The notes under the pieces: model-generated | What the model was told of the DNA's origin: nothing | What the model saw: only the letters and a program-made list of their open reading frames with translations | Databases searched by the model: none | Program-made: the position numbers and the translations under genes | Origin: Lophium mytilinum | Taxonomy: Eukaryota | Reading direction: 5' to 3' | NCBI GenBank assembly: GCA_010093605.1 | Contig: MU004185.1 | Span: 2,191,334 to 2,255,333 of the forward strand | Length of the DNA: 64,000 nucleotides | Shown here: in pieces, positions 1-64,000 of the stretch | How the letters are laid out: every line of letters begins with the position of its first letter | Position numbering within the stretch: the stretch's first letter is position 1

Positions 1-2423
1 CGAAGGTATACACGTTCTGTACCAAACCATATGCACCTTTTCGTGCAAGCTCTCTCAGGCAAGCGATGATTACTCGAGAACCCAGAGAGAACCCAACTAG
101 AGTGATTGGTCGTGATCCAAGATTGCGGTCGATCAACGAGTCCGCAAGAATAAGACCAGCAGCGTCTGCTCTTGCCTGCGACACCGTCCAAGGATTATCA
201 ATGAGGTACGACAGCTTCGTCAGAACGATAGGAAGAGTTAGTGCGCCCATGAGAGTAGTGAGAATTGTGCTGCCTAGAACTTGCTGCAAGCCTTGGGTGA
301 GAGCCTGGGAATATTAGAATGATTCAGTCCCACGGGCATCCCCAACATACCTCTGTTGCTAGAATATTGATGGTGTCACCCATACTTTGCAACATCTCTG
401 GCTCCCAGAAAACAGAGTATATATCTCCCATGACAGGGTCCACGGTGCTGTAAGGCAATCGAACGTCATCGATCTTGCCATTCATCCACCCTGAGATAGT
501 TACGATGAGATTGACCCTTTTATTGTTGTGCAATGGCCGATATTCAAAAGTCTTCACAGCGCCCGTTCGCCTGTTGGCCGCCCTCACTGCAACGGTGCCT
601 CCGCTAAGAACACCCGTAGTCGTAACAATGGCCGCACCGCCCGCACCGGCAAGAAAACCACCAGTTCCGGCTACACCAATTGTTGTGAAACCAGCTGCAA
701 GCCCTGCACCGATGACTGGGGCAAGAAGACCGGCCGATAATCCAATGACAAGACTACCCCCCACAGTGGCAAGGCCCATGAACACAAGGCGCCTGTTTCG
801 TGCCATTTTCTTGCGGTTTGCCATGTGCTCGTCTTCATTCCAATTCTCCTTGTCCGCTGCCTCTTGCATTTCTAAGGCGTCTGTCACTCGCTTCTCAAAG
901 CGGCAGATCTCTAGCCACGGGACGTCGAGATAACTTCCCACTTGCTCGAGAAGCTGCCTTGAGCGGGAATCGTAAATGGAATCGGCAATGAGGGTAAGAA
1001 AGAGATCACATAGTATCGTCCATCGGAGATCAATATCGATGTTTTTGGTATTAGGAAGCTGGGAAGGCATACGGACTTCGGGAAGTTCGTCCCCATCGTG
1101 TTGTTTGTATGGTGGCGGTGGAGAGTCATAGCGCTCGTACAAATTAACGCTCGATGCTGATCTGGTCTTCTCAAAAGCGGATTCTGGCCTGGGAGATGCT
1201 ATTGATTGCGGCCGGGGAGACGATATTGATCCCGGTCGGGGAGACGCAACTGATTCGGGACGGGGACACAATACTGACTCTGGTCGAGGAGATGCCACTG
1301 ACGCACGTCCGGAAGATGCTTCCTCGGCAACGGGATTTTTGACGCGTGAATTCTGCATGAGTGTCGGCGTGAGGTCGCTTGGCTCTACCCCATGCACCGA
1401 CAACTGCTCTATCATGACCTGCTCTGCGGCGTCTAGGTCCATATGACTATAAAGACGGACCATCATCTTTTGGCTCCACATTTTCATATGTTCAACCGCC
1501 AAATCCACCTCTTTCCTCGTGCCCTTTGTCCGTTCAAGGCCATCCAAATCCTTCGACATTTGAACCATGGCCAGCCTTGCGAGACCAACATAAGCGATGC
1601 GTTGTCCCTCTGTCAACAGCCCTTTAGTCGTCTGCATTTGTGCGAGTGGGTCCCGGGCCTCCTCATCGTCATCCTGAAGGTCTGTCCCCTTCTCCTTGAA
1701 TAGATAGGCAGTGTTATCGTCCATGCTTGTCGCAGACTGAGCATCTTCGTCAAGCTGTACCCTAGTATACCCCTTTGCAGCGCCTCCAAGGTTGCCATAA
1801 CCGTTGGTCTCTTCATCTGACTCGACAGCTTCCTTTGCAACCAGCTTGTTGTCATCGTTGTACATATCGAAGGGCGCATAGGCGGGCATTTCTTGCCAAT
1901 CGACATCGTCCTTTGTTTCGGTGGCCTCCTTATGCGTCTGTGGTGCAAGCTGCTGATGCGACCATTCTGACGCGGCAGCTGTAGGCTGGGTTTGCGAGTG
2001 CCCGCTGAGCAAGCTCTCGCGCCATTGTGCAGCTATCCGGTCTTGTTCGGAGAGTGGTTTCGTAGATTTCGGTTTCGATGTCTCTTCTGGTATGCCAGGA
2101 GCGGGAATGTCGGGAGTCTCTACATGGCCATTTGGGAGTACCTTCGAATCACCTTCCTTTCCAGGTGCCTCTGCCAGTTGAGGGCTCGGCGCCTCTGTCT
2201 GCTTCTGTACATGCTGTGGCTCCGGGCTCGAAGGCTTATTTTTCGGGGGGCTCAACTCCTCCGTTTTGACTTCAGTCCGGCGGCGTGGTTTTCTTATAGG
2301 CAGGCCAAAGTCGTCGAGCTCCACGGGCGAGGCGGGCCTCTGGGCAGGCTTCCCTTGCCCATCAGACTGCAATTCGGAGGTCGAGGGGGGGATTGTGGGG
2401 ACGGTGGAGGGCTCGTCCGGCAT
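1..2423 (-). CDS. DUF726 / TMCO4-family (yeast Mil1-like) membrane-associated alpha/beta-hydrolase-like protein; 3' end runs off the window
   Basis: ORF 324..2555 contains motifs typical of fungal DUF726 proteins (DLRWTILCDLFL, YDSRSRQLL, MGLATVGGSLVIGLSAGLLAP, GDIYSVFWEPEMLQSMG). Likely ATG at 2423 (MPDEP). Intron 305-350 (GTATGT...CAG), then the frame continues ALTQGLQQVLG towards position 1. Confidence 0.85.
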
Positions 2424-2869
2424 GGTGGTCGAGCTGCCGCCCAAGCATCCGCGGTCAGGGCAGTGTAGGGGCGCGGAGGAGATTAAGAGAGGCTCTTGGG
2501 GCGGTGGTAATGGTATATACAGGTCTCGAGCCCCGTTCCGCAGCCAGCAAGACAAAGGCGGGCAGGTGTGAGGAAGTCTCTCAGATGACGCTAGGGCTTA
2601 CGTTTCAGCCTCCATCGTACTATTATTCTATTCCAGCTCCAACCGCAAGCTATCCTTAGCTGTCACCTCACACTTTACAGAATACGTGCACTACCCCGTG
2701 TCCTTGCATCAGTCGAATAAATTGACTTTGTCAGGCGACCTCTACATACCCCCGTTTGACTTGCTCCAGCAAGGCCTCCGAGTTGACCTGGCTCGATCGC
2801 GAACCCGCAACCGTCAACGAGCTGACCGCAGCAACATTCACGACATTGCGCGCGGCGCATTCCTTCACG

Positions 2870-4232
2870 ATGGCTGCATTGGGATCGTACTTCCTGGACC
2901 TAGTCTATTCCTTCACGAACTGCATGGTGTGCTTCCCTGGCTCGCCGCAGCTGAAGATCAACACCCGGAGCTTCAAGATCTTGCGACTACTAGGAGAGGT
3001 ATGTCTCCTTACGGGCAGGGAATGCGGAATCCAGCAGCTGACATTTGTGCGAACATAGGGAGGATTCTCGTATGTCTACCTAGTGCAGGACACATCAAAC
3101 CAACAGTTATGGGCCCTGAAGAAGATACGATGTCCTTTCGGCCAGGAATCTGTCTCGCTCGCCTTGAAAGAGGTCGAGGCATACAGCCTCTTCTCTCCAC
3201 ACCCGAACATCATTCACAGCATAGACTATAGCGTAGCCTCGGACAAGTCTGATCCCGGTGCCAAAACGGTCTACATAGTCCTACCATATTACCGACGAGG
3301 GAATCTCCAGGACATGATCAACGCGAATCTGGTCAATCACACCAAGTTCCCGGAGAAGAGGCTCATGGTGCTATTCCTCGGGGTGTGCAGGGCCTTGAAG
3401 GCGATGCACCAGTACAAGGTGCAGGGCGGACCAGGCGGGGCCGCAAGCCAAAATAAAGCGAAAAGAGTCAGACAAGAAGCTGCGAGAGCTGATGCCGATG
3501 CTGCCGAGGAAGTCGAGATGAGTGCATCTAGGAGGAGAGGGGCGAACGGGAACCAAGATCAGGAGGAAATGGAGCAAGAGCCCCTTATGGAAGACGAGGT
3601 CACAATCAGTCAGGAGGGTATAGCCCCTGGAGGTGAACGAGCATATGCACATCGGGACATCAAACCTGGTAAGCTTGGGTGAAAAGCGATATATAAACAT
3701 ACAAGGCCAAGCTAACCCCGCTAAAGGAAACATCATGATCGCAGATGATGGCAAGACACCGATTCTTATGGATCTCGGCTCATTAGCACCTTCTCCAACA
3801 CCTATCACGTCACGCTCTCTGGCTCTTGCGGTGCAGGATACCGCCGGTGAGCACAGCACAATGCCATATCGCGCCCCTGAGCTCTTCGATGTGAAGACTG
3901 GAAGCACTATTGACACCAAAGTCGACATCTGGTCACTCGGCTGCACTCTATACGCTTGCTTAGTCGGAAAGTCGCCATTCGAAGCCCGCTCCGAGGAGAC
4001 TGGTGGCAGTCTGAGTATGTGTGTCTTGGGTGGCGACTGGAGATTCCCTGATGAGGTTCCCCACAGGGGTAAGCAACCAGCCCCAATTGAAGAAGCCATA
4101 AGCGACAACGTCAAAGAGGTTGTCAGGAAGTGTCTACAAGTCGAGGCGAGTGAACGACCTGACGTTGATGAATTGATCAGGATAGTGGAGGACGTCATCG
4201 TGACTCTACCTGGGGACGGGACGGAGGAGTAA
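2870..4232 (+). CDS. ENV7: Ser/Thr protein kinase, Env7/STK16 (NAK family)-like
   Basis: Exons 2870-2998, 3059-3668, 3727-4232 with GT-AG introns. LGEGGFSYVYL glycine loop (after splicing), ALKKI, HRDIKPGNIM, DLGS, TMPYRAPELF, DIWSLGCTLY. Cys-containing N-terminus (NCMVCFP). Confidence 0.88.
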
Positions 4233-4613
4233 TGTGCTTGCATTCCCCTTGTCATTTGGCGTTCTGGGGCAATCCACTTAAAAGTGATGGATTGTGTAAG
4301 AGTAGGAACATTGGAAATGGTTCAATGGGGTTCCCGTTGGAGTGATTCTTTATTGCAGCGATCTTTTCGTGGCATTTGCTGTCACGAGCCTCGACTCTTA
4401 GCATGTACAAACTGTTCAGTGGCGGTTTCAGATGAATTCATCCATATGGCCTTCAAATATTGTGCTGCCTTCCTTCCGCTCGTGGCACTCGTGTTACGTA
4501 CGGTATATGGTGACATCCGTCACGAGGCATCCAAGAAGACAGCCATAATCTACAGCAATAGAAGAACTGCGGCTATGCACCTGCTCTAACAGTGAGTAGA
4601 CTACAAGAGATCA

Positions 4614-4626
4614 AAATACAAAAAAA
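4614..4626 (-). terminator. RNA polymerase III oligo-T terminator of the tRNA-Ile gene
   Basis: TTTTTTTGTATTTT on the minus strand, starting 3 nt after the discriminator base. Confidence 0.7.
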
Positions 4627-4628
4627 GA

Positions 4629-4788
4629 TACTCCGTGTGGGGGTCGAACCCACGACATCCGCATTACCAGACGGTCATATAACTCTGACGAATCATATAA
4701 GAACGGCGCGCTACCACCTATGTATCGAATCAGCAACTATTTCATTCGAAGATCGACGTCCGGCGTTGACTTACTGCGCCAACGGAGT
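4629..4788 (-). tRNA. tRNA-Ile (anticodon UAU) with two intervening sequences: a canonical 31-nt tRNA intron (4665-4695) and a 57-nt spliceosomal-type insertion in the D-loop (4718-4774)
   Basis: Joining 4788-4775, 4717-4696 and 4664-4629 gives ACTCCGTTGGCGCAGTGGTAGCGCGCCGTTCTTATAATGCGGATGTCGTGGGTTCGACCCCCACACGGAGTA. Acceptor stem ACTCCGT/ACGGAGT, D stem GCGC/GCGC, anticodon TAT at 4699-4697, T arm GTGGG-TTCGACC-CCCAC, discriminator A, followed by a T-run. Confidence 0.9.
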
Positions 4789-5468
4789 TGTTCCGGTCGT
4801 TTTCTCGATCTGAGAATGAAAGGATTTTGGGCCAAGGTGAAATTTTGTTGTATATGACCCATAGATTGGAGCGGGGTCCGAACCGCTTTTACTGTGGCCC
4901 CTAATCGCAGCCGCCTACTTTAAATTCACTTCAAGATTACGTAACTTTTAATAGGTAACTAGCTCTCAAATTCCACAGCACTATGTCATGATAGTCTCAA
5001 ATACTACGGCTGGAAACGCTGTATTGTGTAGCACGTCAGAAGTGGAAGTAATTGAGGAATGCTATTCTTAATTTAGACGGCTTTGAGCGGGGGCACGGAT
5101 GTCACCTTACGACTTCGGAAGGCGGCTGGGGTAGCTCAACATCACCATCAACTCCAATTCTCCGAGCGACCTCGGACGTTATCAAATTGATCTCCCTCGG
5201 ATTTAGGGCCTGTAGTAAGAGTCCCGAAGCCTACTCGCATCTTTTGTTCAGGCAATCGGGCAATCGAAACCTCCCGCGTCAGCTCGTTGCCTTCCCAATA
5301 CACCGCCTGGGCATCACCGTATTGCCTCACTATCCGCCTCACGGACTCTGAGGCGTGCGCCCTGTAGTTGAGTCATCGAAGTAAAGCTCTTGCCTTGAGA
5401 TAAAGCTCAAGCTGCCTTGACGCTTCTCCTCTCGTCAACTATTGCCCATCATCCTCCTCTAGACCGCT

Positions 5469-7847
5469 ATGACCATTCGAGCAACCAAGTTCACGCCAAA
5501 GGTGCTCCTCAGCGCCCCCCGGCGATCTGCAGGCGTACCAAATGCAGACGGTTCCAGGATTCTGTACTCGGTATCCACGTATTCATTCGCAGACCACTCG
5601 AGGAAGACGGAGATTCGAGTGCTCGATGTGTTGACTCAGACTTCCGGGCTCATCACAGATGCCGCCGGTGCCAGTGAGCCGAATTGGCTCGGCGATGATC
5701 ATGTTCTTGTCTTGGTGCCAGGTGATGCGGGAACGACAAAGCTGGTAGCTGGGAATGTTGATAACTTTGAAAACAGGTGCGTTGCTTCTCATATCACTCC
5801 GAACTGAGGCATCGAAGTTGTTGCTTGGGGAAAGACCCATTGCCAATAATTTAGCGTGTGCGCTATAGTAACTTGGCTGAAGAAGTCAACGAAGACTGAT
5901 CTGTCAACAGCAGCTATGAGGCCGGCGTCATCGATTCAGGTGCTAGCAACCTCAAACTCGTGTCCATAGGAGAGAACGAATTTGCTGTTGCAGTGACTGC
6001 TGAGGCTAATCCTAAGGGCGAGCTCTACAATCCATCAACTGCACCAAAGCCGCTATCATCAGGTAAGCTCTATAAGTCTCTCTTCGTGAGACACTGGGAC
6101 CAGTATGTTACGAAGAACCGCAACTCCATCTGGCTGGGCACGATCTCGAAACCATCATCGGAAACCAACAGCCATGCAAGATATAAGCTGTCACCGTTGG
6201 TCAATGCCCTGGCCGGTACAGGCTTGGAATCCCCTATCCCAACATTTGGCGGCAGTGATCATTTCGACATAAGCCCGAAAGCATTGATTTTCGCCGCCAA
6301 AGACCCTGATCTAAATCCAGCGACACATACCAAAGTCAATGTCTACTTGATCGAAATTCAAGACTTCTCTAGGCCGTCAGTATCGAAGCCGAAGAAAGTG
6401 GAAACATTCGGGTTTGAAGGGGCCAGCACGTCAACAGTCCTTTCTCCCGATGGAAAACAAGCCGCTTTCCTCTCAATGTGCCAGGATGGCTACGAAGCTG
6501 ATAAGAACCATCTCTTCATTGTTCCTGACGTCAGGCGGCCGTCTTGGGTAGTTCATGCGTATGCCTCAGCAGACGGTAAAGGGGGCTGGCCTCTCAGTCC
6601 TGGAGGTATCATATGGAGCGCGGACAGCAAGACGTTGTACTTGTTGGCAGAGGATAAAGGACGAGTTTGTTTGTTTCAGACCTCCGCCCAGGGCAAGGAG
6701 CTTCCCGAACTGATTATGACTGGTGGCACTATTAGTGGTAAATATGTATCTTTCTTGGGATTCGGAAATGACGTTAACACTAGCTAGATATTCGACCATT
6801 GAAAACGGGAGATGTGTTTGTATCATCAAACAGTCTGATCGACAACAGCACATACTATCTCACCAACAGCTCCCATAATCACACTGTGTTATCTTCCAAC
6901 TCCCGCGACGGTGCCATGTTTGGTCTCTCACACAAACAAATTAGGGAGGTTTCCTGGCCTGGAGCAGCAGACGGCACCCTAGTGCACGCATGGGTAGTAG
7001 TACCGTCTACCTTCAACGTAAAGGAGAAATACCCACTGGCGTACCTAATCCATGGCGGGCCACAAGGAGCCTGGCTAGATGGTTGGAGCACCCGATGGAA
7101 CCCGGCCGTGTTTGCTGAGCAAGGCTACGTCGTCGTCTGCCCCAATCCCACGGGAAGCAGTGGATACGGACAAGACTTCACAGACGCCATCCAGGACCAA
7201 TGGGGAGGGCTACCCTATCAAGACATTGCCAAAGGCTTTGACTGGATTGAGCAGAACATGGACTTTGTAGACACGAGCCGCGCTGTGGCTCTTGGTGCAT
7301 CCTATGGTAAGAACCGAAGAGCTCTTTCATGTGGCTAGTGGCTGACCGTATTGCAGGAGGATATATGATGAACTGGGTCCAAGGCCAAGACCTAGGACGG
7401 AAGTTCAAAGCCCTCGTCACTCATGATGGAGTCTTCAGTATGGCCGGGCAGATGGGAAGCGAAGAGCTGTACTTCCCGTTCCACGAGTTCAAGGGCAGCC
7501 TCTGGGCCAACCGAGAGGGTTGGCTCAAATGGGACCCCTCGAGATTCACCGAGAATTGGGCTACCCCACACCTCATCATTCACAGCGAGCTGGACTACCG
7601 TCTTACCATTAGCGAAGGGCTGGCTGCATTCAATACCCTTCAGGTCAAGGGGATTGAGAGTCAGTTTCTTACCTTCCCAGACGAGAATCACTGGGTTTTG
7701 AAGCCAGAGAACTCTTTGCTCTGGCACACTGTTGTGCTTGATTGGATCAATGAGCATGTTGGGCTGCCATCGTACTCGAGTACTAGTAAAAGCGAGGATA
7801 TCAAAAGTGACGCTTTAGTTGAAGGAGTTCAGGGCCTGAGTCTGTAG
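5469..7847 (+). CDS. Dipeptidyl-peptidase V-like S9 (prolyl oligopeptidase family) peptidase
   Basis: Exons about 5469-5776, 5911-6737, 6788-7306, 7357-7847. Motifs LFVRHWD, IHGGPQGAW, WSTRWNP, GASYGG (nucleophile Ser; motif split by an intron), DYRL, FPDENHW. No obvious signal peptide. Confidence 0.9.
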
Positions 7848-8217
7848 TCACTTTTCTCTTTGCTCCAAAAGCCAAGCAGACCTGTGACCTACTTAATTTC
7901 TCGTAGGAAAAGTAATGAAAAATGATCACTTTGTTGCCAACATCAGCTTTGACCTGATTGTAAATATTCTTAGTCGTGAGACCTCGCCAGCACTGACCAT
8001 CACGTGACTTAAGTTTGCGGCTAGTCCAAAAAGTTGTCAGCGATTCCACCCGGCTTCTCACGTCCGCCCAACACTCCTTCGCCAAACCGACTACCACGCG
8101 CGCCCACCCCCTTCGCAGAGCTCCGCGCATCCTCTCAGGGCACCACACGACCAGCGGCCCCTCTCTATCCCGCCATTGACCTCTCCCCGACCCCGTCACG
8201 CTCCTACTCCAACCACA

Positions 8218-8727
8218 ATGTCCACCTCTGTGGGGGTCAACGTACGTCCACCCACCCCCAATGCGAGCTATCAACAGCTCGCCCCGCCCATTCTACACGC
8301 TCTAGCCATCTAGAAATACCGTCGCACAGCTAACCGGGATGGATTACAGGTGCTCCGATGGTCCGCGCTGGGCTTCGGCGTCTTCTACGGCCTCACGCAC
8401 CAGATGTCGCTGTCGTCGCGGGAGAAGCTGGCGGCGATAAACCGCGAATACAAGCACAAGGAGGACCTGATCGCGAAGGCGAAGGCCGAGTGGGTGAAGA
8501 AGACGTTGCCGGCGGGCGCGAAGTCCGCGAGTGGTGATCGTATGTTTTTCATCCCTGATTTGCTCCGTAGCTCCGCGACGGCTTCTATGGGAGTGACAAC
8601 GCCGCGGAAGCTGGATATATGGTGGAAAGGATTGGACTAATGCGGTTGGGCAGTTATTACGGATCCGGAAAACCCGAAGTTCGATCTCGAGGCGTACTTG
8701 ACGCTGAAGGCGGCAGATGAGGCATAA
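8218..8727 (+). CDS. TIM11: Mitochondrial F1Fo ATP synthase subunit e
   Basis: Exons 8218-8241, 8350-8539, 8654-8727 give MSTSVGVN-VLRWSALGFGVFYGLTHQ...LIAKAKAEW...LITDPENPKFDLEAYL. GxxxG transmembrane segment and the DP..P.FDLE tail match fungal subunit e. Confidence 0.88.
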
Positions 8728-9325
8728 AGGCATTGGAAGAGTGGTGTTGGGTGCGCAGGTGGTCGATTGCATTGGGCTTGGATGATATAAAGAGGTCCTT
8801 GTGAGCGTGAACGCATTGAGGGGGAGCAATAATCGGGCAATAAGCTGAGCCCTGATGAGAGGGGGGCTGCGCTGGAGATACGTATCTCGAGTCGGGTACC
8901 TCCGTTGTATTACCTGTACCTACTGTACAATATAGACTTGTCTTTGTTGGTCAGGTTCACTTTCACGTTTACGTCAATTGTGGATTATCACGATTTCGTG
9001 TCTATTCTGCTAATGCGCGTTGAAGCTTTGAGAATTCTTCTACACTCAGCGAAAACATGAAAGGCCGCTGGAAATAGCTTCTTAGTGTGTTCAAGCCGCG
9101 TCGCTTTCTTTCATCGATACGATCGAGATGGATGGAGACAACATGGAGCGTCTGTCGACGACAATGGAAGTTCTGTCATTTCTGACGCTGATTCTATGCT
9201 GTTGGGCTAATGTTCCTGGAGAAAAGCTGGGCAGAGAGAATCAGGAATCAAGATATGGTACAGCTGGACGAAAGTACCTGTCCGATGAACAAATGGAGCT
9301 TCAGTAGATGTGTGTGTGTCCGTCC

Positions 9326-11497
9326 TTACACTATCTCAAAGTTTCGCAACGACGCTTCTTCTTTAACGCCGACCTTCCGATGCTCTTTATCAAGGGATTC
9401 AAGACCGAACATATCCAGTACAACTTGTTGTTTCAGTTCCTCCTCTTCTAAATTGATATGGACGGAAAATGCTCCCACACGCCTATGAAGATCAGAGCCA
9501 GCCTCTAAGGCGGATAGAGCAAGGCCGCAGATTTCCATGACCTTTTTCTCTTCAACCTTTTCCGACGATGGGTAGTACTTGACACCGATCACTGCAAGGT
9601 CTACTATGCTGCAATCCGGGATAGTTTGTCCATCCCACGATAGCTGGACCGCAGCAGGATCGCCACTAACAGGGCGGATGAAAAGTGTATCGTCTAGTTG
9701 GAGGTCCTCGGGGATTTCTACTATCGTCCAAGGCGCCCGAAGGGTTAATTGACCGTTCACAACTCTGCCTGTGGGATCTCCTCCTACCGTGTTCACAATG
9801 ACATCTTGTACGCGACAGAGAGTAGTCTCAATACGTCCAAAAGTCACTAGGCCGTCAATTGATGCCCAAGACCAGCTAGGAGCTCTGTAAGTGGCTGAAG
9901 AACGCCCACACGCATTCTCCAGCCTGCCGTACTTAGCCATCCAGCCATCGAAAAACATATGACCCACTGGTTTTGCCCACGCCAGGGAGTATGGCAGCGC
10001 AGACTTCCAGTGGCCTGCGAAATACTCATCTTGTGTTCGTTGCTGGAAAAGTTTCGCCAGTCCAGAAAGCGCGACTAATTTATCCTCGGTGTTGGTAAGA
10101 GCAAGTGTGCTGTACCTCTCGACGATCGAATTCCAATGAAAGCCGACTATCATATTCCTATAAAACCTGGTATTCTGCGAGTGAAAATCCAATCCACCTT
10201 CGGAAAAGGGATGATTCATCTGTAAGGATGCCCCAGGTGCGTTTCCTTCTGGCCATGTTTCACATGCCTCTAAGCTTCGACACGCCCAATGCACCTGGTT
10301 CATTCCAAAATACACTGCTCGAGGAGCTAGAAGAAGCTCTTGCAGTATCCACCCTCGCGAGGATACTTCACAACTGAACATCTCTCGCGTGTGGTACCTC
10401 TCGTCAACGATAGAATCAAACCGTAACCAAACATCGTAAACAGGGTCACTTTTGCGACCAGATATCGTGTCTCCAATTCGGAGAGCCTCGTGGCTTCTGG
10501 TGCGAAAGAACGACGTATGCGGGTCTTTCCCGAAGGTTGCCACAAGATTGCAGCTTGAATTGGCGTAGATGCTTGACATCTGCGCACACTCTTGATCGAA
10601 GTCCTGTTGGCAGTCCTGAATTATGCACCTGTAGAAGATTGAGCAGAGAGCTCTACCCAGTTCCACTTGACACCCATCACTTACAAAGCATCAATCCAGA
10701 TATAGCGGATGCCGAGGTCCTTTGTAATCGAAATCGCGTCTTGAAACACTTGAGGCAAGTTTGATATCGGTGAACCTGCCCGGAAGCTCGCCAGGGACTG
10801 TGACGTAAGCTTTAGAAATTGTGCATCGCCCCAGCGATAGCTCAATGTTGTGTATTCAGAAACTAAGATACCATCCATTGCGGGAATACAAACCTTCCAT
10901 GCTGTTGAAGAGACCGTCCCTATGTCAAGCACACGGGTCGGCGTCCAGTCCCCGATGTCGAAAGTTGCACAGCCAGAGTGTTTCGCGGAGCATGTTTTGA
11001 GCCAAGAGCGAAGAAGACCACGGGTCTGACACGAGGAGGTACTCAATGACAGGCTATTGGGAGAAAGGCATTCTGGGTTGCACACTTAGCTCGACTTCGT
11101 TGGAAACCATAGAGTTACTAGCAAGAGAGGATTTACCTTGTGACTGGTACACTCTGAACGTCATTTGTCGGCGGTTTGGTGTTCGAATCTCCACGAAATT
11201 GTATTTTTTGGGATCATCCAACCTCAACATAGCGCGATACGTTGTGAACGGTTTTTGTACTGGCTGTCGACTTTCATCGAAGGGAGTATGCCCATCTAAT
11301 CCAGATATAAATTCCCTGATACGAGTGCAAATAAAGCATCCTTCCTCTACCGCAGCTTGGAGAGTGGCAAAAGTCTCATGGTGTTGCAAGTACTTTGCCG
11401 TGGGCCAGTCGCTCTCTAGGAATACGGCTGGATCTACCGAAGACTGTACTCTGACAAGTGATGCAGAGCCCTTGCCTTTCAAGTGAGCGAACGCCAT
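9326..11497 (-). CDS. HET-domain (heterokaryon incompatibility, PF06985-type) protein
   Basis: Spliced from ORFs 11054..11674, 10681..11085 and 9326..10666: HHETFATLQAAVEEGCFIC, PTRVLDI, YTTLSYRWG, LPQVFQDAI, IRYIWIDAL|CIIQD, MSSIYANS, RGWILQE, DKLVALSGLA, APSWSWAS. Start codon is uncertain. Confidence 0.88.
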
Positions 11498-12405
11498 CTT
11501 CGGTTGCCATGTTTTAGTTGTGATTTTAGCAACGGCGATGACTATGCTTGGGGATTGAAATGTCGTGAGGGAGCCTGCACAGACACGGCGAGGTTGCCTT
11601 GGAGGTGCGAAAGTAGGCCTTCCCAGGCTCGGAGTTTCCGAGCTCCGACCATTACGCAGGTTCAGTCCGTTCATCGAAAGATATCGAGATCCTTCCTTGA
11701 TTGGAGCAACTGCTAAGAGGGGAATTTACATAACGTTCAACTGGAGGTCAACAGCATATTCGAGTCCAGATATTTATCACGCGATAGCCTTCCGGAACTA
11801 TCTTAGGACTAGATCATTTTGGGGCCGCTCAGCGTTATTAAGATGGAAAAGCAACTAAAGCTTGTTGTGGAGTCAAAACATGTCGTAAAGGTAGGTTGAG
11901 CGACAGGAGGAGAAATCATAGAATATGCAATAGGTGCTGAGTAACCCTACTAAACAAGAAAGCGCCTGGCACCACATATTCCGATCTCCAGGCGCCATTA
12001 CTATTAGGGCAGCTTACCCCTATTGCATACAGTTGACTAGAAAATCTAACTTATACAGTGGCGCATGTTATAAAATGAACTAATCAATGAGGTTGAAGTT
12101 GAAGTTGAAGTTGAGTATCTTGTGAAGTAGCAATGCAATCTACGGATACTAAAGTAATAATAGGCTAAGTCAAGCTTAGCGTATCTTACTTATAAGTGGG
12201 AAATATGGCGCTCTACTGTTTTCCGACGGGGCCTATTTTGAGAACTTATATCGACGGAAGGGCCAAATGAGAGACCTTTCTTCGCTGTCCATACTAATCA
12301 ACTATCCTCCCTATTCTTCAGTGACCCTTTTCTTTACTATTCTATATATATCGCCATCTAATTTGGAAATAGGTATACGATAACTTAACGAGTCTTCCCA
12401 CAGCT

Positions 12406-13326
12406 TCAGCCCAACAGCGGAGCCCTCTCATCCTCGCCCCACCCCTTCCTCTCCCTCCTCAACTCCGCTCTAACATAAGCTACTGTCCAAACAGCCACCA
12501 GCCCCGCGCACAAAAAGGGACCTGCCCACCCAACCGCATAAACTGCCGCCTTCGGCAACACAAACACTAGCACCGTAAACAGCGCCGCAAAGACATAAAA
12601 CCACAGCATCCACACAACACTCAGGTCCCAGATCATCCCGCGAAACACCGGGCTGCTCTCATACCGCGCACTGAACGCTTTGCGATACTCCAACCCGCCA
12701 CCGCCGTCGACTGCCACAACGTCTTCGACGATGTAGAAGATGGCTGGCCGGACCACATTCCCAGCGTCCAGACTGCCGAAGCGGAAAGGCAGCTTCCATG
12801 CGAGGCGGTTGAGCGCTAATGATAGTAAAGTGAGAGTAGCGACAAGACACATGAGCACCGCAGCCGGCAACGAGAGCAACCGGATCTGCAACTCATGGGC
12901 GTCGTCATCCCTATCTGCGCGCGCCAGGGTGGAAGAAATGAGGGCGGAGATAGAAATCAGAGCTAGAAAGTAGCCCCATTGGAAGATATCGAGAGCGTGG
13001 CGGGGAGAGTTGAGGGGACGATATTCTGGCGACGCGCGGATTAGTTTCCATACGCGCTCAACAATGGCGATGACTGTGAAGATCCCGAGGACGGCTGTTG
13101 GGAGTGTCAAGACTGGTTTACATCAGCTTATTAGCACACCAAATCTTTGAATGGCTGTCTGATTGCAGAAGAGCGTACCGAGCAGGCGATCCAGTTCTGG
13201 CTTGCCATACCAGAGACCGTAGAATAGGCCTAGGTTTATGAAGATGGGAGGGATGGTGATGATGGTCCAGGCGGTTGCGATTGATGCATACCGGCTGTGT
13301 AGACTGTATGGGAGCTCGACAACCAT
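12406..13326 (-). CDS. Uncharacterised multi-pass membrane protein
   Basis: ORFs 13123..13326 and 12406..13110 are joinable through a GT-AG intron at about 13113-13177. Several hydrophobic helices; motif YIVEDVVAVDGGGG; C-terminal ERAPLL dileucine-like motif. Confidence 0.65.
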
Positions 13327-13913
13327 TTCTGGATTGTGTTCAGAGCCGCAAATTACAGATGAATTGAATTTACTTTTTGGACAAAGAGGATGTACTGACG
13401 AAGCGGGAACGCCGGGTAACGTATTTTGCTTACAAACAGCAAATACGGCGCTAACTTAGCAGGGGAATTTTACTAGCGGGTTAGCGCTTTGCTACAAGGG
13501 TAAAATAAGCGGTATGTACTGTACAGTACTTTGTTGCAACCTCACCCGTCGGCCTCTGCTTTATTCCAAGCACTTAGCTCAGCTTCGAGCGCAGCATGTT
13601 GTTAGCAGGCAGCGCTTGTTTAGCACATGCTATTGGTGATAGGTGTTTCAAGTTTCAGCCCTTCGCGTGCACTGGCTAGTACTCTGCATCCAAGCCTTGA
13701 CAGACTGTGCCGCACTGCGCCTTTTTCATTGCCTTTGGCCTATAATCGCCTGCTTCCTTTTCCATGCGTCCAATCTTCTTCTTTTCCTTTTTTCTTCCCA
13801 TGTCTTCCATTTCTGTCCTCTCGAATTGATGTATTTCTTCTATTTGCCTTCAATTTCCTCGCACGCACGTCTCCAATCCTCTCTCCGTCGCATCACCCGG
13901 ACAGTGCTCAACG

Positions 13914-15388
13914 ATGGGAATATCACCGTCTGCTACGCTTGTCTTTGAGGCTCTAAGGCTCTTGCTTTTTATCTATTCAACGAGTGCCATCATTGTGAGG
14001 CTACCCGTCCATCGCGATGCTATTGTTTACACGCTACCGTGTTTCCCGGTCGCCAAAGAGCAATCTAGACGGCACACCTCCAAGGTCTGTACCTCATATT
14101 TGGCTATTAGAAAAGGAATCCCTCCGACTTTGACGATCCACAATAGGGGACATTTGATACACCGAGGTTACTCGCGAATGATCAGGCTCAAAAGGTACTG
14201 CATGGTGCGCCTAATTCATATTCGGCCGCCGCAGGGCCCCTGCATGAATGTGATGTAGTTTACCATCTGCTATTCACGAGCAATGTGACCCTTGGAACAC
14301 CTCCTCAACCCTTCATCGCTCGCGTCGATATCAACTGGGCGGACATGTTTGTGCCATCTGCACCTTGCATGCGGGATCCCGACAGAGATTGTGCCCCTTT
14401 CCACAAACTTAATTCAAATCAGTCCTCAACTTACATCGCTACTACAACGTTTTCGGCCATTGACTACGAGGGCCTGGGAACCTCGGGCCATCTCGCCCAG
14501 GACACGCTCAGCATTGGCAATATCAGTATTACGAATCAAACATTCGAAGCAGCTGATGATTGGAGATCTATGTACGGACACGGCTGGGCACCACTTGACA
14601 GCGGACTTGGTCTGACCCGCTTTCGAGCTCCTAGGCGGCACCCGGAATCTGGGTACGGAAACTGGCCGCTACGAAACATGATTGATCAAGGTTTGCTCGA
14701 CCGCAATGTCTTCTCGCTGCGTCTCCCACGAACCGGCAACGATGTTGGAGAATTGATACTCGGGGGAGTTGACGATAAACAGCCAAAGCCTATCATTAAG
14801 CTCCCGCTGACGAACAAAACTTTCATCTCGGAGGAGCAAACCACGCTCTCATTTCTCGCTTCATCGGGATGGCAAGCAGATATCTCCGGCATGTCGCTCC
14901 AATGTGACGGACAATCTGACCACCTATTCGATGTCGACCTCCAGGGTGTTATAGCGGTCTTCTCCAACTCTTTTGACTTCATCTCCTTCCCGTTCGACAT
15001 TGCCAGAGCCATCCTAGACACTTTGGGTATCGAGGACGAAGCACTCCCCGATCCACCTTGCGAACGTCTCTCGGACCTTCCCAATCTTACTTTCGCGTTC
15101 GGAGAGCAAGGAGAAATCACGCTAGCTCCACGACAGTACACGATCAGGGTACAAAGCCCATATGGAGGGGAGCGATGTATTATCCCGTTTACTAGCTGGG
15201 CTCACAACGACGTGCCTGATGAGGTGGAGGGAGACTACGTGGTGCTTGGGACCGCGTTCTTGAATCATTTGTTGACCGTCTTCGATATGGACGGGGAGAC
15301 TATCTCGTGTAGGTTCCGCGTTTGGGGGCTCGTTAGGCGTTGCTAATATGGGATAGTCTCTATCCGAGATGATCGGTTGGCTCAATAG
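13914..15388 (+). CDS. Pepsin-family (A1) aspartic protease-like protein, probably catalytically inactive
   Basis: Hydrophobic N-terminus; TLGTPPQPF, SSTY, DTLSIG, LDRNVFSL, GELILGGVD, VLGTAFL...VFD. The two DTG motifs appear as DINW and SNS. Last intron starts about 15308 (GTAGGT); stop at 15388. The 5' exon structure is uncertain. Confidence 0.8.
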
Positions 15389-15821
15389 CTCATCTCCAGG
15401 CTACTATAGTTCAACTTGACAGGCCCATCGGGCCGGGACTGATGTACTTAACGAGCAAGTTGCGGGTTCTGCCGTTCAAGTACTATCGCAGGGTGCTGGG
15501 GACATCCGAGAAGCTGGATTTGGCGGAACGACTGGCCTTGCCAACTCGGCTGGTTTTGAAGGGGCGGTTGCCGCGGTAGTAGTAGCGGAGGAGCAGCGGG
15601 GATGGAGATGGCGGCAGCCGCCGAAGACTACTAGGACGGTCAATTCAGAGATTGCTGGAGAGAGCTTGATAGCTGCTAAAAGAGTAGCCGGGTTCGTAGT
15701 TCGGGGGAGGATGCCCTCCACCAGCATTGCCGCCGCTGAACAAAACTTAGACTTCTCAGAGTATGATAAACGCGAGGAAGAAAGATAGGGTGTGGCATCA
15801 ATAGTCCCCTAGATATATCAT

Positions 15822-18155
15822 CTATGTGACTTCTGTCACTGCCTGCGCCTCCAAGTCTAGAACAGGCAGCGCTCCGCTCATGTAATATTCGCCGCCGGAC
15901 TGCTGCCCAGCATTCGCCTGTGCAGGAGAATCGGACCCGCTATCAGAGTCATCCCCGAACGCGTCCGCAGCCGCTGGCAAAGCGCCGCCATTCGTAAGAA
16001 ACCCGACGTCCGGTTGCTGAAAGGCATGGCTGATAGCCTGAGCAAGAGTATTCGGCAAAGGTTGCAGCTCAATCCCATCTGCATCCTCGTTGATCCTCTG
16101 GCGGCGTCTGAGATCCTGTCTCCGCTTCTAGATGGACTGTAAATACGAGAAGCGGAATGGAGGATGCGGGTGTACTTACAGCTTCTTGTTGCACAAGTTG
16201 CCAGAATATCGTAACCAAGCTAGCGAGTCCGATAGTGAAAGCCATGTATTGGCCTGTTGAGCTTATTGATGTGACACCTTGGACTCTATTCCACTTGAGG
16301 ATCAATTCGATAGCTGATATAGACAGCACATAGGACAAAATTCCGAATATAGCGCAACGGATGCGGTACTTTCTTTGATGTGTCAGCATCGGCTCTTCCA
16401 CCTAATCTTGACGAGAGTACCATACCTTCGATTCTTGACATCGATCGGGGTCAGCAAGTAGATCCCACCTCTATGACTCGGCGGTAGGCCCAATTTTTCC
16501 CTGAGCCAGCGGTACGGTAGTCTTAACGCGCGGTAGAGTCTCTGAATTCTCAGAGAGACTCGTACGCCGAGTGGCAGATTGGGTCCTGCATTCTGCGGAT
16601 TGGGATCCGAGCCATTCGATCCGAAGAAGAACAATTGATAGGGGGCGGAAGTTTGAATGGAGTGCTTGATTTCAGACGCAAGAAGGAACGTCACAAAAGG
16701 AAAGAAAACTAAGAATGTGAAGGCCCAGGGAGCGATTAGGTAGCTCAAGGAGTCTCTGAGGTGCCAGAAGCTTTTGCTGGGGTCAAGCATTGCCACCAAG
16801 AAAAAATGATATGTGCCGCAAGGCATACGCGAGAAAGCCAGATCGTAGGCGTACCAATTATACCATATGCCATGGTACGCCATGATCATGTGCGATGTAT
16901 ACGAAACCGCTGTAATCCAATCCAGCCGTACCCATTTTATCTCTGAGCCGAGTTTTATCGAGCTTGGTGAAGAGGCGAACACGCACACAAAGCCTCCCCA
17001 ATACATCCAATAGAGAAGTTCAATCTCGATGCCAAAGATGCAGGTTTTCGTGATGCTTGAGACAACAGTCGCCGTGCAAATCGCGAGAGAAAATACTAGA
17101 CACACTTTCTGGAGCTCTTGTCGTTTTTCCGACAGAAAGTTGTTGGCGAGCAGTGATGCAATCCATTGGAGGTATAGGCCAGCGCGCGTCCCTAACCCAT
17201 ACAGATCACTGTTACCCTCAAACCCCCGATCACAAAGAGTTGGATTTGTTTGGATCCTGTGGAATGACTCTATGCTGAAGTTGGATGGCGCTAGATCGTG
17301 ATGGCCGAGGGAAACCAGAAAGAACTGAGTGTTGTAGAATAGTGATGCTTGTTGTGACCTTACGCGAAGACTGCATCCTCGGAATGACTGCACCGACTCT
17401 GTTGTTCTCCATCCTGTAAAGCTCCCCTCTTGATTAGCTAGGAAGAGAACAGATAAACAGACGAAGAATAGACTGGTGAAGCCAGCGAGTAAAATGAATA
17501 AAACTGTGGGTTCCTGTAGCAGTTGATTTCTTCGCAGAGTGACCACAACCCACATCAGGGAAAGAAACCACATGACAGAGATTCCAGTTGGCACGCAAAC
17601 TACTAGATAAATAAGAACTTCAAAAAAGTTTGCTTCAACATGGGAAAATGCAAGAGCGAAGATCCAACTAAACAATGTACAGACAAAAAAGACGCCGATG
17701 AAATATATCCAAATACGGGGCAGTACTGGTCTGAAGCCAGAACCACCCCAAATCCAGGCAGTATAGTTTTCGGCAGTAGCTGGTGACTGGGCCGTGTTTG
17801 TATCCTCGTTCCCTCGTAAAGGCGAATCCGGTTCCAGATCCGAGGCTTGTTCGTCCTCGGAGCTCATATGTGCCGCTTCACCACTGGTCTGATATGGAGT
17901 CGATGGTGCGTGGGTGTCGTCAGTGGAGGCACGATCCTCTTCATTCGGATCCGAAAGAGCGATCCTTTCGCATGCCAAACGTTGTTGTGCGTTGGTGTGG
18001 GTTACCACCGATAGCCGAGCGCCAATGGTACGCCATGAGGATGCGTGGATGCTAGTCGCGAGGTGTATGTCGTTCTCGGCATCGATGCCTTGTGACGATG
18101 GCGCCTGAGTCTGATGGCTGCTTCGGCTTGCCTCGCCTGCTGTTTGAGATGTCAT
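15822..18155 (-). CDS. Uncharacterised fungal multi-pass membrane protein
   Basis: Three exons (introns about 16373-16425 and 16129-16180). Acidic disordered N-terminus, many transmembrane helices, motifs NSDLYGLGTRAGLYLQW and IELILKWNRVQGV..ISSTGQ. Confidence 0.65.
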
Positions 18156-19526
18156 GAAATGGGATGTTCGCCGAAGAAGCAGGATAGCAAATCTAATTAA
18201 AACCGCAGAGAGGATCTAAATAAATCGAGGTTGGTGGAAAACAAACTTAGGAAAGGCTGACGGAGCAGTGCAGGGCAATCTAGGATTTTATGGCAGAAAG
18301 CGACGAGGCTGTATATCTTTTGCGCAGCCGCCAGTGGTTAGGCAGTCTTCCGACTCTGTACAACTCTGCATGTATGATTGAGCCAATAAGAAGCGCAGCA
18401 GGAGACTGCAAGTAACGAGGCTGAGACATGCTGTTATCTGGGCGGCGCAGCGTTTTTTGCTTTTGAACGCTAACCACCTGGTGTCCAGAAGCTAGGAGGC
18501 GCTCAGCTGCACAAAGAGTCCGTATTGAACAGCCTGCGTTTGTCCCGGTGTCTGTTATACGCACTATAACGAGACGGGTTATTGGATTGTAGACGGGATG
18601 GTGGGTGAGCCAAAGGCGAGCATCCTGACCTGTGGCGGTGTGACCCGATCCCAGCTTCTTTTTGTGCCCTAACCCACAATGAACACTACTAATTCAACAG
18701 CCAATTCAGTCCACCCTAGGGCAAACAATATCGAAAAGGCCTAGCTTTCCGAAACCTGCAAAACCGTATTCCAAATACCGTTTTGATACTTTCTTCTAAG
18801 TGATGGATGCACTTCAAAGTCAGTAGAGTAATGCGCTTAAGCTGAACTTGAACTGAGCATAATTTGTCCACAGAATATGGCGCTAACGTAATTTTTGGAA
18901 ATAGTGCAGGTAACCTCATATCGTCCCGATACCTTCCTTGCTAGCACAAAATAGTCAAAAGGACAACGAACCCCGGGGAGTCGAATTGGGTGCAGGAGAT
19001 TCTGAGGCAGATGGGGACAATCGAGTACAGTATGTTGTATCACGTGAGTCACTCCACTGCACCAACTGATTCGCTGATACTTATAATTGAAGGTTCAAGG
19101 AACATCTCAATGTATGTGTAAGTTCCTTGGACGCCGTCATCACCAGGGTCCATTCTGGTAAATTTCTGGCGATTTACGTTCCACGTCTCAAGGTTGACCA
19201 CCGGGAAAATTGGGTACTTCAGCACAGCTATAAAACTTTTGATGATATTCAAAGGTCTCAGAAGCTTAGACTAGAGAGAATTAATTGGCTTAATGCATGC
19301 TGCTTCAGCACATCATCATACTTCAAGAAGAGATGGAAAGGTACCATTCTGAAGCTTGTGTCCTAGTACTGTACCTATAACACACAAAACCAAATCCAAG
19401 CTCGAACTCCTATCTTACACCCTACCTATGGTATCTATGCATAGTTCCCGATCCCATCACTTTTATAGTCCCAACCCCCCTCATAACATCGTAAACCCAT
19501 TCAAAAGATACACCACCTTTCCCAAC

Positions 19527-20816
19527 TTACAGCGGCTTCCGGCCATACACGACCGTCCTATCAAAAAGTTAGCAGCCCACCCCCAAAAAAAACCTCTCGC
19601 ATTACAACCCACCCCGGAAGATACGCATGCGTCTTCTCATCCTTAATCGCCGCCCGCATCTGCGCCAAAAACACCTGCGCCCTCGCCACACTCCACCCCC
19701 CCGCCTGCGTCAGCAACCTCAGCATAAACCCCTCAACCCCATTATGCAGCCGATACTGATTCCACAACCCAATCCGCTTCAGCCTCTCATCCCGACTCCA
19801 CCCATTCATCGGCCACTTATACCTCACCTCCACCACATCCACAAACCCCGCGCGCTCCAACCGCTCCTTCGCCTCGCTCCAAATCTCGAAACTCTTCCCA
19901 AACCGCTGCCCCATCTCAATCACCGTATTGCCCCACAGCGTGAAGAAATGGTTCTCGTCGACCGTGTCGTCGTCGGAAACCGGCTGCACCGAGTGCTCGA
20001 CGACCTCGATCCAGCCGCCGGGCTTCAGCGCGCGGTGGGCTTGCGCGAAGAAGGCGTCCCAGTCCGGCACGCTGCCGAAGAGCTCGCGGATGTGGACGAA
20101 GTCGAGCACGGAGGCGCCGTAGAGCCAGGGCTGGGTGAAGTCGTCGACTTCGAAGACGCAGTTGGGGGGCACCCATTCGGGCTGGATGGGGGAGAGGTCG
20201 GAGCCGGTGATGGCGGCGTTGGGGTATTGCTCGGCGATGTCGATGGCCCAGATGCCGGTGCCGGTGCCGACGTCGAGGATGCGCTGGCGGGGGTTAGAGG
20301 AGGGGTTGGGGAGGGGAGGGGGCTGGGCGTACTTTGGGGTCGTGGAGAGGCGCGAGGTGGAGCGCGTTGTTGAGGGTTAGGAGGTACATGTGGTGGGCCA
20401 TGTCGAGGATGTCTTGGGCTTTTTCGTCGTTGGGGCCCTGGGGTGATTCGTTAGGTTTGGTTTTATTGCTATTGAGGCTGGAGAGTCTCTGGGTATCGAC
20501 TTACCCAGTATGCACCCTCACGATATGCGTGATAGCTTCTGCCATTCTCAATGCGGTACGCCCGGATGGACGAGTTCAGCGTGAAAGTGTCGTCCTCAAG
20601 CGAGGGGCCATCGTCAAAGGCAGAGTCATTATCATCGAACGGCGCCGCATCGTCAAAATCGTCTTCGGCTTGGTCGTCGTGGGTTGTGGTTTCGGTCTCA
20701 GCATCCGGCTGGGGTTGAGGTTCAGCGATCGACCAATCAGAGGCGATCTGCACACCACTGTCGCCGCTCGTGGACGTTCTGTGGGCATCGGACGCGGGGA
20801 CATCGCTGGGCACCAT
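19527..20816 (-). CDS. LaeA-like SAM-dependent methyltransferase
   Basis: Multi-exon gene: YRIENGRSYHAYREGAYW|GPNDE, RILDVGTGTGIWAID, DLSPIQPEWVPPNCVFEVDD, LKPGGWIE, AGFVDV, ending VYGRKPL*. Confidence 0.88.
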
Positions 20817-21526
20817 GGCGAGGTGGGAAAGGCGGCAGCAGCAGCATACGAGGAGGATGAGCGAGAGATACAGGACAAAGACGGCGGTGGTGACAGCGGG
20901 CGGGACGGACGCTTCTCACGGGCTCCGTTCCAAAGTGCTCGCGGCTGCTGGGACTGGCCCGCCAAACAGAAAGATTGTTTAGGTGTCTGGGGAGCGAGCC
21001 GGCGCCGAATACCAGGCGAGGCCGGGAGCCCTGGAGCCGTCACCTTCTTCTCGCCCGTACTGTGGTAGCAAACACTTAACGCACAGCGGGAGCTCGCTGC
21101 TTTGAGAGGGCGACATAATCCGGAGATGTGGTTGCGCCATGGTCAGGCTAGCAAGAGCACACCCTCCGAGGAGCCCCTCATGCCTCAGGCCCCACCACCA
21201 TGCGAACGGCGATCGTTTGGCAGTGACGGTTGGCAGCCGGCATGCATACGCGCCGACCTGGCCCATCCCGACTGTGAGATAGCGGCGGCGCACGACCCCC
21301 ACATGGTCGACACCCGCCTGAGATGGCGCAACCCACCGCGCGCAAACTTGCCCTGCCGAGCAGGTGGAGAGACCGCCAGGGCCGTTTGCCGTGAAGGCCG
21401 GGTGGAGACTTCGTACTTCTCGGGCATCGTCGACGTTCTGAGTGCGACAACGATTCCTTCATCCGCCGCCCAGACACCCAACCTCGACCACCGCCCCATG
21501 CCAGCGAGGTGACGCCTGCTGCTGCC

Positions 21527-22928
21527 ATGGACCGTGCCACCATCAGAGACGCAAGCGGAGGGGCTCCTGGAGGGGCTGCTGGAGGGGCTCCGGAGACGGA
21601 CGCTGTCCTTATCATCGGATCAGGTGCGTCGACGTGCTGATATGCCCTCGCGGTGCGTGCGGTGCGTATGGACCTGCCATGGGCTCATTCTTGCAGGAAG
21701 TACTGGCCTGGCTCTAGCACAGGGCCTGAGAAAGGTATGAGCCAATAGCGCCGGGCCGACCGCTGCTTGGTAACAGTTGTGATAGGCTGGCATCAAGAGC
21801 ATTGTGTTCGAGAAGAACCCCACCCAGCATCGCGAGCGGGACTGGAATATGGGTCTGCACTGGGGAGCGCCCGTGTTGAAGAGTCTGATTCCGCACGAGT
21901 GGTGGGATCGGATTCAGTCTGTGCAGGTTGACCCTCATGTGCCGACGAAAGAGGAGGATACGCTCAATTTCGTCAATGGAGCCACTGGCGAGCGCATGAC
22001 TGGCTTCACCTTCGGGCCATTCTATCGTTTACGACGTAGCAAACTGCGAGCGTTGTTGTTCCAGGACCTGGATATCAGATACGACAAAAGACTAACAGAC
22101 ATCTCGTACGCCGAAGATGGCTCCTCCGTTACCGCCCATTTCGCAGATGGAACCACAACCACCGGAACAATGCTCGTAGGAGCCGACGGCGCTCGCTCAG
22201 CCACTCGAAACCTCCTCCTAGGCCCAACCATCGGTGCCATCAACCGTCTCCCATACGGCGCAACCTTCGTCCAAACCAAGTTCTCCCGAGACCGCGCCCT
22301 CTTCCTCCGCAAGTTCCACCCCCTTTTCCTCGGCGCCGCCCACCCAAGCAACTACTTCGCCTTCTTCGGCATGCAAGACGCCGCCGAAGCAGACCGCCCA
22401 GAGACCTGGACCTTCTTCTTCTACATCTCCTGGCGCTACAGCCTCGCCGAGCAAGACGCCACCGCGGATTGGACCGACGCCCAACGGCTGCAGCAGGTCA
22501 AGGAACTTTCCAAATCCTTCGCCGAGCCCTGGAAGAGCGCGTTCGAGTGGACCCCCGACGACACCCCCGTGTGGTATCTCGGCCTCACGGATTGGGACCC
22601 TGGGCTTGAGGGCCATAGATGGAGCAACCATGGCGGCCGGGTGACGATGGTGGGCGACGCGGTGCATCCGATGACCTACCAGCGCGGGCAGGGCCTCAAC
22701 CACTCCATCACCGACGCAGGGAAGCTCACGGCTGCCATCCAGGCTGTGAGCGGAGAGAAGGACGCTTCGAAACGGGCTGAGACCATCACGGCGTTTGAGG
22801 ATGAGATGATTGCGAGAGCGGGCGAGGAGGTGCGGATGAGTACTACCAATACGGGGATGCTGCATGACTGGGAGAGCGTTATGAAGAGCCCTGTGATGAC
22901 TGCCGGCCTGAAGAAAGGGGGGGAGTGA
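21527..22928 (+). CDS. FAD-dependent monooxygenase (aromatic hydroxylase type)
   Basis: Spliced N-terminus VLIIGSG|STGLALAQGLRK (GxGxxG), LVGADGARS (DG motif), VTMVGDAVHPMTYQRGQGLN (GD motif). Confidence 0.88.
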
Positions 22929-23599
22929 GTAGTGTAGCTCAGTCTGGGCCGTACGGAGCATTACATTCGCGCAGCATAGTCGGTCGTAGCCGCAATTGTA
23001 ACTTACCTACGCTCTGATTTAGAAGTAGTCGAAGTCCTACTGCTTAAAGCCTCTCAATCGCACCTGTACCAATCTGAAGCCATGATGTCTTTACTTTGAA
23101 GAATCCAGAACGTTACATCCTCATCAGGATGATACTCTCCGTCCCGGGAGCATACAGATCATCCTCATCAAGCCATCCTTTCGCTCATGCAGTTCTTCAA
23201 CATTCCAGGTGTATGATCTTCATCACCAGCACTCCAATTCCTTCCGCCCCTCTTCCACCAAACCCACTCTACATCGGCTCATTGATATCTTCCATTTTGC
23301 AACATCTGCAAAAGCTCAACCGCAAGACCCATCGTTAACCTTTCGGGCTTCTTTTAATCCCACCAACCTCCACCCTCCATGGGGGTTTCGTTCGTCTAGT
23401 TTTCCCCCTCTCAGAGCCCTAGAGTCGTCCATGTAAAAAAACAACCCTCGACGCAAGAGAGACGTTTTATACTCGAAGCCCAACCCCAGCCCAGAACCAC
23501 GTGAACTGCCCGTGACAGCTGACTTCGCACGTGCGACACTGTTGCCAGCCAACCAAACCTCCCCAACCGCAATTAAAAAATGACTACGCCGCGTATCCT

Positions 23600-25685
23600 C
23601 CACATCTACTAAAATCTGTCTCACGCGGTCGATTCGGTGGAAATTTGTAACAGAAGTGTACGATTTGTCTATACCGCCCACCCCGTGCTTGAGTGGTATA
23701 TCTTGAAGTCTCTAATGTGGACCGGGTTTAGACGCTGTGGTTGGGGGGTGGGAGGAACTGCGTGGAGGGTACGCGGTGGATCTTGGGGATTGGGGGTGGG
23801 GTTGGGTATGTGATGATTTGTAACTGGAGTACGTGTCTTGGCAGCGGAAGCGCTTTTGTGGTGTGTCTAAGGGCTTTGGAGATGGGCCTGATTTGGGTGT
23901 TGCGGTTAGAGGTTGGAAGGGAGTACGCGGAGGGTACGTGGTGTTAGTATGAAATCGGTGTATGCGGTTAGATATGTGATAACTTGTAACCAGACCGCCC
24001 GCTTTGGCAGCGGAAGCACTTTCGTGGTTTATCTAATAGCTTTGGAGATGGGCCTGATGTGGGCGCTGCGGTTAGGGGTTGAAAGGTATCAAGTAGGGGA
24101 TACACGACGTCTCTTCTAAAATCGACTCATGCGGTTGATTCTGTACAAACTTGTAACGGGAAGAGACCCACTCTCTGCCGGGGTGCCTTGGCAGTCTTCA
24201 ATTATGCTTTTGCCGGCGAGCTGATTCAGGCGCTGTACTTAAGAGTTGAAAGAATTGGCGGAGGTAAATGTTCACGCGGTTAATGCTGTAGAAACTTGTA
24301 ATTGAAACACGCGGGCTCTCTACTGAGGTGAAATCACGATCTTTTGGCTATCCTTTTGCTGGCGAGCTGATTCAGAAGTTCTATCTAGAGGGGAGAAAAG
24401 GCCACGCGAAGTGCACGCAGAGGGTGATTCGCGGCTGCTAGAAGCCAGCTCACACGGTTGATTCTGTAGAAACTTGTAACCGGAGAGGATAGGATCTCCC
24501 TAGAGATGTTTCACTACTTTTTCCTCTATCTCTTTTCCGCGGGCCTAAATTCAAGGCTCTAGTAATAGGGCTAAAAGTACCCTCCGCGCCTAGTAAAAAA
24601 TTGACTTACGCAGTTGTTCCGTAGCTTTTAGTAACCAGACTATGTTGCCTTTATACGGAGGAGCCCTGGCCCCTTCTTAAGATCCTTTCTTTTATCGGAG
24701 ACCTGATTTACGAGCTGTAAACTAGGGCACTTAGGGCAACTAATAAAGGTAGATAATGCGTACCCTCCGCGTCTATCTAAGAATCCATTACGCGGTTCGA
24801 TCTGTAACAACAAGTAACTAACAGAGGTTCAAAGCGTGAGTAGGTGCCTCCACAGGGGTTCGAGATTTTTTTATCGGTGGCCTAATCTAGGGTGTGCAGA
24901 TTAGAAGATGAAAGGGACTGAAAAGCTTGCACATTGCGTGCACGCCACGTCTAATAAAGCGACGGTCCGCGGTTGATTCTGTAACAACAAGTAACCGGAA
25001 GAGGTTGTAGGGTACCGGAGGTGTTTTAGTAGCTCGGTACTATCCTTTTTCCAATAACTAGATTCGTGAGCTTTAAACTAGAGGACGAAATATACTAGGA
25101 CTCACGCGGTTAATTCGGTAACAATAAGTAGCTAGAAGCGATAGACTTGCTTCAGCAGCTCACTGCCAACCTTTTTCCACCGACCAGATTTACACACTAT
25201 CAATCGGTAGATAAGAGTAAGCACACTTCGTCCAAGAAATCAAGGTTCATGCGGGTGAATCTGTAACAACAAGTAACCGGAAGAGACGGGCTTGCCTCAA
25301 TAGAGCTTATACTATCCCTTTTCCACTGACTAGATTTACGTGCTACTAACCAGAGGCTAAAAGTGACCACGCTGCGTCAAAAAACCAGGGCTCATGCGGT
25401 TGATTCTGTAAAAACAAGTAACCAGAAAAGACGGACTTGCCTCAGCAGAGCTCATTACGATCCTGTTTCCACCGACCAGAGTTACATCCTACCAAGCGGT
25501 ATATAAAAGTAAGCACGCTGCGTCCAAGAAATTAAAGGCTTGCACGGTTGATTCTGTAAAAACAAGTAACCAGAAAAGACAGACTTGCCTTAGCAGAGCT
25601 CATTACGATCCTTTTTCCACTAACTAAATTTACGTGCTACCATCCAGAGGCTAAAAGTGACCACATTGCGTGCCACGCCACCTAC
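23600..25685. repeat. Degenerate tandem array of 13 units (period about 137-182 bp) with a conserved core
   Basis: Core resembling GCGGTTGATTCTGTA(A/G)(C/A)AAC(AA/TT)GTAACC recurs at about 23625, 23798, 23964, 24131, 24276, 24454, 24610, 24792, 24969, 25106, 25251, 25396, 25544. A second motif (ATCCTTTT.CC...CTGATT) follows in most units. The ORF track is empty from 24120 to 25669. Confidence 0.85.
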
Positions 25686-25708
25686 CCGTCCCACGCTCAA
25701 CTCGACAC

Positions 25709-27016
25709 TCAAGCCTCACTGCACCACTCCTTCTTCCACAACCAAAGATACCCCTGGAAAACATCCGTATTCAGGTTTCCCCACGCACCCACGATGCCAA
25801 ACGGCGTGACCCACGCCCTCCATTCCCACGAGTGACCAGCGTGCCCACCGTGGACTGTAGTATACGTCTTGGCCAAATGGAGCAGGACTCGCCCATCGTC
25901 TGTTTCCCGAAGGGAGCCAAGCAGAGTAAATCCTCCAACCGAGTCGACGCCGGTGGTGCTTTCGATGACAGGTGCGCTCGTGTCCTCATAGCGGGTTGAG
26001 AAGACGATGGAGCGCATTGGCGGGTCGAATACGGTAATGCCGCGGCCGGCACGTCCTTGGCGGTCGTAGCTGTAGTAGCCTTCCCATTCGCCGGAGCACA
26101 TGAAGCCCGACTCTAGGAGGTTGTGGAGATCGATGTGCGGGAATAAGTTTCCGTAGGCCTCGGGGTCTTCGCAAAGTTGCATGGGGCCTGGCATGGCCAT
26201 GAACGTTGCGAACGGTATTTTGGATGGCAAAGGTAACAGAGCTGCTCTGCTTAACGCGCTTGCAGGCAAGCGGGTCAGAGTCTGTATATAGTGAATGAGG
26301 ATCGCCATAGAGTAGTCGTGCGGATTCATGTCCAGAAAAGAGCCAATCTGGGCGCGAAAAGCGGGGCGTTGGAAGTTGAGGAACATCATGCTCTCGAGCT
26401 CTGAGACGGCTCTTGAAAGAAGACGCTGCCTGGCAGCATGCGTACGACGGCTGTTGGAGACTGTGTTCTGTTCCAGTATCGCAGCGATGAAGGAGAAAGC
26501 TAAAGAACAGAAGCCTCGTTCCCCGCCCCACCTGGCGTATGTGGAGTCTCGAAACGTTTCAAGGTACCTCCATACCCCGACGGGGTTCGCCTGGAGCGCG
26601 CAAGGGTGATGAAGAGCAGTGAATTGAGGAAGCCAGAGGCGGATCTCTTCCCATTTCACGGGGTCTGCTAAGAGTTCAGGGGTTGTTGGAAACTCTGGAT
26701 CTTCCATCTCATTAAGCTCGAAGTCCTTGGACTCCCTGTACCAATCGACAGCTCTTTCCATCGCGAGCGCGGCTTGCTTGGTCTCAAGTAAGGTTCTACC
26801 TTCCAGCAGTGCGGCAGATACACTGTCACTGGGAAAGAGGCCCATATGCGATGTTTGCGCGATGTACTTGAACACCAGGCGGTCATCGCAGGCGTGGCGC
26901 AAGGTCTGACTGACCTGAACGAGGCATAGGGCTGAGGAGCATGACAGGAATCCGGCAATCTTGTGAAGAAGCTCTATCGGAAGCGCGTCTAACTTCGGTT
27001 GGTTGTTGGTGGCCAT
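25709..27016 (-). CDS. F-box domain protein
   Basis: N-terminal LDALPIELLHKIAGFL...LVQVSQTLR is F-box-like; C-terminal GEWEGYYSY...FDPPM...GVDSVGGF...WEWRAWVTPFGIVGAWG domain; intronless 435-aa ORF. Confidence 0.75.
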   Translation of the reverse strand: MATNNQPKLDALPIELLHKIAGFLSCSSALCLVQVSQTLRHACDDRLVFKYIAQTSHMGLFPSDSVSAALLEGRTLLETKQAALAMERAVDWYRESKDFELNEMEDPEFPTTPELLADPVKWEEIRLWLPQFTALHHPCALQANPVGVWRYLETFRDSTYARWGGERGFCSLAFSFIAAILEQNTVSNSRRTHAARQRLLSRAVSELESMMFLNFQRPAFRAQIGSFLDMNPHDYSMAILIHYIQTLTRLPASALSRAALLPLPSKIPFATFMAMPGPMQLCEDPEAYGNLFPHIDLHNLLESGFMCSGEWEGYYSYDRQGRAGRGITVFDPPMRSIVFSTRYEDTSAPVIESTTGVDSVGGFTLLGSLRETDDGRVLLHLAKTYTTVHGGHAGHSWEWRAWVTPFGIVGAWGNLNTDVFQGYLWLWKKEWCSEA

Positions 27017-27782
27017 GGCTGTGGTGATGTTTCTCGAGCGTGGGGAGATGATGCTCGGAGGTTTATGAGGGGCTAGAGGGCGCTAAGCTAGATAGGCGGC
27101 AAGGAACAAGAGCAACCTAGCACGGTAGCACGATAGTCAGATGTGAACGTGATCCGGCCAGAATACATACAGTGTGACCTGGTGATAGCAAGGTTAGTGT
27201 AATCTTACTATCGGATCCTATCGAATAGAAGATTGAACATACAGCATGTTCAAAGTGTGGCTAAGGAATGGTGAAGAAATCGGAGGCTCCAGGGATATCC
27301 AGCCGCGGCTTTGAGTGTGTCTAAAAGATGTCTGTCTTTAAATGAGGACAGACGTTAATCGCAAGGTTGGGAGTGGGTCAACTGTAGCCAAAAAGCTAAG
27401 CGTCTGTCGAACAACTGTTGAATGTACATACGTACACCTGATCGTCCCATGAACTGGCCTGGGAGCAGCGGACAACGGCACAAGACCCGATGATGAAGTC
27501 GGTAGCAATCACAAACCGCATGTGGTGAGTACACTATGTAAATCACCGTTCATTCCGTCAGCCCTAGATGTTACCGAGAATCTTAAATCACCTTAGACTT
27601 AAAGCTAAACATTAATTGGTAGTGCGGTGAAGAGCCGCTGGTTAGATATCGTGCTATCTCAAAAACTTAAGAATACCTGAGACGCGTCGCTTATATACTC
27701 GCTCGACACTACTGCAAGTAATAGCCTGGTTAGTAGATATCCGATCAGGCAAGAGACAGCCTACTTTCAAAGGCATCATCCT

Positions 27783-29784
27783 TTATATCATGTCCCCGTT
27801 CTGAAACCTCTCTAACAAGCCAACCTGCCAGGTCTTGAACATCCTTGCAGTCTCTGGCATCAGCATCCCACTCTCCATCAATGCATTTCTCAGCTCTTCG
27901 AAGACAAAAGCAGGAAACCTGACTTCTTCAACTAGAAATAAGTTCTGCTCTTCTTGTGAACTCGACGTACTAGGTGCTGACAGCTGGTAGAAGACCTTCA
28001 TCGCACGGGTAGGTTCAGGGTGTTGGGGTATTGCCGCACGTGTACCAGTAGACGATGTAGAGGATGAGAAGGTCAGGTCGGGCGTGAAGACCCATATCTA
28101 CATATTCGTATTAGCATAGGCCTGCATCTCCATATCTTGAGGCTCAATATTGGATTTAGGGTATACTAACCATGATTTTCTCTTCTCCACTGGTCTCGTC
28201 GTGATGGTCAGGCTTGACACAGAACTTTCTGACAGCTTGGTTCTCGATCAGGGATAGAAATTGCGCCGATATCCATTTCTGGGTGCTATATGTCGTGAAT
28301 TCAGGCTTCAGGGTCATGTCTGAGTCTGAATTCTGGGGTTTGTCTGGTCCTTCATCATAATCAGGGGCTTCTGCAATGGCTAAGCTCCATTTCCACAGCC
28401 TGAAGCCCTCAGCTCGATCGTCGACTTCACCGAGCTGAGCTTTGCATGTCTGGCAGAGCAGTTTAGACGGTCGAGATCCAGGAGACGCTGAGACCTACCT
28501 GAAGTCAGCACTGGGAAGGACAAAGGCAAACAGCACTGCGCAAAAGGTCAGAGGGGATGAACTGGTATTTGGATTGGATTTGAATTGAAGCAACCAAGCA
28601 TGTACTATGATCCTAATCCCACACTAACCCACGGACCTTGGGACGAGAGGTGGTGAAATGCCTAGCAATTGCCCTTCCAAGACACTACGGCCAACCGACC
28701 GATCCGGAGAAAGGTGGTTCAGCTCACGTAGGCAAGGTCGGAGCGTATCAATCTTGGGCTCTTGTATCGACGGCGCTGCCACGGAGAGCGAATGAAACGC
28801 CGCCTTCTTTGAGCCCGAAAACATGGTTTTTCGATGGCTTGAGAAAGAGAATGCGAGAGAATTTGGAGACGTGAGTGTTGAATGAATGGCACATTTGAAG
28901 TTTCGAGTAGCGTTAACAAAAGGAGAAGACCTTACCTCAATACCGCAACAATCGTCCTCTTTTAGTAGGAAGGTTCCTAAATCCACGAACCCGATGCCAC
29001 TTAGGGCCCTCAGTTGGTTCGCAGCTGCATAACCTTTACTCTTACCTCCGTCAGTTGCATTGCCGTGTCCATGGTCATGATCTGGGCGATGGCAATGCCA
29101 AAACTCCATCATCTCAGCCCAATTCTCGTTCGGCAGATCTCTCCACTCACCCACGCTCCCTTCCCGCACAGTGGGGTTCTCACAAATCTTACAAACGATC
29201 CTCACCTTTTCCCTCTTTTGTTGCGTCTCATTCAGGGCAGCCGCACCCCAGGGAACCCAGTTCCCCTCTCTCTCTACAGCTCTTCCGCCGGGACTGCCAA
29301 GCAAGCCTCCCTCATCCTCTGCGCTCAATCGCAAATTAATTTCCTTCCCCTCTGGCTTGCCTGGCAAGGCCAGCGCTGCCTCTGCACTACCGTCGTCGCC
29401 AGGCTTTAACCTTATTCGCACTGGCAACCGTATCCTTGCAACCTCTCCCTCGTGGCTTATGCTCACTTCAAACCCATCTGCAGAAAGCACGGCCCGCGTT
29501 TGTTGTGTGCGTGTTGTACGGAGGGAGGCAGAAAGCGTGACGGTGCGGATATTGAGGAGATGCTCAGTATAGATGGAGATTGATGTTGTATTGCGAGGCG
29601 GCTTGGGGCCTATGGCGGAGGATGGGTCGGTGAGGGAAAGAGAGGCAGGAGCTACATCGGAGCTTGGAGCAGCCAGAACGGGCGCGTTTTGTGCGGGTGG
29701 AGGTTGGGAAGTCAAGGCGGCGAGAGAGTCGGAGGGCAGGTCTAGGTCAGCGAAGGCAGATGGTGGGAGTGCATTCGTTGGCAT
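27783..29784 (-). CDS. HECT-like (HECT_2) E3 ubiquitin ligase, Ipa1/UBE3D homolog
   Basis: IYTEHLLNIR, CKIC, WRDLPNENWAEMMEFWHCH, CQTC, LWKWSL, IWVFTPDL, MKVFYQ, ARMFKTWQVGLL. Introns 28495-28935 (441 nt) and about 28098-28170. Confidence 0.85.
28598..28820 (-). ncRNA. Putative intronic box H/ACA guide RNA (snR81-like; predicted target U2 snRNA U42)
   Basis: Hairpin: lower stem GGGCTC (28816-28811)/GAGCCC (28761-28756), upper stem GGCGGCG/CGCCGTC, pocket strands AAAGAA and GATAC complementary to U2 GUAUC-UG-UUCUUU. Imperfect H box AGATTG 14 nt below the pocket, second stem GACCTTG/CAAGGTC, candidate ACA at 28603-28601. Confidence 0.65.
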
Positions 29785-30409
29785 AGTTGGTTGGAGGTGT
29801 GAAGGAAGCTTGTCGTGGGATGGAGCTTGACGTTCGAGCCCCAGATATAAAATGAGATGACTAAGCAGCATAACGACTAAGTAACGCATCACACTTCCTA
29901 CTCCTCTACTCATCCTATTTCAATACTCTGAACCGCGTCCACGAAAAGAGTTCACATTTGATTACCGTGGTCTCACATTGTGTACACCAAATAATCATCC
30001 AAGCTAAGTGCGTGATATCGGATGCCTAGCTCCAGTTAGAAACGTCAGGCTGACAACCCCACTCTGCATCCTTTCCATTAAGGCTTCCTAAGTCTAATTT
30101 TGTCTTAATTCTCTACCCTGTAATGTATGGGGATACATCTATTATCCTCTTGTGTCGATTTAGCCGATACAAGTGCCGCAACCGCGACTGGAGCAGAAAA
30201 AGAGCAGTCCGTATGTCTCGCCCTGCCATGCCGATGTCGAAGCCGCGGAACCAGCACTGGACCATATAAGGTAAGCATAATACTATCGTATCCTGGGGAT
30301 GAGACTCACTTCCATTCTCAACTCCATCTCCTTCGTTCGTATCTTCATAAAACCAGATGCTCATCAGTGGCATCGTCGATGGACCCAATGCTGAAGCCGA
30401 GAAACGTCG

Positions 30410-30757
30410 GTGCTCTGTCTTAAGTCTGTCTTCGGAGTTGATTTAGCGGCTCTCGAGAGTGATGGGGGTTGCGAGCATCAGCCAACCCTCAGTTCGCTGC
30501 TTCAGAGCGCATCAAGCTGCATCTTGTGCCATCTCATTGCGGAGTACGTGAAGCGCCCGAGCTTGTGGCCTTCAAATTATGGTCACCGGCATGTCCGCTT
30601 AGTCTCCCGTAAGCACTATTCAAGTAACAAAGAGGTGAAGTCTTGCTGCTCTTCGCGTCCAGCATGTGGACGCCTGCTGTGGTTCGAAGTCCTCCCGACA
30701 GTTGAGAGGGAACTCAACTGGGCACAACTTCTTAGGGTTGCCGCTCAAGGTGAGTAG
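30410..30757 (+). pseudogene. Fragment resembling the N-terminal HxxxxxxL..SA..CxxC region of HET-domain proteins
   Basis: EHQPTLSSLLQSASSCILCHLI parallels HHETFATLQAAVEEGCFIC of the HET gene at 11 kb; no ATG start and no HET core is visible downstream. Confidence 0.35.
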
Positions 30758-31301
30758 TTTTTGATTCAAGGTTCGCACCAACTACGTTTCAGAGGACAAA
30801 AGGTCCAGGGGAGACTGACCTTAGAAGACTTATACAGCCAAGGCACAGTACCGCGACCTGTGAAGGAGCGAATAGCATTTCATAGACCTGATATAGATAT
30901 GACTACTTGGGATCCTAGGCGCCCTTTTGAAGTATAATCGAGGCACTTTTGACAATCTAAAGAAGCGCAGTTACACTGGGAAAAAAATCATTTCGGGTAG
31001 GAGGTTCTGGGAGGTTCTTGGCGCACTTATTAGTGTTAAGCTTAGTCTGACCTCTTCCTTTTGACATTCTCTCATTTTGGTCTAATACTTTCGTAATCAG
31101 GTCGTTCTTTGATGGGTGTCTTGCTTTTCCTATGAAGGATTTGAGCTCTATTAGCGGAACGTGCGGACTTACATTTCCCCATGGTACACATTCACCTCTT
31201 AGCGTTCTCTGCAGTTGCTAAGTCAGAGTGTGGCGCCACTTTTTAGGCTACAAGTAGTAGTTTATTTCTCTTTACTTTCAATTCAAAAGATGACCCGTAC
31301 G

Positions 31302-31443
31302 GTCTCCTAATGGCTTAGTGGAGCTGACACCCAGGGTACAACATACAGTATCTCCGTCGCCGCTCCTATACTAAGCCAAGCGGATTCGAAATCGACCCGT
31401 CTTGAGAATTAAATGGTGCTGGGTTCGAATCCTGGCGGGGATG
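31302..31443 (+). pseudogene. Degenerate tRNA-like element (pseudogene or tRNA-derived element)
   Basis: A-box TGGCTTAGTGG (31311-31321), B-box GGTTCGAATCC (31422-31432) in a CTGGG/CCTGG stem, 3' CGGGGATG, T-run at about 31459. No clean D or anticodon arm could be folded. Confidence 0.4.
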
Positions 31444-31998
31444 GAAAAGCGGAACATGTTTTTTTTGTCTTTTTGTCTTTGCCCGTCCGTACTACCTCAT
31501 TCACCCACTCATGGACGCTCAATGGCCTCAATCTTTTCCTTATTAAGTAGTAATTGAGCCTTTCCCGTTGCGTGTGCGCGCAGTAATCGCTGAACGAGCA
31601 GCTCGGACGCGCAGATGCCCAGCTACCCAACTTCGCGAGTGAATAATCTTGCCATCGAGGTTTCCAACCTTTGTTAACCTTTTCCTCACTCACATCGTAA
31701 CTCATCAAGGAGCAACGCAGTTAACATTAGATTTGAAGCTCAAGCAGTGCAACTTCTAGCTAACCTCAATTCAGACTCTGCTTCCCCGACTATATGAGGT
31801 GCTCGCACGACGACTACTAGCAACTCTCGACAAAGGCAATACATTCACCAGCCTTAGCTCCCAAATTTTATGACGTATCGCTAGGCTTGACCTCATCCTT
31901 AGCAATTTAGTCTTAACTTGTCACAACCCAGTTAACTGTCATTACCAGCCACTGACAACACTGAGCTGGTTTTCACCCGAAGCGACGACTCGAGCGCT

Positions 31999-33310
31999 AT
32001 GGAGCGTCAGGACAAGATCGAAGAGATTCGAGAGCTCAAAGCTGGGCTATCCAGTGTGAATACAGAATGCCAACTCAAGGCGGAAAAGTTAAGGGCTGCG
32101 TACAAAACGGCGAAGTATCTAGCCGACGACGCACGGCGCAAGGAAGAAGTGAGTTTAACGTTCTTGTCGGTCCTCAAAACCGTGAAGACGGCAGGATTTT
32201 GCGTCTCCTTTCAAGATTATACTAATTCAACCCTATGTTTAGGCTTGCGACGCCCTCTTGCGAGACTTGGAAGACACCAACAAGACGCCTGACATGACCA
32301 TCGCGTCGCTGAAGCCCGCCTTCGTTGATCATACAGTTGGTCCAGATTCCGGGTTCACTGATAACACGTCTGATCACATCCTCCCTTTCCAGCACGATCA
32401 TCATCAATGGCCGACCGTTGTGGAAAGCGAGGAAGGCCTTTGGATGGAGATAAAATGCCCCATCTGCGGTGGAAACGCAGTGCCTGCAGGCGGCCCGAAG
32501 TCGAAGTTGAGGTTCCTGAAAGGAGTCGGAGGGATGCGTAGACACTTGTGGGATGCGCACCGGAAGAAGTATCGGAGCAATGCTATACTTCGCGTCGCGT
32601 ACTCTAGATCGCTCACGGCAAAAGAGGTGTATAACCTAAACTTCAAACACACGAAGGACCATTGGGAGGTCCACGGCGTTCGTTGCTTCAGCCCAGAACG
32701 TGACTTCAGGTCGAATGACAACACTGAACCCATCGATGTACCAAATCCGATCAAAGCGAAGAAGATTACCCGAACGACTCCGAGCCCTACATCCGAGGAG
32801 GAGCGGCTACGTGAAGATCTGATACCAGAATACCCTGATCCTACACACCCCGACGGCTCCGTACAGCCTCCTCCATGGTACCCTACCCTCGTCAAAGCGG
32901 CTAGCGGAAACTACAGAGATCTGAAGTGTTGTATCTGTGGCGCAAACTCCTGGAGATACGAGGACGGTACGGAGATGTTCTTCACTTTGAGAGGTACTCG
33001 CGGACTTCTGGCGATGTACCATCACGTTCGCCACGATCACAAGCTGAACATGCCGCCGTATTGGCGCGAAGAGTTGCTCGAGAAGTGTGCAAATGGGACT
33101 TATACTCAGGCTGACGTTCTTAAGATGTGGGATGAGGGCGAACATGGTAAGCAGAAGAGTGATTCTTTGAATCTGTGTAACACAGCTTACGCCAGGGCTG
33201 ACTCTCAAGCAGGCAAACATAGTTCTATCTCTCACGTCAGCACACCTTGGATCGGCAACATTCACGGTTCTCTATATGAGGAACACAATCCTCAATGTCC
33301 AATGTCTTGA
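31999..33310 (+). CDS. Hypothetical protein with an N-terminal coiled coil and two CxxC...HxxxH zinc-finger-like repeats
   Basis: Exon from 31999, intron about 32149-32242 (GTGAGT...ACTAAT...TAG), then ORF 32258..33310 with WMEIKCPICGGN...GMRRHLWDAH and YRDLKCCICGAN...AMYHHVRHDH. A further intron may start near 33147, so the 3' end is uncertain. Confidence 0.55.
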
Positions 33311-33646
33311 ACGTGCTGCTACTACTAGAATCGACGACTTGTAGCCGGGACAATGATGCGCGAAGGACTGATGGCACTGGTGTTTGTTACGGTGGATTAG
33401 ACCCGTAGGTTGAGGCTCTAGTGTAATACTTGGACGATGGAAAAGACCACAAAAGGGGCATTCGTGTGCAGGTGACGAACCGCGGCTTTGTCCTAAGCGT
33501 GCTTGTATAGTGAGCGAAAGAAGTCCCGGGACTGCATATAGTGTTAGGTCAGCAATCAAGGCACTTGGATACACTACAGCTCCGGCAATCCTCTTGCTTT
33601 CGTGACACCACTGTAAGGAGTGCTCTAGTTCATATGGCTTTGGCAA

Positions 33647-33860
33647 GTCAAAAGGTAGTCTGAATCCCACTGCATTGGCCTTCACATCGTATGTATAGTT
33701 TTTAAAGCCTAGCAGGGAACCCCGAACAGTTGCAAAGAGTGCCCTAGCGAATATGTCTTCACCATGTCAAAAGGTAGTCTGAAATCCACTGCATTGGCCT
33801 TCGCATAGTATGTAAAGTTTCTAAAGCCTAGCAGGGCACCCCAAACAGTTGCAAAGAGTC
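33647..33860. repeat. Imperfect direct duplication of about 95 bp (period about 119 bp)
   Basis: GTCAAAAGGTAGTCTGAA...CACTGCATTGGCCTTC...AAAGCCTAGCAGGG...AACAGTTGCAAAGAGT occurs at about 33647-33740 and 33766-33859. Confidence 0.85.
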
Positions 33861-33947
33861 CCAAAGACTATGCCTTGGTACTGCATATACCACTTCTCAG
33901 TTGAGCTAAAGAAATACAGTGTGAAGTTCAGGGATCGCTCGGAACTC

Positions 33948-34836
33948 TCACCAGAACCTCATCAAACAGCTGATCTGGTGATAATCGATCAGCTCAGGAT
34001 ACGTCTCGAAGGCAGCTCTGACAATGTGGCCAATTTTGACGCCGCCTGGACTAAGTATCATCTGTTTACGTGTCAAAAGGTGACTCGTGTCGCTCTTGAA
34101 TACTGCGTGATATTCGACACGAGAAGCTCCATTCTCGTCCGGAACAAAGACAGCTACGTCCGAAACAAAGACACGCACGTGGCTGTCGGCATCGAATCCT
34201 GCTCCGCACAGAAGCACGACAGTGTCAACCGGAGGGTCGGTCAAGAACATGTTGGTCCAGGACTGATCCAGCTGCAGACAATGCGGAGGAAAGAAGTTGA
34301 TCCGATGGCTGTAACGAGGTCGTCTTGCCGAGCCTTTGGGCCTCAACATCATCTCGACGCCACATTTGAATCCTCCGCCTCGGTTGTCGGTGATGGTGGG
34401 ATTGTTTTTTAGAGACACGGATGGGAGCTTCGCGTCATAGATGATAATGCCATCGTTGTGAATGCCATCGTCGTGTGTTGTGGGCTCCCAATCTTGGAAA
34501 CTGGTGATAGCCTCACAGACATCGAGTACTCCGGACACGGGTAGTGCCATCCACAAGGCTCGCTGTATGGGGATAGACTCTGCAATGACGTCCTTCCAAA
34601 AGCGGCACACACGTTGGTAGTGGATGATGTCTGGAATGGGCAGTTCTAGGAGCATCTGCTCAAGGAGTTCGACGATGGTCAGGCAACGTGACGATGCAAG
34701 ATCAATTAGGGGCGTGGTGTCGTATGGCTGCTTCAAAGGCGAAGTCTCCGGCTGGGATGCAGCTGCTTTGAAACGTTAGCAAGACACTACGCAGGAAGTA
34801 GAAATAAGAACCTTCAGAAGGAGAGTGGGGCGCCAT
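33948..34836 (-). CDS. F-box protein, paralog 1 of a tandem trio
   Basis: 25-nt first exon ATGGCGCCCCACTCTCCTTCTGAAG, then CLTIVELLEQMLLELPIPDIIHYQRVCRFWKDVI; shared motifs SWTNMFLTDPP and GVKIGHIVRA. Confidence 0.75.
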
Positions 34837-35716
34837 GACCCCAGTCCTTGATATTGTGGTTTGTCGATGAAGAAGAGAAGGTGTAAGTTGCGAGCGGGTG
34901 GTAGGTTTAAGAGAGGTGAAGCAGAGACTCAAGCACTAGGCCACACGGATACACCACTACTTGAGTGACACTTCGAAAGCTGGACACTCACACCACTGTC
35001 AGGAGCACACCTGTGGCTCCGTAGCCGACCAGTCAAAAGGTAACTCAGGAAACGCTACATCATTAAAGTCTTCCACCACAAGCTCGTACACCCATCTGTC
35101 GATGCTAGAGGGACCCCAATAAGTTGTTCAAGAAGTCTCTATGACGTCGAGTCCGACGCCGTGGCTATCATGCCATCACTTAACTCAAGAGTCGTAGAGA
35201 AGTTGGGCTGCCTCTGACAGTGGTATTGAGTGAGCAAGAGATGGACGTAGGCAGTACAGTATCGTGAACATGAGCTCATCAACATCTCTGACACTTTCGT
35301 CTGGAAGCGTCCGGCAGTGATCAAGCCCCACACTGAACTGACATCGACGAATCGGACAAGTAGTGAAGGAAGGAGTCCGTCTCCAAACATCCTGCAATGC
35401 TGGAACCTCTCAATGACACTGCCGACGACAAACCGATCAAGCCGCAAAGGGAGGAACTCCATCCGCCTACTGATCTATGCCTAGGGATAAGGTAGATCGC
35501 ATTCGTCCTCTCATAACCGACTACTAACGGCATTTTGTAGCCACGATGCTCGCCCTTCCCGGCGCTCAGGTCCTGCCTTTAGGTCTTCTATACCTGCTTC
35601 TTCTTTCATTATACCAATGTGACCGTCTCAACATGTCATTCCATCAATCTCACCATATTGGACTCTACTGTCTACCAAGATGTGTCTTGCTTCGTTCGCC
35701 TGCCCTACCGCAGCAT

Positions 35717-35779
35717 GCTATACTACGCCAGAACCGGCTATACTACGCCAGAACCGGCTATACTACGCCAGAACCGGCT
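35717..35779. repeat. Perfect 20-bp minisatellite, 3 copies
   Basis: (GCTATACTACGCCAGAACCG)x3. Confidence 0.95.
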
Positions 35780-37091
35780 CATCTCTTCCCTCGCTCTCAC
35801 TCCCTGACCGTTCGTCCCCCCTTTCCTCAACTCCACTCCTTATGTTCCACTCATACAACACGAGAGAATGCCTGGAAGAGATTACCTATCAAGATGGGGG
35901 GAGCGAGTTATCCAGCCAAATCAAACAGCAACGGCTTCGCTGATAGGATCTAGGACGGTACAATATAGCTACTCGAGACCAGCTGCTGTTAGATATTGCA
36001 ATCTGTTTCTTTACTCAAGCACACGAGTGGAATCCGACGATCTACTACCAATTAAGCACGAAATGCGTTACAGGTACTTGAGCATGTTGAGTAGTACGTA
36101 GGTCTCGACATTGGGAGAACGAGATTGCGGCGAGGACGTGAGAACTCGAGGGTCGCCGACCGCCGCCTACTGAAGGTGGCTACACAACCTTCACCCGCTC
36201 CTGTCCTACCTAAGGTAAGACTTAATCTGCATTCTGCGCTGGTAATATACCTCCTAGTTCCTTACTACCTCCACAAATCAATAATACCCTACTAGGACAC
36301 TACTCTCAAGTCGAAAATTGCCCCTAGAAGAATTTTTTCCCGTCTTTAGGTCCAGCCCCAACACGATCTCAAGATGACGGAGCCCCGTTAGTGGCTGACG
36401 CGGTAGCAGGTGAGGATGCCGCAAATGGGGAGTTGTTTTAGTGCACTCCTCAGTAGCTCTGCGATATAGAGAGCGCGATGAGGTGGGCCCGTGTTGGTTG
36501 GTGCTGAGGGGAATGAAACCGCAGCGTCCTGAGATAGCGAAGGGGCATTGGCGCGAGTGCCAGGCCAGTAATCTGACCTTGCGCCGCTGGACTACAGAAT
36601 ATTGTTGCGAGGACAATAGAGTGATGTTGCTGGTGCTGTGGCAAAGACCTAGTAGAACGAGATCCTAAAATCTGCGGAGCGCGTGTGAATTTCGTGGCTG
36701 TAGTGGCGCAACGATGCATCGGAGACTGTGGGGTACGTGCGATTATGAGGAAGAGATTGAGTCAAGGATTAAGGTGAGCATTTGTGGAAGGTGTTTTCGG
36801 CAATGGGATGGTATCACGCGACTCTCTCACAAGTAACGAGTGGTTTTGAAGGACTTGATTAAAGTGGAAAGGCAGAAGCCTACTGATATTGAAAGAAGTA
36901 GAGTTTCACAAACCGGTGTCCAGATGCTTTTGACCAGCGAGATACCTTGTTAAGTCACCCCAAGCAATGGAATGTAGGCTTCTGAGTGTCGTGTAAAACC
37001 GCCGCCACGAGTGAAAGCTCCCTCTCTCAGAACCTCTTTAGTGTTAGAGAAGCATTCATCGACCAAAAGCTCTCTCTACGGGCCCTACCCC

Positions 37092-37977
37092 TCACGGAAA
37101 AAATCCGACACATTCGATACCATCTGGATGTCCAGGGCCCCCGATATTCACGTCCTCGATGGCCTTGACGACGTCTCCGATTGTGACGCCAGCTGGACTG
37201 TAGAAGTTGATGTGAAATTCCGTTAGCTCGCCAAGAGAACTGTATCCCGGCACTTTCAATATGAGACGTGAAAACGGGGGATACATAAGGAACATCTTCA
37301 TCCAGGACTCCTTTGGCTGTTGGCATCTTGCGGGATAGAAACAGAGTGCGAATTCGCAGGAGCGGTGGCGAAAACTCCGTAAGGCAAGGATTTCGATACC
37401 CAACATGCCTATCTTCCTAGTGATTCCGACAACCCGAAACTCTATCGATCTCATTGAAGAAGTAATCTGCACCGTGGAGCCGGGTGCTTGCATGTCGCGA
37501 GCTTTGTCTCTATTCACCAGAGGATTGATCTTGAGATAGACTGGATGTTCAGGCTGATTGTACAACATGCCAGGGATCTTCGTATCGAAATTGTCGGCGT
37601 CTGATTCTTGGTCCCAGATCATAGCCGTACCGGGGTAGGCCATGGGATTCTTCTTGAAATACTCAGTCTCATGATGCCGAACATCGACCGGTCCAGATGC
37701 CGGTGGCTCCATCAAAATTGCACGCTGAAGGTGAAGAGAGCAGGCCACCACATCCCTCCACTGGCGACACACCATTTGACAAGAGACAATGTCGAGTATT
37801 GGCAGCGCAAGGAGGACATTCTCGAGCAACTCGACGGTGGAAAGGCATTGCGAGGCAGCAGTAGGCTGTGAGGGCGGCGGGACTTCAGATCCGACGTCAT
37901 TCTCTGAGAGAAGAGATTAGCAAGGCAAGACGCAAGGAGCGAAGCTACGTACCTTCAGAGGGCGAGAGTGGCGCCAT
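37092..37977 (-). CDS. F-box protein, paralog 2
   Basis: First exon ATGGCGCCACTCTCGCCCTCTGAAG|GTACGT; CLSTVELLENVLLALPILDIVSCQMVCRQWRDVV; LKINP, SWMKMFLMYPP, GVTIGDVVKA. Confidence 0.78.
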
Positions 37978-38496
37978 CTTTACCACCTTCGTTGATGTTG
38001 ACGTAGATGTGGTGGTGTTGTGAAGCTGCAGGTGAGGTCGAGAGTAAGGTGAAGCCGGAACTGCAATTTCTCCGACTGCCACGTGTGAGACTCCCAAAAC
38101 GATGACACTGTTCTGACGCTGCTAGGAGTGTCTTGGCACTTTTTCAGAGACCTGGAAGATACCGAACGAGGGTAGTTTCACGAGTCGGATACCTAGCGGG
38201 GCCGCCTCAGACGGCCGTAGATGGGTGCACAGAAATGTCATGACAATCGGATTTTTGAAGTCTAGAAAGAAGAACACAGCCGGAATAATGAGTCACGCAG
38301 AACAAAGAGACATCGCAGATAGAAGATTTTGAGTAGAGAGTTTCATTACCAAGTGCCAATTGCATTTACGCACCCCGCTAGTTTCCATCCTACCAAGCTC
38401 GGAAACTGTCCACAATGAGGCACTTCCAGCTCGCTCAGATTCTTGAAATCATGTCGAAGCACCCCGGACAGTGACAAAGAATTGTACCTAGGCGGC

Positions 38497-39382
38497 TTAC
38501 GCATGTGCGTCGAATCTCATCTCGAACAAGATATCTTCTGCATCCCAATCGAAGTATTTCTTATGAACCTGGATCGCTCGAACGATGTCCCCAGTCCTGA
38601 TGCCGTGAGCCCTGCTGATTGGTATGCGAAATTCCCCGCCACTGGAAACCTTCGCTTTCACAATGATATCCGAGCACGGCGGGTCGGTGAGGAACATGCT
38701 CATCCATGACTGCTGGATGTTCTCACATCGTGGAGGACTGAAGTGAAGCTTGATGATGTTAGAAAACCATCTATAAGGAAAGTCCTCCTTAGTGCTGTCG
38801 ACTTCGATGCCTACGTTGCGATTGATCATGCCTATGCGTTTTGATCGTATTGTACGATAGGGTCTCTCGTTCGCCACATACTTGTAGTGTCGAGTAATCG
38901 TGCCGTCAGTTATTTCTTCGGTAATATTCCTATTGACCAGAGGATTGACACGCAGAAACATCGCTGGTTCAGGAAGAGCGTGGAAAGGGTGCTTCTTTGG
39001 TTGAACGAGGCTGCATGATTCGATACCAATGAACACGATCCCGTCCTGAAAAGCCCTGATTTTACCGTTCTCGAAGGTGTATCGCGTAGGGTCAAATGGT
39101 TCAGACACAGACGGGGACGACATCCAGAGCACGCGCTGTAAGCTGGATGTGGAGTCGATGACATCGCTCCACTGGCGGCACACACTCTTGCATCGAATGA
39201 TATCGACCATAGGCAGCCCAAGGAAGACTTGTGCGAGGAGCTCCACGATGGAGAGACAGTGCAAAGTTTCGTTGGTGTCTTGCGCCTCAGCCAGTGGGCT
39301 GTGAGCCGCTGAGGGGAGATGTTAATTGAGCTAGACACGATGGAGAGGGCTACGTACCTGCGGAGGGCGAGTGCGGCGCCAT
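38497..39382 (-). CDS. F-box protein, paralog 3
   Basis: First exon ATGGCGCCGCACTCGCCCTCCGCAG|GTACGT; CLSIVELLAQVFLGLPMVDIIRCKSVCRQWSDVI; LRVNP, SWMSMFLTDPP, GIRTGDIVRA. Confidence 0.78.
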
Positions 39383-40149
39383 CTTCGTCAGTCGTTGATG
39401 TTGAAGCTGTGGTGGCGTTGCGGAGGTTGTAAGGTGGAAGGTTTATGTGTACATAAAAGCTGGTCGACGTGCCATGTGCCAATGACGCAACCAGGAATGT
39501 CGAACAAGCGAGGTGAAGTATACTATGTGATATGAATTGAGATGAAAGGGAAATAGAACTCTCTTTTTGGGGCTGTATGGAGATACTTACGGAGACGAAA
39601 TCCTTCCCTGAAAGCACGATCTCTGTAGAAACACTCACCACTGCCATATCACGCGACTCACCTCACCGAAAGGGCACACACTGTCCTCATTCAAGCACCC
39701 TGTTGATTTCACAGCAGTTATATACAAGAATCGTACCTCACCATCTTCCCCACCAGTCCAATCCAGCCTGGCCTGATGCCCCTCGTCAGACCCCACGTGA
39801 CTAGGAAGAAACAAGAGCAGAGAGAGACCCACATCTTATACGCCTCGCCTGCTAAAAGCACATCTCGCTGTGTGTAATCATCCAGGCATGCCATCGTATG
39901 AAGGGGAGACCAGAACCTTCCCGTTTCTAAACCTCGTGTGAACCCCATGTCACTCGAACATCGATCCGATCAAAGTAATGGAGAAAAGAGCCCTCGAGAA
40001 GGACATCTAGCATAAACATAGCCGTTGTTGTAGCAATTTTGCGGCCCCGCTAGGTATAATGCGCGCCATGAGCCCGGGGTGTGGTAGCTGAGTGGGTTTG
40101 GGAGTTGGTGGGGCGCCTTGAGGGAGGATGAGAGGAGGAGAGGGCCACA

Positions 40150-40717
40150 TCAGTGTTGCAGTGGAGGTTGGTAGTTTATGGGTCGTCTGGGATACTATCA
40201 GTGTCTTGGGTTCGTATTCGCGGCGGGCATCCGGAGGAGGATAGGATTGAGGGGTATGGAAGAATTGGGATGTAAACGTACTTGAACAATAATATGTGAG
40301 GCTCCGGTTCATGGACCTCATAGTGCTCCCAGCCTAGACTCTGTTCAATTGAGTCAGATATATTATATCCTACGTGGCGGGGTGGTGATATGTATGTACC
40401 TGGGTGATGCCTAGGGCTCTCCATTCCTCCTCCCACAGCAGCTTCAGCGTCCCCCGCTGGCCATCGAAGTAGTCCTTGGGTATCGCCTTGAGCATCTGCT
40501 TGGGTAGCTGGACGTGTCGGTACTCGTATTCAGGGTCGGAATATCTGGGCGCGTTCCCGTTAGCAGTGCTCGTTCACATGCTGTGTCACCAACCGCCAAC
40601 GTACCGTGCAGAGTAGTGGATGGCCTCGATAAACTCGTCCAGCTTCTCTTTCTCCGCCTCCGACAGTGGTCGTGGCTTCTTGTTGCGCCGTGTGAAGTCT
40701 ATGTCCATCGATGTCAT
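40150..40717 (-). CDS. CKS1: Cyclin-dependent kinase regulatory subunit Cks1/Suc1
   Basis: Four exons: ...[21 protein letters not shown]...[45 protein letters not shown]. Start is 40717 or 40708. Confidence 0.95.
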
Positions 40718-41552
40718 GTCTGTAGCTGTGTGGTGCGAGCTCGTGTGCTCCGCTTCGCGCCGTGTGTTTTGGCCTTGTTGATGGAGGGGCAACTTTTGCC
40801 CGGGAGGCGGCAGCACGATTCCGCAGTGAAAGTGCGGGGCTAGCACTGCGGAGAGCAGGAGTGAAATAGCTGGGGGGGTAAAAAGGCTACGCGCGAAAAG
40901 GCGTTTGGGTTTGGAGGCAGTGGAGTCAAGAGCGTGTAGACGATCACGAACTGTTGACTGTCAAATGTTATGCGGTCTTTCTGCGGCTACACCGTTTTAG
41001 TATTTGCGGAGAACCAGCCAATCAGCGCCATTCACCGGTCCACTGCTCGCGAGACCCTTCCAGCCACTTCTAAGACAGGTTTCTTCGCCGCTTTTGGAAT
41101 CAAGGACTGATCGGTAATAGCGAGGGGGATTTCTTTGTTTTGCTCAAGACCGTGGCGCTTTCTCTCGCTACATGGGATGGTAGCTAGACTTGAACGGAAA
41201 CATTTCCGTAGAAATGGAGGACGAAGACGAGAGTGAGACTTTCATGAGCAGAATTACAAGTTACAGTTTGCAAGCGCGAGATATCCTCTGTTGATCCAAT
41301 CTGTTCACATGCACGAACCATGAAGTATTGCCATAAACTTCAAATGCACTAACAATTTGGGAGCTCCACTATAGGTACGCGTGAACTACTTTTACACCCC
41401 GCCCGAACGCCATGCCCATGTGGTATCATGTTATACTAGCCATCTCGAATTCCGCCATGACTTACAATTTCCTGAAAACTAAGCCCTACCCCAGCGTACC
41501 CAACGATTCACAATTTACAATCTCATTTCCACCTTCCACCATGCTGGCAATT

Positions 41553-43438
41553 TTAAGCACCGTTGTGCTCACCATCCGCACCATTCGTGGTACCGTAGTT
41601 CTTCTTCGCACGGCCAGTGATATCCTGCCATGTAGCGTTAAAGCGGCGACCAGTGCTGGCCAGAAGTCCCTCCTCTTCTTCTTCCTCGAGATCGGCGTCG
41701 AGCTGCTCGGTGTCGAGATGCGGGGTGCGGAAGAGTGTTGTGATGAATACAATAAGGTAGATACCTGTGCACAATTAGACATTGATCTGGAGCAAACGAA
41801 GGGAATGCCATACCAAGGAACGCGAACTGCGCCCAGAAGTTTATAACCCCAAAGACCGGGAAGTTAATTGTCACGCGGTTGATAAATGTGCTGACCACGC
41901 TGGGTGTGCACACATCCTTGGCGACTGGGTTGTCGGCGAGCTCGGTGCAGTGCTTGATGGCGTTGCGGTGATTGGAGCAGTCGGGCTGCTCGCCCGGATG
42001 ACGGGAGGCGCGGTCGCAGTAAGTTTGGGGGCCAAATGTTGCGTATTGAGGTGCGACCATCATGACGACAGAGTAGTTGATTGCGAGAACAATGAGGGTG
42101 AGCATGACGGTAGCCATGAGGAGCGCCTGCGGGGAAGTGTGCCCCTTGCGAATCTTGAAGAGGACAATCCAGAGGAATCTGATTCCAACGGTGGCAATCC
42201 CGACAACCGAAGCGGAGAAGAAGAAGAGCACGAGGAGGAGGAACAGTATGTAGTCAATTGGGAAGACTTTGGAAGACTTAACGAAGATCCAGTTGATGGG
42301 CTGAAAGATGTTGATGTGGCCGAGGATGTAGCCGCAACCGACTTTGCAGACAGAGTTCTTGGCCTTGTCAATTCCGGTGATAAGCATACTAGCGAAAATG
42401 AACAAAGCAACGATCATAAGTAGAAGGCCGCCGATAAGCTTGAGGGGACGGAACACGGCTTCGATTTTGATCCAGCTCTTAACAAGCCAGTTGCGGTCCT
42501 CTCCGCTGGACTCAACGGCAAGGCGTTCCCGTCGGATGAGCGTACGTTCTTCACGGACTAGAGATTCGAGTTCGCGTCTATCCCTTGCGTCTAGGCCATC
42601 TTCGCGGCCTTCATTCCGGCCTTCAAGCTGGCGCTGCCGTTCGCGGTTCTGCTCGAGTTGAGAAGCAGTGTTTGCCGCAAGCGAGGGCGTGGAGATTGAA
42701 GGGGCTGATTTGATGAGAGCAACGGGAAGTAGAGCAAGGCCTGCGGCAGTGTAGATTACGTAGATGATGGTTCCAATAGTAATGAGCAGTCCGAGGGCAA
42801 AAGTAAGAGCTCGTTCTCCATCTAGAGATATGTCAGTCCCGTCCACCTGCGAGAGCTAGGGTTCTCAACAGCAACTCACGGTTCTGGTCGAGAAGATGCT
42901 TGAAGAAGTCCAGATCGAGGTGTTTGTCCTGCTTGGCCTTCTTCGCGAAGGGTACGAAGAAGCCCACGAGGAACAGAATGACAACCAACACAATGAAGGC
43001 AATGGTATACTTGAAAGCACCCCAAAGCCTGCTGCCAACAGTCTGCGTTCCATCGGCAGTGGCGTCTTCATCGTATTCTTCGTACCAAAAGTAGGTAAAG
43101 GGCACAACGAGTAAACAGAGAAGGGCATCTAGCGAGTATAGAGTGTAGTAAACGATCTGCAAGGTATACACGATGTTCTCGACGCGGTCTGGAGTGGCCC
43201 AGTCTTTCTTGCGGCCGTCTCTCGATGACGATGTAGATGAAACGAGGGCAATGTCAACAGGCGTCAACAGCACCGTAGCCAGCAGAGCGCTCGTTGTGAA
43301 GATGCATACGGTAGTGACCGAGGCGGCGCGGTCCCGCGGGGTTTGGTAGAGGTAGACGAAGATGGCGGCAATAGCGAGGAGGATGACTATGGCGACGGCG
43401 TAGGTGACCCAGATCAAGCTGGTCTGTATGAGTGCCAT
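41553..43438 (-). CDS. LMBR1-domain membrane protein (probable lysosomal/vacuolar cobalamin transporter, LMBD1-like)
   Basis: Three exons from ORFs 42833..43549, 41638..42846 and 41553..41774: [49 protein letters not shown]. Confidence 0.85.
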
Positions 43439-43815
43439 CTTGAGGGCTGATGCTGTTGTGTTGTTGTCAGGAGCCAGACCGTGAAGCTTCAGGTGAAGAA
43501 GTCCGGACGACGTACCGAAGCAATTCGCAGTAGATGGATGGAGGGGCACTCTCTTGTCTTTTCAAAGTCAAGGCAGAAGCACTTGAGGAGGAAGTTGGCC
43601 GGAGCTAGAGCCGCGGGATGGATGCATCCTTCAAGCTGTTTGATGACGACGGTGGTCCGTGAGCCCGGGCCCACTTATTCGCTTGGCGATCGCGGACGGG
43701 AGCTCGCGTTTGCTGGAAAGCCTCAACACCACGACAGCTATCACCAACACAACCCCCCCATTGACTGCCCCACGAAGCATGCCCGGGTGCTATCCCGCGC
43801 CTCCAACCACACCCA

Positions 43816-46800
43816 ATGCAGTGCTACACTGAGCTCACTCCTCCCACCGCTGTGACCCACGCAGTCTCTCTCCCCTTCCTTTCCTCGAAATCGAACAACC
43901 TCGTAGTCGCCAAAGCTTCACTCCTTCAAATCTTTGAGCTCAGATCTACCATCACCGAGGTAGCATCAGCCTCCAAAGACGATGCAGCAAAAGTAGATCC
44001 CGATGCTGAAGATTTGGCTATACTGCGGACAGAGCACACCTCGAAGCTGGTGCTGGTGGGAGAGTATCCTTTGTCGGGGACGGTCATCTCTTTGGCGCGC
44101 GTGAAGACACTCGACACAAAATCAGGCGGGGAAGCGCTATTACTCGCATTTCGAGACGCCAAACTCAGCTTGGTGGAATGGGATCCAGAATATCACAATT
44201 TGAATACAATCTCAATACATTACTACGAAGGTCATGACCTCGGCGCAGCTCCCTGGTCGCCTGAACTTGAAGATTGTTGCAACTACTTGAGTGCCGATCC
44301 CAGCAGCAGGTGTGCCGCGCTGAAGTTTGGTGTCCGAAATCTCGCCATTCTGCCATTCCGCCAGGTTGGAGATGATCTCGTAGGGGAGGACTATGATCCG
44401 GACCTGGACAGCCCGATTGACAGACCGTTAGCAGTAACAAAAACTACGAATGGTGATGGTGAGCACGCCAAGAACCAGACCCCGTACGCCTCGTCTTTTG
44501 TGCTTCCCTTGACTGCACTGGACCCGTCGTTAACCAACCCGGTCCACCTGGCCTTTTTGCACGAATACCGCGAGCCTACCTTCGGCATCATATCGTCATC
44601 CAGAGCGCCAGCGGGATCTCTTCTGGCCGAACGAAAAGATATTCTCAATTACACCGTTTTCACCCTCGACTTAGAGCAAAAGGCATCCACAACTCTGCTC
44701 ACCGTGCCAGGAATTCCATACGACGTGTCACGAGTGGTGCCATTACCACTGCCGGTCGGTGGAGCCCTTCTTATGGGCGGCAATGAGATCATTCACGTAG
44801 ATCAGGCCGGAAAAACCAATGCGGTCGGCGTCAACGAATTTGCGAGAGCTTGCACTTCCTTTTCTATGGCTGATCAGTCTGATCTGGCTCTCAGACTCGA
44901 AGGCTGCACGGTAGAACAGCTCTCCCCGGACTCTGGCGACGTGCTCATTGTGCTCAACAATGGAGACCTCGTCGTTCTCACTTTCACTTTGGACGGCCGT
45001 TCAGTATCTGGGATGACATTACGGCTGGTTGACGAGGAGCGCGGTGGCAAATTGATCCCTTGCGCAGCATCGTGTGCAACGAACCTCGGCCGTGGCAGGA
45101 TGTTCATCGGCAGTGAAGATGGAGATTCAGTTCTTCTAGGCTGGGCCAGCAAAACAGCTCAGCTCGCGAGAAAGCGATCGCACGCAGATATGCTTGCCGA
45201 TGACGGCGACTCATCTTTTGATGAAGCTGATCTGGATGATCTTGACGATGACCTGTACGACAACAGTAATAGTCCCACCAAACAATCAGTAGTATCACCG
45301 ACCGGGACGAGCGCACCTGGGGCGTATACCTTCAGGATACATGATACTATGATAAGTCTCGCGCCCATGAAAGATATCACATATCCTGTAAAGGGAGGCT
45401 CAGACACAACAGCATCGCAGGCCGCCTCCTCAGAACTCGTTGCTTCTACTGGCAGGGGTAGGGCGGGCGCCGTTAGCCTCCTGAAACGTGAAGTCGAACC
45501 CAAAACCCTAAAGCAAACTTCCATGTCATCAGCTCGTGGGCTGTGGGCCGTTTCTGCAAGGAAACCAATACCGAAGGGCATGATCACTTCTGGAGCTCAA
45601 GATTCGGAGGCCAACATTGCCGCCGATGCCGAATATGACCAGTATTTGGTAGTGTGTAAAGCCAACGGAAGTGGCAGAGAAGATACCTTCACGTACAAAG
45701 TCAACGGGACGACTCTCGAAGAGATTACAACTGGAGACTTCGACAGAGAGGAAGCCTCGACATCAGAGGTCGGAGTCATGGCGAAAGGCACTAAGATTGT
45801 CCAGATTCTTGGAAGCGAAGTCCGGATACTCGACTCGGAACTCGCCCTAAGCCAGATCATTCCAATGGAGGATGAAGAGACAGGTGCGGAATTACGAATC
45901 ATCAACACCAGTTTCGCGGACCCTTATATGCTGGTATTGCGGGATGATTCCAGCGTCAAAGTATTTAAAGCAGACGAAGAAGGGGAGGTTGAGGAGATTG
46001 AAAGTACTCTGTTTTCATCAACGAAATGGCTTTCAGGGTGTTTATACACTTCTCCATCCGTTGGTGGCCAAACCTTGGCATTTTTGCTGACAGCAGAAGG
46101 TGGACTCAAAGTACGTTTCGGTCTTAATCAACACATTTGCTAGATTCCACTGCTAACCAAAGCTCAGATATTCGATGTGGGCGATTTAGAAAAGCCAAGC
46201 TACGTTGCAGAGGGCCTTGGGTTTCTTCCTCCTACTTTGACTGCAGAGTACGCACCTCGGAGGTCGACCGCGAAAGCTACACTCACGGAAATACTCGTTG
46301 CGGATCTAGGCGACGCAACTTGCAAATCACCCCACCTATTTGTATATACTCCCAATTGATTGACAAAACTGATGGAAGCTGACAACAAACGCAGGTCCGA
46401 ACTGCCAGCGACGATCTGAATATATACCAACCCTATCACTATCCCTCGAACCAAACTTCCGCGCCCTTCACATCGAATCTTCGGTGGCAAAAGATGCCTC
46501 AAATGCACCTCCCAGCATACTCGGAGGAGTCCAGCCTAGACTCGGAAGATGCTGGCAGTAACAGCACTTTGAAAGTACTGGATAATGTTGGTGGGTACAG
46601 CACCGTGTTCCAGCGCGGTGCATCGCCGTGCTTCATATTCAAGGAAGCTTCAAGTACTCCGAAAGTTATAGGCCTCCGAGGCAAAGCGGTAAAGGGTCTC
46701 ACACGATTTAACACCGCAGCTTGTGAGCTGGGCTTTGCATATGTAGATGCGGATGTGAGGCACCTCGGCTCGTTAGTATTTGTCTGATACTAATTTCATT

Positions 46801-48396
46801 GCTAGGATGAATTACGCTTGTGCCAACTTCCATATCAATTCCGATATGGTGACTTGGGCTGGGCTGCCCGCAAGCTCCGACTTGGCGAAGAAATCCATGC
46901 TCTAGACTACCATCCGAAAGGAGTCTACGTACTTGGAACTGGTCGGATGATTGATTTCACTCTTCCGGACGACTCCTATCATTACGAATGGGCTCGAGAA
47001 GGCACGCTTGCTTATATTCTTAATCTCAAATTGAAGCTGACCGACGAATCAGAAACGACGTTCAAGCCTCAGGTCGAGCAAGGCATCATTAGGCTACTAC
47101 ATCCCGAGACGTGGTCTATCATTGATAGGTAGGTGGTTTACTCTCGGAAACCGAACGAAGAGTTGACTAATTGCATGTAGTCACGAACTTGACCCTTACG
47201 AACTCGTGCTTTGTGTAAAGACACTAGACCTTGAAGTCTCGGAGACCACGCACGAGCGCAAGCCCCTCATCGCCGTTGGTACAGCCATTGTTCAGGGAGA
47301 GGATCTCGCAACGAAAGGTTGCATCTACATCTTCGAAGTCATCACCGTTGTTCCACAACCCGGTCGCCCCGAGACCAGCCGCAAGTTAAGACTGATCGTA
47401 CGGGAGGAGGTAAAAGGGGCTGTCAGCGCTATCTCCGCAATTGGAACTCAAGGCTTCATGATCATGGCCCAGGGTCAGAAGTGCATGGTCCGAGGACTAA
47501 AAGAAGACGGCACATTGCTCCCTGTCGCCTTTTTGGACATGCAGTGCTACGTTTCGGTTCTAAAGGAACTCTCGGGTACTGGGATGTTGCTCATGGGCGA
47601 TGCAATGAAGGGCTTATGGTTTACTGGATACACTGTACATCCCCTAAAAGTCGCCCATCCTTCTAAGTGCCATGGTCGCTAATAAGACTACAGGAGGAAC
47701 CCTACAAAATGCTCCACTTCGGCAAATCCCGCTCGCACATGGAAGTCCTCGCTGCCGAATTCCTGCCGCACGAGAAACAACTCCACATCGTGATCGCAGA
47801 CGCGGACTGCAACATCCACGTGTTGCAATTCGACCCAGAACGTACGTCTGCTCTACCCCCCTCTCCCCAGCCTCTCTAACATCTGCAACCCAGACCCGAA
47901 ATCCCTCTCTGGCCAACGCCTCCTCCACAAATCCACCTATCACACCGGCCACTTCCCGACCTCCATGACCCTCCTCCGCTCCTCCCTCTCCCCCGCCATG
48001 ACCGCTCTCCCAGACCCGCAAACCTCTTCCGCAACCCCCATGGACGTCGACGAGCCCGCCGCTACGGGGCCTTTGCACCATATTCTCCACACCTCCTCTT
48101 CCGGCATCCTGTCTCTCCTCACGCCGTTATCTGAGAGCACCTACCGCCGTCTTAGCGCGCTCGCTACGCATCTTACTAACACACTGGAACACCCGTGCGG
48201 ACTGAATCCGCGCGCGTATCGGAAGGTCGAGAGCGAGGGGTTTGGAAATCGCGGCGTGCTTGACGGGGGTGTGTTACGCAGGTGGGGAGAACTTAGTTCT
48301 CAGCGTAGGGCGGAGGCGTGCGGGAAGGTAGGGACGGAGGAGTGGGTTGTGCGGAGTGATTTGGAGGTTTTGGGGGGAGCGGGATTAGGATTCTGA
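43816..48396 (+). CDS. CFT1: Cleavage and polyadenylation factor subunit Cft1 (CPSF160)
   Basis: [77 protein letters not shown]; many short introns between 46111 and 47893. Confidence 0.95.
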
Positions 48397-48852
48397 GCAT
48401 TGAAGCGAAGGGAGTTTGAAGTGCGAGAGAGAGGTTTAGGGGGGTGGCGAGGAGAGGGGGCGACAGGAGATGAGAGAAGGGGGGTTGCGTATTACCGGGG
48501 AGAGGGGTCGTTTCTAAGCAGGTCAGAGCTAGCCTGAATTGATTATACGTCTGATTAATGTGATGATGGTCTGTTGTGCACTGAGGAAGTTGCTGTATGT
48601 TGGAGATGGTGAGGTGGTGCGTGGAGATGCGGGTGGCGCTGTGACGGAAGGCTGCCGTTTGTAGGGACACGCGATAGGGGTCGCACACCGCTTGTATAAT
48701 TATCTCGTTTTTCTCCCTTTCTACAGGACGAACGCAGGATCTGCAGCAACGGCACATGTTACTAGTTCTCTACCTGCCCCTAAAGTGTGTTCAAGGGATC
48801 TCTTCGTCTGCTAACTACACCCCTTTGTCATTTGGTTCAGGACTAAACAACC

Positions 48853-49068
48853 ATGCCCGGAGAAAACAGTAATGATAAGAAGGGCGAGAAGAGAGTACCG
48901 TCAACGCTCTGGTTCTTCGCCGGCGGGAGGGGCAGGCCGCCGACTGTAGACGCGTGGCGAGCGAGGCGGAAGCCGGAGAGGGAAGAAAGGGTTAGCGTGA
49001 TGGAAGCACTTGCGATTAGACTTTTGGTGCCGAAATCGAAGAGTAGAGACAAGGAGAGGAAGCGATAA
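48853..49068 (+). CDS. Small hypothetical basic protein (71 aa)
   Basis: ATG in good context (CAACCATG); VPSTLWFFAGGRGRPPT segment. No function is recognisable. Confidence 0.35.
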   Translation: MPGENSNDKKGEKRVPSTLWFFAGGRGRPPTVDAWRARRKPEREERVSVMEALAIRLLVPKSKSRDKERKR

Positions 49069-49371
49069 TGAGAACTCTGAGGAGTTAAAGACAACTTTTC
49101 AGTTGATATTCACTTCTACATGACTCCGTGAACGTGTGTTAGAGAGACCAGGAATGATCGATTGAAGTGGTAGTTCTCAGGCATTCGGACATGATGTACT
49201 CGATTTAGTGGGAGAACTTGTGAGATTTGAATGTTACAGGAGCGTCGACAGCGTGAGTACGGTGCATGGCCAGGTAGGAAGCCATCGAAGATAGGTCAGC
49301 ATACCCGTCCACCAGATAACATACAGTGGAGCGAGAACAAGCCCGCATAGCTCTTCCTAAATGTATAGGCT

Positions 49372-50373
49372 CTAAACCACCTTAATTTTTTCTAGAAATC
49401 CTTCCTTCAAATACCTCTGAACCTCCGCATATATCTTTTCCGGGCGTTTCATCGCGTTTCGAAGAATGTATCCGTCGAATCCAGTATACAACGGAGGAAA
49501 AAGTTGCGGGTAAGGATGGAAATACTTGTGCATGAGATCCGTGCTGAACGGTGGACTATCAAAGGCCACCTGAAGAATTCGCAAGTTCGGCAGGTTGTTC
49601 AAGCTTAGAAGACCGAGCATTGTGCTGTTTGGAGTCAAATGCTCGCCACGGTCAAATAAACCCTCCAAACTCTTTTGCTCGGGAAGCCTTCCGAGGAACG
49701 CGTAGTGCGTATTCAAACCCAGGCGCAGTGAACGCAGTTGTTTGCATTCGCGAAGAAGAACCAGCAGCCTCTGAAACTGCCACTCGGCCTCGCGTTGCGC
49801 ATCGTAAAACTCGTACACTCTGCGGCCATGGGGGCCCTCGTAAATCATGGAGCTTTCTCCGGCGGCGGAAATCGGATGGAGATTGATGGCCGTGATGACC
49901 GCACGCCCTTCGGCACCGATGCTTTCGAGGAAGGCGAGTTGATGCCACAAGCCAAGGCCTTTCGCACCCGACACTATGAAGCCGTTGTTCGCGAAGAAAT
50001 AGGTCCAGGCCTCGCGGGCGATCTTGCGATCTGTGAATCGCGTGAGTGTGTTTAGTGTTCGGATGCAGTTGATCTCGTCGTATCTGTGGAGTTCCCTCCA
50101 AAGTTTGTGCTTGTCCTCGCCTCCGCTCCACCAAATTCGCACCATCGAATAGTGAAACGATTTTTCGGATTTGAATGTGATGTCCATGGGGTATGGGCAT
50201 TTCAGAAGTAGGACGAAAAGCTGGTTGCGCACTTCACCAGGAAGCTTGTGAAGGAGTGGTGCTAACTGGCCGCGGACAAGTCCATCGCTCATGTCTGAAT
50301 TTGAGTTGGAAGGAGTGGCGAGCTCCGCAGATTCTGGCCCCGGGGTCGTAGGAATTGGAGAGTGCGCGGGCAT
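49372..50373 (-). CDS. Hypothetical protein with an F-box-like LxxLPxExRNxI N-terminal motif
   Basis: 333-aa intronless ORF; LLHKLPGEVRNQLFVLLL, EAWTYFFANNGF, FLESIG. Confidence 0.6.
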   Translation of the reverse strand: MPAHSPIPTTPGPESAELATPSNSNSDMSDGLVRGQLAPLLHKLPGEVRNQLFVLLLKCPYPMDITFKSEKSFHYSMVRIWWSGGEDKHKLWRELHRYDEINCIRTLNTLTRFTDRKIAREAWTYFFANNGFIVSGAKGLGLWHQLAFLESIGAEGRAVITAINLHPISAAGESSMIYEGPHGRRVYEFYDAQREAEWQFQRLLVLLRECKQLRSLRLGLNTHYAFLGRLPEQKSLEGLFDRGEHLTPNSTMLGLLSLNNLPNLRILQVAFDSPPFSTDLMHKYFHPYPQLFPPLYTGFDGYILRNAMKRPEKIYAEVQRYLKEGFLEKIKVV

Positions 50374-50873
50374 GTCTGCGTTCCTTGGCTTCGTGTTTTG
50401 TCTGAGTACGTTTATATCGGTATAGTGCGGGTCTGGTTTTACAAAATGTGTGGTGTTGCAAGGGGTAACGTTTAGAAGAGTTTCAAAAAGTCACCTGTCA
50501 TTTTTGGACCAGGGCGTGGCATAATGGGATGAGAAGAGATGTGGTAGCGAGGACAAGTCGGACCCACGGATCGCACTCCAGATGCCAGCCATATCTACAC
50601 GGAGGCAACCAGGTTTTGTAAAGCAACACAGTAAACATTATGAAGAGAGAAACTAATACAGAACGCACTACTCGATAAGTAAATGTGCATAGAATAAGAA
50701 TTAATTCAAAGTACTTCTAGAATGTGGAGTAAAATGTAGAAGAGATTATACTCGTCAATGATTAAATGAGCTTCCATTCAAACCCCGTAGCTGCTGGATC
50801 TCAGCTTTATACTGCCAAAACACAATTTTATATAGGGAAAAGAAGAAGAATCTAGGTATTGTTACTTCAAACC

Positions 50874-53265
50874 TCAAGCCCCCTGAATCTCAGCCTCCAA
50901 ATCGCGATTTCCCTCTCCACCACCTCCACTAACCTGCTGCTTCCCTTTCTCGCTCCACTCGCCCGCTGTAGTATCCAAACCAGTCTTTGCGCTCTCCGTC
51001 TTTCCACCTTTCTTATAGAAATCTGTGATTTCCTCGCAGCCCTTAGGTGTTCGGCAGACATTCCGAGCGAGTTCCGGGGCGGTGCGCCATAAGACCTGTC
51101 GAACTTCCTTGCCGACTTTCTCGATACTATCCATGCTCCAGAGAGGGTCGAGGTGCTCATCTGTTAGTAGTGTTAATATTGCGAAAGGTGTTAGGATAAG
51201 AAAGAGGAGGGAGCTTACAGCCTTCAATGATCTTAGAATGGACGAGATCGACATGCGGCTCCCGATTCCGATCAAAGCGGCGCAGGAGTCTACGCCCATC
51301 TACTAGATCATCTGCACCACATACCCAGAGTGCGATGGGCGGCGTTTGCGGGCCATACCACGCGTAGCGAGAGCGGTCTGTGTTTCGGCGGCGGAGGACA
51401 CGATCTTTCGTTATTCTCTCCTCCGTGGTGGACTCTTTCTTGAAAGCAGGCCTTGTCGGCCTTCTATCTTCGTCATCAGAAGAATCATCGCTCGACTGTT
51501 CTTCCACTTGGTCTTCTTCCTCGTCTTCCCTGTCCTCGGTTATTTTTTGTTCCTTCGTCGCCAAAATGCACTTATGCTTCGCGAAGCACTCCCTTCCGAG
51601 CCACCATCGCATCGACTCTGCGCTTACGTAGACCGGCGCGAACTGAAACATGCGATCTCGAAGACCGCGCTCCCATCGTTCATCGGTCCAATTGAACAAG
51701 AAAGAAAAGACTCGGTACCCCATCGCGCCGTAGAAGTTCCCTGGTAGCAGCGAATGCATAGTCAGCATGAACGGGATGAATGCGTGGATCCCAAAGAATA
51801 TACGAAACATGCCGGGAGAGATGACTCGCATGAACTTGAAATACATCTTCCCGATTAGCGGGCCCGCGTACGCAGCTGGAGCTAAGGCGCAGAAAACGCT
51901 AATCTTTTCACCGATATCCGGTCGTTGCTCTTTAGCAAGCGCAACAAACGTTTGAGTTGTCCCTTGGCTATGGGCGATGAGGCCGAGTTTCTCGAACCCT
52001 GTTTCGGACAGCACACGCGATATGAGCGCGGGAAGATCCATACATCCCATCTGCCGGATATTCCAGGCCCACATTCGCGGGTCGCTGTACTCGAGTACAT
52101 TATGCCGAGGATTAAACCCGCAACGATTGTTACCGAGCCAAACATCGTAGCCAGATTTGGCGAGGAAGAAGGCGAGGCTGTCGTCGTCGTTGGTACAATA
52201 GGCGCCAGCGGATTGGAGGAGACCGTGGATGAGGAGGATAGGGTATTTCTTGTTTCCGGATTTGGTTTGAGATGATGATGTGGTTTCATCTGAAGAGTGT
52301 GGAGGGAAGACATCGGGAGAGTGTTGTTCGCGGTCTTTGGCGGAGGAGGGACGGTGCTCGCGTGGATCGTAGACGTGCCATAGTTCGATGATAAAGCCGT
52401 CTTCTGTTTGAACGTCGAAGATCTCGACGTCTAGGCCGACACGGCGGGCATAGTAGCTAACATCACACACAATAGGGTCTTTGCCTCCTTCCAGAGGTGC
52501 AAACTCCTCGGCATCCTCCGCGCTATCACTGATGGTACTCTCTGTCACGTGATTCCGCCTCCTCAATTTTTTCTGTTTCTGTTCCCAGGCTCTCTCAGCG
52601 AGCTTCCGCGCTTTTCTTCGCCGCTCTTCCTCTTCGTAAAATGGTCGCCTCTTATCAGGGTTGCGGAAAGTAAGCCTGAGCCATATATGACTCCACATTA
52701 ACGGTATGCTAGTGAAGGCGGCACCTAGTATTATGACTAGTAAGAAATTTAGAGATAGCACAGCCGACGACACTCTGAAAGCCAAGCACTCGATACGCCT
52801 TAATAGCGTAGGAGGGCCATATAGTGGTAACGGAGGAAACAAGGGATTTGTTCTTGATGGTGGAGCTGCCTGTTTCAATGGGGCCTCTGGCTCTGTGCTC
52901 TGCCTTGCATCTCCTTCGCTTGGTCGTGCGCCATGAATTGATTCTCTCCCTGGAGCTTCGCCTTCGTGGACAGGCTCAGCTTCTGACGGGTCTCGGTCCT
53001 CAATGATATCTTTCAGTCGGTTCAGCTTAATTGCCTCGTCCACAGGTACAGCAGGTAGTCGGCCTCCGTTGGCAGTCTGGATCACGGGATCGTTGGGGGT
53101 GATGAACTTCGCTTCAACAGCCTGAGTGGAGCCTGTGGTGTCATCTTCTTGAGATGGACTGTATTGTGCCAATCGCTCTGACTGTTGGGCGAATCCAATG
53201 GCGGCTTTGGCTTTTGTGGAAGCCTTGTCCTCAACTTTGTCTTTAACGGTTGAGAGACTAGGCAT
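50874..53265 (-). CDS. Sterol esterase / acid lipase (Yeh1/Yeh2/Tgl1-like alpha/beta hydrolase)
   Basis: VQTEDGFII, LLIHGLLQS, GYDVWLGNNR, AHSQG nucleophile, DDLVDG and, after an intron at about 51161-51219, YEHLDPLW. Confidence 0.9.
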
Positions 53266-54067
53266 TGCTAGATTCTCTAGCGCGGCGAAGCTGTGGAGAA
53301 GACAGTGGGGAGAATACGATGTACATGTGGGATTTCTTCGGGGTGTAAAGAAAGACAATGACTGAAGGAAATCTAGGGACAAGCTCAAGAATAATGTGGC
53401 GTGAAGGGCATCTAGGTAGTTGTAGTAGCGACTGGGGACTGGGTGTCACAAGCAAATGCAATGGAAAGTGCGATATAGATAACAATGGTGGTGGCGCAGA
53501 GCGTTCGCCCACACCTGCCGCTATCATGCAAGTTTCGTCGTTGTGCCGCCGCTTAAGTATAAATGATGTCAGGCTGCGGCTGGGGAGATCATCCCTGCTT
53601 TAGGTCTGACAGGCCAACCTGGGGATCGGGGTACGCGAGAGATGTGCTTCGTGGATAGGCAAATGATTGGTAGAAATAGGCTTGGAAAACCCCCATGCCG
53701 CTGCATCGTCTCCTGATGTCGTTGGTCCTTTTACCCATTCCGCTATGCCAAGGCTTTCCACTCCTCCCGCCAAGCCTCCGCCATGGTCCCCTCTCCTTCA
53801 AGTTTCTCGAAAGCGCAGCATCATTAGATATTCAAGAGCAAATGTAATGCAAGACTAGAACACTACGGATCTCGTTCTCATAAGGCCATATACACCGCTC
53901 AAGCCTCCCCGCCCCAGCTTCCAGAGTCAGCTGCAAAGAATTAGCCTCGGTTCGCGCATATTCACTTCCTTGGCATTGGAAGCCGAACATCAACTCCATG
54001 TGTTGCTGAGAAAGGACTTCCTCGTCCCACGATCGCAATTGGGTCTTCTACGCGTTCGCCGAACACA

Positions 54068-57000
54068 ATGGAAGCCAAAGAGAGGCCGCTCAACCCTCGA
54101 AAGAGGCGCAGGAGGAGACCAGACCGACCCGCCATCTCCGCTCGGCTGCTGCTGGATGAGAGGATGAAGGGTGAGGTTGGAGTGCTGTCCGAGGATCTAT
54201 TCGCGGATTTGTTCCCAGAAAGTAGGCAGTCGTCTGGTATGTGTTAGCGCAGGTTCTCGCCTGTACAGCCGTCCGCTAATGCGCGATCACAGCGAACGAG
54301 CAAGCTTCAACACCCGATCGCGTCCATCACGTAGCTATAACGCCCTGGTTACCAAGCTCCATAGCTTCGCCGCGAAGTGCATCATGGGCCATACTCCCTG
54401 TACGAGCCGCTTCGAAGGCGGATACCACCACGACTCGACCGCATTCGTCACTCCAGTTCCCCGCTGCATCGCTGGCCCTCCAGTCCTTCATACACACATT
54501 GCATACTTTGTCACCCAACAAGCAACAGCGGAGGGACACGCCGATTGAAATCAGGATACTGGATGTGCTACCGGTCGGTCTGGATACTGTCTTCGTCAGC
54601 GTGGACACGGACGCGCTGCGGAAGCTCGACGAGGTGCACGCAAAATTTGGGGGAGGCTTCGGGGTTAGACGCGCCAACGGCACCGTCAAGGGGCCCAAGG
54701 AACGTTTTCTCGAGGTCAATGGGGTATCTGGGAAAGCGAAACCCGGCGTGGATCTCAGCACACAAGAGCAGACGTGGAAAAATGCCGTCCGTGATGCCCT
54801 CAAGGAGCCTACGGTCGTCCATACTGGAGATTTGCTACCACTACCACTACCGTCGCATCCGATAACACATGTCCCTCCACCTCCGGCGAAGATCACAGCA
54901 TGTGAGCCCGTATCTCAGGGGTTGCTTCTACCAAACACGAAAATAGTGGTTCTCCGATCCCATGGCCATTCGAAAACGTCGAAAGTGATTGCCCCAGTGC
55001 CATCCTTATCAAACGGAGCTGGCGATGACGATGAAGATACGTCAAACGAACAGTTTTATTCTGCAGCAGAGGAAAGAAATGCGTCACAAGGAGCAACCCC
55101 GCCGGACGAAGAAAACTCGACAACCGATAATCTAGATTCCGAGCTGTCAGGTACGGATGGTGGAGATTTGTCTGATGACGACGACATGATATCCCTAAGC
55201 GCGCCCACGCTGCCCCCTCAGTCTTCCGGGGTACTTTCCTCATTTTCTTCTGCAACACCCCGTCCGGGGGGATTCCATACAACCGGCATTGCTACACCCG
55301 GATCGGTTTTTTCTAGCTTTACAGCAACAACAGCACGGGGCCCGACTGCATCAAAATCAAAAGTGTTCAAAGCCCAGGGGCTGTTACAGCCTATATCAGA
55401 TGAGCTACTTCATCCAAAGCCTGGAAGCGACGATGACGAAGAAGCACGTGTTTTCGTTGACACCAATACCTTAGTGAAGGTAGGATGCTTCTCTGGAGAT
55501 TGGGTCAAACTAGAAGCTGCTGCAGAGCCCCCACAACACGGCCTTGGGGCCTGGGGCTTCGGCGCTTTTGGCGAAGAGCATGAGGATCCTCCGGAATGGC
55601 GAGCGGCAAGAATCTTTGGCTTGCCTGAAAGCTTGTCGAAGAAGCCTCATCGATACCCTGTCAATAGGTTAGCGACTCGAAGGTCAAGTTTCTCTGGCAT
55701 GCTTTCCTCTGCTCCAGCCTCTCAAGCTTATGTATCTCCTGTTCTCTTGGCCAACCTAGGAGAGCCCACACATCTACGCATAGCATCTCTTTCGCCCCTT
55801 CAGGCATCCCACTTGCCAAGAGGTTCTATTCTGAAACCCCGCCTCACAAGCTCCTCCATACCCCCTTCGGCGAAGGAGGTGACTCTATTGAAGCTTTCTA
55901 CTCCTTTGTCTACCGATCGATTGCTTCAATCTAGCCTTTTCGCTGCTTTGAAGGAGCACTTTGAGCAAAAACGACGGATAGTAAAAAGCGGTGATCTGGT
56001 GGGGATCTCCATTGATGAACGACTGGGGAAAGCCGTGTTCCAAACTTCTACCACCGAGGACGATGCAGGAAACGAAGATCTGCTGTTCAAGTCGAAGCAA
56101 AAAAGCTCTCAAGATACCTCAGCTAGCGAAGACTGGAGTCCGAAAGCTGTTGCGTGGTTCAAAGTTGGCAATGTCATCGCGGCACAATCCGAGACTTTGG
56201 ACAATGATGAGATGCAGATTTGGGGAGGAGTCGTATCAGTGGATGCGGCGGGCACCAAAATGGTACAAGCAGGAAGCGAGCAGGGGAAGGTTCCCGCTAC
56301 TATCAACAGCTCTTGGCAATATTACCTGAACGCAAAACGAGCGCCTGCTCCCTCTGCGCAGGCTTCGACGCAAGCTATGGGAATAGATGACCTACCAAAG
56401 CCCTATATATCCTCACTTCGACGTCGTCTAAGGGAGTTGATGTCTGCAGCGACAAGTCCACGCGCCATACATCTGGGACTCCCCCCATTAGCAATTCTGA
56501 TCACTTCAACCCAGCGAGGTATTGGGAAAGCCACTGTTGCCACTTTAGCTGGCGAAGATCTAGGACTCCATACCTTCTCCATTGATGCGTTCGACATATT
56601 GACCGAAGGCGGCGCAGGCGGAGGTGATGTCAAGACCGAAGCTTTCCTCAAAGCGAGGGCAGAACGTGCTTTTACTTGCGGAGCGGAGTACACAACCCTC
56701 CTTCTCAAGCATGTCGAAGCCTTAAACGCCGATCGGATGACCACAGCTCTCAAAGAAGTTCTCGCAGACTCCAGAGTCCTAATAGCAACTACAACAGAAA
56801 TTGACAAAGTCCCTGAAGGAATCCGCGGCCTCTTCACCCATGAACTGGAAATGTCCGCCCCCGACGAAGGCGAACGAGAGGGGATACTCCGCGGCGTCGT
56901 CGAGAACTCTGGCATCCGCCTATCCCCCGATGTCGAGCTCTCCAGCGTTGCCATCAAGACTGCCGCCCTCGTAGCCGGCGATCTTGTCGATGTAGTGGAC

Positions 57001-58514
57001 CGAGCTCTCGTAGCGAAACAAACCCGTCTGGAATCCCTCGCCGAGTTATCCACCAAGACCCTCTTACTGCCGTACTCCGTAACCGTCAAAGACATCGAGC
57101 TGGCCGGCGGCCCTGCCAGCACCAGCCTCGCCAAAGTTGATCTGGACGCGGCCGTCGACGCCGCTCGGAAGAACTTCGCCGACGCCATCGGCGCCCCTAA
57201 GATCCCCAACGTCAGCTGGTCCGACGTCGGCGGCCTCACGCACGTCAAAGACGCCGTCATGGAGACTATCCAGCTTCCCCTCGCCCGGCCGGAACTCTTC
57301 GCGAAGGGTATGAAGAAGCGGAGCGGTATTCTCTTCTACGGTCCACCCGGCACTGGAAAAACTCTGCTCGCAAAAGCCATCGCAACGGAGTTCTCGCTCA
57401 ATTTCTTCAGTGTCAAAGGGCCGGAGTTGTTGAACATGTATATTGGCGAGTCGGAAGCGAATGTACGGCGTGTGTTCCAGAGAGCGAGGGATGCGAGACC
57501 CTGCGTTGTTTTCTTCGACGAGCTCGACTCTGTTGCTCCCAAGCGAGGAAATCAAGGAGACAGCGGGGGCGTAATGGACCGCATCGTCTCCCAACTCCTC
57601 GCCGAACTCGACGGGATGAGTGACGGCGGCGAAGGCGTCTTCGTCATTGGAGCCACTAACCGTCCCGACCTGCTCGATCAAGCACTACTCAGACCTGGTC
57701 GATTTGACAAAATGCTCTATCTGGGTGTGTCAGATACACACGACAAGCAACAAACCATCTTGGAGGCTCTGACACGAAAGTACGTGTTTTTAGCACCCCT
57801 CCGTCCCCTTTTCTGTGATCTTCTTGGTGGTTGATTACTGACTGGCATAGATTCACACTCCACCCCGCTCTCTCCCTCCCCCGCGTCGCCGCCGCCCTCC
57901 CCTTCACTTACACCGGCGCAGACATGTACGCGCTCTGCTCCGACGCTATGCTCAAAGCGATCACGCGGCAGGCGCGCGCGGTCGACGAAAAAGTCAAGTC
58001 CCACAACGCCTCTAACCTACCGATCTCGATAGCGTATTTCTTCGATCATCTAGCGAAAGAAGAGGATATGGCAGTCATGGTAACGGAGCAGGATTTCTTT
58101 GAGGCGGAGAAAGAGCTCGTGCCGAGTGTGAGTGCGGATGAGCTGGGGCATTATGATAAGGTGCGGAGGAGTTTTGAGGGGGCGGGAGACAAGGCGGAGA
58201 AGAAGGAGCCGGCTAGGATCGAAGCGGCCGGTCAGGGATTGGCGGTGAGGAGTGGAGGGAAGGGGAAGGGGAAGATGGGGGCGTCTGCGCCTGCGACCAA
58301 TTCGTCAACCGATGGACCGGTGGATGCCCGGGAGGAGAGCGATGATGATTATGTCATTCGGACTGATCATCTCATTACGAACGGCTCTGTGGGTAGTGGG
58401 GATGGAAAGGGTAAGGGAAAAGGAAAAGGCCAGGGTAAAGGCAAGGGGAGTGTTGATATCGCGGAGGGTGGGTTCGGGGATGCCGCGGAGGGGGAGGAAG
58501 ATTTGTATAGTTAG
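54068..58514 (+). CDS. PEX6: Peroxisomal biogenesis AAA ATPase Pex6
   Basis: IGAPKIPNVSWSDVGGL, GILFYGPPGTGKTLLAKA, VKGPELLNMYIGESEAN, FFDELDS, GDSGGVMDRIVSQLLAELDG, YTGADMYALCSDA. Short introns at about 54222-54292 and 57780-57850. Confidence 0.95.
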
Positions 58515-60784
58515 GCATCTACTACACCTCTCATATGGGAAAATAGATTCGTAGGTAGTAGCGGCTGTCCGAAGTGTATTACTATCTACTTCTGTCCAAA
58601 CAATATCAAATGGACATTGTTTTATACTGAGCAACGATCTCCATTAACAAGATAAAAATCTACCGTTCTATAGCAAGTACATATGATCCAGTCTGCGCAA
58701 ACCATTGCGATCTTTTACTGGTATAGTAAGCTACTGCAAATTCTTGTATAGGTAGTGCGGACGTAGAGTAGTAGCTAGTCGTACAACTATCTCATCTCTC
58801 GTGCAGGTATTTGCGGGCGGTCTATAAGTCACGATTCAACCCTTTTATAGATTTGAAAATCTCCTTATCAACGAAGGGACCTAGAGCGGACGGAAGTGAA
58901 TGTACATTTAAACATTAGTAGCTGAGTTCGATGGGATAAGGGCCCGTTAATGAGTGAAATGTGAGAAACAAATTCAATTTACAAATCCGTCAATGAATAG
59001 TAGTAGCACTTAAATCATGTAGTTGATCTATATTTAGATGGCCGTCCCGAACCTCCGCGCCGAGAGCTCTACTTGCGACGTCCCCTCACTACCGTCGCTC
59101 ACCTTGATCGGCTTCAGCAGCTGCACCTAACTGCTATGTGTGACGAGCAGATCCAATTGATCTCCGAGATACTTGTGCTCAATCGTAAATCTAGTTCAAT
59201 TGAAGGTACTTTGTCCTCTGTACCCAGAACCACGACCCAACCCCTTCGCGGGATATTTCGATGGGTACTCACACGACCTTGGCACTCAAATTGTAGACTC
59301 TCTGTCCGCACGCCTTTTGACTTACCCCTCTAGGGCAGGAGGTGAAGAGATGTTGGAACGTTGCCAGCTGGTCGCTTACAATGCTCACTACAGATGGCGA
59401 GCAGACTAGTAGCACTCAACAAGGCCGGAGAAGAGAGCTAGCTGAGGGGGAAGAGCTTGCAAGACAGCAGAAGAATTGAGAACATACCATTTACGCCAAT
59501 AGATGCCCCGAGCATCTGCACTTCGGAGGCCTCGTAGGCAGTCTACTCGCCATGGCCTCAATCCCCGAGGCAATTTACGCACCCCTACGACTTCTCTTGG
59601 GATCTGCATATCGTCTTTCGTCATGACCTGCTGAAATGTAGGTAAAGCGTGGTCATTGGATTATTTTCCCGTGCTAGGATGTCTCTGCGGTCGGATTACT
59701 GGAAGAATCGGTTATTAGCAACCGCAATTTCAAACGGACTCGACAAATGAAGTGCATTTCTGGTCTACGCTCATTTTTTCAAACGCAATCTTTCTTGAGC
59801 GATCTCTTCGAGTAAGTCTAGTCATTTGAAGGTCAACTGCTGCATTGTCCGTGTTCGCGAATTGCTGCTGTCTTTGTCCAGTGTCAGTCCCTCTCATATT
59901 CAAATTAACGATAGAAATTAGTTTTGAACAGAGCTTCAAGGCGGGCCAAAACTGCCACTTCTCATCCCGTCTAGTCATTTGGTAATCTAGAGCCTGCAGG
60001 TGCATCCCATATTCTAGCCCGGAAATGAAGCCACGAACGAAACAGGTGGAATCAGTACGGACGATGCCCTTTTGGTTACACCCTACCGAGGCCAGGCCTA
60101 GTCTGCTAAAAGGCACAGTACGTGTTGCTTCCCATGATTTACCCCTTCGTACTGCTGACTTCGTGGCTAGATATTCGCGCTAGACCACCGGATGCGCCTA
60201 CAGCTTGTACCGAAGGACCTCGAACAGGTTTGAATGAGACTGACGAAGCCATGGTACCACGAATCAGCCCCAGAATGTGTAGGACGTGTCAGCTCGAGTC
60301 GAAATTAAGTGTGGTTGAGAGATGTCGGCTACCAAGGTTGCCTTTGATTGCAAGAATGGAAACGACAAGGCAACACCGACCGTCTACTTCCCACACTTAT
60401 TTGATTTCTGCTAGACACGCTTTCCCTCGACATTACCACCCATCCACTCATCAACAATCTTCACTCCACACAACTTTCCAGTCCATCCATTACAGTACTA
60501 CGACTCTCCACTTATCAAACAATCTTCACTCCACGCAACTTTGCAGTCCATCCATTACAGCACTACGACTCGAATCTGTGCACTCCTTCTCGCAGTTGCA
60601 GTTGGATTGCTCCTGTGTATTCCCTGATAAGACGCGGGGCCACCACGAACAGAACGGTGTAAACGGCCGACCAAATACGCCTATAGCCGCTCCGGGAGTT
60701 CGGTCTGCGTTGTGTTGGCTTCTGAATCTTCTCTGAACTCCTGATAATTCAACGACGGACCTCACGCGGCGGCGAACAGGATTC

Positions 60785-62202
60785 ATGGCGGACAATACTT
60801 GGATCTTGCAACACCTAGCTGACAGAGTCTTGGATCCTAAGCTTTGCCCCAGCGGACATTTCTCTACTGTTACAGGAAAGCGTGCTTTCTTTCCGCCTGC
60901 CATGCCAAGTTCTAGTCCTTCCCAGCCTCAAGCCCTTATTAGCCTCGTAGCAGCGTCCGAAGAAATAGCAGCGCCCGAAGAAGTAGCAGGGTCCAAAGAA
61001 CACCTATTCAGGAAGAGTTACTCTCTTCCGATCTCTCCACCCCTTCCAAAGAAGCTACCTACCCACACTTGCGAAGCAGATGCTCAGCCAAGCTACAGAG
61101 GCGGAGGAGCTCCAACGTATGCTACATTCGAACACGTTGGCGCTCACAGCCGCAGTTCAATCCAAAGACGCAGTGGCCAACCCCCTCCACGCGAGCTGCA
61201 AGAACAACGCCACGTTGCTCAAATACAACATCATCATAATGAAAGCATTCGCAATAATCGGAGACAAGTTTTGGCGCTGGCGACGCAGCGGCGACTTGAG
61301 TATCAGCTGGAATGCACTAGACGGCAGCAAGAGTTCGAGCATCGCAAATTGATAGTAAACACCTCGGCACGCTTGGAAATGTCTGCTCCCGTGCTTGTAG
61401 TGTCGTCTACTCCCCCCAGGTTCAATAATTCTCGCGCCGGACGCCATCTTCAGCGCGGACTCTCTGATCCACCTGTGATCTCACTTCGGGGAGGATCTGG
61501 TTCATATAGGGACCCGTCTTCTTCACGCAGAGCCCAACCCCCGCGCCCTTCTTCGCAGGCTTCGTACTCTTCGGCTCCAACGCCGGCTGCCTCCACCGGT
61601 GCTCCAACGTCGGCTGCCTCTACCGGTGCTTCAACGCCGGCTGTCTACAACGATGCTCCAACACCTGCCTACACCGGTGCTCCAGCTGGTCCGTCACCTA
61701 GCACCATACCCAGGAACACCTACTCTATACTGACGGAACAAATCTAGGACATAGCAACCATGCTCTTGGACCCGACGGGAGTGGCTTGAAGTCCGTCAGT
61801 AACGCTCCCGTATCTTCCGAGTCTACCCCAAAGTACATCAATGATGATGAGCGGCGCCGTCGGGGTATGGAGAAGTCTCAAGAGTTTAGCGAGCGTTTCT
61901 ATTCAAGCCACCCAGTGGACGCTAGACGCAATAATCGTGATTACTTCACGCGCTCTTACGCGACGCCACCGGAGAGCGCGATCGATACGAGCGAGGATGG
62001 GAATTCTTCCTTCTTCGACCGCGACCGATCCCCACAAACGCCGGATAGGGTCCCATCATCAGAGCGAGTTGCGGTTCCTGTCATAGCAGTCATCCCCCCC
62101 TCGCCGAAACTGCAGGCTGAGATACCTCGGAAAAAAGCAAACTCGGAGAAAGAGACGTCAAAGGAGAAGGATGATAGTTGCGGGTCAAAAGATGGTCGTT
62201 GA
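60785..62202 (+). CDS. Hypothetical Ser/Pro-rich low-complexity protein, split into two ORFs (intron or disruption)
   Basis: ORFs 60785..61747 and 61786..62202 are in different frames; no recognisable domain. Confidence 0.35.
61573..61690 (+). repeat. Coding-frame 27-bp tandem repeat (about 4 degenerate copies, APTPAASTG)
   Basis: GCTCCAACGCCGGCTGCCTCCACCGGT / GCTCCAACGTCGGCTGCCTCTACCGGT / GCTTCAACGCCGGCTGTCTACAACGAT / GCTCCAACACCTGCCTACACCGGT. Confidence 0.8.
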
Positions 62203-64000
62203 GTCGAACGCAGCAACAAGCCGAAATAATACGGCGTCACGGTCACAAGTATTTGCACACTCGTTCGGCAATGTTTTGGGCACTCTGTCGCGCTTTCAAG
62301 ATTGTAGGCACGACTTTTAAGTTTCGTGCAGCGTGAACTGAGCTTTTTTTGCCCATTTTTCTTCTTAGCAACGGAGCTCCTCCATATAGCAATATTCAGC
62401 TTCAAAGATAGCACTCAAGTACAGAGGGCTGAATCAACGTACTTTGCAAATTGCAATCTATAAAGCTGTTCCCATCCATGACTCGGTGAAATGGAGCCAA
62501 TCGCATCAGGCCACATGATACTACCAAAGTTGCATCGTTTGAGTCCCCTTATCGATATCACGAACTCCAGTCCTCAACAAGTTGTTCTCTCCATCTCAAC
62601 CATGTGTACTCACGTTGAAGTGAATCAGAGTGTCTTTCTAGCCTTCTGGTTGCATAGGTTCCCGATTTCCTTTCGGCCGGCTCGCGCTATAGCGCTCGGG
62701 TAAGCGGTTCTTTCCATCTTTCTGGTATACGTTACAGCACTCCCGAGTAATGTTAGAGATTGGCAGTATCGAGTCTTAAGATCTAGTCGGTGTATGTAAT
62801 TCTTTCCACTTCTGCCTGAGGTATAGCTGAAATTTATATGGAGCGAGGCTTCGACAGCGATTCCGACACTTCACTGATAAATGCCTTCCATTGCAGTGAG
62901 CTGGCTAAAGCACGGCTCTCAAAGCCCTCCCGCAGGGTACAAGGAACTTACAGTGGTAAATCAGATTATCTCTTCCCACATCCCCAGCTCTTATCACGTC
63001 TAGTATTATAAGTGGCGACACAGTAACGATGATTGTATTGTTTCAGCTTATGACGGTGGCACTATTACGATTGTCATATCTATATTGATTATGTCGTCAG
63101 CGTCTGACTGGCCTCGGTTTCTCGTGTACTATGGTGAGCTCGAATAAGTCTGTAGGTCACTGATCCAAAGGCTTTCAGCCAACCGGATTTCGTTCAGCTG
63201 ATAACACATTATTTCTTCCAAATTGACACAAGACAAGTGCTACGCCACTAGATATCCGCACATATCTTGTCCAGTTCGCAGTTGAAACGCGTACTAAGTT
63301 GGCTTTCGACAGACCCGCCATCACAACTACGCTCTTGATACAGATATCAGGGGTAGCAACGGTCCAACTAGAATTCTAGCCTCCTGAACTATTTTCTAGA
63401 GCTGTTTGCGGAGAAAATAGCAATCATGAGTGCCAGGTTGGAAGAGATCTTTTACTTTCTTCGAGGTTGAGTCCGCGCCACGTGCGTCCAGGGCGAAGAT
63501 ATCTACTTAACATAAGCGCTTCAATAAACACAGTATGGAGCACTATACGTAGGAGGAGGGTTCACCGCGCATGTTTGGAGAAGGGCCTTGTACAAAGCTA
63601 CGTCAGTCGAAGTTTTATAGAAGGCAATCAATCCATGTTCTTGGGATAGAACTTCTTCCCAGGTCGCTACATGCAGCTCGAGATGTACGCCGACCCATAG
63701 ACCAAAGCTCTGCGTTGCGTGCTCTGAAACGAAAACGTCGAGGGGGTGTTTCAATTTTCCCTCTCGTGAGACGCAATGAATGAAACCTGGGTAGTCAGCA
63801 CGCGCGCAGTGGTGGCTTTCTAGAAGGAAGACTGGCGAATGGTGGCCGGGATGTTTTTAGTGAAGTATCAACGAACTGGTTTTCCAATGAGTTGTCGCAT
63901 TGCGATGCTGCAGCCATGGTTATGTGCTTCTGTATAAGAGACATATCAAATTACGAAGAGACTAGGAAATCGAATCGAGTGACAGTCTTCTGCTGGGGTA

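Follow-up and report, generated by a model that had tools for sequence, protein, structure and literature searches.

A tRNA-Ile(UAU) gene of a filamentous ascomycete with a putative spliceosomal intron in the D loop beside its canonical tRNA intron

Encoded in the stretch of DNA analysed here, referred to as the window (64,000 nt), are a protein kinase, an S9 peptidase, a HET domain and a DUF726 protein. For the last of these, the closest Atlas clusters are eukaryotic, with Ascomycota as the commonest group. A tRNA gene is located on the minus strand within the approximately 460 nt that separate two plus-strand genes. The kinase frames (plus strand) end by position 4589, about 40 nt from the tRNA gene, and the peptidase frames (plus strand) begin after approximately position 5050. 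Upstream of the tRNA gene, neither a minus-strand protein gene nor an obvious promoter was found in the window.

The whole interrupted tRNA-Ile(UAU) gene runs from 4788 to 4629 on the minus strand and is 160 nt long, as determined by slicing the window sequence with a script. All features described in this paragraph are on the minus strand. Exon 1 (4788-4775, 14 nt) provides tRNA positions 1-14, which comprise the 5' strand of the acceptor stem, U8, G9, the 5' strand of the D stem (GCGC) and A14. An mRNA-type intron of 57 nt, hereafter intron 1 (4774-4718), follows in the D loop between A14 and G15. Its 5' site is GTAAGT (4774-4769), its branch is GCTGAT (4734-4729) with the A at 4730, 12 nt from the intron end, and its 3' site is TAG (4720-4718). 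Exon 2 (4717-4696, 22 nt) covers positions 15-37, that is the rest of the D arm, the 5' strand of the anticodon stem and A37, with the anticodon TAT at 4699-4697. The second intron (intron 2, 4695-4665, 31 nt) is of the endonuclease type and occupies the canonical 37/38 site. Exon 3 and the discriminator A at 4629 (4664-4629, 36 nt in total) supply positions 38-72 and the discriminator, and an intact B box, GGTTCGACCCC, is found within exon 3. A T7 run at 4626-4620, located 3 nt past the discriminator, is likely to be an RNA polymerase III terminator. The 5' leader at 4789-4806 is identical in one of the public contigs described below (X5), and 13 nt of it are identical in organism B (contig X2). 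The leader sequence TCGAGAAA (4808-4801) was also observed upstream of L079 and L086, two metagenome relatives of the gene.

When the three exons were joined by script, ARAGORN identified the product as a 72-nt tRNA-Ile(tat) with a 7-bp acceptor stem, a GCGC/GCGC D stem, the D loop AGTGGTA and a 5-bp T stem. The first-pass annotation had proposed a 57-nt insertion at 14/15 and a separate 31-nt intron at 37/38, and had claimed that excision at GT/AG restores this D loop and D stem; the sliced sequence and ARAGORN on the join confirmed these points at the positions given above. All pairs in the acceptor, D and T stems are intact and the joined tRNA contains a single mismatch, U31-U39, which had been noted as the sole oddity of the gene. 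The same mismatch was observed in most of the eukaryote-type relatives (a score of 20-21 out of 22, with T at both positions in the sequences); it is a trait of the lineage and not damage. The A box is split by intron 1 and yet 9 of its 11 consensus positions are kept, by our own reading against the consensus, since the first GT of intron 1 occupies the places of G15 and U16.

The expectation that standard tRNA finders would miss or miscall the gene was borne out. ARAGORN in its default mode reported 0 genes across the 64-kb window, Rfam did not detect the gene at the gathering threshold, and Rfam gave no match on 4550-4870 even at E<=1. With introns allowed, ARAGORN returned a wrong call, a tRNA-His(atg) with a 76-nt intron. 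According to the available text of the tRNAscan-SE 2.0 paper, that program seeks non-canonical introns only in its archaeal mode (PMC8450103). A second polymerase III-like locus in the window, at 31311-31466, was rejected as an interrupted tRNA gene: no tRNA was obtained by a single GT..AG excision (108 tried), by any single excision of 8-149 nt (13,845 tried) or by pairs of GY..AG excisions (767 tried), and its Rfam match was at chance level.

Intron 1 carries the signals of a spliceosomal intron at its exact ends. It starts at its first base with a GTRNGT-type 5' site, contains a CTRAY branch and finishes at its last base with YAG, and its removal restores the exons exactly. Two mRNA introns of the window could be validated, both fixed by the reading frame and by the continuity of the Pfam match: one of 50 nt at 7307-7356 (GTAAGA, GCTGAC with the A 11 nt from the end, CAG) and one of 58 nt at 3669-3726 (GTAAGC, GCTAAC with the A 11 nt from the end, AAG). 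At 57 nt, intron 1 is of typical size compared with these two, and the earlier claim that its size and signals resemble those of mRNA introns in the window holds for both of them. By our own arithmetic, the chance that a random 57-mer would start with GTAAGT, end with YAG and have a CTRAY 8-25 nt before its end is about 5e-7. A loose intron grammar was not enriched in the window (33 donors versus a mean of 27.4 in shuffles), and therefore what carries weight is where exactly the signals lie and how they are conserved, and not how many motifs occur.

Other classes of intron fit the 57-nt segment less well. A crude test for a bulge-helix-bulge (BHB) motif at intron 1 found no more than 2 of the 4 central-helix pairs over nine registers. 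Intron 2 is found at the 37/38 position that is characteristic of endonuclease introns and intron 1, at 14/15, is not. Position 14/15 lies beyond the reach of the ruler mechanism of the eukaryotic endonuclease. A self-splicing group I or group II intron was rejected because the Rfam search at E<=1 mentioned above gave no match and the segment is too short, 57 nt being far below the size of self-splicing introns. Alone, intron 1 folds weakly (-7.1 kcal/mol). A pairing between intron 1 and intron 2 was considered (-18.6 kcal/mol) and rejected, since 51 of 500 shuffles did as well. Neither the 64-kb window nor the 97 metagenome loci described below yielded another copy of intron 1. The exact 19-nt word across the exon 1/intron 1 boundary had 0 matches in the prokaryote and viral contig collections, a result that is little informative.

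Nineteen public runs were listed as holding part of 4400-5000, and four of them (X1, X2, X3 and X5) were compared in detail; the other 15, with shares of 0.03-0.14, play no part in the evidence. The X2 contig (2041 nt, organism B) covers 4613-4801 and belongs to a contig set that is as large as a genome and therefore probably DNA; the X3 contig (257 nt, soil RNA library) covers 4621-4788 and the X5 contig (165 nt, freshwater RNA library) covers 4637-4806. Each of the three contains the complete interrupted gene, and beyond the covered limits their flanks are unlike the window, so they derive from other organisms or from other loci. Compared with the window, the three contigs together show 13 substitutions and 6 indels (4 and 2 in X2, 4 and 1 in X3, 5 and 3 in X5), every one of which is located at 4720-4752 within intron 1. 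The exons, intron 2, GTAAGT, GCTGAT and the closing AG are unaltered in all three. The X2 contig has CAG in place of TAG, which retains YAG and is a valid 3' site, and by our own count the branch A lies 10-11 nt from the intron end in X2, X3 and X5 owing to the indels.

That the six events of X2 all fall within 57 of 189 aligned bases has a probability of about 7.5e-4, and that all 19 events spare the 14 signal bases has a probability of about 0.005; both values are our own arithmetic, and for the second the three sources are mutually non-independent. The first 22 nt of intron 1 (4774-4753) are invariant in all three sources, which goes beyond what splice signals alone would explain. Judged from the sequences, the pattern of differences fits selection on the gene, with an intron that requires nothing but its signals. 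As the changes are confined to the interior of intron 1 and spare the signals, the gene does not look like a decayed copy, in agreement with the first-pass annotation, which had regarded it as intact. It had also suggested that relatives might keep conserved exons and splice signals around a diverged intron interior, and X2, X3 and X5 do so: exons, intron 2 and splice signals are kept and the intron interior and flanks vary.

More distant relatives were collected by scanning metagenome contigs with a degenerate exon 2 pattern, which yielded 97 loci. These were passed to a structure-guided resolver, which gave a maximum score of 22 for the acceptor, anticodon and T stems together with the T loop, and in which the 3' part could be contiguous or be joined by a single GT..AG excision of 35-130 nt. 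Fifty-three of the 97 loci were resolved, 12 as intron-less bacterial-type genes and 41 as eukaryote-type genes. The latter are complete tRNA-Ile(UAU) genes, with 34 unique sequences, and have a canonical intron of 20-58 nt. An extra GT..AG excision of 49-57 nt was required in 23 of these 41 genes (19 of the 34 unique sequences), where GT and AG were imposed by the search and longer signals were not. ARAGORN independently recovered 14 of the interrupted genes with one solution each. Judging by the tRNA, the canonical intron and the splice signals, the contigs are presumably fungal. The other 44 loci did not resolve as tRNA-Ile genes and were kept outside the counts. Among these 44 are two truncated eukaryote-type loci, L004 and L048, the second of which breaks off just past a GTAAGT in the T loop, and three loci (L050, L068 and L072) that are identical 5' halves in a GC-rich context. 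Most of the remaining unresolved loci were judged to be chance matches in coding-like DNA.

The first-pass annotation had described a single case, and the relatives extend it by six more positions. Extra introns were observed at 42/43 (L030, L057, L075 and L093), 54/55 (L013 and L092), 58/59 (L005, L084, L088, L095 and L097), 59/60 (the L014 group), 60/61 (L006, L022 and L076) and 68/69 (L009). An intron in the D loop was found in none of the 41 eukaryote-type metagenome genes. The 19 unique extra introns start with GTAAGT, GTACGT, GTATGT, GTGAGT, GTAGGT, GTAGGC, GTGCGT or GTACGC. Sixteen of the 19 have a CTRAY branch (in most cases ACTAAC) whose A lies 9-12 nt from the end, the other three have TTGAC at 16 nt, and 18 of the 19 end in YAG. 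In the crude test, a BHB central helix with 4/4 pairs was formed by none of the 19. A T run of at least 5 was found within 30 nt past the gene end in 15 of the 19 unique interrupted relatives. No extra intron (0/19) contains a T run longer than 4, and for 20 short introns such a lack is, by our own estimate, not significant (p of about 0.17).

Alignment of the 10 unique T-loop introns (58/59 and 59/60) shows that the only invariant columns are GT..G, ACTAA and AG, and in 9 of the 10 the genes encode the same mature tRNA. Likewise, L003, which is without an extra intron, and L009, which has the 68/69 intron, share the same mature tRNA. L013 and L092 have an alignable, shared intron, and a compensatory change in the T stem was observed between them. 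The nearest relatives of the window gene in the metagenome set are L079 and L086, which are 91% and 89% identical to it from exon 2 through exon 3. Their intron 2 is nearly identical to that of the window gene, their T-stem changes relative to it are compensatory, and their D loop is uninterrupted. The compensatory T-stem changes, both here and between L013 and L092, show that these are working tRNAs.

In our view the locus is probably a working tRNA-Ile(UAU) gene in the nuclear genome of a filamentous ascomycete, and carries a spliceosomal, U2-type GT-AG intron in its D loop as well as an endonuclease-type intron at 37/38. This assignment is based on the anatomy of the gene, on splice signals at intron 1 without a BHB motif, on the pattern of conservation and on the finding of such introns at six further positions in relatives. 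Which polymerase is used, in what order the steps occur and that splicing takes place we infer as follows. RNA polymerase III would transcribe the entire 160-nt unit to the T7 run; it is taken as the default because the gene has an intact B box, is followed by a T7 run and retains 9 of 11 A-box positions. The spliceosome would then act in the nucleus, using GTAAGT, the A at 4730 as branch point and TAG to excise the 57-nt intron, and so restore the D loop. The pre-tRNA, foldable once intron 1 has been lost, would undergo end processing and export, after which the tRNA splicing endonuclease (SEN) and the ligase Trl1 would remove the 31-nt intron. The eukaryotic endonuclease measures from the folded tRNA body. 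In budding yeast the enzyme is located at the surface of mitochondria, so that canonical introns are spliced in the cytoplasm (PMC4090602). These two properties are the reason for proposing that the spliceosome would act first. A 5' exon of just 14 nt behind a short uncapped leader would be an unusual substrate for the spliceosome, and this speaks against a spliceosomal reading.

The main rival concerns the transcription step. The same spliceosomal intron could reside in a precursor synthesized by RNA polymerase II, whether driven by its own promoter or arising through read-through, out of which RNase P and RNase Z would cut the tRNA after splicing. Such an origin would account for the repeated rise of mRNA-type introns in the tRNA-Ile(UAU) gene, and recruitment of the spliceosome is normally coupled to polymerase II. 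The B box is split by the 54/55 introns of L013 and L092, and the group of genes with T-loop introns has a conserved upstream motif, AGTCCAGGGAC. Furthermore, the X3 contig from the soil RNA library begins exactly at tRNA position 1 and continues 91 nt beyond a T6 run, and read-through of this kind is odd for a polymerase III product. There is also a precedent in Trypanosoma brucei, where tRNA-Sec is made by polymerase II (PMC2943599). However, the window gene has an intact B box and a nearly intact A box, a T7 run stands directly 3' of it and T runs follow 15 of its 19 interrupted relatives. It lies between two plus-strand genes with neither a minus-strand protein gene nor an obvious promoter found upstream in the window, and the fission-yeast U6 gene is a polymerase III gene that has such an intron (PMC5855946). 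We therefore regard a polymerase II origin as unlikely, though it deserves more weight than the alternatives that follow.

It is also conceivable that the locus is a pseudogene with an intron-like chance insertion, while an uninterrupted gene elsewhere supplies the tRNA. No spliced joint was found in the contigs of the four runs, which cannot show rare or small RNAs. X3 and X5, the sole RNA-library contigs, retain both introns, and they may represent DNA carry-over or precursor. The X1 contig is identical to the window over 4400-4717 and stops exactly at the intron 1/exon 2 boundary, an end that might mark a fork to another sequence context. The uninterrupted D loops of L079 and L086, the closest metagenome relatives, also agree with a pseudogene. 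Against it, exons and intron 2 are unchanged in three sources whose flanks cannot be aligned, with all 19 changes in intron 1 and the signals kept, and the terminator and the B box are intact. Similar introns with conserved signals occur at six other sites in relatives with identical mature tRNAs, and the full set of signals at the exact ends would be expected by chance with a probability of only about 5e-7, as calculated above. On this evidence a pseudogene appears quite improbable, and the preferred reading remains that of a working gene with a spliceosomal intron.

A third alternative is that the 57-nt piece is a non-canonical tRNA intron that is cut by the tRNA endonuclease, as in the red alga Cyanidioschyzon merolae, or that leaves by another route without the spliceosome. 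The likeness to C. merolae is close in one respect, since its tRNA-Ile(UAU) has endonuclease introns at 12/13, 37/38 and 53/54, that is in the same tRNA species and at similar places, with extra D-arm and T-arm introns beside the canonical one (PMC9602550). In addition, the D-arm and T-arm introns of C. merolae are removed before the anticodon intron, the order that is also proposed here (PMC9602550). In C. merolae the endonuclease cuts all three introns (PMC9602550), whereas in the present gene spliceosomal signals are conserved and a BHB is absent. The non-canonical introns of C. merolae and of archaea are cut at a BHB and are without GT, branch and AG signals, as far as the available text of the two sources goes (PMC9602550, PMC4033280). 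In the crude test, by contrast, the BHB central helix has at most 2 of 4 pairs here and reaches 4 of 4 in none of the 19 relatives, and a conserved grammar of GT, branch and AG would be pointless for an endonuclease. It is established, moreover, that the fungal endonuclease measures from the mature body of the tRNA to the anticodon loop. We consider removal of intron 1 by the endonuclease or by a comparable route to be very unlikely.

The least probable alternative, that the intron belongs to an overlapping polymerase II mRNA or long non-coding RNA and lies in tRNA-like sequence only by accident, draws on the end of the kinase gene about 40 nt away on the opposite strand and on the X1 contig, which may be a kinase mRNA with its 3' end at 4717, but it is hardly credible because the GT-AG orientation is that of the tRNA's own minus strand and the plus strand reads CT..AC, so that the segment is not an intron of the flanking plus-strand genes, because no minus-strand coding gene spans the site, and because the boundaries restore the tRNA exactly, as they do at six other positions in unrelated flanks.

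Among known systems, the closest parallels to a spliceosomal intron in a tRNA gene are found in other structured non-coding RNAs of fungi. Introns of mRNA type are known in U6 of Schizosaccharomyces pombe (Tani and Ohshima 1989, 1991), in U2, U1 and U5 of Rhodotorula hasegawae and in ascomycete rDNA (PMC5855946). Like intron 1, they combine GT-AG ends with a branch site in a structured non-coding RNA (PMC5855946), and U6 is a snRNA transcribed by polymerase III. As in the tRNA-Ile(UAU) genes, they are scattered and often lineage-specific, and they can be found at several positions in one small gene (PMC5855946). The snRNA introns have been explained by how near these RNAs lie to the spliceosome's active site, with insertion by reverse splicing (PMC5855946), an explanation that is inapplicable to a tRNA. 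In the available text of that review, tRNA is absent from the list of intron-bearing non-coding RNAs, and what sets the entry sites of new spliceosomal introns in non-coding RNAs is described as unclear (PMC5855946). Unlike the snRNA and rDNA cases, the tRNA-Ile(UAU) transcript also holds an endonuclease-type intron, and with both types in one transcript two machineries would therefore be needed.

Intron 2 is of the same kind as the canonical fungal introns at 37/38 that are removed by SEN and Trl1 (PMC4090602), and it is conserved with relatives. Intron 1 differs from these canonical introns in that it is located at 14/15 and carries mRNA splice signals. A possible route for the gain of new spliceosomal introns in filamentous fungi is provided by the introner-like elements of Dothideomycetes, which are multi-copy, longer than regular introns and strongly folded (PMC4457414, PMC3609843). 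In contrast, intron 1 has 57 nt and a weak fold, and was not encountered a second time in the window or among the 97 loci.

A full-text literature search, with most subscription journals outside its coverage, found no description of a spliceosomal intron in a tRNA gene, and the first-pass annotation likewise knew of none. In reviews, tRNA splicing is described as independent of the spliceosome (PMC13149111). The word stem 'spliceosom' occurs 0 times in the available text of a review on tRNA introns (PMC4090602), a review on tRNA gene diversity (PMC4033280), the tRNAscan-SE 2.0 paper (PMC8450103) and a paper on missing tRNA genes (PMC8007984). Genes for small structured RNAs are known to carry spliceosomal introns; the novelty supported by the sequences is that such an intron appears here in a tRNA, together with an endonuclease intron.

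Taken over all relatives, we lean, with modest confidence, towards the view that spliceosomal introns have repeatedly entered the low-copy tRNA-Ile(UAU) gene in ascomycetes, at no fewer than seven positions (>=7), the first in the D loop and the last four bases short of the 3' end, that they have been kept by selection and that they may form an undescribed class. If true, this would be a new class of tRNA intron that goes against the textbook view, and with this transcript a first RNA would be known that relies on both nuclear splicing systems. The sole route to an essential decoding tRNA would lead through the spliceosome and then the tRNA endonuclease, acting on one polymerase III transcript. 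Seven positions in a 72-nt gene, together with pairs with and without an intron such as L009 and L003, would offer a compact natural system for the study of intron gain, loss and sliding. Since standard tRNA finders are blind to genes interrupted in this way, the AUA-decoding tRNA-Ile(UAU) may be missing from the annotations of many fungal genomes and wrongly reported as absent. Finally, the decoding of a rare codon in these fungi would be linked to the activity of the spliceosome.

The first 22 nucleotides of the D-loop intron (window 4753-4774, minus strand) of the tRNA-Ile(UAU) gene were found to be invariant in all three of the other sources, organism B and the soil and freshwater RNA libraries, while the remainder of the intron and the flanks of the gene vary. 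Such invariance exceeds what a 5' splice site alone requires. Pairing between this intron and the second, canonical 37/38 intron was also considered and was rejected as no better than chance.

In the public run X1, a contig of 5943 nt is identical to the window across 4400-4717 and ends, with no loose letters, exactly at the boundary between the D-loop intron and exon 2 (4717/4718). None of the words sampled from window 4718-5000 was found in this run. One possible explanation for this end is a fork in the assembly graph leading into another upstream context, for example that of an intron-less copy. Alternatively, if the run is RNA, the antisense kinase mRNA could have its 3' end at this point.

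A second polymerase III-like unit was observed on the plus strand of the window (31311-31466), comprising a perfect A-box word TGGCTTAGTGG at 31311, a B box GGTTCGAATCC at 31422 that lies within a well-formed T arm, acceptor-like pairing of ATCTCCG (31350) with CGGGGAT (31436) and a T8 run at 31459. Excision of a single GT..AG segment, of any single segment of 8-149 nt or of GY..AG pairs did not yield a tRNA, and the Rfam search of the unit gave no real match. It may represent a tRNA with heavier interruption, an element derived from a tRNA or a small RNA of some other kind.

Among the metagenome loci, L050, L068 and L072 are identical and GC-rich. Of a tRNA-Ile(UAU)-like sequence they contain just the 5' half, which extends through the anticodon arm, and the T arm is absent. 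This looks like a tRNA fragment remaining at a prokaryote integration site.

The T-loop-intron genes L014, L020, L029, L033, L034, L041, L056, L063, L095 and L097 have a common palindromic word, AGTCCAGGGAC (AGTCCAAGGAC in L033 and L063), in leaders which are otherwise diverged; it lies upstream of the tRNA, 10-20 nt from the 5' end. Its first five letters match the first five of the tRNA itself, and the word could be a promoter or processing element.

The mature tRNA-Ile(UAU) sequence is identical in L003, L025 and L009, whereas the extra intron is absent from the first two and present in L009, as a 57-nt GT-AG intron just four bases ahead of the tRNA 3' end. This suggests that the intron was recently gained or lost and that the 3' exon is very short.
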